Origin: Octopus vulgaris
Lineage: Eukaryota
Assembly: GCA_951406725.2 (NCBI GenBank)
Contig: OX597816.1
Span: 166,408,001-166,472,000 of the forward strand
Reading direction: 5' to 3'
Length of the DNA stretch: 64,000 nt
Position numbers and translations under genes: made by a program. The notes beneath the pieces were generated by a model. The model was not told where the DNA came from and did not search any database. It saw only the letters and a program-made list of their open reading frames with translations. Shown piece by piece: positions 1 to 64,000 of the stretch (the stretch's first letter is position 1; each line of letters begins with the position of its first letter).

Positions 1-364
1 GGAATATATTGGCCAGTGACTTCATGCTACCTCATTTGGGAAGATGTTTTCCTCCTTTCTTCCCTTTCTTTTTATGTCCTACGACATCGTTATGTGTAAC
101 CCTGGAACCGTCCCAAAAGTGGGAGCAGTACTACGTTCGTGTGCGTGTGTGGTGGGTATGTGTGTGTGTGTAGTTGAGTGTTTTTTCAGTGTGTGTATTT
201 TTGTACGTATATAGATAGATAGAAAGATAGTTACATACATACATACATACATACATACCTTGTTTTTGATATTGAAATTCCAATGAAGGAGCCTTGGATC
301 TAGGTTAGAAACCAGCTCTTTCTCTATCGGCAAGAAATTTAAAACTAAATAATAAAACTAAATA

Positions 365-633
365 ATGACATGCATGCATGCATACATACATACATACATA
401 CATGCATACATACATACATGCATGCATGCATGCATACATACATACAGACATACATACATGCATGCATGCACGTATGCATACATGCATGCATGCATACATA
501 CACGTATGCATACATACATACACACATGCATATATACATATATACATGCATATATACATATATACATGCATATATACATATATACATGCATATATGTACA
601 TACCTACATATGTATGTATATATACATGCATAT
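365..633. repeat. Compound (TACA)/(TGCA)/(TA) microsatellite inside an interspersed repeat that recurs at about 41880-42200
   Basis: direct reading; flanking GAAACAGGG.CA.CTGATGAAGGGG block shared by both loci. Confidence 0.85.
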
Positions 634-1326
634 ATGGGTACAGGACATAAAAAACGTTGAACACAATGAGAAACGAAAACATAAAAACAGAGCAGAAAAC
701 GAAGTTTTTTGGAACAACTAAAAAAAACAGAAAAACGAGACAAGCAACATAAAGAATATTCCCCTTCATCAGTTGTCCCTGTTTCATCTATTCCGCGTTC
801 CGAGGGTAAGGACAATACGCGACTTCGCTGAAACAGTCCTTCCCGCAAAGCAAATTAAATAAAATTTGGGATTTTTTGCGGAGGGTGAAAGTGGTAACAA
901 GAACAGAACAGTGAGAACAAAACAATAAAAACAAACGGTGAGGGTTGTTGAGCCAAGACTATAGAAAAATTATTATGAACGCAAGGAGGACGAGCTTATG
1001 AGAGAAGACAGGTATAAGATATATATATATATATATATAAAATTTTAAAATAGGGTAAAATCTTCATAAGAATTTATGAAGTAGCTAGCGTGAAAAACCT
1101 CATAAGAGAAAAAAATCCACCAATTTTTTCACTTAAATATATTTATTTATATTATATAGAGGCATTATTATACATGAATGCCACACGCTAGGAGAGACCC
1201 TTAAAGTCAAAACTACTAAAATAAATAAGTTGCATTCGGTGTGATATGTTTATTTTTTTTAGTAGTTTTGACTTTAAGGGTCCCTCGTAGCGTGTGGCAT
1301 TCGTGTGTAATAATGCTCTCTCTCTT

Positions 1327-1383
<57 letters not shown>

Positions 1384-1384
<1 letters not shown>

Positions 1385-2492
1385 ACGATATGCTGTACTG
1401 CTTGCTATTTTCGTCAGAACCTCCAATACGAACATTTCGGAGTATTTGGATGTCAATCTGAGGACAGTGCAGTGGATTCGGAAAGAATCGGATGAGTCTA
1501 ATGACAGCTCGGAAAACTCACTCTGATCATTCTGATAAGAAAAGAACTCCTGAATTTCTTGGTGAGATCCAGGCCATGACTGATAATCACATCCAAGTCA
1601 ATCACATCCAAGCCCAGTGACATAGGAGTGTCTGAGATTCTTATCAAGCAGGCAGTGCATGAAAACATTCGGTATTCCTCATACAGGATGTTTATCACAA
1701 GCCATCAAGGACAAGAGGAAAGACCGCGCTACGAAGCTTTTGAACAAACTCAAGCATCCCCTCCAACCGAACATACTTCGGTTATTCTCAGGCGAGAAAA
1801 AGTTTTGCCAGGACCAGATGATAAACACACAGAACAACCGTTGGCTTGCCATGTCACCAAAGCATTTACCTATAGTGATAAAAACCAAACATCCAGTCAA
1901 CATCATGATGTCTGGAGTGATCTCTAGCGATGGCGACATTATGCCGCCATTCATCTTCCCACACGGCCTCAGACTCAACACGGAGGTCTACATCAAGTGC
2001 CTGGAGGGGATAGTGCTGTCCTGGGTCAAGAGGGTGACTGCTGGAAGACCTTGTCTGTCAACAGGACTCTGCACCCTGCCACACAAGCAGAAGAACCCAG
2101 TCATGACTGTCAGACAATTTCTGTGACCACATCACCCCTAACATCTGACCACCTAACTCCCCACACTGAAACCCCTTTGATTATTATGTGTGGGGCGCAG
2201 TTGAACGAGAAAGACCAACAAAACTCATTGTAACACCAAAGATGAACTGAAGGCAAGGATTATGGCAGCAATCACCACCTTAAACAAGGAAACTGTCCAA
2301 AAAAGTTGCAGGAGATTTCGAAGTTGTCTGGAGGCCATGGTTGAAGCTAATGGCGATTTTATTCAATAAATTTACTCTTCAGTATTTCAAGATATTTTAA
2401 TGTAATTTTGGTAAATATGCCTGTTAAAATGAGATGTCAGTGTTATTTTTATTTTTGCGTAATTTAGACGACAGTTTATTCACCGAACCCCG
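1384..2492 (+). mobile_element. Degenerate Tc1/mariner-superfamily transposon, DD37D (maT-type), 5' truncated
   Basis: FSGEKKF, QQDSAPCHTS followed 37 residues later by NPFDYYVWG with in-frame stops; right end CCCCG then TA. Confidence 0.85.
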
Positions 2493-2789
2493 TATATAAG
2501 ACAGTCTTCTTTCAGTTTCCTTTTACCAAATCCACTCACAAGGTTTTGGTCAGCCCGAGGCTATAGACGTAGACACTGAACCTGGAAACATATAGTTGGG
2601 AAGCAAGCTTCTTACCACACAGCCACTCCTGCGCCTATATATATAGGCGTTAAACTAATACACTTGCTTGCTGTTCCTTCACCTGCCTTTGTCTTTTGTC
2701 TTCTATAAATTTGAACTATATCATCATCATCGTTTAACGTCCATGCATGGGTAGGACGGTAACTGAAAGAAGACCGTCGTACATATATA

Positions 2790-3185
2790 TATATATATAA
2801 AACTCAACTTGTGTGTCTGTGTGTTTAACTTCCCGGAACATTTCCTCCTAGCCAACAAATCGTAGAACCACCAAAAATGGGTCACTTAAAGTTTAGGCGA
2901 ATGAAAATTGAACTGCGCTATTTCTGTTCCGAAATTCATCTCGCAAGGGCAAAAATCGATAATGTGCTTGTTTAGGCCTTATCCCATGCATTGAATAGTG
3001 AACTTTACTCAGTCAGCTGTTTGACGTGAACTGTGTTCACCACGCGTGCAAGCATGTGTAAATTGCATGAAAAATAAAAAATCAAGATATAAAAACGAAT
3101 CGCCGTAAACATTGTAGAAATTCGGCAATGAAATGAATTTTCGGGATATAGCCTGGAGGGTTTTTTCATATTAATATATATATAT

Positions 3186-3284
<99 letters not shown>

Positions 3285-3552
3285 AGAGTATGATAGAAGA
3301 AGGCTAACTCTTCCTCCGTAGAAGAAAAAATTCAAATCGGACCATGTTAACACCCAAAATTATTTACATCAAAAAGGTGCCTTTTTTCTATGAAAATCCC
3401 TATTTTTTACGATGTTTTGACTGCTGTGTCGCCATTTTTCGGTGTATTTCACTTAAAGAGAATAACAAGCTACATACTGCCAAATTTTTACATTTCGAAA
3501 ATTCCAATTCTAAAGGGTCTAAACAAACCGCAACGCCGGGCGATACTGCTAG
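2790..3552 (+). mobile_element. Non-autonomous Helitron; its 5' part is repeated at about 34115-34510, and a related 3' end lies at 36328
   Basis: near-identical 5' segment at 34.1 kb; GCAACGCCGGGCGATACTGCTAG end. Confidence 0.7.
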
Positions 3553-3585
<33 letters not shown>

Positions 3586-3777
3586 ATATATATATATACA
3601 TACATACATATAACAATGGTCAAAACCTCCTTTCCTTTGGTAACAATTTTCACCGTCACTTTATATTTGAATTAGCTACTCGAATTAAGTAACTTCCATT
3701 CAAACTGCTATACATTCGTTATTCAAACGGAAAGAAGTCAAGTCAGATAAGGAATAATTTTATATAATTATGGGGAC

Positions 3778-3817
<40 letters not shown>

Positions 3818-4006
3818 TATATAAGAAATACTAAATTTCTAAATCTCTCGTAGAGACAGTAGAGACATGTACGGTGGTGGGGCGATAGAATGGTTGTATA
3901 CTGTCAATCTAACACGAACGTGACAATAGGGGGGTACACCACCGCTGTATAGCCCTAGGAAGCATATATATATAAATCGTCGCTTATTTTATTACTTCTC
4001 TTTCAG

Positions 4007-4172
4007 GTCACCCATTGCAGGAAGATACAGCAGAGTTGTGAAATTTCCAGTACCAGACAAAAGTTTAGGCGTTTCAGCAGTGATCGTAAAGCACGGATCT
4101 ACACAGCTGTTTTCGTTGGTATCCAGTATTCTGTCTTTAATCATCTGTGCCGTTCTTCTGGAGCAGAGATAG
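4007..4172 (+). CDS. Probable terminal exon of an upstream cell-surface, likely GPI-anchored, protein (SPIAGRYSRVVKFPVPDKSLGVSAVIVKHGSTQLFSLVSSILSLIICAVLLEQR-stop)
   Basis: polypyrimidine acceptor cttctctttcag at 3995-4006; non-repetitive sequence; hydrophobic C-terminal tail; AT-rich UTR-like sequence after TAG. Confidence 0.5.
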
Positions 4173-5729
4173 ACTTGCAATCAGTGCAGAAGAGAATATT
4201 TTTATGATTTTGTTTTGTTGTAATTTTGCTATTGATTGTATTCTATTTTTATTTTATTATATCTTTGTTCCAATCTTCTAACTATACATATTTCCATTAA
4301 TTTCTAATCACGCATCAAATAATATTCCGAAATTTCAACCCATAAACAGCTCACGAAAGGAAAGCAATTAGAAAATTGTTTCATTTTCTTTTCTTTCTGC
4401 TTTCTGTTTTTCAAGACTTCAATCTATTTTCTTAGTTTTCTTTGTCACTATTGCTGTTTAAAAATTCAAAATGATAAAACTGAACTGTTTTTGGAGTTCT
4501 GTTGTTTGATACATGACCTGATAGCTGTGTGTGTGTGTGTGTGTGTGGAGGCGCAATGATTCAGTGGTTAGGGCAGTGAACTCGCGGTTGTGGAAACGCG
4601 GTTTCGATTCCCAGGCAGGACGTTGTGAGTGTTTATTGAGCGAAAACACATAAAGCTCAACGAGGCTCCGGAAGAGAGTGGTGGCGAACCCTGCTCTACT
4701 CTTTCACCACATCTTTCTCTCACTCTTTCTTCCTGTTTCTGTTGTACCTGTATTTCAAAGGGCCAGCCTTGTCACACACTGTGTCACGCTGAATCTCCCC
4801 GAGAACTACGTTAAGGGTACACGTGTCTGTGGAGTGCTCAGCAACATACACGTTAACTTCAAAAGCAGGCTGCTCCGTTGATCGTGTCAACTGGAACCCT
4901 CATCTTCGTAACCGACGGAGTGCCACTAATATATATATATAACCCGTAGATATTCCCCTAGACCACTGCTAGTTCACTCTTTTGCCTATCGTCTTCAAGA
5001 TCCATGCTGCAAGGTGGTATGATTTTAATATATTGAGCTTTCTAGCCTTTCTCGAGTCCCTGTTCTTTCCTATTCCCTCTTCCGTTCGTTTATTTTATTT
5101 TATGCATTTGTATTCAGTCGGATAAAGGTTCATGCACTAGATCGAATGTGCTGTGAAGATGACGAATATTATTTTCGGAATTTCTTTTGTAAGCACCGAC
5201 TAACAATGGAAGCGGAAACGGCCGTAAGAAATGCAATGTCATGTTTTCTGTATTAAAAAATTACTAACCGATGTGGTTCAATTTGTCTTTTGATCAAACG
5301 TTTTCTCCATTTTCTGATTATATATATAGTACGTGAGCTTGAAAAGGTTAATCGAAAGTGCTCACATACTAAGAAATAAAAACTTCTGCACAAAAATTTA
5401 GTAACATCCTGATAAAAGATTTTATAATATTTTTTTAATAATAATAATATGGGCTACAGCAAATATTCTGCTCAGTGCCACAGATTTCAGTTGCTTGACC
5501 TTAACCAGCTGAGCATGTCTCTTAGTGACTGACGATATGCGCATCTCTGATCATAAGCAAAAGTAGAGGGGAAGCTTCACAGCCATGTATTGGGAGGAAT
5601 TCTTTGGGGTTCGGATAATAGGTGTTTTGTTCAACATCCTTAAACAACCCTTATTCAGGATGGCCTACTCGACTTCGTATATTTTACCCCAGTATCGCTT
5701 CGATGGCATGCACTGCTCTTCTCACTCAA

Positions 5730-5824
<95 letters not shown>

Positions 5825-5892
5825 TGGGCTACAGCAAATATTCTGCTCAATACCACAGATTTGTTTGTCAGTTGCTTGATCGTAACGTGGAA

Positions 5893-6081
5893 CAAATATG
5901 GGCTGCAATAAGGGTGGAGCACTTGCAGAAAACGGCACTGCTTGGAAGCACTCGAATACTCTGGGAGGTGCTCGAAAAATAAGAGGTGTTACCTTAGTTC
6001 ACTGGCAGTGAACAGCTGACACTGTAATACATCTCCAGCGTTAGAAGCTGTGCAAAGGCAATAATAATAATAATAATAATG

Positions 6082-6136
<55 letters not shown>
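5893..6136 (+). mobile_element. 3' fragment of an R4/Dong-clade non-LTR element ending in (TAA)n
   Basis: IRVEHLQKTALLGSTRILWEVLEK-stop is the characteristic C-terminus; short UTR then a TAA array. Confidence 0.7.
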
Positions 6137-6137
<1 letters not shown>

Positions 6138-6656
6138 CCCAATAATGAAGTAAATGTAATTATGATTATATTGGTTGTGTATCTAACGTCGGTGATTTTA
6201 TTGATTTAAAATATTACTAATTCATTTCTTTTTCCAACATTTCTTTGTTCACCGTTCTTTGTATATTTGTTTATTAAAATAAAGTTACTGAGAGTCTAAT
6301 GCCATGTTGATGTTATTTTTGATGGAGTTACTAATTAATGCACACGCATGCCATGTAATTAACATGTGTACATGAGTCTGAAGGTGCGTGGCTGAGTGGT
6401 TAAAGTGTTACACTCATGAATGCAAGATTGTTGTTTCAATTTCTGTAACGAGTTGTGCGTTGTTTTCCTGAGCAAAAACACTCCATGTCACGTCACTGCT
6501 CAAATCCATTTGGCAATAAACGAATAACCCTGGCATCTCATTCACGGGGAAAATGTTGTGGGGGGGGGGGGAGTATCTCTGTCACTTAGTTGCCATGGAA
6601 ACTGGATAACCGTTTCTTATGAGTCCTAGAACTCGAGAGAGTAAAGTCCTAAAGTT

Positions 6657-6910
6657 AGTGATGATGATCATGAAGATGATGATGATGGTGATGTGGGAGA
6701 TAGTGGAGGCAGGGTGAAGATGGTGATGATGGTAGTGGTGATAATAGTAGTGTTTATGATGATGATGATATTGATGGGGGTGATGATGATGATGATGATG
6801 ATGATAGTGGGGAAGATGGTGATAATGGTGATAATGATGACAATGATGATTATGGTGGTGATAGTGATGATGATGATGATGATAATGATGGTGGTGGTGG
6901 TGGTGATTGT
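6657..6910. repeat. Degenerate (GAT/GGT)n trinucleotide tract
   Basis: direct reading. Confidence 0.9.
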
Positions 6911-7254
6911 TGAAGTCAAAGTTGTAGGGTATTCCTGGTAAAAGTACTTAACTTTAGACGAACCAGGCGGAAGGTGCCCCTGAACAAAAGCACCTAATCC
7001 TCCCTCCCCACTGTCGTGGTGTTACTACATTCGCCCGTACTGAGCTGGCTGATGATGAATTCCAAACGCCCGAGTGGCCGTTGTCAAAGTGGATGGCTTG
7101 TATTCTACATGTGGATGTCGTTTTTGGTTGTATGAATAATGACTGATGCAATCCCACGAATATTTAACTTTCATCATCATCATCATCGTTGTCGTCGTCG
7201 TCGTTTAACGTCCGCTTTCCATGCTGGCGTAGGTTGGACGGTTTGACAGAGGGC

Positions 7255-7480
7255 GGCGAGCTGGCAGAGTCGTTAGCACGCTAGGCGATATGCTTAATGG
7301 TACGTTCTGCCGCTACGTTCTGAGTTCAAATTCCGCCGAGGTCGACTTTGCCTTTCATCCTTTCGGGGTCGATTAGATAAGTACCAGTCACACACTGGGG
7401 TCGATGTAATCGTCTTAATCTTTGCGTCTGTCCTTGTTTGTCCCCTCTGTGTTTAGCCCCTTGTGGGTAGAAAAGAAATA
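7255..7480 (+). mobile_element. SINE family A (tRNA-like head, GCCTTTCATCCTTTCGGGGTCGAT core, AAGAAATA tail)
   Basis: TSD of about 14 bp GGTTTGAC(A/T)GAGGG; other copies at 8595-8814, 10240-10652, 20915-21533, 31168-31790, 49352-49570, 53700-54110, 56803-57033. Confidence 0.9.
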
Positions 7481-8118
7481 GGTTTGACTGAGGGCTGGCG
7501 AGCCAGAAGGCTGCACCAGGCTCCAATCCGATTTGGCAATGTTTTTGCAGCTGGATGTCCTTCCTAACGCCAACCACTCCGAGAGTGTAGTGGGTGCTTT
7601 TTACGTGCCACCGGCACGAGGGCCAGTCAGGTGGTACTGGTATCGGTACTTATGAGACATCAGGGGCGGTACTTATGAGACATCGTGGGAATGTTCTGAA
7701 TCGGTCTGTCCTGGAAGCCGAACATCTTCGCAAAAGTCCAAAGCTGTCTGCTCGAATGCCGGGTGTCGGTCGTCTGCTTGACTAGACGCGACTTTTGTAT
7801 ATCAGTCGGCTGCTCTCAACGCTCTGCCTTACGTTATGCACCAAACAGTTTTTTTATGATATTACAAGGGGTTAAATTTTAGAACATTTGAGTAAGCCAT
7901 ATCACGCCACAACTTCACGCTGATTGGTCAATTTATAGACCGATCACGTGAAACTGTAGTGGCTCACTCGTGGTGCTTAACCGAGTATCTGGCGATTAGG
8001 GTTCGAATCCCCGCTATACTCCCAATGATCTAACTATAAATTATTTTTGACAAAGTGACTCCGAGTGGACGAAATATCTTGCATGGACGAAACTTCAGTT
8101 ATTATAAAACATAAAAAA

Positions 8119-8318
8119 AGACGTACATTTGCCATTTAAATATGGCTAACCCCTAAGGGTGGATGCTACTGTAGTTTGTAGCCCCAGGAGGACACCTCCT
8201 CCAGCTGGCTTTAGACACACTTTCTAAAGCCAGTTGGAGGAGGTGTCCTCCTGGGGCTACAAACTACAGTAGCATCCACCCCTATGGGTTAGCCATATTT
8301 AAATGGTAAATATACGTC
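8119..8318. repeat. Hairpin MITE with about 95-bp arms; relatives at 48975-49140 and 63705-63805
   Basis: GACGTACATTTGCCATTTAAATATGGCTAACC...GGTTAGCCATATTTAAATGGTAAATATACGTC. Confidence 0.8.
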
Positions 8319-9157
8319 ACGATGTGTTGCAGCTACTGTTTATAACTCGCTCTAAGATTTATTATTATTATTAAAAAATCATTTACATTTAAAACAGCTT
8401 CAGTGAAGGATAAGTAAAACTCATGGGAAACCAATCAATTGAATAAATATGAAAATACTCTCGACAAAATATTTAATTCCCTGGGACTATTTAGAGTATT
8501 CTTGTGATAAAAACTCATAATTCCACACAACACAATTCTACAGATCACTGTTGATAAAGACACACGACAGTGACCAAGTTGAAAATGTCTGATCTGGCAG
8601 AAACGTTAGCACGCCGGGCGAAATGCGTAGCCGTATTTCGTCTGTCATTACGTTCCGAGTTCAAATTCCGCCGAGATCGACTTTGCCTTTCATCCTTCCG
8701 GAGTCGATTAAATAAGTACCAGTTACGCACTGGGTCGATGTAATCGACTTAATCCGTTTGTCTGTCCTAGTTTGTCCTCTCTGTGTTTAGCCCCTTGTGG
8801 GCAGTAAAGAAATATATATGTACTTAACTTCTTATGATCAAGGTGTGGGGGTAAACCTGTTGAGCTCATCTTTGCCCTTCATCTCTTCATAGTCGATACA
8901 ATAAAGTATTTTACAAGCACTAACTCATCCCTGCCTAAATTGTTGGCCTTTGTAAGTCAAAAGCAGAGGGAAAACATAAACACAGCGGGAATTCCAGTTG
9001 AGTGACGTTCTACGGAAGAACGACAGTGCAATGCGATTAGTATGAGGTCTGGGGTGAACTAGACACAACAAGGATGATAGAAGGAAGAGGGACGAGTGGG
9101 TTGGGTGTATCTAAGAGGTGACGGAAAGAGCCTAGCCAGCTCTCAGCATCAAAGGTC

Positions 9158-9973
9158 AGATCTTTTCCTTTTGAACGGCAGTTTGTAACATAATTTCTAG
9201 GTAACTAAAAAGTTTTAAACTTCGTATACTGATAGAATGTGTTTATAAAACATCATTTTCTCTTGGTTTTATTGAAAAATTCTATAGGTTGTAACATATT
9301 TAGTCCTTAATTTCTTGCATTTCGGCAATTTTAACCAATCATTGGCGTCCATTTAGGTAAATAACATTCTGTGTATAATGAATATGTCCCTCGTTTAAGA
9401 AACAGATTGGGTTTATTTACATTTGTGAAGAAAAAAGATACCCTTCCCCCACCCCTAACCCTAACTAACCCTAAATCTAAAATAGATTGAAATGCAATAG
9501 ATCGATACTAGGGTTATAATTATGAGTGACAATTTCATACGACACCGCTAAGTTTTTTATAGCGGTGTCGTATGAAATTGTCACCCATAATTATAACACT
9601 AGCATCGATCTATTGCATTTCAATCTATTTTAGATTTAGGGTTAGAGTTAGTGTTAGTTAGGGTTAGGGTTAGGGGTGGGGGAAAGGGTATCTTTTTTCT
9701 TCACAAATGTAAAATAAACCCAATCTGTTTCTTAAACGAGGGACATATTCATTATGCACAGAATGTTATTTACGTCAATGGAGGTAATTGATTGGTTAAA
9801 ATTGCCGAAATGCAAAAAATTTTAGACGAAACATGTTACAACCTATAGAATTTTCTCAATAAAGCCAAGAGAAAATGATATTTTATAAACACATTCTACC
9901 AGTATACAAAGTTAAAAAGTGTTTAGTTACCTAGAAATTATGTTACAAACTGCCGTTCAAAAGGAAAAGATCC
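9158..9973. mobile_element. 816-bp foldback element (inverted dimer of a Merlin-like MITE) with internal TTAGGG repeats
   Basis: about 400-bp inverted arms; 8-bp TSD CAAAGGTC at 9150-9157 and 9974-9981. Confidence 0.9.
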
Positions 9974-10950
9974 CAAAGGTCATTATTGTAATTGGATTGT
10001 AGAAAAAGCAGAGGAAGACGGTAGTGCACCTGCAGACCAGGAAATGAAGCATGTTTCTGAATGATTCCATGTCAAACAAGACCGAATGTATCGCAACCAA
10101 TAAAGGAGTTTCGAAGCAATCGAAACTCCTTCATTTTCCCGACCTTTTCACTACCAAGGACTCCTTTTACTTAAATGAGTTTTCCTATGGATCCCTTTAA
10201 ATATGCTTATCCTTATGTGTGTGTGTGTGTGTGTGTATTCTTATTTCTTTACTGCCAACAAGGGGCTACACAGAGAGGGGACAAACAAGGACAGACAAAC
10301 GGATTAAGTCGATTACATCGACCCCAGTGCGTAACTGATACTTAATTTATCGACCCCGAAAGGATGAAAGACAAAGTCGACCTCAGCGGAATTCGAACTC
10401 AGAACGTAACGGCAGACGAAATGCCTATTTCTTTACTACCCAAAGGGGTTAAACGCAGAGAGGACAAACAAGGACAGACAAACGGATTAAGTCGATTATA
10501 TCGACCCCAGTGCGTAACTGGTACTTAATTTATCGACCCCGAAAGGATAAATGGCAAAGTCGACCTCGGAGGAATTTGAACTCAGAACGCAGCGGCAGAC
10601 GAAACACCACAAAGCATTTCGCCCGGCACGGTAACGTTTCTGCCAGCTCACCGACTTCTTGTGCGTGTATTCTTTTATTCTTTTATTTCAGTCATTTGAC
10701 TGCGTCCATGCTGGAACACACCTTTAGTCGAACAAATCGATCCTTGGACTTATTCTTTGTAAGCTTAGTACTTATTTTATCGGTCTCTTTTGCCGAACCG
10801 CTAATTTACGGGGACGTAAACACACCAGCATCGGTTGTCAAGCGATGGTGAGGGAACAAAAACAGACGCACAAACACACACACATGTACACACACACACA
10901 CACACATACATACATACATACATACATACACACATACATACATACATACA

Positions 10951-11036
<86 letters not shown>

Positions 11037-11039
<3 letters not shown>

Positions 11040-12323
11040 GAGGGACGTTCAATAAGTAATGTCTCCGACCCAATTGCAGTTGTTTGATCTAGCTGAAATT
11101 TTGCATGTGCAATCATTTATATCTCTATAGAGTAAGTGGCAAATTACAGCTCTGAATTAATAGTGGTTTCTGATTTACAGGTGTTTGAACCGAGTCAAGT
11201 GTGAAATGGAGCCTGTTGAGTGTCGAGCAGTGATCCGATTTTTGTATTTGAAAGGACGCACACCACGGGAGACTTTTGATGAAATGAAAGTAACTTATGG
11301 TGATGATGCCCCATCATATGACCTTGTAAAACGTTGGCATCGTGAATTCAAACATGGTCGGAACTCTGTGGAAACAGCTCCCAGATCTGGTCGCACCCTT
11401 CTGCCATTGATGAGGCATCTGTCCGTCAAGTTGAGGCTGCCATTTTGGAAGATCGATGCATATTCACCAAATAGCCCATTAGGTCAAGATTAGTACCGGG
11501 TCTGTGGAAACTATCATTCATGACCATTTGCATATGCAAAAGGTGTCTGCCAGATGGATTCCCAGGTTGCTCACGCCTTTCCAGAAGCAAGAACGCATCG
11601 AGTGCTCGAGGGTGAATTTGGAGATGTGCCAAGAAGATGAGTCAAAATTTTTCAAAAGACTTATTACACAGGATGAAACCTGGGTCCATCACGATGATCC
11701 AGAGACCAAATTCCAGTCAATGCAGTGGAAGCACCGTGACTCACCCCCTCCAAAGAAGGCAAGGGTGCAGCCCTCCGCTGGCAAGGTCATGCTCACAGTC
11801 TTCTGGGACCAGGACGGAGTAGTGATGACAGATTTCCTGGCAAAGGGTACCACAATTGCAGGAGCCTATTATGCTTCACTTTTGAGGAAATTAAGAGAAG
11901 TTATCAAAATCAAGAGGCGGGGCAAGATCAGCAAAGCATCCTCCTCCTGCAGGACAACGCTCCGGTCCACAACTCGCTTGTCGCCAGATCAGAAGCACAA
12001 GCGTATGGCTATGAACTCCTCCCCATCCCCCCTACTTTCTTGACCTTGCACCCTCTGATTTTCACCTCTTCCCAGTCATTAAGTTGTTTTTGAAAGGAAA
12101 GCGTTTCCCAGATGATGCAGCCTTGATTTCTGAAGTCACGTTGAAGTTGGAGGACCAAGCTGGGGTCTTCTACAAAAACGGTCTCCAGAGCCGTATCAAA
12201 CGATGGGAGAAATGCGTAACTCTGGGTGGTTCCTATGTAGAAAAAGACTAATAACTGTGCCAAGTTTCGTTGCTCTACTGCTATGGGAAGTGGGTCAGGG
12301 GCATTACTTATTGAACGCCCCTC

Positions 12324-12326
<3 letters not shown>
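11037..12326 (+). mobile_element. Full-length mariner (DD34D, irritans-like), frameshifted
   Basis: TIRs YACGAGGG.CGTTCAATAAGTAATG at both ends inside a TA run; [36 protein letters not shown] motifs spread over several frames. Confidence 0.95.
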
Positions 12327-12359
<33 letters not shown>

Positions 12360-12372
12360 CAAAGAATATATA

Positions 12373-12426
<54 letters not shown>

Positions 12427-12435
12427 AAGGCCCTC

Positions 12436-12467
<32 letters not shown>

Positions 12468-12480
12468 CAAAGAATATATA

Positions 12481-12527
<47 letters not shown>

Positions 12528-12530
12528 CGC

Positions 12531-12566
<36 letters not shown>

Positions 12567-12572
12567 CAAAGA

Positions 12573-12636
<64 letters not shown>

Positions 12637-13251
12637 AAGGCCCGTAACTTGAAGAGTATCCAGTCGCTTTCCTCCAAATTTGGAACAAACATTAATCAGG
12701 CTCCTTGAATTGCTGTTGACTAAAAACAATTTCCTACGCTGACTATGGGCTCTCCCAAAAATGCAGATTAATCAGATTTGAGTATACTGCACTGGGTTTT
12801 ATCTTTGTTTTAGGTCATTTTCCGACAATAAAATATTGACATGCATTATAAGCAGCGTGTAATATTTCATGGAAACATTTTTGTCCAATGTGGCAGTGGA
12901 AATGAGAAGAACATGAAAATTTTTGTCGGCGCCCTGATACTTCGTGTTACCACCCCGTGCACCACCGGGCCACGTGCGTATGTATGCGGCTGGGTAAGGC
13001 ACCACAAACCCATTCATCCCTTCTCCAGAAGTGCCCTGTCGATATTTCACGTTTCCAATCCTGCACAACGCAGCATGGCCCGGCGGCATGTCTGCTTTCT
13101 ATGTTATCCATGTCTGAACTATATAATGTTGTTGTGACTCACAGCCATTCGAGTTTGACCGCGTGACCACTTCCGGAAGCTACACTCGCCACCTGCAATT
13201 AGTGCCTCCCCCCATCGTGTTCCCTCCCCTGTTTAGTCAGACGAGTAAATA

Positions 13252-13988
13252 CAGAGTATCCCAGAATTAATGATAATAATCTGAGTTAAATCGGATGCAT
13301 TTTTTAAAAAAACTCACTTTTATTTACTCTTACTCTCTCTTTACTCTTTTACTTGTTTCAGTCATTTGACTGTGGCTATGTTGGAGCACCACCTTTTAGT
13401 CGATCAAATCGACCCCAGGACTTATTCTTTGTAAGCCTAGTACTTATATTATCGGTCTCCTTTTGCCGAACCGCTAAGTTACGGGGACGTAAACACACCA
13501 GGGATACAAACACAGACACACAAACACGCACATACACATATATATATATACATATATACGACGGGATTCTTTCAGTTTCCGTCTACCAAATCCACTCACA
13601 AGGCTTTGGTCGGCCCGAGGCTATAGTAGAAGACACTTGCCCAAGTGGACCCCTCTTATTTGTCCATGACAGCTTCTTCCTTTTCAATTTGGGAGCAATC
13701 ATTTTCTTTACCTCCATCCCCTTGATGGAATAATTGTGTAGCCGAGCTTAAAGAACACATTCAGTTAGCAGTGCAGGAGCTAGCTCATGAAATGCTTCAA
13801 AATGTGTTTCACGACGCTAAGGAGAGATTTGAAGTATGCAGGGATACAGAATTGTTGAAAATTTTCAATAAAAGTTTGACGTAAGATTTATAAATTTATT
13901 TGTTTTGGTAATAAACATAAAATTCTGTCAGTGTTTTTAAAATTTGCTCAATTTTATTGAAATAGATAGTTAATTCTGGAACACCCTG
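13252..13988. mobile_element. Internally deleted Tc1/mariner element with a SINE insertion
   Basis: TA-CAGAGTATCCCAGAATTAA ... TTAATTCTGGAACACCCTG-TA. Confidence 0.7.
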
Positions 13989-14364
13989 TATGGTGTAGCG
14001 CTGTTAGTTTTGCGTTCCTCGTGTAAATATTTAAATCAAAGGTCTTCTCTCCGTAAACATCCCATCTTTTTGTTAAGCATATTGTATCAAGAAGTATATT
14101 ATCCAAAATCTATCCCTCCTTTATAGGCGCGGCTGTGTAGCTCAGAAGCTTGATTTCCAACCATGTCGCCTTGGATTCAGTCCCACTGTGCAGCACGTTG
14201 GGTAATTCTCTTTCATTACAGTTCCATGCCGACCAAAGCCTTGTATATTATATAATTGCCATTACTGTACTGATATATAAAATAACACATACAACTCATT
14301 ATTGCCATATAATAAACAAAAAGAAGTTCGTGTATAAAATTGATCTTTTTTCTACTTTAATTAT

Positions 14365-15480
14365 TACGTTTATTTTCTTATGAAATACACACATACAGGA
14401 GGAGTAAATTTCTATATATAATAACACTTTGAATGTGGCTCCCGAGAAAGTCGGGTCTCCCCAACCTCGAGAATCTCTGTTATTTCTTCCAGCTTGGTCT
14501 GCTCGACTTGCATCACAATTCGAAGGCCCTGGCCATGCCAGCTGCGTGGCTCCATTACGGCAGCTTCCAATACGGATATTTTGTCTTCTAGACCGATAGT
14601 AACTGCCGCGACGAGCCACTCAGGGACTACGTCAGGAGGAATATTACTTATCGTAACTCTTGACGTTCTTTTGCCCATATATATGGGCAGAAGTACCACC
14701 TCTTCGGTTTTAAAGGGTCGACTGAATGGAGTCGGGCTGCCTCTTCTGACTCCATTCTTACTTCGACGGTTGCATACCGCCTACCTCTGTTTACGTATTT
14801 TACCAGGTGCTATATAGGCTTTAGACACTTTTCAATTTCACTCTCCACAACGTAGTCTATCTTCTTTATTTTCACCTTGTATGTCTTATAAATGAGAGTT
14901 TTCTTCTCTATATATTGTTGAATATCTTTTGGAGAGGCTACTTTAACTTCATTCCCCTCCTTCGTTAATAATTCCTTGTGTTTTTCTAAGTTGTTCAGGT
15001 TTAGCATTTTCACTTTTGTGCCTGCCGCAGCGGCAAAATCCAATTTTCTCGATTATTTTCTCATTTTTTTTTTCTGCTATTTTTCTTTTGTACATAAACT
15101 TGCAACATAATTTTTTTTTTTTTTTTGACGTCGATGGTCTAGGTGGGGTATTCTCAAATTCTTCTTCTATTAATGTTTTTTCCACATTTCTTTCCACTTC
15201 CTCTTCCCTCAATAACCCTTCTATATTTAGTTTATTCGAGCTTGCCATAATGCAAGCTTCCCCACACGGGAGTAAAACACGCAAAAAAAAAAAAAGAAAT
15301 TCAGAAATAATCCAACAATGGTTTCAACAAGTAACCAAATGGTTTCAACAAACTAACACTATCAAAAGTTCAAAACAATAAAACGCCCACCCCCTCGTAA
15401 ACAGCAAAACATCCAACAATTAACTCAAGACACAACTTGCACGAACTGGTTAGACTTTGGCATCGATCGGTACCGTACAA
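14365..15480 (-). mobile_element. Degenerate ORF1-only element, unit M2
   Basis: ATG at 15248; frameshifted peptides IEKKTLIYKTY and VVLLPIYMGKRTSRVTISNIPP..EWLVAAV align with the 19761 ORF (IEKKTITYKMY; VVLLPTYLGRKTSKVRVEGIPP..AWVAAAV). Confidence 0.85.
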
Positions 15481-15485
15481 GGTGA

Positions 15486-16918
15486 TTTTTTTATTACCTA
15501 CAGGGGGCTATACAAAGAATGGGACAATACAAAACGTGACAAATATAAACTCGGCGAACTTAAAAATTATAAAAAGAAGATGAATTAAGAAGTAAAAATT
15601 GAAAGAAACGAATGAAAATATGAAAGAATATAAATGAGACGCAATGCCCACTCGAACTCCGAAGTCGAGTGGTTACATTTCGACAATTTTTCTCTTTTTC
15701 ATAAATGAATATCACAAAAATTACAATCTAATTTTTCTTTTTAGTCTCTCATATTCCATTATGGGTAGGTGGACTCTTATGCAGCCGACACCATTTCACC
15801 AGTTTTACATTTTTCGCAAATCCCTCCATGAATTTGTCATATCTCTCCTGAGGTATCAAAATACCTCCATCATTTACATCAAAACTGTCTCCCGACAGCC
15901 TCACTCTTACCATTTCCTTCACTTTCGCTATTTTTCTCTCCGCGTCCGCACTTTTTTTTTATATATTACAAAGGCTCCCTCAAATTTATACAGTTCGTTT
16001 TCTGTTTCTTCCTCTTGCATATTCTTAGTTTCAAGTTTCTCCGGAACTTTTCGGTTTGAACGGCAGTTTTTTCTAGCGGCGTCATATGAAACTGTCACCC
16101 ATAATTATGACTCTAGTATCGATCTATTGCATTTCAATCTGTTTTAGGGTTAGGGTTAGGGGTGGGGGGAAGGATATCTTTTTTTCTTCAGAAATGTAAA
16201 TAAACCCAATCTGTTTCTTAAATGAGGGACATATTCATACGGCACAGAATATTTCACCTCAATAGACGTCATTGATTGGTTGAAATTGCAGAAATTGAAG
16301 AAAAAAACAACAAATATCTTACAAACTATAGAATTTTCTCAATAAAACCAAGAGAAAAAGATGTTTTATAAACACATTCTACCAGTATACGAAGTTTAAA
16401 ATTTTTTAGTTACCTGGAATTAATTTTTAAAAACTGTCGTTCAAACCGAAAAGATCCGTTTTTCCTTACCTTTCTTGTTTTCTACTGAGTGTTCCCTTTT
16501 CTTAGACCTCTTTCTTCTTTTGGGGCTAATAACTCCCTCAATCTCTTCCTTTGATTCTTTCACTTCACTTTTCTTCTTCTCTTTATCTTTCTGGGTACGG
16601 TCCTTCTCTATTTTGTCTTCTTCTCTGTTTGTAATTTCTCCTGCATCTGCTCTTTCTTTTGCTCTTTCATTTGTTCCTTTTCCACCGTCTTTTCGCTGTG
16701 TGTGAATTCGTATTAGGGGCACTCGGTCCTTATGGTGTCCTCTCACTCGCATAAGTAGCAATTTGGTTTCCTTCCCTCCACCACCACCACATTCAGCGTC
16801 ATCTCGTCCTCAACCTCAATCTGATAAGGGATTCCTTCGATATCCTCAAATGTAGCGACAAGCCACATTTCAACTCCAAACGCCCACCAGTTCAACATAT
16901 CCGCTTCACCAACTATAC
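15486..16918 (-). mobile_element. Degenerate ORF1-only element, unit M1 (3' half), interrupted by a MITE
   Basis: VVVEGRKPNCYLC..GH knuckle relic, K/E-rich linker, C-terminal block KIAKVKEMVRVRLSGDSF, T-rich UTR and a SINE-like tail. Confidence 0.75.
16043..16457 (+). mobile_element. Monomeric Merlin-like MITE of the same family as 9158-9973
   Basis: GGAACTTTTCGGTTTGAACGGCAG...AAACCGAAAAGATCC termini, 8-bp TSD GTTT(C/T)TCC; GG..CC ends with an 8-bp TSD suggest Merlin. Confidence 0.85.
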
Positions 16919-16919
16919 A

Positions 16920-18120
16920 ATGGTAGAAAGAAAGAGGAATAATGTGGAATCTCCATCTAAAAGCCCAAAGAAGAAAAGAAAGGCACAGGAGAACAAGAAC
17001 GAGAAGAGAAGGAATGAGGAGCCAAGTGCGGAACGAACACAAAGACCGTTGCATTCAACTAGTAAGGAGGAGGGAGGACGGAAGAAGAGGAGACATGAAA
17101 GTGAGAAGGAAAGACAAACAGAGACGGGAATGCCAGCAACAGAAGAGGAAGAGAGTGGTGAGGAACAGCAGAGAGAGCCACCGAAGGAGAAATATGAAAG
17201 AACTGTGATATTCTTTCTTTTACTTCTTTCAGTCAAGCGACTGTAGCCATGCTGGAGCACCGCCTTTAGTCGAGCAAATCGACCCCAGGACTTATTCTTT
17301 GTAAGCCTAGTACTTATTCTATCGGTCTCTTTTGCCGAACCGCTAAGTTACGGAGACATAAACTCACCAGCATCGGTTGTCAAGCGATGTTGGGGGAGGG
17401 GACAAACACAGACACACAAACATATACACACACATACATATATATATATACATATATATACGATGGGCTTCTTTCAGTTTCCGTCTACCAAATCCACTCA
17501 CAAGGCTTTGGTCGGCCCGAGGCTATAGTAGAAGATACTTGCCCAAGGTACCACGCAGTGGGACTGAACACGGAACCATGCGGTTCGTAAGCAAGTTACT
17601 TACCGTAACGCCACTCATACGCCTATGAGTGGCATATGTTACAAAAAAAAAGTGTAAAGATAGAAAAGAAAATTTCAAAAATGAAACATGTCATAAGGGT
17701 TAAAGTGGCTGACAGTGAGTACAATCGAGATGAGAAAGCGGTGCTGTTGGAGGAAGAAAAAACAAGAAGGTTGCAGGAAATATTTGGCGACAGGATAGTG
17801 ATAACAGGAATTCGATTTCGTTACGATGAATTGCCACCAGTGATAATATTTGACGATTTGGTGAAACATATGGTGTGATATTGTGACGATCTTTAAACAA
17901 AAGGAAAACTAACAAGATATAAGACTGATAAGTACACGCTTTATTTAAAAACAGTAAAATTAAACTACTTGTTTATGGTGGCAAGCAAGTCATTCCATCT
18001 TCATTTTCATTTATATTCATAATCCATTCGTTATATGTTATTATGAACCCCAATGTATAGTTTTGTCTGTCTTTTGTGTTGTCCCTTCTCTATGAGGCCT
18101 TGTGCCTAATTGAAGAAATA
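16920..18120 (+). mobile_element. Degenerate ORF1-only element, unit P1 (3' half), interrupted by a SINE
   Basis: charged linker 16920-17210; C-terminal block KISKMKHVIRVKVADSEY (17636-17878) similar to unit M1; tail ending GGCCTTGTGCCTAATTGAAGAAATA. Confidence 0.7.
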
Positions 18121-18122
18121 AG

Positions 18123-18707
18123 GACGTTGGTGTTGTCAGTGTTTTATTTAATTAGTGAGTTGGAAGTGCATATGCTCCTTGTGAGTACCGTTTTGTTAAA
18201 CTGTTATTTGTTGAATTGTTGTTGAACTTGTTGTTACGGTATTTTAATTTGCTTCCCCATTTATGGGTGAAGTGGTGAATAATATGGAAAGTACACCAGT
18301 GCAAGCGCGCAGTTATGAAAAAGCCAGTCAGTGGAGGGACTGCAAGTTACAGAAATTAAATTACAGGAGAAAAACTTCAAAAATACAATGATTTATTAAG
18401 AAAGGAATGAGGAGCCAAGTGAGGAACGAACACAAAGACCGTTGCATTCTTAATTTCTCTGAGGTACTCCTCGACCGCCTCCACCGCTGCTATTTCCACC
18501 TTTTTTGTTTCAATTTTCAATGTTCTATACACAATTGTTACAGGAGTGGCTGTGTGGTAAGTAGCTTGCTAACCAACCACATAGTTCCGGGTTCAGTCCC
18601 ACTGCGTGGCATCTTGGGCAAGTGTCTTCTGCTATAGATCCGGGCCGACCAATGCCTTGTGAGTGGATTTGGTAGACAGAAACTGAAAGAAGCCTGTCGT
18701 ATATATG

Positions 18708-18802
<95 letters not shown>

Positions 18803-19540
18803 TTGTGTGTCTGTTCCCCTAGCATTGCTTGACAACCGATGCTGGTGTGTTTACGTCCCCGTAACTTAGCGGCTCGGCAAAAAGAGACCGATAGAATAAG
18901 CACTGAGCTTTCAAAAAGAATAAGTCCCGGGGTCGAGTTGCTCGACTAAAGGCAGTGCTCCAGCATGGCCGCAGTCAAATGACTGAAACAAGTAAAAGAG
19001 TAAAAAGAGTAAAGGGTAAGAGTAAAGGAGGAAGATAGCCTGAGGTTGACGCCCCCCAAAGAAGTAACAGAAAGAACGGAGAAGGTAACAATTGTGTATA
19101 GAACATTGAAAATTGAAGCAAAAAAAGGTGGAAATATCAGCGGTGAAGGCGGTCGAGGAGTACTTCAGAGAAATTAAGAACGTAATGACGTTCTACACCA
19201 GAGGAAGGAAATACGGCACAGTGGAGGTACGCTTCGTGAATGAAGAAGCGAGGAAATACTCCACTGTGCCTTTGAAGTCAGCAGAGTGGGCGCTGCTACC
19301 GACTTACTGTGGCAAACGTGCGGCCAGAGTAAGAATAGGTAGTGTTTCCCCCAGAAATTGATGAGGCGTGGCTGGTAGCAGCCATGCTCTTCAACACAGA
19401 GGAAGACACGATGTTCATTTTCATGTGTCATTCATTATATCATATTTTATTTTTATATTTTTAATTGTTTTATGTCCCCACATGTGTTGTAGTGTTTCCC
19501 TCTGTGCAATGCCTTTATAGCAATTTAAAAGAAATAAAGA
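18123..19540 (+). mobile_element. Degenerate ORF1-only element, unit P2, interrupted by a SINE
   Basis: GT-rich leader and ATG at 18284; relic RGRKYGTVEVRF...LLPTYCGKRAARVRIG...AWLVAAM at 19030-19415; tail ending AAAGAAATA. Confidence 0.75.
18540..19025 (+). mobile_element. SINE family B (tRNA-derived, CORE-like CTTGGGCAAGT, internal (TA)n(TG)n, AAGAGT tail)
   Basis: TGGCTGTGTGG and GGTTCAGTCCC boxes; copies at 13325-13645, 17211-17605, 23603-24015, 50798-51363, 55137-55536, 63048-63545 and others. Confidence 0.9.
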
Positions 19541-19760
19541 AGCTTGCGTCGGTCTATTCGTTGTGTTGATTTTTGACGAGACAGACGGAATTTTTTGAGC
19601 TGCTGGTCAGCGGTTTGTCGGTGCGAGTTGTACTGGTGGAAAGGAATGTATTCGGACCTTAGCGAGTATGAACTGTCCTCGGCGGAGGAGGAGCTCGTTA
19701 AGGCGGTAAATAGAATGGACGAGCATTTGGAAAGAGCAAAGTTTTGCTGAGGCTACAGAG

Positions 19761-20681
19761 GTGAAGAAAAGAGAGGTGGACCTTGCCGGACTAACACAGA
19801 AGGTGGGCAGTGACGTAACGTTATTACCTCCGAAAAGGGTCATGGAAAATATAGAAAAGAAGACTATTACCTACAAGATGTACTCAGTGGAGAGTAAGTC
19901 GGTGGAGCGGATGGAGATAGAAAAGGTAGAAAAAGCATTGAAGGGGTTTTCGAAGGAAGTGACATACATAGCGAAAGGAAATGGATATGGGACGGTAGTT
20001 GTCCAGTTTAGGACAGCGAAGGAGGCAAAGTGGCTGGCGAGTACAACGGTGAGAACGGAGGAAGTAGTACTTCTACCCACGTACCTTGGAAGAAAGACTT
20101 CTAAGGTGAGGGTAGAAGGAATCCCACCCGTTATAGAAGTGGCTTGGGTTGCGGCAGCCGTCCTCGTTGGTAGTGAAGAGGAGGTGGCTGTCCTCCAAGC
20201 TATTGAGACAGAGGAAGGAGGATATAGAGGAAATACATTGGAAATCATCATACAAGTGGAGGTGAAGCAACTGGAAAATTTGGTGAAGACGGTGACGTTG
20301 GGAGAAATAGTATTGAGAGTATGGGTAGAGGGCAGAGTTCCGCGATGCTTTAAATGTGGCCAAAAAGGCCACATTAGAGCTCACTGCCCTCTACAGAAGA
20401 AAACGACAGAAGAAGCGGTGCTGGAGACGGAGGAGAAAAAGAAAGAAGTACAGAAAGATGGAAGGAATAAGGAGGATGAATGGACAGTGACAGAGAATAA
20501 AAGGAAAAAGAGAAACAAGAGGAAGAACAGTCAGTGTGATGTGGGACCCCAGACCAACTCCATCCCACCCAAGACCACTCAGATCCACCCTACCCATACA
20601 CACACCAAACTCACCCACTCCCTCTCCCCACAGGAAAAAAGATTAGACACCACAAAATTTACAAGACCCTTCCCCCGCTGA
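19761..20681 (+). mobile_element. Non-LTR ORF1/gag-like ORF (RRM-like region, CCHC zinc knuckle, charged linker); unit P3 of the ORF1-only cluster
   Basis: VEGRVPRCFKCGQKGHIRAHC knuckle, YGTVVVQF and VRVEGIPP RRM-like strands; no RT downstream. Confidence 0.85.
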
Positions 20682-21629
20682 TAAAGGTTACGTGTACATG
20701 TAACTCAGTGATGAGGAAAGCGGCAAAAGAAAGACTAGATCAAAGACTAGAGGGGACTCGGGACTCAAGAGGTGGCGGTTGGTGTTACTCAGTGTGGGGT
20801 GAGTAACACACTTTTCATATTCTCATTTCTCAGTTATCATTCATGTATCAGTACAACCTGAATATAATTTTTTCCTCTATACTTTTATTTATATTTTTAG
20901 TTCCGATTTTTTTTGGGGTGGGGGTAGTCGATCAGATAGAACTCAGTACGCAACTGGTACTTAATTTATCGATCTCGAAAGGATGAAAGGCAAAGTCGGA
21001 ATTTGAACTCAGAACGTAAAGGCAGATGAAACATCGCTAAGTATTTCGCCCGGCGTGCTAACGTTTCTCCCAGCTCGCTGCCTTAAGAAAGAAATATAAA
21101 TATTCTTTTCTACTCTAGGCACAAGGCCCGAAATTTTGGGGGAAGAGGCAAGTCGATTAGATCGACTCAGTACGCAACTGGTACTTAATTTATCGACCCC
21201 GAAAGAATGAAAGGCAAAGTCGACCTCGGCGGAATTTGAACTCAGAACGTAGCGGCAGACGAAATACTGCTAAGCATTTCGCTCGGCGTGCTAACGTTTC
21301 TTATTTCTTTATTGCCCACAAGGGGTTAAACATAGAGGGGACAAACAAGGAGAGACAAAGGGACTAAGTCGATTACATCGACCCCAGTGCGTAACTGGAA
21401 CTTATTTAATCGACCCCGAAAAGATGAAAGACAAAGTCGACCTCGTCGGAATTTGAACTCAGAACGTAAAGACGGATGATACACTGCTAAGCATTTCGGC
21501 TAGCGTGCTAACGTTTCTGCCAGCTCGCTGCCTTTAGAGAGAAGGCAAGATTGATAGATGAAAAAACTTAGAGAAAACTGAAAATTTGAATTTATGTTTT
21601 ATTCTATTGTGTTGTAATATCGGTACCGC

Positions 21630-21832
21630 TTAAGAAGAGTGGTCCCGGTGCGCGCACTCGCGCAAGCTAGTCGTGACTAGTCGATCCTTACTTTGCGTTT
21701 TTGTGTTTTATTTACTATGTTTAAAAAAAATTATTTACTTTGCTAGGTAGTCGTTGTAAGATCGACTAGTCACGACTAGCTAGCGCGGATGCGCGAGTAC
21801 GCGAATGCGCGCACCGGGACCACTCTTCTTAA
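21630..21832. mobile_element. CpG-rich MITE with TTAA flanks (Kolobok-like); an inverted partial copy at about 23553-24140 is split by a SINE
   Basis: TTAA-GAAGAGTGGTCCCGGTGCGCGCA ... TGCGCGCACCGGGACCACTCTTC-TTAA. Confidence 0.75.
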
Positions 21833-22696
21833 GTGTTACCTTAATATCTTCATTAACACCGCCACTGAATTTAAGACGTTTATATGAAGTACTTCTTTAT
21901 TCCTTCACGGTGTTTACGTTTTACAAAATTAAACTAAAAAATTTTAAAGAAAAAAAAGAAAAAGAAAAAAGAAAACAATTCACCACCTTGGGCTGAAAAC
22001 TTGGGGGCGCTGGAAAATTTGAATATTTCTGATTGAAAAAAAATATAAAGAAATATATTCATTGTATCTTATTATTTGCCATTATTTCTCTCAGTGGAAA
22101 TAGTAAAAATCTGGAGTTGACGAAGAAGCTTCAACTAACTAGAAATAGCAGCTAAATCTCCCTTAAATCATACCCTTTTCTCTTAAGAGAATAGGAAAAG
22201 ACGTGTTAGATAATGTAGTCCTAGATCCCTCCATAAAAAGATGGAGTGGCCATAACTGGAATGGCTTTGATCATATGAGCTCTGTCAATGATGATGTGGA
22301 ACTAAACAAGTCGGAATGCTTTAATCTCTCCTTAGAGCGCCTCATTTATGTGCGGTGTAAGGGGAAACTAGTTCCTGTCTGAATATTACCCACATTAAGT
22401 CTCCAACTTACAATTCTTTCAATAACATCTGTACAAATAAAAATTAATTCTTGTTTACGATGATGAAAACCGTTTGTTACAGCTGTAATTTCCAATGTAG
22501 AGATAGTTTATAGTAAAGATGTTATTGTTTTGTGGGTGGAGAACAGTATATATAAGGAATCTTAACTTCAGTCGCTTAATTTACAAGAAATAGCAACCGA
22601 ATCTCCTTTAAATGACACCTTTTAAACATTCGAACGACGATCTAACGAGGAGCCCTCCACGCGGTGATTCGTCCTTGTGGTAATAACAAAATCTCT

Positions 22697-23126
22697 GGTG
22701 ATCTTTCGTCTCTAGTAGACCTTTCCGTCGATTTCCGTAAAAATTTTTTTTTTTTTTACATATGGGCTTGCGGGAACTTTTGAAGTAATATACATACATA
22801 TACACATACACCGAGTAAAAAATTTCAGTTATCTCTCTCTTTCACACATTACTCTCTCTGTCTCTTCACACATACTAATAGAAGCACTTCACTTACACAA
22901 CATACTGTCTGTCTCCCACACCCCATCAAAACACACACACACACACATGTACATCAATGCTTCCCATGCACGGTAACTTCAAAAGAATTTCCCTCGTCAT
23001 ACAATCGCTTTCTCTTAGTCTCTTTCGCTCTCATTACTTCAAAAGTTCCCGCAAGCCCATATGTAAAAAAAAAAAAAATTTTTTACGGAAATCGACGGAA
23101 AGGTCTACTAGAGACGAAAGATTGCC
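22697..23126. mobile_element. Second Merlin-like MITE with about 90-bp TIRs
   Basis: GG..CC termini, 8-bp TSD AAATCTCT on both sides. Confidence 0.85.
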
Positions 23127-24757
23127 AAATCTCTCGCAATTAAAAAATGAATTGTCACACGATGGCAGGTCTACTGAGGTAAATGACCTCATCAACAACG
23201 AGAGACTGTTTACTTAAATGAATAGCGGGATTATGTTTCACCAACTTAAATACTACCTTCTACTTGACATTTCTCAGGTTCTTGTCGGTCAACATTAATG
23301 GTCTTTTTTTTTTTTTGTATTCTTAAAGTTCTCGAATCTGTACAAAACGGTACCACATAAAAATGGCTTGCTGGTATCCACGAACGTCTCCGAAAAATTC
23401 AGTCAGGTATTGTTTTATTGTTTATAAAATAAACCGTGGTAAGAAACTGGCTTCCCAGCAACATGGTACAGGGTTCAGCCTCACTGCGTGACACCTTGGG
23501 TGTATTCTACTTATATACTCGGGCCGACCAAAGCCTTGTGAGTGGATTTGGACGACCTAGCAAAGTAAATAAAACACAAAATAAATAATTTTTTTACACA
23601 AAAGGCGCAGGAGTGGCTGTGTGGTAAGTAGATTGTTTACCAACAACATGGTTCCGGGTTCAGTCCCACTGTGTGGCACCTTAGGCAAGTGTCTCCTACT
23701 ATAGCCTCGGGCTGACCAAAGCCTTGCGAGTGGATTTGGTAGACGGAAACTGAAAGAAGCCCGTCGTATATATGTATATATATGTATGTGCGTGTATGTT
23801 TGTGTGTCTGTGTTTGTCCCCCTAGCATTGCTTGACAACGGATGCTGGTGTGTTTATGTCCCCGTCACTTAGCGGTTCGGCAAAAGAGACCGATAGAATA
23901 AGTACCGGGCTTACAAAGAATAAGTCCCGGGGTCGATTTGCTCGATTAAAGGCGGTGCTCCAGCATGGCCGCAGTCAAAATGACTGAAACAAGTAAAAAG
24001 AAGAAAAAAGAGAAAGTAAATAATTTTTGTTAAACAAAGTAAATAACACACAAAAACACAAAGTAAGGATCGACTAGTCATGACTAGCTGGCGCGGATGC
24101 GCGAGTACGCGAGAGCGCGCACCGGGACCACTGTTCTCAATTACTACCGGAAAACCCTTTCTTCACAACAGATTCCGATATAATTGGAAAATATATCATC
24201 TGAAGCGCGTTGGTAGAAAATTGCATTTAAAAATACCCACTTTTTCTGTAAGTTATGAGGAAACAAAGCCGTGTGGGCGGCGGATGGAGGGAAGGAGGTA
24301 GATATATGTAGGTAGGCCAAACGTTCAACAGCTTTTCGTCTGTTCCCACGTTCTGAGTTCAAATCCTGCCGAAGTCGTCTTTACCTTTCATTCTTTCGGA
24401 GTCGATAAAAATACGTATGAGTCGAGTACTGGGGACTCGATGAAATAGACTAGCCCCTTCCCCAAGAATTTCAAGCATTGTGCCTATAGTAGAAAGGACT
24501 ATTATTAGAGGCGACGGGCTGACAAAATCGTTAGAAGGCCGGATAAAATGTTTGTGATATTTCGTCCGTCTTCACGATCCGGGTTCAAATTCTGCCGAGG
24601 TCGATGAAGTAGGTACCAGTTGAACACTGCAGGCGATGTAATCGACTAGCCCCCACCCCCTTTGTATTTATAAGCACAAGGCCTGAGAATTTATGGGAGG
24701 GGTCTAGTCGATTACATCAACCCCAATGTTCAACAGGTACATATTTTATCGACCAGT

Positions 24758-25136
24758 GGAGGCGCAATGGCCCAGTGGTTAGGGCAGCGGACTCGCGGTC
24801 ATAGGATCGCGGTTTCGATTCCCAGACCGGGTGTTGTGAGTGTTTATTGAGCGAAAACACCTAAAACTCCACGAGGCTCCGGCAGGGGATGGTAGTGATC
24901 CCTGCTGTACTCTTTCACCACAACTTTCTCTCACTCTTACTTCCTGTTTCTGTTGTACATGTATTTCTAAGGGCCGGCCTTGTCACTCTCTGTGTCACGC
25001 TGAATATCCCCGAGAACTACGTTAAGGGTACACGTGTCTGTGGAGTGCTCAGCCACACGTTAATTTCACGAGCAGGCTGTTCCGTTGATTCGGATCAACC
25101 GGAACCCTCGTCGTCGTAACCGACGGAGTGCTTCCA
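24758..25136 (+). mobile_element. SINE family C (tRNA-derived), nested in a family A copy
   Basis: TGGCCCAGTGG A box and GTTTCGATTCC B box; TSD ATTTTATCGACC; copies at 4547-4926, 37620-37909, 45432-45809 (TSD ACATTAAAAT) and 50000-50217. Confidence 0.9.
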
Positions 25137-26049
25137 AAAAAAAAATTTTATCGACCCCGAAAGGATGAAATGCAAAAAGTCCGGCCGGTTAAACTCCAGT
25201 TTCTGACCCGGGCAGTTTCGACCTCGGGCGAATTTGAACTCAGAACATAAAGACAGGCGAAATGCCGCAGAGTATTTTATCCGGTGTATTAACGAATCTG
25301 CGAAAAATATAATTAGTGAAGAGAGACATCACAGACTCCCAACATAACGAGAGCCATATGAATGAATGGTGTGGTTCGCACTTAATGCCCGACTGGACCG
25401 CAGATCACATCCGTTTGCTCCGCACCCCTGCTTTTTTTTTTTTTATTAATTAACACAAAATAACTTTTATTTTCGACATGATTTAAAAAAAGAAAAAAAC
25501 ATTGTTTACCGCTCAACAAATTATTTCACAATTTTTAAATCTGATCAATTTTATAACAGTTTATGTATATTTTCGATCAAATTTAAAAAAAAAAAAAAGT
25601 CGAACACGACTTGAGATCATTATTAAAATTTTAGAGGAATGAAATAAAAAAAATGTTAATTAGAATTTTGAATTAAAAAATATTTTGGTATCTAAGTGGA
25701 AGTTCTCCTTCCTTTAATTACACTCCGTGGCCCTACTGCGGCCCTTAAATTAACACTGTCAACTAGAACAAATATGTATACTGTCTATTGATGTATATAA
25801 TAAGTATGTGACCTTAAAAGTAATTATACTTTATATATTTATTTTGTATGGATGTTGTCCTCATGTAAGAAATTTTATTTAATTATATTATTATATATCG
25901 AAGATGGAAAATAATCGCCTTTTTACGGTTGTATTACTATTTTAGTGTCAAAACAAATATTTTCTTCTTGTCGGTTTCACTTGTTAACTCGTCGTGTTCA
26001 TAATATTAATAATTCCTATATTGATTACCGTTAAAACTCTCGCCAAATC

Positions 26050-27906
26050 ATGGAAAGACCGAGGAAGCGGCGAATCGGCGAAGAAAATAGAAAATTTCAA
26101 GAAAAATGGACCAAAGAATATTTTGTCATTCCACAGAACGATAAAGTTTTGTGCCTGATCTGTCGTAAAGTCGGTGCTTGTTTGAAAGAATATAATATTA
26201 AACGGCATTACAATTCACATCACAAATCTTATAACATGTTAGTAGGCGATGAACGGAATATGAAGCTAGAATTACTTTTGAAAGATATTGCTGATCAAAC
26301 ATTTGTTTTCCAAACTGCCCAAAACGAAGTGTCAGTCTATGCTAGTTATGTTCTTGCTTACGAACTTGTCAGGAGTGCCAAACCATTATCTGAAGGTGAA
26401 TTTCTTAAACAGTGCATGATGAAAATAGTAGACGTTGTTATTCCTGATAAAAAACAACTTTTACAAGATATCGATATGTCGAATGTCACAATGTTCCGCA
26501 GAATTATTGATGTCGCTGAAGATCTTCAAAAACAACTCCAAACGCATTCGCAGAGTTTTGTAGCTTATTCTATTTCCTTAGATATTTGTAACGATATTAG
26601 TGAAACCCCACAACTTTTGGTTTTCATCCGAGGAGTTTTAGAGAATTTTGATATTCATGAAGAATTGCTTTCTGTAGAAAATCTGTCAGAAAAAGCTACA
26701 GGGATCGATATATTTCACGCCACTTGCCGGGCTTTAAATGCAAACAATATGAATTGGGAACTTTTGGTAGGGGTCACTACGGATAGTGCACCAGCTATGA
26801 TTGCAGCAAAATCTGGTGCCGTTGCTTTGTTAAGCCAAAAAATGAAGCAAAAATATGACATGGATTTAATCCATTACCATCGTGTTATTCCTCAAGAGAC
26901 ACTTATTAGCAATGTTCTTTTAATGGATAATGTTATAAGTGTTGTTGTCAAGTGTGTAAACCTGTTGAGAAGTGAAGTTCATGAACATAACCTGTTTAAA
27001 AGTTTCCTGGAAGATTGCAAAGCGGAATTTGGTGATGTGTATTTCTCTACGGATAGATGGGTCAGCAATTATTCTTGTCTCAAACGCTTTTTTTCTTTAA
27101 CAAATGAAATCAAAGAATTTCTGTATCGAAAAGATCACGAGTTAGTAAATATTATGGACAGCGACTGGATGTGTGATTTGGCCTTTTTGGTTGATATTTC
27201 CTCAGTTTTAAATGAATTAAACACACAACTTCTTGGAAATGGTAAATTTGCTACAACACTTTTTGAACATACCAAAGGAACTGGAAAAAAACTCCAAATT
27301 CTACAGAAGCAGCTAAAAGATAAAAATTTGACTAATTTTGCAACCTGCAAACTGCTATTAGATGATGGCTTCAAAGTTTATAAAGATGGATGTGTTGTTT
27401 TGGATAAGAGTTGCACAATTCTAGAAACATTTTCTTCTGAAAAATATACCCAAATTCTTCAACGTGCAATAGGTTTTTTGGACTTACAGGAGCATTCACA
27501 AGCTTTAGATATTTTTGAAAATCCCTTTACTGTAGAACCAGAAACTGCGCCAACAACCTTTCAATTAGAACTTAGAGATTTGCAGGAAGATTCCAAATTT
27601 AATTATCCTTTCTGTGAAAAAAGTCTCATTAATTTTTATGAAGAACTTTCTGCTAAACAATATCCTAAATTACGCCATCATGCCCAACAAATGACTTCTT
27701 TGTTTGGAAGTACATATATATGTGAGAAAACTTTTACCATGATGAATTTAAATAATAATAGTTCCTTGTTTAAAACTAAGTTTACCGAAACTTATCACCA
27801 TCCATATTTACGTGTTCTAACTTCAAATTACTGTCCTAGAATGGAACACATCTTAGAAAAAAAATCATCTTCCATCATATCAGGAGATTATGTTTATTTT
27901 TCATAA
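26050..27906 (+). CDS. hAT (Buster/SPIN/Charlie) transposase-derived protein, GTF2IRD2/EPM2AIP1/ZBED8-like, 618 aa, intronless
   Basis: BED-like finger (W...CLIC...YNIKRHYNSHH), KPLSEGEFLKQCM, SLD...QLLVFIRGV, TTDSAPAM, RW, DLAFLVDI, FGSTYICEKTF; uninterrupted frame. Confidence 0.92.
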   Translation: MERPRKRRIGEENRKFQEKWTKEYFVIPQNDKVLCLICRKVGACLKEYNIKRHYNSHHKSYNMLVGDERNMKLELLLKDIADQTFVFQTAQNEVSVYASYVLAYELVRSAKPLSEGEFLKQCMMKIVDVVIPDKKQLLQDIDMSNVTMFRRIIDVAEDLQKQLQTHSQSFVAYSISLDICNDISETPQLLVFIRGVLENFDIHEELLSVENLSEKATGIDIFHATCRALNANNMNWELLVGVTTDSAPAMIAAKSGAVALLSQKMKQKYDMDLIHYHRVIPQETLISNVLLMDNVISVVVKCVNLLRSEVHEHNLFKSFLEDCKAEFGDVYFSTDRWVSNYSCLKRFFSLTNEIKEFLYRKDHELVNIMDSDWMCDLAFLVDISSVLNELNTQLLGNGKFATTLFEHTKGTGKKLQILQKQLKDKNLTNFATCKLLLDDGFKVYKDGCVVLDKSCTILETFSSEKYTQILQRAIGFLDLQEHSQALDIFENPFTVEPETAPTTFQLELRDLQEDSKFNYPFCEKSLINFYEELSAKQYPKLRHHAQQMTSLFGSTYICEKTFTMMNLNNNSSLFKTKFTETYHHPYLRVLTSNYCPRMEHILEKKSSSIISGDYVYFS

Positions 27907-28259
27907 TTTCCAGGGTTGCAAGCTCACAGAATCATGAGAATTTTTTTAACAAAATACTTCATGGCATTTCTTCTGACTCACTACATTCAAAGTTCAAATT
28001 CCACCATGGTTGACTTTGCCTGGGATCAATGTAATCGACTGACCCCTAAAATTACTGACCTTCTGCCCAGATGACAAAAAAATTATTAGTAATTTTCTGT
28101 GTCTCTTCATTATGTTTTTTTTCTATTTTATTTAATCATGTGACCATCTACCAACTGTATCAGGATAATTACCCCACTAGGACAATTAACCCACCTAGGA
28201 CGATTTCCCCTGACGACAAATACCCTGCTTGATTAATTACCCCATCTCCAATATATTAA

Positions 28260-28479
28260 CCCTTTCATTACCAACCCAGCTGAAACCGGCTCTGGCTCTG
28301 AATACAAATGTCTTGTTTTCATAAGTTTTTAATTAAAATCTTCCACCAAACCGTAGTCACAATTTATGTTCCTAACCCCAGGTGAATGATAACTAAGTTA
28401 ATTTCCTAAATTCATTGTTGTATTTAAAGTAATTGAAAGAAACAGAGGGCATCTTAAAATAAATACAGTAACGAAAGGG
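28260..28479. mobile_element. piggyBac-like MITE; another copy runs from about 63903 to the window end
   Basis: TTAA-CCCTTTC...GAAAGGG-TTAA. Confidence 0.85.
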
Positions 28480-28995
28480 TTAAGAAATTTTAAATCATCA
28501 TCTGTAGTCCTCAGGAGTAATTGTCGATGGTGGGGTAAATGTCCTAGACTCCTAACAACAGTCTGCTCATATTTTGGTGCTTCTCATGTACTGCAATACT
28601 GTATATCTTCTTTGATCCTTGTTTCCAGGTTTATAGAATTCAGTTTATAAAGTTTAAACTTTTAATTCATTATGTATCTATTGATGATAACAAAAACAAA
28701 AAAAATTTTTAAATCATGTAACAAAAATGTAAGTAAATTTGTTCCAAATCCAATCTGTTTATCTCTTTGTTCATTTTATATCCATTTTTCTATGCTAGCA
28801 TGGGTTAGATGAATACATATTAATGAAGCATTATTTTACAGCTGGATGCCCTTGCTGCCAACCCTTATTTTTCAAGTAAAGGGTTTTTTCTTTGGAAGCA
28901 CTAAGCTATCAGAAAGTTTATTGACAAGGAAATTACAACAAAGACCAGTCTGGTGCTCAACTCAGCACAATGTAAACATTCACACATCATCATCA

Positions 28996-29026
<31 letters not shown>

Positions 29027-32000
29027 AAAAGATGGTGGATTGGTAGAATCGGTGGAGCATCAGGAAAATACCTTGTAGTATTTGTTCTGGCTCTTTACAT
29101 TCTGAGTTCAAATTCCACCAGGGTTGACTTTACCTTTCAACCTTTTGCGGAAGGTTGATAGGGTAAGGACCAGTTGAACACTGGACTTGACTTACTCCCA
29201 CTCCTAAAATTCCTGACCTTGTACCAAAATTAGTAAGAATTATTATTAGTAGTAGTAACAATTGTAAGGTAGCAGAATTATTAGCACATTGGGCACAATG
29301 CTTAGCAGCATTTCATCTGTCTTTATGTTCTGAGTTCAAATCCTGTTGAGGTCTAGTTTGCCTTTCATCCTTTTGAGGTCAATAAAACAGCTGATTTAAT
29401 TCACTTCGCCCCACCCCCAAGCCTGCTAGCCTGGTGCCAAAATTTGAAACCTGCCTGGCCCCTGTGCTGGTGGCACGTAAAAAGCACCATCTCATCGTGG
29501 CCGTTGCCTGTCTCGCCTGGCCCCTATGCCAATGGCACATAAAAAACACCATCCGACCGTGGCCGTTTGCCAGCCCCGTCTCCCACCTGTGCCAGTGGCA
29601 CGTAAAAAGCACACACTACACTCACGGAGTGGTTGGTGTTAAGAAGGGCATCCAGCCGTAGAAACACTGCCAGATCAGACTGGGCCTGGTGCAGCCTTCT
29701 GGCTTCCCAGACCCCAGTTGAACCGTCCAACCCATGCTAGCATGGAAAACGGATGCTAAATGATGATGATTATTGAGAGAGAGAGTAATGCATGCCATCA
29801 AAGTGATGCTGGGGTACAAATATTCGAAACTCAATATAATTATGACTATCCGTCTGGTAAGGGTGCACCAGGCATATGCATCACCACCATGTGTGTGACA
29901 TGGTGACCTCATATCAAGATAAATAGTGCATGATCTTGCAGGTGGAGCCCAGTTAGAATTTTCTTCAGGTTAAGTAGACCATCTCACTTAAAAAAGTCCC
30001 TGAATATGGTTTGTTTAAGGATGAATGAAACATCCATGTTTCCAGGGGTGAATTATTTAAACCCCCAAAAATCCTTCTCAACATATGGCTATGATGCCCT
30101 TCCACTACTTCTGTTTGTGATCAGAAATGCACATATCAGTCACTAAGGGACATGCTCAAATAGTGGAGGTCAAACAACTGATAAGCAAATCTGTGATGTT
30201 CAGCAGAATATTTGCTGTAGCCCGTCTTTTACACCAAAACAAAACATTTACAGGTTAAAGCTTCTAATTAGTTAAGATCAGAAGCCATGAAAGCCAGTGC
30301 CTGGTATTGCATCACAACACATCATTACCGTTGTTGTTTTCTGTTATTTCACAGGATTGGTATTTTAGGTGGTTTACTTACACTTCCGAGAATAAGGAGC
30401 ATTTTGTGTATTATTAAAAAAATATATTCTGCTTTGTATATTTGTTTTTGCATTGTATTAAGCACTTTTCAAGTAATTCCTGCTAAACCTAACAGATATG
30501 TTTTTTGCACTGCATCCACTCCCAGATAAAGTGAACATTACCAAGGTTTGTTTTATAAATTTTACATTAATTTTCACTATAAACGTTTTACTGTACTCCT
30601 GGGCAAGGTAGACAACTCTGTCGAATTGTCGAAATGGATCAAATCCCGAGTTAATTTTGTAAGACAAGTCAGCCTTGATAGCGCAGACCTCTGGTCAAAG
30701 GCGCCCTAGTCATGGCTATTTCATGTTTTTTTTTTCCCAAATATAATGCATCTAGAAGCACATTATCTCATTTTCCTTTTATTTAATACAATAATGTGAT
30801 TTGAGGGAGATTTGTCTCAGTTTCCCTGTTTCAAACTAAACAAGGTTATCTTCGTCATTTAGCATCTGTTCTCCATGCTGGTGTAGATTTTCCAATACCC
30901 TTACACAAAGTACCTGAGAAGTGATGCACATACTCACAAAAATTCTTCAATCTTCCTCGACAAGGTTTTTAGAAACATTCCACAGTATGTCACTTCCTCA
31001 AGATGCACAACTGTCAGACCATCAATTTACAACCAGGACATCTCACAAATCTCTGCTACCTCCACAAACAAAGATCTTGACAAAGATTGTTCAAAGATGG
31101 CATTACAGTAATGTTTCCTTCACTGTGCACAACCTTCTACCTCAGCCTCAGCAGAAGGACACAATAAGGTGGCGAGCTGGCAGAAACGTTAGCACGCCGG
31201 GCAAAATGCTTAGCGGTATTTCGTATGTCTTTACGATCTGAGTTCAAATTCCACTGAGGTCGACTTTGCATTTTCATCCTTTAGGCGTTGATAAATTAAG
31301 TACCAGTTACATACTTAGGTTGATCTAATTTACTGGTTCCCTCCCCCAAAATTTCAGTCTTTGTGCCTAGAGTAGAAAAGAATATTTTAAAGGTGGTGAA
31401 CTGGCAGAAACGTTAACATGCCAGGCAAAATGCTTAATGGTATTTCGTCTGCTGCTACATTCTGAGTTCAAATTCCACTGAGGTTGACTTTGCCTTTCAT
31501 CCTTTCGGGGTCGATTAAATAAGTACCAGTTACACACTGGGGTCGATATAATCGACTTAATCTGTTTGTCTGTCCTTGTTCGTCCCCTCTGTGTTTAGCA
31601 ACTTGTGGGTAGTAAAGAAATAGGTATTTCGACTGTCTTTACATTCTGAGTTCAAATTCCACTGAAGTCTACTTTGCCTTTCATCCTTCAGGGGGTCGAT
31701 AAATTAAGTACCAGTTACATACTTGGGTCGATCTAATCAACTGGCCTCCTCCCCAAAAATTTCAGGCCTTGAGCCTAGAGAAGCAAAGGACACAACCTTC
31801 TACCTCAGCCTCTCTAATCTTGAACACATTACCCACTAAGTTGTTACAAGCACTTAATTCTCATTTGTTTTAAATGTTTTCTTGTGCTAACATGGATAGG
31901 ATGAATATGTACTGAGGTGTTGTTCTATAGCAAGATGTCCTTGTCACAATCTTCTACAGCTGTGTGGCAAGAAGCTTGCTTCCTAACCACATGGTTCCAG

Positions 32001-32099
32001 GTTCAGTCCCACTGCATGGCACGTTGGGCAAGTGTCTTCTACCAAAGCCTTGTAAATGGAAACTGTAAGAAGCCTGTTGTATATATATATATAAATATT

Positions 32100-32687
32100 C
32101 AGGGATTATCTCATACATTCAAGTACCTTGGATCCCAGAACATCCCGCTGTGCTTGAGGAGACCTGTTGAGTCAAGTACATGTACATGAACATCGAAACA
32201 AATATCAATGGAAATAGTTGTTGTGATACCTGTGCCGGTGGCACATAAAAAGCACCATCCGAACGTGGCCGTTGCCAGTGCCGCCTCGACTGGCTTCTGT
32301 GCCGGTGGCACATAAAAAGCACCATTCGAACGTGGTCGATGCCAGCGCCACCTCGACTGGCTTCTGTGCCAGTGGCACATAAAAAGCACCATCCGTACGT
32401 GGCCGATGCCAGCGCTGCCTTGGCTGGCTTCCGTGCCGGTGGCACGTTAAAAGCACCAACCGATCGTGGCCAATGCCAGACTCCCCTGGCACCTGTGCCG
32501 GTGGCACGTAAAAAGCACCTACTACACTCGCGGAGTGGTTGGCGTTAGGAAGGGCATCCGGCTGTAGAAACACTGCCAGATCAGACTGGAGCCTGGTGCA
32601 GCCCCTGGCTTCCCAGACCCCAGTTGAACCGTCCAACCCGTGCTAGCATGGAAAACAGACGTTAAACGATGAAGATGATGATGATGA
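32100..32687 (+). mobile_element. SINE family D (RTE-like tail ending GACGTTAAAC(GAT)n) with internal 67-bp tandem modules
   Basis: copies at 7172-7630, 29452-29771, 34776-35215, 36770-36903, 39330-39683, 45077-45263. Confidence 0.85.
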
Positions 32688-33099
32688 TTCAAGATTTCAA
32701 TGATGTGGTGGTTAATTTTTACAATGACACTGTAGGGTATTTACAAGAGGCCAGATCTAGCTAGTTTAAACATAAAACAGGAAGAGTATTTGGACCGGAC
32801 ATGGCTAGTTTAAATGCTAAGGGACTGATGCTGTTTCAGTTGCATATGACAACACATTTTTCAAAATGCTTAACCATTCATATATATCTTCTAGCATCTT
32901 AAATTACATTTTTAAATATTCACATCACATCTAGATATCACTTGTAATGAATCATTTGAGAATCCTACTACTGTAGGATCTCATATGTGTTTATAAAGAG
33001 AGTTGTTCTCTAATTAGTTTTAATCATCATGGTTAAGGCCATGCTGGAGCACTTTGTCCATAAGAGAGAAAAGAGGAAAAGAGAAAAGTTTTCAAAGCC

Positions 33100-33105
33100 T
33101 TTATT
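33100..33105 (-). terminator. Putative NME7 polyadenylation signal
   Basis: AATAAA on the minus strand about 70 nt after the stop, followed by T/CT-rich sequence. Confidence 0.55.
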
Positions 33106-33175
33106 CACAAAATAATGAATATATTTTTTTTAAATGGTGAATATAGAACAAATAAATTAAATAAATCCAGCAAAT

Positions 33176-33208
33176 TCATCTGTCTAAGATCTTGAAGAAA
33201 TATTCAAC
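33176..33208 (-). CDS. NME7: NME7 last coding exon (VEYFFKILDR-stop)
   Basis: cttgtag acceptor, YFFKILD terminal motif, TGA; total CDS 1155 nt. Confidence 0.93.
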   Translation of the reverse strand, partial: VEYFFKILDR

Positions 33209-33801
33209 CTACAAGAAAGAAAATATATTAAAAAGAAATTATCCTGTTTCTATAAAATGGTATATTTTAATTAGTTAAGATAAAAAATAGAGACGTAAAT
33301 GGTTAAGATTTTTAGATATCATTATCACCAATCACCATCATCATCCTTTAATGCTTGTTTCCCATGCTGGCATTGGTGCCATGTAAGAAATACCCAATAC
33401 ATTCTGTGAAGTGGTTGGCATTAGGAAGGGCATCCAGCCATAGAAACTTGGCCAATACAATGAAGCCTGATGGAGTTCTCTAGCTTGCCAGCTCCTGTGA
33501 AAACGTCCAGCCCATGCCAGCATGGAAAACAGATATTAAATGATGATGGTGATGAGCTCATGTTGTGTGTGTGTGTGTGTGTGTATACATATATTTATTT
33601 ATAAATAAAATATAATAGTAAAATCTTTATAAAATTTTATTGAGTAGCCAGCATGTGAACTGATTAAGGAAAAAAATTAACACAAGGTATCTAATTTTTT
33701 CCATTATATACACACACACACACATATATATATCAATTGATAGAGTGAGATAAAAAAAAACCAAGGCAGTAAATAGATTTCATAACATTTATCAGGAAAA
33801 G

Positions 33802-33849
33802 GTCTTACAGCTGTTTCCAGGATATTTTATATATCCCTTCATCAGAGAC
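33802..33849 (-). ncRNA. Minimal type I hammerhead motif (Penelope-type) in the last NME7 intron
   Basis: GTCT-CTGATGA-A GGGATAT ataaa ATATCCT G-GAAA-CAGCTG-TA-AGAC; palindromic helix III. Confidence 0.65.
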
Positions 33850-35278
33850 GGTGCAGGATATATAAAATATCCCGGAAACAGCTGTAAGACCTTCTTGATA
33901 AATATTATGAAATCTATTTTCTGCCTTGGTTTTTTTTATCTCATTCTGTCAATTTATATATATGCATAGTAATACATGACCCACATTGGACTCCTCACTC
34001 ATATATTGAGCCTGGATCTTAACCATGGTCTATCCATAGCACTTACTTAGCTTTTACCCGATACATTTTGGGTCTTCCTGACACCAATACCTTTTATACC
34101 CCTATATATATATATATATATAAAACTCAACTTGTGTGTCTGTGTTTGTATCTGTGTGTTTAACTTCCCGGCACATCTCCTCCTAGCCAACAAATCGTAC
34201 ACCCACCAAAAATGGGACACTGAAAGTTTAGGCGAATGAAAATTGAACTGCGCTATTTCTGTTCCGAAATTCATCTCGCAAGTGCAAAAATCGATAATGT
34301 GTTTGTTTAGGCCTTATCCCATGCATTGAATAGTGATCTTTACTCAGTCAGCTGTTTGACGTGAACTGTGTTCACCACGCGTGCAAGCATGTGTAAATTG
34401 CATGAAAAATAAAAAAATCAAGATATAAAAACAAATCGCCGTAAACATTGTAGAAATTCGGCAAAGAAATGAATTTTCGGAATGTAGCCAGGAGGGTTTT
34501 TTCATATTAATCGTTTGGACTTTGTGAACACATACCAATTGTTTTCATAACATTTTTAACGCTTTGAATTAAATGTGACCATTTTGCGTTGAGTCTGCAG
34601 TTTGAATCACTTTAACCAAATTTTAGCAGGCCAGATTTTTGATCATCACGATACATCGCCAGCAACTCCCTGAAACTCTCCCCTGAAATCCTCGTTGAGA
34701 AATACTGATCTAAAAGAATGATTCAACAATGCAATTATTTGATCAACAAAAATTTATGAAACACTTCTGTGTACTTCATCATCATCATCATCATCATCGT
34801 TTAACGTCCGTTCTCCATGCTAGCATGGGTTGGACGGTTCGACCGGGGATCTGGGAAGCCAGAAGGCTGCACCAGGCTCTGGTCTTATCTGGCAATGCTT
34901 CTACAGCTGGATGCCCTTCCTAACGCCAACCACTCCATGAGTGTAGTGGGTGTTTTTTACGTGCCACATGCATTGGAGCCAGGCGAGGCTGGCATCGGCC
35001 ACGGTCGGATTGGTGCATTTTATGTGCCACCTGCACGGAAGCCAGTTGAGGCGGCACAGGCTTCGGCCACGATTCAGATGGTGCTTTTTACATGCCACCG
35101 ACACGGAAGCCAGTCGAGGCGGCGCTGGCATCGGCCACGATTCGGATAGTGCTTTTTACGAATCTCCAGTCCAGGGCTCCTGGTATCTGCCAGGTGCCAG
35201 TCATAGGATTGGTTCAATTTCGATCCCGATTTCGATTGCAATCGAAATTGAATCAATCCTATGACTGGTACATATATA

Positions 35279-35405
<127 letters not shown>

Positions 35406-35795
35406 AAGAGAGAGGTATGGTGATGCAAACAGGAAAAATAGAACATTTTCATTAATATTTAGCAGAAGCAAGAGTGACTCAAGGGCTGTGAGTTTCGTAC
35501 ATTGGCACTTATCAACCTAAATACTAATAAACTATATATAGATACACACACACACATGTATATAAGTATATATTTGTTCATATATATGTGTGTGCATATA
35601 TGTGTATGTATATATCCGCATGCACACACAGCAAGTAAAGCCACATCAATTTTTGACTATCAATAATGTAATATTGATAAATACACATAAAAGCAGACAG
35701 ATAAACAGCCATGCACAGACCCAGTATGTAAGCGATTGCATATAAATCAATATTATTCATTGTTCATATATAGCTCAATATGTACATTTAAGTAC

Positions 35796-35836
<41 letters not shown>

Positions 35837-37087
35837 GATGGAGCATAGAGCCCAAATGATGCTGACAACAATGATAATGGTCAAAGATGGGGTCAACAGA
35901 CAATATTTACAGTATAGTGTTGTGAGAAACCAAAGATTTACCGGGTCAGATAACATTGTTCGGATGTGAGCTCCCAGAGCTAGAAGAACAAAACTGTTAA
36001 AGATAATTCCATTGATAAATGAATACAGCTGTGATGGTCCTGGAATCAGGATAACGAACATCACTGCAAATTCTGCATATCCAATTAGAAACCAAGTGAA
36101 CATGGCACATATTATGTCACAAATGTCTTTGACACACCACAGGTAAACCGCATGATAATGAAGTCCGAATTTGTTGCACTATTGAGGAAATGGAACACAT
36201 AAGCACAAAAATAGAGGGCATTAAATGCTTGATTTTAAAACCAAAATAATTGAATTTTGATTAAACTTCATCCAAGTTTAGCTTAATTCGTGCGTGCATA
36301 GAACGCACGAGCTGGGCAATACTGCTAGTATATATATACACACATAATATCAAGTGCTATTACTGTGCATAAAAGCCACATGCACCAACTTCAAGGGAAT
36401 GAAAACTAGGAGAAATTCCTTCAATAAAAAAAAAATGGTTTAGTCATATACCATTAATGATTTCGTGGTCACGCTGTATTACCCCTTTCTCCACTCATCA
36501 TAACCAGGAAAAATAAATATATAAACATCTGTACATACCATACGAACACAGCGCATCCAGTAGAGCATATACAAATGTTTACACTTATAAATCCAATTTA
36601 GAGGGGTCTCTGCCTAGTTCATCTTGCCACATGAGTATAATTGGAATAATTCAACGCTGAATATATTCCGGTGCAATATTTGTAAATAAAATATAAGGAT
36701 AAAATCTATATGAGATTTTATCGAGTAGCCAGTGTGTAAACCAATGAAGGGAAAAAGTACCTATTGAAGTAGTTTGGCATTAGGAAACCTTGCCAGATCA
36801 GACTGGAGCGTGGTGCGGCCTCCTGGCATTCCAGTCCTCAGTCAAACCGTCCAACCCATGCCAGCATGGAAAGCAGACGTTAAACGATGATGATGATGAT
36901 GATGTATCATTTATACTTGCCAGATGAGTTGAGTGAAGCAACATGCAATAAAGCATCTTGCTCAAGAACACAACATGCTACTGAGAATTGAACTCACAAC
37001 CTTGTGATCATGAGCTGAACACCCTAACCACTAAACCATGTGCCTTCACATGAACTGTCATAGGACTAGATTAAATGTAATACTTAC

Positions 37088-37195
37088 TTCTAAAATTCCA
37101 TCTTCAGGTAGATCTGTGCAGTGGACAGCATTTTTGATTTTATCAATTCCAAACTGGGCACGCAGTGAGCGCGGTCGTAAATGTCGAGCAATCTC
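37088..37195 (-). CDS. NME7: NME7 exon 8 (EIARHLRPRSLRAQFGIDKIKNAVHCTDLPEDGILE)
   Basis: ttcag acceptor, GTAAGT donor, 108 nt; NAVHCTDLPEDG is diagnostic of NME7 domain B. Confidence 0.96.
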
Positions 37196-37907
37196 CTGAA
37201 GAAAATTTTTTTTAAAATATATTTTGTCAGCCGGACTCTTTTCCCAACATTTTTATTTATTTCTTTTTAGATTTTCACTTTTTAACAATTAACAATCTGG
37301 ATTATTTCATTTAATTATTTATTCATTTATTTTGTATTACAACTGCTGAACAACAGAATTGGTAAGGATAGGGCCCACACCAGATTTCATTGTCTGTTTT
37401 GGTATGGTTTCAAGGGTTGGATGCCCTTTCTAAAGCCAACCACTTTACAGAATGTACTAGGTGCTTTTTGTGTGGACCCATGTAAGTGGCACTCATTAGT
37501 AGCACCATGCTTTTTATGTGACACTATCATCAGTGCTTTTTACATGGCACCAGCACCAGTGCTATTTACATGAGACCATCACTGATGCTTTTTGTGTTTT
37601 TTTTTATTTATGTGCCCTTTTCAAGCCTAGCCAGACTCATGGGCCCGGTTTCCTGGTTTCTGTGGCATATGTGTTCCCCCCAGCTGAACGGGACGCCAGT
37701 CCATCGCAGCGTTACTCAAGAAACAGGAAGAAAGAGTGAGAGAAAGTTGGGGCGAAAGAGTTCAACAGGGGTTGCCCCCCTGCCGGAGCCTCATGTAGCT
37801 TTACGTGTTTTCACTCAATAAACACACACGACGACCAGTCTGAGAATCGAAATCGCGATCCTCCGACCATGAGTCCGCTGCCCTAACCACTGGGCCATTG
37901 TGCCTCC

Positions 37908-37960
<53 letters not shown>

Positions 37961-38422
37961 GTGTGTGTAAGTATGTAAATATATATCAATCAAAACAGGA
38001 GATTGGAAAATGTTTTTGGTGCTATTTACTCACCATTACACATGTTTCATTTGCTAATAGGAGTTACAAAATTGTGCATATAGGACAAAAACATGTAGGA
38101 TGCCTCTGAAAAGAAATTCTTCAGACTAAAAACAATTTGGGTTTTGATCCTATCTACATAACATTATATATATATATGTATATATATGTGTGTATATATA
38201 TATATATATATAAAACGAGCTTCCACTGCCAAATTGACTCAGAAGGCTTTAGTCAGGGTTAGTTATAATAGAAGACCCTTGCCCAAGGTTCCACACGATG
38301 TCGTTGAACCCAAATACCATCTGGTTATCAGTTTAACCCTACAAACATGCCTGTGACTAAAAGTCTATGAAAAACAGCATAAAACGCTCTTTTAGGAAAA
38401 AATAGGAACTGAAGTAACTTAC

Positions 38423-38658
38423 AGGATCAGCAGGACCAGCCATTTCCCGGAAGGCCTTCGGAGCATCTTTTGCCCGTAGAGCAATAGCCACACATGGTCC
38501 ACTGGTCAGTTCAGTGACCATCGATGGATATTCTGGCACAACTCCTTTGTACACTTCAAGGAATTCTTCAGCACAAAGTCGTTCCAAGTGAAACATCTGG
38601 ATCGCAGTTATTTCAAACCCAGCATCTGTTATTGTTCTTATGATTTTAGGGGCAAGCC
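38423..38658 (-). CDS. NME7: NME7 exon 7, NDK domain B (AGFEITAIQMF...EEFLEVYKGVV...SGPCVA...FREMAGPADP)
   Basis: ttcag acceptor, GTAAGT donor, 236 nt, phase 1 to 0. Confidence 0.96.
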
Positions 38659-40132
38659 CTGAATTAAAAACCAAATACAAAGAAAGATTTTCAGTTTATT
38701 CAAACAAAGATCACATGAATTTAATTATTTACTTATTTGTCCACCCTGTATCTACCTTTCGCTACATTCACCATATAAAAGGCACCTATGCCAGTACCAA
38801 AAAGGCACTCATACCCACTAACGTAGCTAGAGTGTGTACCACTCCTGAACCCCACAAAAAGCACATGTTGCCTACAACAGACCCCAAAGTGCTGCCCCTA
38901 CTGCCCCCACACCTAGTTACATTAGTGCTTGTACAGGTGCCAAGTAAGAAGCACACATGTCAGTAACAAGTAAGGAACATCCATGCTAGAACCATGTAAG
39001 AGGCACTTGTGCCAGTGCGGCATAATCAGCACCTGTGTCAGTGCCACATATTAAGCACCTATGCTGGTGCTATGTAAAGTGGTTGGCATTAGGAAGGGCA
39101 TCCAGTCATAAAAAGACCATGCCAAAACAGACAATGGAGCCTGGGCACCTGTCTGTCCAACTCATGCCAACATGGGAAACAAACACTAGTTCTTCATTCA
39201 TTATTTTCACACAAGGAGAGCAATTCCAGGCGAGGGGGATAATTGATTGCATCATACCCAGTGCTCAACTGGAACTCAACATCAGCAGAATTTGACAGGA
39301 AATTTTGATGGCTGATTATAATAAACACATCGTTACCAGTGTCGCCTTACCGGCACTTGTACCTGTGCTAGTAGGGTGCCAAGAGCACCATCTGAGCATA
39401 ATCGTTGCCAGAGCAGCCAACTGGCTTCCGTGCTAGTGGCATGTGAAAGGGCACCATTCGAGCGTGATCATTACCAACGTCGCCTTACTGGCACCTGTGC
39501 TGGTGGCATGTGTAAAAGCATCCACTACACTCTCGGAGTGGTTGGCGTTAGGAAGAGCATCCAGCTGTAGAAACACTGCCAAATCAAGATTGGAGCCTGG
39601 TACAGCCATCTGGTTTGCCAGCCCTCATTCAAAATCGTCCAACCCATGCTAGCATGGAAAGCGGTCGTTAAACAATGATGATGACAGGAAGTTTGCATCA
39701 TAGAAGCAGGGGTTGATCTCAGGTAGATTGGTATCAAAAAGGCTTAGCCAGTTAACTGATATAATCTACCTTGGGGTAGGGTAGGGGGTGATGAAACCAG
39801 TCAAATATTGGGGTTAATTTTGTTGACTGCTTCCTGCCTCGAATGTTTGAATTTGTGTCTTAAGCTGGCGGAATCATTGAGACATCGGACATTGGACTTT
39901 ATGTCTGGCAGAATCATTGAGACATTGGACAAAATGCTCGGTGGCATTTCGTCCAACCCTTTAGTTTCTGAGTTCAAATTCCACTGAGACACCATGTAGA
40001 GGATTCCTTGTTGGCTTGTTGTTTTTATGAGTTGCATTTCAGATCAACTTCATAAGAATTTATTCCATTCTCACAGTAACCAAATTCATCAGAAAAGAAA
40101 AACAAAATGGAAATCTAAAGGAACATACTCAC

Positions 40133-40282
40133 CACTGAGGACAGCATGTGGTTTGACCACGCAACAGGTACAATCTTCGAGGACAACAGGGTTCCTACGA
40201 ATAATACCACCAGAAGTTGGGAAGAAAAATTCTAGCTGCTGTGCTGCTTCACCGGCACATCTTGGTCCATAGCAAAGATTAG
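40133..40282 (-). CDS. NME7: NME7 exon 6, end of domain A and start of domain B (ANLCYGPRCAGEAAQQLEFFFP...CTCCVVKPHAVLSG)
   Basis: cccag acceptor, GTGAGT donor, 150 nt, phase 1 to 1; EFFFP and CTCCxVKPHA motifs typical of NME7; not in the ORF track, read by hand. Confidence 0.93.
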
Positions 40283-40598
40283 CTGGGAAAGATATAGAAT
40301 CTTATTAAATATTAAATTCATCTCATAAACTAAATTAATATCATCATCGTCGCTTCCACCGCTACTACCACCACCATCATACAAACAGTGTCATTCATTT
40401 CCAGTATTCTGTGAGAAACACGTCTGGGGATATGTTACCTTGCTGGGAAACAGGCGAAGGTTGGCGATAGAAAGGGTATCCGGTTGTACAATATTTGCTT
40501 CAATGAATTCTATCCAACCAATGTAAGCATGGAAAAGTGGACGTTAAAACAATATTGATGATGATGATGATAATGGTGGTGATGACTATTCAACATAC

Positions 40599-40753
40599 CT
40601 TCACAAAAGTGAGCCGATATAGTCAGTGGAGCACTTGCAACAGCCTCTTCTGTATTTACAGGACCTAATGCTCTTAACCAGGAACATATGGCATCATCTC
40701 CCAATAATTCCAGAGCCACTACAGGACCAGATGTCATGTTTTCAATCAATTTC
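40599..40753 (-). CDS. NME7: NME7 exon 5, NDK domain A (KLIENMTSGPVVALELLGDDAICSWLRALGP...)
   Basis: ggcag acceptor, GTATGT donor, 155 nt, phase 2 to 1; SGP and LGP motifs of the NDK fold. Confidence 0.93.
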
Positions 40754-40997
40754 CTGCCAATAAATAAATGGGAAAATAAATGAATTAATTACAGAGATGT
40801 ACTTGCATAGCAAGTGACCTGATCTGAGATCGTGTGCTGAAACAAAAACAATTGCAGCATGGAAGGTGTTTATAAGCCATTTAAAAACACAGAAAAATTG
40901 TTAGATCCACTTCAACATTTAAATTTAATTTGTCAAAATATTTTCGTCGTTTTGAAACCGTGACCTGTTCACAGACAATTCCATGCAGTACGGAATT

Positions 40998-41046
40998 TTG
41001 TCAGTGAACAGGTTGCAGTTTCAAAGTGATGAAAATATTTTGACAA
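40998..41046 (+). ncRNA. Variant minimal hammerhead motif with G3-C8 core; mirror copy on the minus strand at 40930-40978
   Basis: TTGTCA-GTGAACA-G GTTGC..GTGAT-GAAA-ATAT-TT-TGACAA. Confidence 0.5.
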
Positions 41047-41146
41047 ATTAAATTTAAATGTTGAAGTGAATCTAACAATTTTTCTGTGTTTTTAAATGGC
41101 TTATAAACACCTTCCACACTGCAATTTTTTTGGTAAATTAATTAAA

Positions 41147-41448
41147 TCTTTATATATAAAACTGAAGTTGTGTGAGAGTCTGTCTCCTCCGATTTAGATT
41201 CCCAACTACTCCCACATTTTGCGGTGCAGTTTAACCAAAAGCGGGTATCTTATAGTCGTGATTCATATCGAGCCCTTCTGGGTATTAGCGCGCATCTACG
41301 ATGAGTCTACGATTTAAAAAAAAATTACCATCATTTTTTCGCTTTTTTAATGCATTTTTTGCTCAGTTTATATAAGGGAAGTAACTCTAAAAATGCTTAT
41401 ATAGTTATTTCCCTTACAAACCCGAGCAACGCCAGGCAATACTGCTAG
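41147..41448 (+). mobile_element. Non-autonomous Helitron
   Basis: A|TC start, subterminal CCCGAGCAACGCCAGG hairpin-like motif, CTAG|T end, no TSD. Confidence 0.8.
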
Positions 41449-42348
41449 TTTAGTTTAATTAAACAAATTCTATTAAAAGTTCTTGGTACTTACAAACATC
41501 AATTACTTCAAATTACTGAAACTAATAATGATGTCTACATAGGAGAGTGCTGTAGCTGACTGAATTCCAAGTATATTACATATACACACGGGGGTACAGC
41601 ATATATACAAGGGGGTACTGAAAAGTTCCTGGCTTTAAGGGTATCATTGGAGACTCAACCTTCCGAATTCTTTCACAGGGCTTAGAAAAACTGAAGAACT
41701 GCTGCAATAAGTGAGTGAATCTGAGAAGGGAATATGTAAAATAAAATCACAATTAACTGATCCTCTTCCACTTTCTTTTGCCCACTGGTTTCTGCCACGA
41801 CTGCAATTAACTAAGTGCCATAAAATATTTTGTCTACCATTTTACCAATTCTGCCACTCCGTTCAGACACTTGAGTTGCAGACCATCAGGCTCAGCAGTG
41901 ATTGCTTTAATTCATTTTGCAAGAAGGACTGCTTCAGCCGGATTGTGTTCTGCCCGTACCTTCGAAATATGTATTGAGTCGAAACAGGGGCAGCTGATGA
42001 AGGGGGATATTCCTTGTATTGTTTGTCCTGTACTCTGTTTTATCGTTGTTAAAAAAAGTCCGTTTCCTTGTTTGTTTTTATGGTTTCGTTTCTCGTTGTG
42101 TTCTACGTTTATTTGTGGTGTCCTGTACTCATATATGCATGTATATATACATATAGATGTAGGTATGTACATATATGTATGTATGTATACATATGTTTTA
42201 TTTATTAAATTGTTATTATATGATTGAACGCCACACATCGTTTCCTCTTCTCCAAGTAAATTGCTTTCTAAAGTTGGTTAGAAGAAGAAAACAAAAACAC
42301 TAAATAAAAAGAGAACGAATAGTTGTATAAATGCCATTTGAAATTTAC

Positions 42349-42510
42349 ATGTAAAATTCTTTGTCCTTATAACCGAGACAAAATTCTGCAGCTTCTGCTC
42401 GTGTCAGCACACACATCTTCATCTTTGTTATCTTAAATCCTTTATTCTGAATAAATTCAAACATTTCTCCCATTTTCGGAACAGCTTTCGCATTCAGCAA
42501 GCCAAGAGTT
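42349..42510 (-). CDS. NME7: NME7 exon 4, NDK domain A start (TLGLLNAKAVPKMGEMFEFIQNKGFKITKMKM...)
   Basis: ttcag acceptor, GTAAAT donor, 162 nt, phase 2 to 2. Confidence 0.92.
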
Positions 42511-43875
42511 CTGAAAGAAAAGGAAAAAGAAAACAAAAAAGTGTCATGTCACCAAGAAAATATCTGAAAATATTTTGGATAGGTGCAAGCATGTCTGGTT
42601 GAAAAGTTGGCTTTCCAACCAGCCACTGAAAGCGCTAGACTTAACATTGCATGCTAAATAGCCATCAGTTACAGGGTACTTGCTATTACTGTTGTTGTTG
42701 TTAAGCAACAAGATGAGTAAGGGTGATCAGGTGATGGTCTAGGGCTTAGGGGCGGGAGACCCCAGACCTTGGAAAAAAAAAATCTTTAGTCGTCTTGTTG
42801 TAGTCGAGGGCTCTTTGTTGACGCCTGACACTACTGGGAGGTGGCCCTTGAAGTTGCTAGAAATGGAGATCTCCAGGTCCAAATTCTTGGACAGTTACTT
42901 GCTGTAAGGATTGCAGGGGTAGAAAGAAAATGTGAACTACACATGTCCAGAGCTAATTCCTTGCCTTCAGTCCCAACAGACCACTAGTGCCCAACCTGAC
43001 TGGTCAAGGTCAGACACCAGGTCCCATCTTTTCCCATGTGATGTCCTTCATCATCGTCACAAACAACAGATGAACAGATGATACTGCCTAGAGTCAAGGT
43101 GTGACAAAAAGGAACTCCCACATTTTAAAGAGTGACAGCAGCTGAGGCAAGGTGTGCAGTACTCCAAATTATGATGGAAACTTAAAGAAAGAAAGATAAA
43201 ACAAGTTACACAGAGACACCATTACCACTTACCTAACTTCATTATTTAATATGCATTGAAACAACAAGAGTTTTTCTCCCACATTCTATTTACAGTGGGG
43301 TAGATTGGGTAACTGTAAATTAGTGGGAAGAGGGACAAAGAGAGAGAGATAAAGAGAGAATATGTGTGAGAGAGAGAGAGGACAGAATAGTGATGTTGTG
43401 GCGGACACCCCTAAGTGAGAAGTGGGCTGTTCCACTACTGATGAATAGTGGACTGACACAACAAGCAGGGTCAGTCAACGAAGTACGCTGCGTGGGCCAG
43501 TCACGCAGACAACAAAATACATCCTCATAATATAGGACATATCAGTGGCAATGAGGATTCATACACAGGCAGTGAAAAATAAATCCTGTTGGAGAAGGAA
43601 CTGAACTGCACACAGTGAAAATTATATAAATTCTATTGAAAAAAGATTCTGAAGAACAAAAATAATAATGTTGTGTGAAAGAAAAAAAATTCTCAAATAG
43701 CGGACACCCCCAAGTGAGAAGTAGGTTGCTATTCTACTGATAAATAGTGGACAGTTAAAGTTATTTTAATAAATTTTTCATTATTTTCAAAATTAGTTGA
43801 AACAAAAGCAGTGTCATTCAAATGGAATATGGCAACGAAAAACTTTCCACCAAAATTTCATGTTAAATTTATGTA

Positions 43876-44666
43876 TTGGGTTGTCCAGAAAGTTCGTGCC
43901 GATTTTTAAAGGAAAAAAAAAGGGTCAATAAATACTTGCCATTACATTTTTAATCAACCAGATATGAACCATTTTGTTGCACAATGCATCTCCAGCTTTC
44001 CTTTAACTTGAAAATACTCTCTTCCCAGAATTGAGGTGGTTTCATGGCAAAGAATTCATCAAGGTATCTTTTTACTTCATCCAAGGAATTGAAATTTTTA
44101 CCATTAAGACTATTTTACAGAGACCTGAATAAGTGGGAATCCGAAGGAGCAATATCTGGCGAATATGGAGGGTGGGGTAACACATCCCAGCCAAGTTGCA
44201 GCAATTTTTGTCTAGTTCCCAAAGCATCAAGCACCGAAAATGAACTTTCTTATCTTCCATTTTAAAGGGTTACAGAATTAACACAGATTATAGGAACATA
44301 AACCTTCTTTCACAAAAAGATAGCTTAACCCTTTAGCATTTAAACCGGCCATATCTGGCCCAAATTTTCTACTTCTTTTATGTTCAAACCATCCAGATCT
44401 GGCCTTTCACTCATATCCTACAATGTCATCCTCAAAATAAACCATCACATCATCAAATTCTCAGAGCTACAAGATAATGCAGGATTAACTCAAAACAATG
44501 TGAATGAAAAAGCATTAGATTTGACAGAGTAATCTGAACACTAAAGGGTTAAACAGTGCTCTAAATGGAGGTGTAGTCAAATCCTATTTTATGGACTCAA
44601 CCATGTTCTAAAATAAGTCGAAAGGTAAGCTACTATAAATCGGCATGAACTTTCCGGGCAACCCAA
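43876..44666 (-). mobile_element. Internally deleted mariner with a nested TTAA MITE (about 44325-44552)
   Basis: TIRs TTGGGTTG.CC.GAAAGTTC.TGCCGATTT with TA flanks; N-terminus MEDKKVHFRC fused to PHPPYSPDIAPSD C-terminus. Confidence 0.88.
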
Positions 44667-44799
44667 TAATAAACACTAGCTTAATAAATACAAACATTTT
44701 ACAAAATCCTTCATTATTTTCAAAATTAATTAAAAGAAAGACAATGAATTTCAACAGGAATACAGTAATAAAAAAAGGTTAAAAGAACATCATTTTTAC

Positions 44800-44966
44800 T
44801 TCTGAGTTTGATTTGTGAGTTCCCTTCTGGTAAATTCATCTCCAAAGTCTACAACATTAAGTTGTCGGGAGAATAAATTAATAACACTTCCAATGTAGAG
44901 GTCTTCTAAACTGATATTGTCACAAACAGTTCGCCTTAGGAAAACTCGGTGCTTCTTGTATTCGTA
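44800..44966 (-). CDS. NME7: NME7 exon 3, DM10 domain (YEYKKHRVFLRRT...DLYIGSVINLFSRQLNVVDFGDEFTRREL)
   Basis: ttccag acceptor, GTAAAA donor, 167 nt, phase 0 to 2; DM10 signature. Confidence 0.95.
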
Positions 44967-46529
44967 CTGGAAATAAATATTATTTAGAAAAATCATATTT
45001 CTTTGTATTAGAAAAATACTTTTTGTTTTTATTAGTTTTTGTTTGTTTTTATTAGTTTTTATTAGTTTTATTAGTGCGGGTGGCACGTAAAAAGCACCCA
45101 CTACACTCACGGAGTGGTTAGCGTTAGGAAGGGCATCCAGCTGTAGAAACATTGCCAGATAAGACTGGAGCCTGGTGCAGCCTTCTGGCTTCCCAGATCT
45201 CCAGTCGAACCGTCCAACCCATGCTAGCATGGAGAACGGACGTTAAACGATGATGATGATGATGAACATATACCGTACTTAAACATGTATAAGGAACCCT
45301 TTTTTGTCAAAAATTAGGTTAACAAAATATGGGAGTTTCTTATACATAGTTAGTATTATAATCCCTTACAAAACTGTTTTTCCAAATTTTAAGCCCCCAA
45401 AATTAGGGGGTTCCTTATACACATTAAAATCGTGACACTCTGTTGGTTACGACGATAAGGGTTCCAGTTGATCCGATCAACGGAACAGCCTGCTCGTGAA
45501 ATTAACATCTAAGTGGCTGAGAACTCCACAGACACATGTACCCTTTAAGTAGTTTTCGGGGAAATTCAGCTTGACACAGAGTGACAAGGCTGGCCCTTTC
45601 AAATACAGGTACAACAGAAACAGGAAGATAGAGTGAGAGAAAGTTGTGGTGAAAGAGTACAGCAGGGTTTGCCACTACCCCCTGCTGGAGCCACATGGAG
45701 CTTTAGGTGTTTTCGCTCAATAAACACTCACAACACCCAGTCTGGGAATCGAAACCGCGATCCCATGACCATGAGTCCACTGCCCTAACCACTGGGCCAT
45801 TGCACCTCCACACACATTAAAATATGGTAGTAACAATAAAATAGTGTGAATAAGCATGCTATAAAATACTACGCTCTCCAACTACATGGTTTGGGGTTCA
45901 GTTCCACAGTGTGACACCTTGAACAAGTGTCTTTTATTAAAACCCTGAACCAACCAAAGCCTTGTGGGCTGATTTAGTAGATGGAAACAGCACTAAGCTG
46001 AATAAGATCTGCTTTCCTTCTCTGCCAGAAGGTGGTGTGTTGCTCTTCACTATAGACTTGGTAGACAGCTGGATTCATGTCAAATGAGACAGCAGCTGCT
46101 CAACAGAATCCCGCAAACCAGTAACAATATTAATATGGACACCCAACAGAGGAACACAACTCGCATTACACACAAACACTGTGGATATGTGATCTTCTAT
46201 CTTTGCCCAATTCAGGAAAAAATGCATTTAGCAGAACAGGTCTGTGTATGCAGTGTTCATAGACTTCACACAATACAAACACTAATACAACAAAAGACTC
46301 ATGCCAAAGCCAATAACAAAACAAACCAATGCAATACGGTACCAGGAAGAGTATGGTTATCCCCCAACACCAATAAAAACAAAAACTACACCTCAGCAAC
46401 ACAGAGGTGTGACAGGCGATGCAGGAGAAATTTACCTGAAACTATCAAATATTGAATAATAATAATAATAATGATGATGATGGTGATGGTGATAGTGGTG
46501 GTGGTGGTGATGATGATGATGATGGTGAT

Positions 46530-47906
46530 AAATGCCCTGATGCAGTACCAGGCAGTGGCTCTCATGGCATCTGATCTTAACTGATTGGAAGTGTTATCAT
46601 GTACATTGTTTTGTCTTGGTATAAAATATTCTGCTCAATACCACAGATTTGCTTGTCAATTGTTTGACCATAACCAGCTGAGCATGTCCCTTAGTGGCTT
46701 ACAATTTGTGCATCCCTGATCAGGAGCAGGAATAGTGGAGGATAGCTATGGGTCGAGAGGAATTCTTTGGGGGTTTGAATAATTCACCCCTGGAAACATG
46801 GGTGTTTCATTCATCATTCTTAACCAGCCCTTATTCGAGGACTTTTTGAGTGGGATGGGCTACTTGACCTGAAAAAAATTCTAACTGGGCTCCAGCTACA
46901 AGGTCATGTGCTGTTTATTCTGATATGAAATTACCATGCCATGCACATACGGTTGTGCTGCATGTGCCTGGTGTACCCTTATCAGATAGGTAGTCATGAT
47001 GGGTATATTGGACTTTGTATATTTGTACCCCAATATCACTTTGATGGTATGGACTGCCCTCTCACCCAATGAATAATAATGCCCTGATACAGTACCAGGC
47101 AGTAGCTCTTATGGCTTCTGATCTTAAAAATAGTTGTTGTAGTTGTTACTGCTGCTACCACCACCACTACTGCTGCTGCTGCTACTACTTCTACTACTAC
47201 TACTACTACTAAAATTTTGCCTTTCAACCATTGTGGGTTAATAAAATAAAGTACCAATGAAGTACTGGAATGAATAAAATTGACTGACCCCCACCCCACC
47301 ACTAAAATTGCTGGCCTTGTGCCAAAATTTGAAACCATTATTAGTCATGATGGGTATACTGGGCTTCGTATATTTTACCCCAGTGCCACTTTGATGGCAT
47401 GCACTGCTCTCTCACTCACTGTACATGTTTTGCCTTGATATAAGAGATGGGCTACAGCAAATATTTATTCTGCTCAATACCACAGATTTGCTTGTCAGTT
47501 GCCTGACCTTAACCAGTTGAGCATGTCCCTTAGTGGCTTATATGTGCATCCCTGATCATGAGCAGGAATAGTTGGAGAGCATCTTAGCTATGGGTCAAGA
47601 GGAATTCTTTTGGGTTTGAATAATTCACCTCTGAAAACATGGGTGTTTCATTCATCATCCTGAATTAACCCGTATTCGGGGATTCTTTTAACAGGTGGGC
47701 TACTTGACCTGAAAATAATTCTAACTGGGTTCCATCTGCAAGGTCATGCACTGTTTATCTTCATAAGAGATTACCATGTCACATACATATGGTTGTGATG
47801 CATGTACCTAGTGTACCCTTATCAGACAGGTAGTCATGATGGGTATATTGGGCTTCGTATATTTTACCCCAGTGTCACTTTGATGGCATGCACTGCTCCC
47901 TAACTC

Positions 47907-47910
<4 letters not shown>
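46530..47910 (+). repeat. Two tandem copies of an about 550-bp interspersed repeat ending in (TAA)n; also at 5448-5730 and 29770-30312 (minus)
   Basis: shared blocks such as GGGCTACAGCAAATATTCTGCTCAATACCACAGATTTG. Confidence 0.8.
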
Positions 47911-47940
<30 letters not shown>

Positions 47941-47941
<1 letters not shown>

Positions 47942-48296
47942 GAGCATTTGGAGAGCACAAACCTCCACCAAGGCAACACCAACGTCCTCTCAATGATTAG
48001 TCAGAGATGATTTTTAAAATGAGAATATCTGAAATACTTAAATGCTCTCACAAATGAGAATACTAAAGATGAACCTGACTGCTCTCAAAAATTAAGTAAA
48101 AAACAGGAAAAATAATCCAGAATCCTTGTCTGGCATCGGATCAATCCCAAGATCTAAGTTTGTGCCAGTCAGAAGGCCAAATATCCCTAAAAGTTTCAGC
48201 CGAATCCATCCGGCAGTTCTTGAGATATCTTGTCCACGGACAAACAGACATGACCGAAAACAATACCTCCACCTTCGCTAAGGCGGAGATAACAAT
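47941..48296 (+). mobile_element. Helentron-associated (HINE/DINE-like) element
   Basis: subterminal ACCTCCACCAAGG motif, ACAAACAGAC repeat, terminal CTCCACCTT..AAGGCGGAG hairpin. Confidence 0.55.
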
Positions 48297-48325
48297 AATG
48301 ATGATGATGATGATGGTGGTGGTGG

Positions 48326-48370
<45 letters not shown>

Positions 48371-50503
48371 CAAATTTGGCACGAGGCCAGCAATTTTAGT
48401 GGGGTGGGGGTCAGTCAATTTTATTCATTCCAGTACTTCATTGGTACTTTATTTTATTAACCCACAATGGTTGAAAGGCAAAATTTTAGTAGTAGTAGTA
48501 GTAGTAGAAGCAGCAGCAGCAGTAGTGGTGGTGGTAGTAGCAGTAGCAACTACAACAACTATTTTTAATTTAAGCACAAGACCAGGAATTTTAGGCGAAA
48601 GGGGCAGTTGATATCAAGGTGAGATTTTGAAGTGTATTTCTCTGAATTTCAATGGAAATAGTTCATACTTCTCCCTCAATGCCACTGACCCCATTCTTCC
48701 ATTATCCACCTGTTGTTTGTTTTTTTGTTTTTTTATTGAGAACAAAAGAAATAGCACAAAATTAAACTAACATTTCATATTATGTTTCCCACAACCTACC
48801 AATATATCAACATCTACTGTCGCCCTACCACCACCACCACCACCACCACCACCGCCGCCACCACCCACCAACACACACAGCTGTTACATAGTGTTGTTGG
48901 TTTGTTTCTATTTCTTTTGTCCATAAATTCAGTCTTTCTAAGACAAACAACCATTAAACCTTGAATAATTATAATATTTACTACTGTTTAGCTCCAGAGA
49001 AAAAAATCTTTTCCATCTGGTTACTGGCACACAGTTTCTGTCCAGGGAGTGATAAACTCCCTTGCTCATTCCATACAGGCACAAGCTGTGTGTCGGAAGC
49101 AAGCTGGAAAAGATGTTTACCTGGGGCTAAACAGTAGTGACATCATCTTTTGTAGGACTGTCATATTCTGTTGACAAATTAACTGTTCAGTACTGTAATT
49201 GCATGCCTGTCACTCAGAGATTTAAAACAAATTGTTTTTCTCTTTAATCATATATTTCTTATGGTCCCTCTTTGTTGTTAACTTTCTCACTCCCTCTCTT
49301 TCTCTCTGGTTGGGTAACCATGTACCTCCTCTACAGCAAAACATCTTTTCTTTATTTCTTTATTGCCCACAAGGGCAATAAACATAGAGGGGACAAACAA
49401 AAACAGACAAAGGGATTAAGTCGATTACATCGACCCCAGTGCGTAACTGGTACTTAATTTATCGACCCCGAAAGGATGAAAGGAGGAATTTGAACTCAGA
49501 ACATAACGGCAGACGAAATACCGATAAGCATTTCACCCGGCATGCTAATGTTTCTGCCAGCTCGCTGCCTTCGTTTCTGTCTCTGTTGCACTGTAATCAT
49601 TCATCATCTGACATAAGATCACCTCCTCTAATGCCCCCTTCCTTCTCAAAGGATCTTTGTCTTACAAAGTTACTTGGCAGTCTTGTCAATGCAGGCACCA
49701 TTTAAAAAGCATCCAATCCACATTGAAAATGATTGGCATTTGGAAAGGCATCCAGCTGTAAAAACCTTGCCAAAACTAACCTTGCCTGTGCTGGTGCTAC
49801 GTAAAAAGCACTCAGCCAACTGTGTTGGGTGGCTGGTGTTAGAAAGGGTATCCAGCTATAGAAGCCATGCTAAAAGAGACACAGAAGTATGGTGCAGGTT
49901 TCTTATTTCTTTATTACCCACAAGAGGCTAAACAAGGACAGACAAAGGGATTAAGTCTATTACATCGACCCAAGTGCGTAACTGGTACTTAATTTATTGA
50001 CCTTTCAAATACAGATACAACAGAAACAGGAAGAAAGAGTGAGAGAAAGTTGTGGTGAAAGAGTACAGCAGGATTTGCCACCATCCCCTGCCGGAGCTGC
50101 ATGGAGCTTTAGGTGTTTTCGCTCAATGAACACTCACAACTCCCAGTCTGGGAATCGAAACCGCAATACGACGACCGCGAGTCCACTGCCCTAACCACCG
50201 GGCCATTGCGCCTTCACATAGCTAAAGTATGTATATATATTTCTTTACTACCCACAAGGGTCCAAACACAGAGGGGACAAACAAGGACAGACAAAGAGAT
50301 TAAGTCTATGTACAGCTAATGTATGCTTATAGTTAATGTATACATATAGCTTAATGTATGCATATAACTAATGTATGTGTATAGCTAATATATAAGTATA
50401 GAGAAACTATGGAAAGCCAGTTAGGGCAAAAATCACTACATCAATATTCTGGTCTTGTGAATCTTGGCTCCCCGATAACTTCATTAGATTTAATTATACT
50501 TAC

Positions 50504-50614
50504 CATTTCCACAGACTTGTCTTTAGGGTAGTAGAGAAACTGGTAGCGCCGTGTCAGCGAAGCAACAGCATCGTACCAGTCGACAACGAAGCAGTAACGC
50601 TTACAATCTTCCTC
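50504..50614 (-). CDS. NME7: NME7 exon 2, DM10 domain start (EEDCKRYCFVVDWYDAVASLTRRYQFLYYPKDKSVEM)
   Basis: tgcag acceptor, GTAAGT donor, 111 nt; matches the NME7 DM10 motif F..EWYD..A.L.RRY.L.FYP.D.SVEM. Confidence 0.95.
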
Positions 50615-51364
50615 CTGCACAACAAAATGAGAGTGAGATAATTTAAAAAAAAAAAGATGGAACATGTCTGTCTGTCTTGTGAGCCACTACAGCAATGATG
50701 TTTGTCTCACTCCATCATACATAAATGTTTTAACACAAATCTATAAAGAGATTTTATTTCAGACAATGGCACAGCATTAAGCCTTCCAAGTGTTCTGTTA
50801 CTCTTTTACTTGTTTTAGTCATTTGACTGCAGCCATGTTGGAGCACTGCCTTAAGCTGAAGAAATCGACCCCAGGACTTATTCTTTGTATGCCTAGTACT
50901 TATTCTATCGGTCTCTTTTGCCGAACTACGAAGTTACAGGAATGTAAACACACCAATATCGGTTGTCAAGCGATGGTGGTTGAACAAACACAGACACACA
51001 AATATATACATATATATATATATATTTATATATACTCTTTTACTTGTTTCAGTCATTTGACTGCGGCCATGCTGGAGCACCGCCTTTAGTCGAGCAAATC
51101 GACCCCGGGACTTATTCTTTGTAAGCCCAGTACTTATTCTATCGGTTGTCAAGCAATGCTAGGGGGACAAATACAGACACACAAACACACACACATACAT
51201 ATATACGACGGGCTTCTTTCAGTTTCCGTCTACCAAATCCACTCACAAGGCATTGGTCGACCCGGGGCTATAGCAGAAGACACTTGCCCAAGATGCCACG
51301 CAGTGGGACTGAACCCGGAACCATGTGGTTGGTTAGCAAGCTACTTACCACACAGCCACTCCTA

Positions 51365-51401
<37 letters not shown>

Positions 51402-51450
51402 GGAGCTTCTACAGGACTAGAACTGTTTCATTCAAGAGAAATCTTCAGGA

Positions 51451-51501
51451 AGCTTCCTGAAGATTTCTCTTGAATGAAACAGTTCTAGTCCTGTAGAAGC
51501 T
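51451..51501 (+). ncRNA. Type I hammerhead ribozyme motif (Penelope-type), mirrored on the minus strand at 51404-51454
   Basis: AGCTTC-CTGAAGA-T TTC tctt GAA T-GAAA-CAG ttctagtc CTG-TA-GAAGCT: 6-bp helix I, full core, GUA cleavage triplet. Confidence 0.75.
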
Positions 51502-51582
51502 CCTTCTATATAATAAATTAATTTTACTCTGCTATGTATTGAGTACCTTATTTACTGTGGTTAACCCCGAATCAACCCGGGA

Positions 51583-51644
<62 letters not shown>

Positions 51645-52414
51645 CATATATATACGACAGGCTTCTTTCAGTTTCCATTTAACAAATTAACTCACAAGGC
51701 TTTGGTTGGCCCGAGGCTGTAGTAGAAGATATTTGCTCATGGTGCCACACATTGGGACTCAACCCGGAACCATGTGTGTCTGTGTTTGTCTCCCCAACAT
51801 TGCTTGACAACCGATGCTGGTGTGTTTACGTGCCCGTAACTTAGCGTTTCGGCAAAAGACACAGATAGAATAAATACTAGGCTTACAAAGAACAAGTCCT
51901 GGGGTCGATTTGCTCGACTAAAGGCGGTGCTCCAGCATGGCCGCAGTCAAATGACTGAAACAAGTAAGTAAAGAGAGTAATTACTTTTTAGATAATGCTG
52001 TACAAATCACAGATTCTTTCTTCCTTTCTTTTTTTTTTCTTTCCAAATCTTGTCAATATTATCGTAATATTTACCCTTGTAATCCTGAAGAAATACGCAT
52101 TCAACAAAGTTAGGTGGGAGAGGGAATGATCCCCCCCTCACACAAACACCTCAAAATAACTCTTTCTACTATAAGCAAGAGGGCTAAAATTTGGTGGAAG
52201 GGGGTAAGTCGATTACATCCACCTCAGCGCTCGACTGGTACTTATTTTATCGACCCCGAAAGGATGAAAGGCGAAGTTGAGCTGGACGGAATTTGAACTC
52301 AGAACGTAAAAATGGGACGAAATGCCTCTAAGCATTTTGTTCGACGCTCTAACAATTTTGCTAGCCCTTCTCCTGCTCCAATAATCTTAATCTACATCCA
52401 TCCTTTATAATGGA

Positions 52415-52811
52415 CTAGCAGTATCGCCCGGCGTTGCTCGGGTTTGTAAGGGAAATAACTATATAAGGATTTTTAGAGAGTTATAGCCAAAAAATAGCAA
52501 AAATATGCATTAAAAATGGAAAAAAATTATGGTAATTTTTTTAAAATCGTTGACTCATCGTAGACATTTTTAGAGAGTCCTTCCCTTATATAATAGCGAA
52601 AAAATGCATTAAAATGGAAAAAAATTATGGTAATTTTTTTTTAAATCGTAGACTCATCGTAGACGCGCGCTAATACCCAGAAGGGCTCGATATGAATCAC
52701 GACTATAAGATACCCGCTTTTGGTTACACTGCACCGCAAAATGTGGGAGTAGTTAGGAATCTAAATCGTAGAAGACAGACACTCACACAACTTCACTTTT
52801 ATATATAGAGA
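52415..52811 (-). mobile_element. Non-autonomous Helitron, same family as 41147-41448, with an internal duplication
   Basis: same termini and interior, reverse orientation. Confidence 0.8.
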
Positions 52812-53176
52812 TATCGGGAAAATTTCATTAAAAATTATGCGTTCTTAAGCTATGAAGGAAACCAAGGCGTAAGGGAGGAGCATATTTCTGAAGTTATAAC
52901 CAATAAATTAACAACCGTTTAAAATAACTGTAAATATTGAAATAATGTGATATTTGATAAAGATCAAATCCTAATAGAACCGCCTTTAATTATTTCTTTT
53001 TAAATGATCATGATCTGTATTTTGGCGGGGAAATAAAACTGTTTTTGTTGTCGTTCGTTATCTTTCTGCAACCGCCAAACAAACTGTTGTGGTAACTAAC
53101 GAAAGAGAAGAAAGAAATGTAAATATTAGTAAAACAGAACCACATTATATGTAAATAGAAAAAGACTTCGACTTAC

Positions 53177-53209
53177 TGAATTCTGATTTTCTAAATTACC
53201 TCCTAACAT
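53177..53209 (-). CDS. NME7: NME7 coding exon 1 (MLGGNLENQNS)
   Basis: ATG at 53209-53207, 33 nt open, then a consensus GTAAGT donor in phase 0 matching exon 2; promoter-like motifs lie just upstream. Confidence 0.7.
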
Positions 53210-53301
53210 CGTGATGCAAGTAATTTCTTATTTTTTTCAACGCAGAGAATTCTAAATCAAACTTATGAAAATCGAGACATTTTCTTTTTAGTTAGGAAGC
53301 T

Positions 53302-53354
53302 GTTGTTAGCAACGGTTCCAAACCGGAAGAATTTAGAAATATCTCTTCCGGAAA
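53302..53354. promoter_or_regulatory. Putative NME7 promoter: X-box-like (RFX) site plus two ETS-like sites
   Basis: GTTGTTAGCAAC at 53302-53313, CCGGAAG at 53323-53329 and CTTCCGGAAA at 53345-53354, all 90-145 bp upstream of the ATG of a ciliary gene. Confidence 0.5.
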
Positions 53355-55535
53355 CAATATTAAACCGTTCACAGCTGACTTAGAAGGGGGCTTCTATGTG
53401 TGAGAAGCTTCGAAATGCTAGAAATAGCAGCCAGGTCTCTCCCAAATTACGGCGAGCTGCGTTTTATTTAAAGAAGACGTGTTGGTGGCAGCCAGATAGA
53501 AAAGATCCAAGTTCTGGATCTGAATAATCTGTGCTGGAATGGTCACAGTTGGAATAACTTTTGATGATACGTTTGCTCAATCTCGGGGTGCTAGGAGCTT
53601 CGAAATGCTAGAAATAGCAGCCAGATCATTTCGATGCTGTAGTTTTGGACCTGGGTGCATTTGAACTCGGGGTAAACAACAACGGCGATAGTTATTCGGG
53701 CGGGCTGGCAGAAATGTTAGCATGCCGGGCGAAATGCTTTGTGGTATTTCGTCCATCGCTGCGTTCTGAGTTCAAATTCCGCCGAGGTTGACTTTGCTTT
53801 TCATCTTTTCGAGGTCGATAAATTAAGTACCAGTTACGCCCTGGAGTCGATATAATCGATTTAATCCGTTTGTCTGTCCTTGTTTGTCCTCTCTGTGTTT
53901 AGCCCCTTGTGGGTAGTAAAGAAATCGGTATTTTGTCTGCCGCTACGTTCTGAGTTCAAATTCCTCCGAGGTCGACTTTGGCTTTCATCCTTTCGGAGTC
54001 GATAAATTAAGCACCAGTTACGCACTGGGGTCGATATAATCGACTTAATCCGTTTGACTGTCCTTATTTGTCCCCTCTGTGTTTAGACCCATGTGGTCAG
54101 TAAAGAAATAAGTTATTCACAATAAGGAAGAGAAAAATATATCCCAAGCGGTGCGAGAGATATTAGTTAAACAAACGTCAGGTAGATCCTATGTGGTGAG
54201 ACAAAAATCTTCGATTTACTCAAATTATCTATGCAATTCATGAACAAAAGCTCCCTCTATATGTGTTTAAAATCTCAAAAACAAATATCGAAATGACTTT
54301 ATTAAAAACGAAGCAAGACGATGTGAGTGAATCTTTTTACCTTGTTTCAGTCCTTAGACTGCGGCCTAGCTGGGGCACTGCCTTGACGGGTTTAGTACTA
54401 ATTTTTTTAAAAGTCTAGAACTTATTCTAATGTCTCTTTTGCCAAACCACCGATGTTACGAGGCTGTAAACAAACCAACAGTGATTGTCAAGTAGTGTAC
54501 GCGGGAGAGGTACACAAGCACAAGGGACACACACACACACACACACACAAACACAAACACACAGACACACACACACACACAAATTTATATATACACAATG
54601 GGCTTCCATAGTTTCATTCTACCAAATTCACTTACAAGACATTGGTCGACCCGGAGCTACAGAACATGCTTGTCCAAGGTGTCTTGCAGTGGGATTGAAC
54701 CGAAACCCACCTAGCCAAAGAGCGAACTTCTTAATCACACAGTCATGTCTACGCCTTGTCTTTGAAGAAAGCCTCTTTCAGCCCTTTTACATCTCTCCTA
54801 AGCGGAGCATAATATTCAACGAAATCAGGGACTTAAAATACAACAATATGTCTTTACTCGTTTTTTTTTTTACTTGTGTCAGTCATGTGACTGTGGCCAT
54901 GCTGGAGCACCGCCTTTAGTCGAGCAAATCGACCTCAGGACTTATTCTTTGTAAGCCTAGTACTTATTCTATCGATCTCATTTGCCGAACCGCAAAGTTA
55001 CGTGGACGTAAACACACCAGCATCAGTTGTCAAGCGATGTTGGGGGGACAGACACAGACACACAAACATATACGCACGCACACACACACACACAAACATA
55101 TACGCACGCACACACACACACACAAATATATATATAGGCGCAGGAGTGGCTGTGTGGTAAGTAGCTTGCTAACCAACCACATGGTTCCGGGTTCAGTCCC
55201 ACTGCGTGGCATCTTGGGCAAGTGTTTTCTGCTATAGCCCCGGGCCGACCAATGCCTTGTGAGTGGATTTGGTAGACGGAAACTGAAAGAAGCCTGTCGT
55301 GTATATGTATATATATGTATGTGTGTGTGTGTGCTTGTGTGTCTGTGTTTGTCCCCCTAGCATTACTTGACAGCCGATGCTGGTGTGTTTACGTCCCCGT
55401 AACTTAGCGGTTCGGCAAAGGAGACCGATAGAATAAGTACTGGGCTTGCAAAAAATGAGTCCCCGGGGTCGATTTGCTCGACTAAAGGCGGTGCTCCAGC
55501 ATGGCCGCAGCCAAATGACTGAAACAAGTAAAAGA

Positions 55536-55574
<39 letters not shown>

Positions 55575-55575
<1 letters not shown>

Positions 55576-55953
55576 TAGCAGTATCGCCCGGCGTTGCTCA
55601 GGTTTGTAAGGGAAATAACTATAAAGCATTTTTAGAGAGTTATAGCCAAAAAATAGCAAAAAAATGGGAAAAAAATGATGGTAAATTTTTTTGAGAGTTA
55701 AAAAAGGTGGAGTTGCGTCCCCTAGACGGTCTGTGGTTTGGGTTTCTGATTCTCGACCCCATGTCGAATTTATCGATTTTTTTCAGAACTGAGGGAACTT
55801 TTCAAAATTTTCGCTGCGTTAGTTTTGAATTATGACATTGGGCTATGTGTGTGTCAAGTTTCATCAGAATCGGTTGAAAGCCGTGGTCAGAGTGAGGGTA
55901 CGAGAAAACAGACACACAGAAAACGCACAGACAAACTGCCGTTTATATAGAGA
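55575..55953 (-). mobile_element. Non-autonomous Helitron with the shared 3' end but a different interior
   Basis: GCAACGCCGGGCGATACTGCTAG terminus. Confidence 0.75.
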
Positions 55954-57059
55954 TATATATATATATATATATACGACAGGCTTCTTTCAGTTTCCGTCTA
56001 CCAAATTCACTCACAAGGCTTTGATCGGCCCGAAGCTATAGTAGAAGACATTTGCCCAAGGTTCCACGCAGTGGGACTGAACCCGGAACCATGTGGTTGG
56101 TAAGCAAGCTACTTACCACAGAGCCACTCCTACGCCTACGTCTGTAAATAATATTTTCAACTGGCAACTTTATAAGTGAGGGAATGAATTTTGCTCCGGG
56201 AGTGCAAACCCAGGCCCGATGAAGTTTTTCAGGAGGATGTTCAAACCGTTTTTATTGCCCACGAAAATTTTAGTGGGTGCTCTTGTAACCCTTGTATCTC
56301 TTGTTCCCGATCCTATGTGTGGCTTTTGAAACGTTGAAGAATGGGTACTGGACCCCTAGCAAAACTAAGTTTTGATTTCATTTGAGTCCTATCTCATTAA
56401 AGTATTAGCGAATGCTCGTGGCGTAGGGAGCCTGGATGTTTCAACGCCTCAGCCTTGCAATTACCTGCGCTGATGGCATATCTTGGGGTCTCTAGAAAAT
56501 TTAGAAAGGAACCAATTTCCTCTGACCTGATTATAGCCGAAATACAATGAATGGTATGCTTCTGCTCCCGTGGCGATTATTTATTGATTGATTTTCTTTG
56601 CTTTTTTTTCTTTATTCCTTTTCCATTTTCTAACTGTTTACTTTTATATGTAACGTAACCACGAATCTGGTCTCCGTCATCCTTTGTGTCAAAACGCTCT
56701 TCAAAACCTTTCCATTAACACTGACCACTGATACTGGTTGGCACTGACCAATCCTTTTAACGTACTTCACCCTTTCCGCAATATACATCAAAGTGCTCAT
56801 TATATATTTCTTTACTACCCACAAGGGGCTAAACACAGAGGGGACAAACAAGGACAGACAAACGGATTAAGTCGATTACATTGACCCCAGTGTGTAACTG
56901 GTACTTAATTTATCGACCCCGAAAGGATGAAAGGCAAAGTCGACCTCGGCGGAATTTGAACCCAGAACGTAACGGCAGACGAAATACGGCTACGCATTTC
57001 GCCCGGCGTGCTAACGTTACTGCCAGCTCGCCGTCTTCAAAGGGCTCATTATAACTCCT

Positions 57060-57520
57060 TTCCGGATTGAGAGCCCATTCTAGCCAGCCTTTGCCATTTG
57101 TAACACAGCATCAACCACCTTCAGTTGCAAATCACCCACGTCAAACTCATACAGTGGTTTTATTGGTGTGCTAAAACCTGAGGTCGCCATGAGCGGCTCA
57201 CTCCATTTCTCATCTGAACATGTGGATTTCAGATATGCTTCCCGCTCTTCTTTCAACACCTTTAGGAATTCGAATGCTCTTTCTTCAAACATCGTCCTCT
57301 CAAATACATTTTTGGTCTTTATAGAAACCCTTTCACTGTTTCTCTCGGTATTTCCTCTTCTAGAAATGCTATTCCGCCTTTCTCTTGTTTACGAACCTTC
57401 CCTTCACATCATCATAGAGCTCCGAAGGGCCTGCTTTTATTTCTTCCCGAGCCTTCAACATCTGTCACCAAAGAATTTTTTTCTAGGCCTGAAATTCGCC
57501 AGCAGACGCCGCTTTCTTCG
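57060..57520 (-). mobile_element. Highly degenerate HERO/NeSL-like non-LTR fragment (region upstream of RT)
   Basis: EEREAYLKSTCSDEKWSEPL...PLYEFDVGDLQLKVVDAVLQMAKAG resembles the pre-RT block of RLE-type LINEs; recognised from memory only. Confidence 0.5.
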
Positions 57521-59980
57521 ATAACTTCCATCCCAAATTGCTCGGTTTCCTCTACTCAACATGGACTTGGGGACTTGGCCCCAAATTCTTCCGTTGACTA
57601 AAATTAACGCAGTTTCAGCACCCCTGGCTCCCCCCCCGCTTCACTCTTCAATTCCTTGCAACTCAATTCCTTCCCCATCCATTCTTCATCTGTAGCTGAC
57701 GGCTACAAGATGAAAACCATCCTCTCCCTCTTCTCTTGTGCAGAGTGAGGGTCTGTAGTATTGTGGTTTGAAACCTAATATATGGCTAACCGAATCCCGC
57801 ATTTGCAACCTTCTACTACACCATAACCTCGTCTTGGGCACTACAATACCTCTCCACTCACCTTTATGCACCCTCCCACATATCTCGGGAAAATCTTCGG
57901 ATCCCTGTCCAACACGGGAAGACGGTTGCCAAGGAAGCACACACCCACCAATGGGAATATAAACCTCTTTATCAATCCAGTAAGTACTGGAGACAACTGA
58001 AGGTACGCTTCGGTCTTATCAGCTGTCATCAGTGAATCGTAGACTTCACAGTACTGTAGGAGAAAATACACTGAGTATAGTATACTGGCAGGTGTGAAAT
58101 GATGCCATAATTAGCTAATTAATTTCTGTGGCTAATTACTTTCTGACGTCACTTACATAAAAACTACAACAATTAACTTCAGTAATTAACCGCAGTGATT
58201 CATTCGCTAAAATATGCTTCGCTCCCAGTGACGACGAATGCGATGACGTCACTATGACGACGAATACGATGAAGTCACTGCTTCGCTGAGGAGACCTAAC
58301 AATACGAAAACATGTCCAGAATTGTTTCCCGTGTTCGCCGAAACAAAAAAAAATATTGTTCACTGAGCAAACGCTGTCTTTTCTTCACTTCATAATTTTT
58401 CCTAAATAGGAATAATTATAAATTAGGTGTCATTGTGTTTCGTCGTTGCATTCTGAGTTCAAGTTCCCCCTATTCCAGTTAAGATTGATACGCTTAAAGC
58501 CCATAAAAGTGGAATCTGGTACACTCCGCTCCCCATTCATCTCCATAAATGATATAACCCAGTGTCTATATAAGATTTTATTATTGCTAACTGTTTGGTC
58601 TCACTGTCGAAAGAAAGCTAACTCCAATGGTTTGCGCCACTTAAAACTGTGGACTGGGAGAGACTGTCCGTTCCACCTGCAAGAAATAGCAGCTAAATCT
58701 CCCTTCAATCACATCTTAGTTGTACGATATATTCCTAGATACACTGTGTGCTGAAAAGAGATGCCCACGAGTGGAACCTCATATATATTACATTCATACA
58801 TATATATGTAAGTGTATGTGTGTATACATATGTGTATATATATATATTTACATATGTATGTGGGCATATATATACACATATATTCATACAAGCACTCCAC
58901 ACACACGTAGATGTAAGTAAACACTATCTACACGATAATTAATACTGTCCATTCCTTTTCACTACCTGTCAACTACCGTGTTAATATTAAAGAACGTTCA
59001 CCCGTAAAAAAAAAAAAACGAAAAAAGCATTATCATTATTATTATTATTATTATTTATTTATCATAATTTCCCATCACCACCATTCTCATTTTCCTGTAA
59101 CGAACAGAATATTTAATTTTTTGTTGAAACTATTCGGTAATTATAACTAAAACAACTATACACACGGCACTTAACCTTCTCTCTTTCCCTCTCTCTCTCT
59201 CCTTCTCTCTTCTTCCCTGCCTGTTTCTACTTGCACTCGCTTTCTCCTTCCCTCTTTCTATCTTTCTCGTGTTCTCTCTTCCCCCCTCTCTGTATCTGTC
59301 TCTGTGTTTTTTTCCTCCCTCTCCTGCTTAGTTGCTTCTTTCACCAAGTAGTAATGTTTTTGTGTTTCGTGTGGCAGTAAAACTTCCAACTCACTTAGCT
59401 TTGGTTTCTGTAAGTACTTTCACCACTTTTATTCATATATATATATATAGACAGATAGCTAAATATAAGTATCATATATGTGACTGGGATTTCGTTGTTT
59501 CATTTAAGTTTTGCTTAATCTGTTATAATACTTTAAATCTTGTCAGGTAATTTATAACAACACTCCTTGTTTATGTATTCATTTAATAAATTCATTTCTT
59601 GCGATAAATGTTATTATTATTAGTAGTAGTATTCAAACCAACTTATTTTAACACTTTGTATAGAATCTTACAGTCTCTATCGATCTTGGTATTTAAAACA
59701 ATATAATCGATCTTTTATCTAAAAAAAAAGACAAACTAATTTCACTGAGAGTAAATATCTCTGCCAATATATTGAATATGTAGGTTAAAAGTACAATATT
59801 TATGTATTCGACATATATATAAATGTTTCACTACACCTGTTCTTCTGTTAATATTTAATTAGATTTTAATTAACTGAAATCTTAAAAACAACGGCTGATA
59901 AGGAACGTCTATTTTATTATATTTTATAAGAAACCTGAACTTTAACCACACTTCAAACGTTACCTGTGCCAATATATTTA

Positions 59981-59983
<3 letters not shown>

Positions 59984-60029
<46 letters not shown>

Positions 60030-60092
60030 GTATGTATGTATATATCTGTATGTATGTATATATCTGTGTATGTATGTATGTATATATCTGTG

Positions 60093-60127
<35 letters not shown>

Positions 60128-60150
60128 GTGTATGTATATATCTGTGTATG

Positions 60151-60183
<33 letters not shown>

Positions 60184-60197
60184 CTGTGTATGTATAT

Positions 60198-60239
<42 letters not shown>

Positions 60240-60260
60240 CTGTGTGTGTATGTATGTATA
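59984..60260. repeat. Compound (TA)n/(TATG)/(TCTG) microsatellite
   Basis: direct reading. Confidence 0.9.
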
Positions 60261-61082
60261 TGATGCAATTTGTTTACATCTTGAGAATTTAGAAAGTTCA
60301 AGAGATATGAAATATATCGTTTTGATCGAACTCGAAGTAAATAAAGCTATAAATAATAGTGTGTGTGGGAATATTGGATTGAGAAACCTCTTAGATGAAA
60401 TGAAAAAAAAAAAAAGTCTTCGACTCTCGATTCCTCGATTCTTCTTTTTCTCCATTCTACTCATCTCTTCCACGTAATCATTTACTTCGTCACTTTTTAA
60501 ATGACAGCCAAATGCTTTTAGCAATTATATATAAATACATATATACACGCACTGCTCCCACCCACACACGAAAACGGCGACCAGTTCCTTAATATTACAC
60601 CCTTTTAATACATCAGTTATATCCATTCTTGATTTTATCTCTTCGCCACGATCTCTCTCCCACTATCTATCACACATACACAGAAATATGTACGTATACA
60701 CACTCATTATGTATATATATATATATATATAGACAATACATACACACATATTATAGATATGCATACATCCGTTTTAGTTTTAGATTCTTATATTTTTATT
60801 ACGGTAAATTGAAAGCAAAACCTCTTAATTTAGAATATATATTTTTCATTCTCTCTCTGTTTGTCATTAATAATGATAATAATCTACAGTTATACATGCG
60901 CGTGTGTGTGTATGTTATATATATATATATATGTATATATATGTGTGTGTCTGTGAGTGCGCGCACGTATGAAGTAGTACATCGCTAATATAATGCACAC
61001 ACCAGACACATGTCCATTTCGCCTCCACACATGACAAATGCTATCGTTTCCATGTTTTTTTTCCTTTTTCGGAAAAGCACGG

Positions 61083-61153
<71 letters not shown>

Positions 61154-61340
61154 GGCACACCGCTGTGTATTTAAATACACTCCGACACATGTTTATGCCG
61201 CCTCCTCCCTTTCACCATATTTATATATATTTGATTACGTGAATTTTTATTCTTTCAAGACTAATTTAACTTTTGTATATGAACCAAAAGCCAAAAAAAA
61301 AAAAAGAAAAGCTTAATTCCTCTAATTAAACACAATTAGT

Positions 61341-61341
<1 letters not shown>

Positions 61342-61395
<54 letters not shown>

Positions 61396-61420
61396 GTCTA
61401 TCTATGTATCTATGTATCTG

Positions 61421-61475
<55 letters not shown>

Positions 61476-61496
61476 GTCTATCTATGTATATCTATG

Positions 61497-61529
<33 letters not shown>

Positions 61530-61680
61530 GTCTATCTATGTATCTATCTATCTTTCTGTCTATCTATGTATCTGTCTATCTATCTTTCTGTCTATCTATG
61601 TATCTATCTATCATTCTATCTATCTATCTGTCTATCTATGTATCTATCTATCTATCTATCTAGGATTTATCTATCTATCT
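61342..61680. repeat. (TATC)n / GATA microsatellite
   Basis: direct reading. Confidence 0.95.
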
Positions 61681-64000
61681 AGATAGATGTTTTGTCGTTT
61701 GTCTTTTCCTCTCAGTCACACGAAAACAATTGGTACGGAAATATAATTGACAATGGATTTTTGTATTCACTTCATTCTGCCTTTTCATTGCTTTCAATTT
61801 TCCCATCATATGCGGCTAATAAACCTCTTTTCTGTATAATAGAGTAAAAGATATTATATAATATAACGGTATGCGTTTACAAAAGCGTCGGGCAAAGTAA
61901 AAACCTTTTTCATCTGTAAGCTTTTGTAGAGGGTTAAGGTGGTTAAAAATTGCATTGTAGTGAGTAAAAGCATTATTTAATTTTTTTTTTGCGTACATGT
62001 AGAAACAGTGATATTATAACATTTAATTGGTTTAATTATACGTTATGAGCGGTTGAAAAACGAAAATTAACATTCAGTTCTTTTCAGTTGAATATTTTGA
62101 AATGGCGAAATTACATAAATAAATTTTATACTTTCGTTTTGCTTATTAAAAGCTTCACAAAAACGTCACGTTCGCCGACGCTATTGTATACTCTTAACAC
62201 AACATTAAGAATCTAGTAACATTACGTAGATGTGGAATTAACCAAACAAACAAAATTTATATAAGCAATTTCCTTATATAATAAATGTAGAAACGTGCTT
62301 CATATATTTGTAAGATATACAAGAAATATCAACACCTAGACAGATATAAAAGTATAAAAACTTTCTTCAGCCTTTAAAATTACAATTTAGAATATAATTA
62401 TATATCCTTCTTTCTTCTTTTTTTTTTACGACCGTATCCCTAAATGAACCATTTAGATGTCATTAATACGGACGACAATACTTTAGTGTTGTTATTATTT
62501 TTAGCACTCACATCTACCCTGTGTATCTGCCAGTCATGACAAGCCTGTCTTTTGAAGAATATCTAAGACTACACTACCGAATGTGTACTTTCTGCATTTA
62601 AACTCGGTGTGGTGTGATCTAAGTGAAATTTGTCTGCTATTTCTTGCAGGCCGGTTAACCGTAGAGGATCGCTTGGTGGCTCCAACAACGTGGAATGTAG
62701 CTAAATATTTGAAATTATTCACACTCCACCGTCGTTATCTTTGTTTATTTAAGAATGTCAAAGCATTATCCTGCTCCGAATTTAACTGAATAGTTCTGAG
62801 AATCGTGATGATATTTATAATATATTTTTGTATCAGTTTATGATGAGTGAAAGAAGTATGTGACGGTGAGGTAGTTAGTTGTGCTCTCATTCGCACAATT
62901 CTGTCATTGTATGGCTAGGCGAAATGTGAATGGGTGAACTGGTAGTGTATTCATCAAAAGGTGCCCTGGTATTTTGTTATTTGTCCTTGTGTTTCATCTT
63001 CGTTGTCCCCATCCCCTCTCTTTCTCTCCCTTTGTGTGTGTGTGTATAAGTGTGGCTGTGCGGTAAGAAGTTTGCTTCCCAACCACATGATTCTGGGTTC
63101 AATTCCCATTGCAACGTACCTTGAGCAAGTGTCTTTTACAATGGCCTCAGGCCAACCAAAGCCTTGTGAGAGGATTTGGTAAATGGAAACTTAAAAAAAA
63201 AAAAAACCTGTCGTATATACAGGGCCATGTGCTGGGAGTGGTGGTACCAAGGAGGACGTGACAAAGACAAGGAAATTTCCACAACCGTCAGCTTGTACAT
63301 GCCGAAGTTCAGCTTGCCTGGGACGCCAACAACCATAGGGTCAGCCCTGCATATATATGTATGTATGACAACCGGTGTTGGTGTGTTTAATCCCCATGAC
63401 TTAATGGTTCAACAAAAGAGACCGATAGAATAAGTACTAGGCTTGAAGGAAACTACTGGTGCCATTTCATTAGACTGAAATTCTTCAAAGGTGGTGCTCC
63501 GGCATGGCCGCAGTCTAATGACTGAAACAAATGAAAGACAAAAGGCGTGTGAAAAAAAAGCCTCTTAAAAGCTACCAAAGCACTGACATATACATACAAG
63601 ATGGCACACCTGATTACAAAGTCCTACATGCATGAATAAATGCTAAACAATAACACACGATGGGAAGGATGGCTTCCCTTTGCAAATACTGTTAGGGCAC
63701 AGAAAGTGTGTCAATAGCCAGCTGGAGAAGATGTTCTCCTGGGGCTCCAAGCTACAGTGGCTTCCACCCTTAGTGGTTAGCCACATTTAGGTGGCAAATG
63801 TACTTCACAATATACTTAAGTGGCAAATATACTTCACAACCATAAAATTTAATCGCTTAGAGTTTTCCATAAAAACTCTCCATTACAAACTAACATACAC
63901 TCTTAACCTTTTTGATAGCAACGCAGCTGAAGCCGGCTCTGGCTCAGAGTACAAAAGTCTTGTTTTCATAAGTTTTGAATTAAAATCTTCCACCAAACCT

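What the first reader, a model, noticed from the sequence alone, without database searches (positions are those of the whole stretch)
14365..20900. Head-to-tail chains of five divergent ORF1-only (RT-less) retroelements
Seen: five mutually divergent relics of one protein family (RRM-like region, CCHC knuckle, K/E linker, small C-terminal block). They form two chains pointing away from about 16.92 kb: M1 then M2 on the minus strand, and P1, P2, P3 on the plus strand. In M1 and P1 the C-terminal block (KIAKVKEMVRVRL vs KISKMKHVIRVKV) runs straight into a T-rich UTR and tail, with no endonuclease/RT ORF. Each tail is followed within a few bases by the GT-rich leader of the next unit (18120/18123, 19540/19541, 15486/15480). 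Known: ORF1-only non-autonomous LINE derivatives such as HAL1 exist, and some Tx1/L1 relatives are target-specific. Inference: this is a family of gag-only elements mobilised in trans that inserts next to its own kind. The units are too divergent to be local tandem duplicates.
Basis: partly seen in the sequence, partly recalled or inferred. Interest (0 to 1): 0.75.

Follow-up and report, generated by a model that had tools for sequence, protein, structure and literature searches.

The report
Half-retrotransposons stacked on shared landing sites
This is a decayed pile of six jumping-gene remnants: five come from families that keep only an RNA-binding gene and likely borrow their copying enzyme, one is a broken complete element, and they line up because their families land at fixed spots inside two other common repeats, one of them used from both directions.

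Summary
There are six remnants, not five.

- M1, P1, P2, P3 and a tail-only sixth unit belong to true ORF1-only families. Their relatives are 1.4-1.8 kb, flanked by target duplications, carry no RT, and have ORF1 under purifying selection.
- M2 is the 5' stump of an autonomous L1/Tx1-type LINE.
- The units do not seek each other. P1/P2 land at one site of a 370-bp Helentron-like element (HINE), the M2 family at a second site on its opposite strand, and P3 in a SINE head.
- The spacers between units are target DNA. The divergence at 16.91 kb is most likely one HINE hit from both sides and later deleted internally; intact parallels exist elsewhere in the genome.
- Across families, target choice tracks the 3' tail rather than the ORF1 tree, which suggests helper switching.

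Close precedents are Tx1-Mar/SINEU (two opposed sites in one transposon) and HAL1/HeT-A. This scan noted SINE-head and Helitron stacks of such elements before, on other DNA of this genome. Verdict: new variant of a known kind.

The parts
14433..15438 (-). M2: 5' leader and ORF1 (N-terminus, RRM1, most of RRM2) of an autonomous L1/Tx1-type LINE; 3' part lost
   Evidence: 85-90% nt to L141/L142/L143, which continue into EN (and RT); groups with L141/L142 ORF1s, SH-aLRT 97; homology ends at 14433-14448
15439..15482 (+). Remnant of the HINE-like host element around site A; M2's upstream flank and M1's landing point
   Evidence: aligns to 5 of 5 HINE copies tested; same M2 junction in L141 and L142
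15483..16040 (-). M1 3' part: linker end, C-terminal block (15752-15958), 3' UTR and tail without poly(A)
   Evidence: 78-88% nt to relatives, which end at the same tail
16041..16458 (.). Unrelated MITE-like insertion with about 30-bp terminal inverted repeats inside M1
   Evidence: inverted repeat 93%; 91% copies at L037 and L067; M1 relatives are continuous across it
16459..16914 (-). M1 5' remnant: end of RRM2, broken CCHC knuckle, linker
   Evidence: 79-83% nt to L085/L087/L091/L093; copies L290 and L291 carry the whole ORF1 core then tail, no ORF2
16911..16914 (.). Head-to-head joint of M1 and P1 with a 4-bp overlap; inferred deletion of M1's 5' end, the HINE middle and P1's 5' end
   Evidence: intact parallels L156/L286 and L280
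16911..17209 (+). P1 linker (post-knuckle)
   Evidence: 76-90% nt to 11 close relatives
17210..17633 (-). SINE inserted in P1
   Evidence: self-match to 18544-18999; relatives continuous across it
17634..18121 (+). P1 C-terminal block, 3' UTR and tail
18122..18135 (+). Target-site duplication of HINE site B between P1 and P2
   Evidence: 21 of 30 P1-type tails are followed by it; HINE positions about 313-327 lie on both sides of chains L148 and L153
18136..19412 (+). P2: leader, N-terminus, RRM1 and start of RRM2, with a local duplication (18398-18449), an inverted duplicate (18447-18541) and a SINE (18544-about 19010); 3' half lost
   Evidence: ORF1-only relative L153 sits alone in a HINE
19411..19539 (+). 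P3': 3' UTR and tail of a sixth unit of the P3 family, fused to P2 by deletion
   Evidence: matches P3-family tails (73-93% nt) and no P2 relative
19537..19547 (+). Remnant of the SINE-head target duplication between P3' and P3
19548..20870 (+). P3: leader and ORF1 (start codon at 19646, frameshifted near 19745; RRM-RRM-CCHC 19809-20396); tail lost, followed by SINEs from about 20911
47930..48300 (-). Empty copy of the HINE-like host element, used here as reference for sites A and B

Best explanation
The region is a decayed nest of six non-LTR retroelement remnants: five are from ORF1-only families that are likely copied in trans by L1/Tx1-type LINEs recognising a shared 3' tail, one (M2) is a truncated complete LINE, and the head-to-tail order likely arose from repeated insertion at fixed sites in a HINE-like transposon and a SINE head. 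Steps: (1) Shown: ORF1-only units are independent insertions with 12-22 bp target duplications and no room for ORF2. (2) Shown: P1/P2-type tails are followed by HINE site B, P3-type tails by the SINE-head site, and M2-type LINEs and other ORF1-only units use HINE site A on the opposite strand. (3) Inferred: the helper's endonuclease nicks the target, its RT primes on the passenger's tail, and the duplicated target survives and is hit again, so units stack with one target copy between them. (4) Inferred: in this window one HINE received a minus-strand chain at site A and a plus-strand chain at site B; microhomology deletions then removed the middle (16911-16914) and fused P2 to a neighbouring SINE-hosted P3 pair (19411). 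(5) Inferred: ORF1 is kept because the RNA needs its own packaging protein.
For: Size and TSDs: 17 of 22 P3-family rows have a duplicated target motif 1,425-1,516 bp upstream of the tail; about 12 of 25 M1-tail rows have a credible 14-22 bp TSD at a 5'-truncation point. No RT lies within 1.5 kb upstream of 30 P1-type tails or 30 P3-type tails. Targets: P3-type 26 of 30 (30 of the 40 matches); P1-type 21 of 30, of which 14 of 30 run on into the HINE 3' end (30 of the 45 matches). Helper for P3: L160 reads SINE head, ORF1-only unit, TSD, full LINE with a P3-type tail, TSD, rest of SINE. Site A is used by an RT fragment (L242) and by ORF1 units (L244-L247) among 8 matches. Two-sided HINEs with the middle intact: L156/L286 and L280. 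Neighbours of P1-like units vary (P2-type, other leaders, none), as expected of one-by-one insertion. dN/dS is 0.07-0.29 in 12 of 12 within-clade ORF1-only pairs. A relative, L045 unit 3, differs from unit 4 by 21 A>G of 25 changes, a mark consistent with an edited RNA intermediate.
Against: No RT-bearing element was found at site B, so the P1/P2 helper is unidentified. M1 does not fit a fixed target: the 26 tail rows have almost all different flanks, and in the window it sits about 19 bp off the usual site-A junction, so its place beside M2 may be partly chance. 9 of 30 P1-type tails are not at site B (4 look like another SINE head, by eye). Double use of one HINE is not clearly enriched (2 of 6 versus 2 of 30, Fisher P 0.12). 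Both outer ends and the middle of the host HINE are missing in the window, so step 4 rests on a 44-bp remnant, a 14-bp duplication and parallels elsewhere. Trans-mobilisation itself was not tested.
Confidence: 0.85

Rival explanations
1. The elements recognise the 5' leader or tail of their own kind and insert there.
For: 10 of 30 P1-type tails are followed by another unit. In the young Y-family chains (L045, L049) tails meet the next leader at variable positions with no fixed spacer.
Against: In this window each spacer is third-party DNA. Solo copies sit at the same motif in otherwise empty HINEs and SINEs (14 of 30; L153, L158). The motif exists in 334 exact genomic copies, and 28 of 30 sampled have no ORF1 unit at it.
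Confidence: 0.06
2. Chains are inserted in one event (RT template jumping or read-through RNA), or are copied as a block with the HINE by rolling-circle transposition.
For: The P1-type to P2-type order recurs at L148 and L149. Tails carry no poly(A). The host is a mobile element.
Against: A target copy lies between units, which jumping does not predict. Window P1 is no closer to loci that share the P2 neighbour (85-86%) than to loci that do not (86-91%). Neighbours differ among loci.
Confidence: 0.07
3. All units are ordinary LINEs that lost ORF2 by deletion after insertion.
For: True for M2. The locus has suffered several deletions.
Against: Constant 1.43-1.52 kb TSD-to-TSD length on many chromosomes; ORF1-only clades contain no RT-linked member among 79 rows; purifying selection between ORF1-only subfamilies.
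Confidence: 0.02

Closest known systems
Tx1-Mar LINEs and SINEU passengers in Mariner-N4_AMi of crocodilians; Tx1 in Tx1D of Xenopus (Kojima 2015, PMC4494074; passages and section 16 read)
   Same: LINE and passengers target another transposon; tandem copies sandwich a TSD; two hot sites in one host element, one used in the opposite and one in the same direction, by different families.
   Different: There the passengers are non-coding snRNA-derived SINEs and the host is a Mariner. Here the passengers encode ORF1 under purifying selection and the hosts are a HINE-like element and a SINE head.
HAL1 (half-L1) and Ag-Sponge, ORF1-present non-autonomous LINEs (PMC5753468, PMC5786205; passages read)
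   Same: Encode only ORF1 and keep LINE 3' ends.
   Different: The passages read describe no site specificity or stacking. The tails here have no poly(A) and come in helper-like variants. The primary HAL1 paper (Bao and Jurka 2010) was not available and may cover further lineages.
HeT-A and other ORF1-only telomeric Jockey elements of Drosophila (bioRxiv 10.1101/2025.06.09.658640; passages read)
   Same: ORF1-only lineages that give rise to new ORF1-only families, depend on another element's ORF2 and form head-to-tail arrays.
   Different: Those are Jockey-clade and telomeric. This locus is interstitial (C3:166.4 Mb of 182.4 Mb) and the arrays grow at duplicated targets inside other transposons.
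HINE / DINE-1 non-autonomous Helentrons (PMC4067079; passages read)
   Same: The 370-bp host has a 5' subterminal repeat with a nested inverted repeat, a matching 3' subterminal repeat, a 3' hairpin and T-rich flanks.
   Different: Its autonomous Helentron partner was not looked for.

Membership tests
ORF1-present non-autonomous LINE (HAL1-like) | Encodes ORF1 only, no endonuclease/RT between 5' end and tail | tested here: met
   Met for P3 (17 of 22 rows, 1.43-1.52 kb), P1/P2 (L148, L153) and M1 (L290, L291)
ORF1-present non-autonomous LINE (HAL1-like) | Same feature for unit M2 | tested here: not met
   6 of 7 fetched relatives, including the 3 closest, continue into EN/RT
ORF1-present non-autonomous LINE (HAL1-like) | Independent retrotransposition (TSDs, 5' truncation, fixed 3' end) | tested here: met
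ORF1-present non-autonomous LINE (HAL1-like) | ORF1 maintained by selection | tested here: met
   dN/dS 0.07-0.29 in 12 of 12 within-clade pairs
ORF1-present non-autonomous LINE (HAL1-like) | Mobilised in trans by a partner ORF2 | not testable with these tools
   Shared tail and target with L160 (P3) and L242 (site A) are indirect; no partner found for site B
HAL1 in the strict sense (derived from mammalian-type L1, poly(A) tail) | Poly(A) tail | tested here: not met
   Tails end a few bases after an AATAA(A) motif with no poly(A); the poly(A) criterion for L1/HAL1 is recalled
L1/Tx1-type LINE (M2 family and helpers) | ORF1 plus ORF2 with APE endonuclease, RT and zf-RVT | tested here: met
   Exo_endo_phos, RVT_1 and zf-RVT; best solved relative is L1 ORF2p, E 2e-52
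Tx1 clade | RT phylogeny groups with reference Tx1 elements | not tested
   No named Tx1 reference was returned; the label is inferred from domain order and target habit
Target-specific family (more than 20% of flanks of one type, criterion of PMC4494074) | Fixed flank | tested here: met
   P3-type 26 of 30, P1-type 21 of 30; not met for M1
HINE (non-autonomous Helentron), host element | Subterminal inverted repeats, 3' hairpin, T-rich flanks | tested here: met
   5' end recognisable in 16 of 30 copies and 3' end in about 27 of 30 (read by eye)
HINE (non-autonomous Helentron), host element | Ends shared with an autonomous Rep/Helicase element; no TSD at empty sites | not tested
   not searched
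HeT-A type telomeric element | Arrays at chromosome ends | tested here: not met
   Copies are interstitial on many contigs; the TTAGGG run at 16.15 kb belongs to the MITE
tRNA-derived SINE (P3 host) | tRNA-like head | tested here: inconclusive
   No tRNA call by ARAGORN or Rfam; the tRNA origin is recalled; 77 heads in 400 kb

The most novel reading that the evidence does not exclude
Octopus ORF1-only retroelements are old, self-standing lineages that change helper, and with it their landing site, by swapping a short 3' tail. ORF1 clades cut across targets: P3 (SINE head), the L156 group (HINE site A) and the Y group share one ORF1 clade yet carry three different tails, each resembling a different LINE's tail, while a clade only 27% identical to P3 shares P3's tail and target. 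A 40-70 nt RNA tail would thus act as an interchangeable address label that routes a protein-coding passenger to a chosen site and strand of another transposon.
Probability: 0.45. Interest if true: 0.68.

Novelty: new variant of a known kind. Interest (0 to 1): 0.45.

Why it matters
It joins two things known separately, ORF1-only passengers (HAL1, HeT-A) and transposon-targeting LINEs (Tx1-Mar), in one large system with thousands of candidate copies. It offers natural sets of helper, tail and target for asking what decides where a LINE inserts and why an element keeps ORF1 but drops its RT. If tails are swappable address labels, that bears on site-directed insertion with non-LTR enzymes. In practice these units are probably mis-annotated as LINE fragments or as host zinc-finger genes (two such UniRef entries). 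The locus itself is dead and has no evident host function.

Tried and rejected
RNA evidence: no holder is on record as RNA. Contigs of four runs only guessed to be RNA cover parts of a young relative. Not used for or against expression.

Structure of the C-terminal block: low confidence (pLDDT 52), so no fold search was run. It has no Pfam match and no profile match to the C-termini of the Y, gamma, P3 or L040 groups.

Telomere idea: the TTAGGG run lies in the MITE, rejected.

Helper at site B: not found with three pattern searches or in the 10-kb stretches. One mis-specified pattern gave a single hit.

Enrichment of two-sided HINEs: not significant. Of 8 site-A matches, L248 (empty variant) and L249 (tiny insertion) were dropped before the 2 of 6 count.

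Tree: the quick IQ-TREE run, midpoint-rooted, 79 rows. Fragments under 110 aa, including window M1, P1 and P2, were left out; M1 is placed only by its best match (59% to L046 unit C). An unrelated gag-like ORF in L002 was dropped from the panel.

Rfam gave only microsatellite noise. The HAL1 primary paper was not held.

Literature searches found no description of ORF1-only, transposon-targeting elements in cephalopods. The main text of a curated octopus repeat annotation (PMC13282606; part 1 of 3 read plus a term search) has no occurrence of 'ORF1', 'nested' or 'non-autonomous'. Its supplements, Repbase entries and subscription journals were not seen and may hold such families.
Full report
Setting. 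The window is G000:C3:166408001-166472000 in a 2.8-Gb genome. The only two database proteins related to P3 are labelled Octopus bimaculoides, so I treat the host as an octopus. Outside 14.4-20.9 kb the window has no ORF1 hit.

What is in the sequence. P3 (19710-20681) carries a zinc knuckle. Its core folds as two RRM-like domains plus the knuckle (pLDDT 86.5; tandem-RRM hits). It matches M2, P2 and the M1 remnant. The genome holds many relatives: 150 scored of 14,112 candidates for the P3 core and 150 of 1,321 for the P1 C-terminal block. Comparison with relatives resolves six remnants and three later insertions. M2 (15438 to 14433) is leader plus RRMs. M1 (16914 to 15483) is end of RRM2, knuckle, linker, C-terminal block and tail, split by a MITE. 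P1 (16911-18121) is linker, block and tail, split by a SINE. P2 (18136-19412) is leader plus RRM1, with a SINE and an inverted duplicate. P3' (19411-19539) is a P3-family tail only. P3 (19548-20870) has lost its tail.

Are they ORF1-only? For P3, 17 of 22 tail rows have the target motif repeated 1,425-1,516 bp upstream, which leaves no room for ORF2. P1/P2-type units fill 1.4-1.8 kb between target copies (L148, L153). M1 relatives L290 and L291 run from RRM1 to tail without ORF2, and about 12 of 25 M1-tail rows show 14-22 bp TSDs at 5' truncations. No RT lies within 1.5 kb upstream of 30 P1-type tails or 30 P3-type tails. M2 is the exception: 6 of 7 fetched relatives, including the three at 85-90% identity, continue into endonuclease and RT, and M2 groups with them in the tree. 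ORF1 of the ORF1-only groups is under purifying selection, dN/dS 0.07-0.29 in 12 of 12 pairs.

Is adjacency more than chance? Yes. Forty arbitrary 10-kb stretches held one ORF1 hit, belonging to a decayed full LINE. With the upper bound of that density, 10 of 30 P1-type tails with a downstream unit has P about 4e-13, and 3 of 30 P3-type tails P about 0.004. Chains of 3-7 units, several including a full LINE, were seen in the first fetched set.

Why they stack. P3-type tails are followed by one motif in 26 of 30 cases. It is the head of an abundant SINE, split by the insertion. L160 shows the full logic: SINE head, ORF1-only unit, duplicated target, complete LINE with a P3-type tail, duplicated target, rest of the SINE. 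P1-type tails are followed by another motif in 21 of 30 cases, and 14 of 30 run on into the 3' end of a 370-bp element whose ends match the HINE/DINE-1 anatomy (PMC4067079 passages). An empty copy lies at window 47930-48300. This site B is occupied in 2 of 30 sampled copies (of 334 exact matches). M2-family LINEs L141 and L142, an RT fragment (L242) and ORF1-only units (L244-L247) use a second position, site A, on the opposite strand. In the window, 15439-15482 is the site-A region and 18122-18135 the site-B duplication. L156/L286 and L280 show the same two-sided arrangement with the HINE middle still present. The window's divergence point is therefore best read as such a HINE after an internal deletion with a 4-bp overlap. 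This history is inferred.

What does not fit. M1's family has no fixed target, although one relative also abuts a LINE at a shared duplication (L147) and M1-related units occur at site B (L298). No helper was found for site B. Two-sided use is not significantly enriched.

Tail versus ORF1. All families, the LINEs and an abundant SINE share a related 3' end without poly(A), in variants. The P3 tail resembles that of LINE L160 and of the distant gamma group (27% ORF1 identity to P3), and all three use the SINE site. The L156 group, in the same ORF1 clade as P3 (support 96), has a tail like RT fragment L242 and uses site A. The Y group, also in that clade, has a tail like LINEs L039 and L046. This pattern suggests that ORF1-only lineages change helper by exchanging tails. 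It rests on a small, non-random sample and a quick tree.

Comparison with what is known. Kojima 2015 (PMC4494074; passages and section 16) describes Tx1-Mar LINEs and SINEU passengers in a Mariner element, with tandem copies around a TSD and two sites used in opposite directions. ORF1-only LINE derivatives are known from the L1, Jockey and CR1 clades (PMC5786205, PMC5753468; passages), and ORF1-only lineages in head-to-tail arrays from Drosophila telomeres (bioRxiv 2025.06.09.658640; passages). The combination was not found in the searches, but the HAL1 paper, Repbase and supplements were not seen. The helpers are L1/Tx1-type by domains; Tx1 membership was not tested. Earlier notes of this scan report SINE-head stacks and Helitron stacks in the same genome. 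I reached my reading before opening them. None of the notes listed describes the two-sided use of one host.

Verdict. A real, non-random structure; a new variant of known kinds; the locus itself is a dead, rearranged example. Interest 0.45.

Noticed in passing
L045:5360-6930: A young ORF1-only unit differs from its neighbour by 21 A>G of 25 substitutions, clustered in about 240 bp, consistent with A-to-I editing frozen in by reverse transcription.
   Followed up: partly
L045, L049, L031-L034, L039, L046: Young Y-family chains of 3-7 nearly identical 1.7-kb units, some ending at a full LINE; tails meet the next leader at variable positions, so their stacking rule differs from P1 and P3.
   Followed up: partly
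window 21309 (minus strand), 10242-10604, 53743-54109: A SINE with the same 3' tail as the LINEs forms 183-184 bp head-to-tail dimers, at 21309 by sitting in another SINE's head; 4 of 30 P1-type tails appear to use that same SINE site, which shares a short core with HINE site B.
   Followed up: partly
L148:2050-2580, L154, L158, L253, L257, L258, L265: A longer HINE subfamily carries a shared 500-700 bp internal segment bounded by a duplicated stretch near site A.
   Followed up: no
window 26035-27903 (+): An uninterrupted 623-codon reading frame that looks like a hAT/SPIN-type transposase or a GTF2IRD2-like domesticated gene (label recalled, no search run).
   Followed up: no
window 11483-12251 (+) and 1626-2123 (+): Mariner/Tc1-like transposase relics (label recalled).
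   Followed up: no
window 16041-16458; L234: A MITE-like element with 30-bp inverted ends and an internal TTAGGG run; in L234 similar sequence lies within a site-B insertion of a HINE.
   Followed up: partly
L049:790-840: The terminal few bases of a tail are repeated three times before the next unit, like RT stuttering at initiation.
   Followed up: no
L047 (C29:24.23 Mb): A solo ORF1-only unit lies among C2H2 zinc-finger-coding sequence; a UniRef entry fuses such an ORF1 with zinc fingers.
   Followed up: no
L147:2315-7150 and L093: An M1-type unit and an M2-related LINE share one duplicated 15-bp site, and the same site follows the M1 copy in L093: a weak further target.
   Followed up: partly
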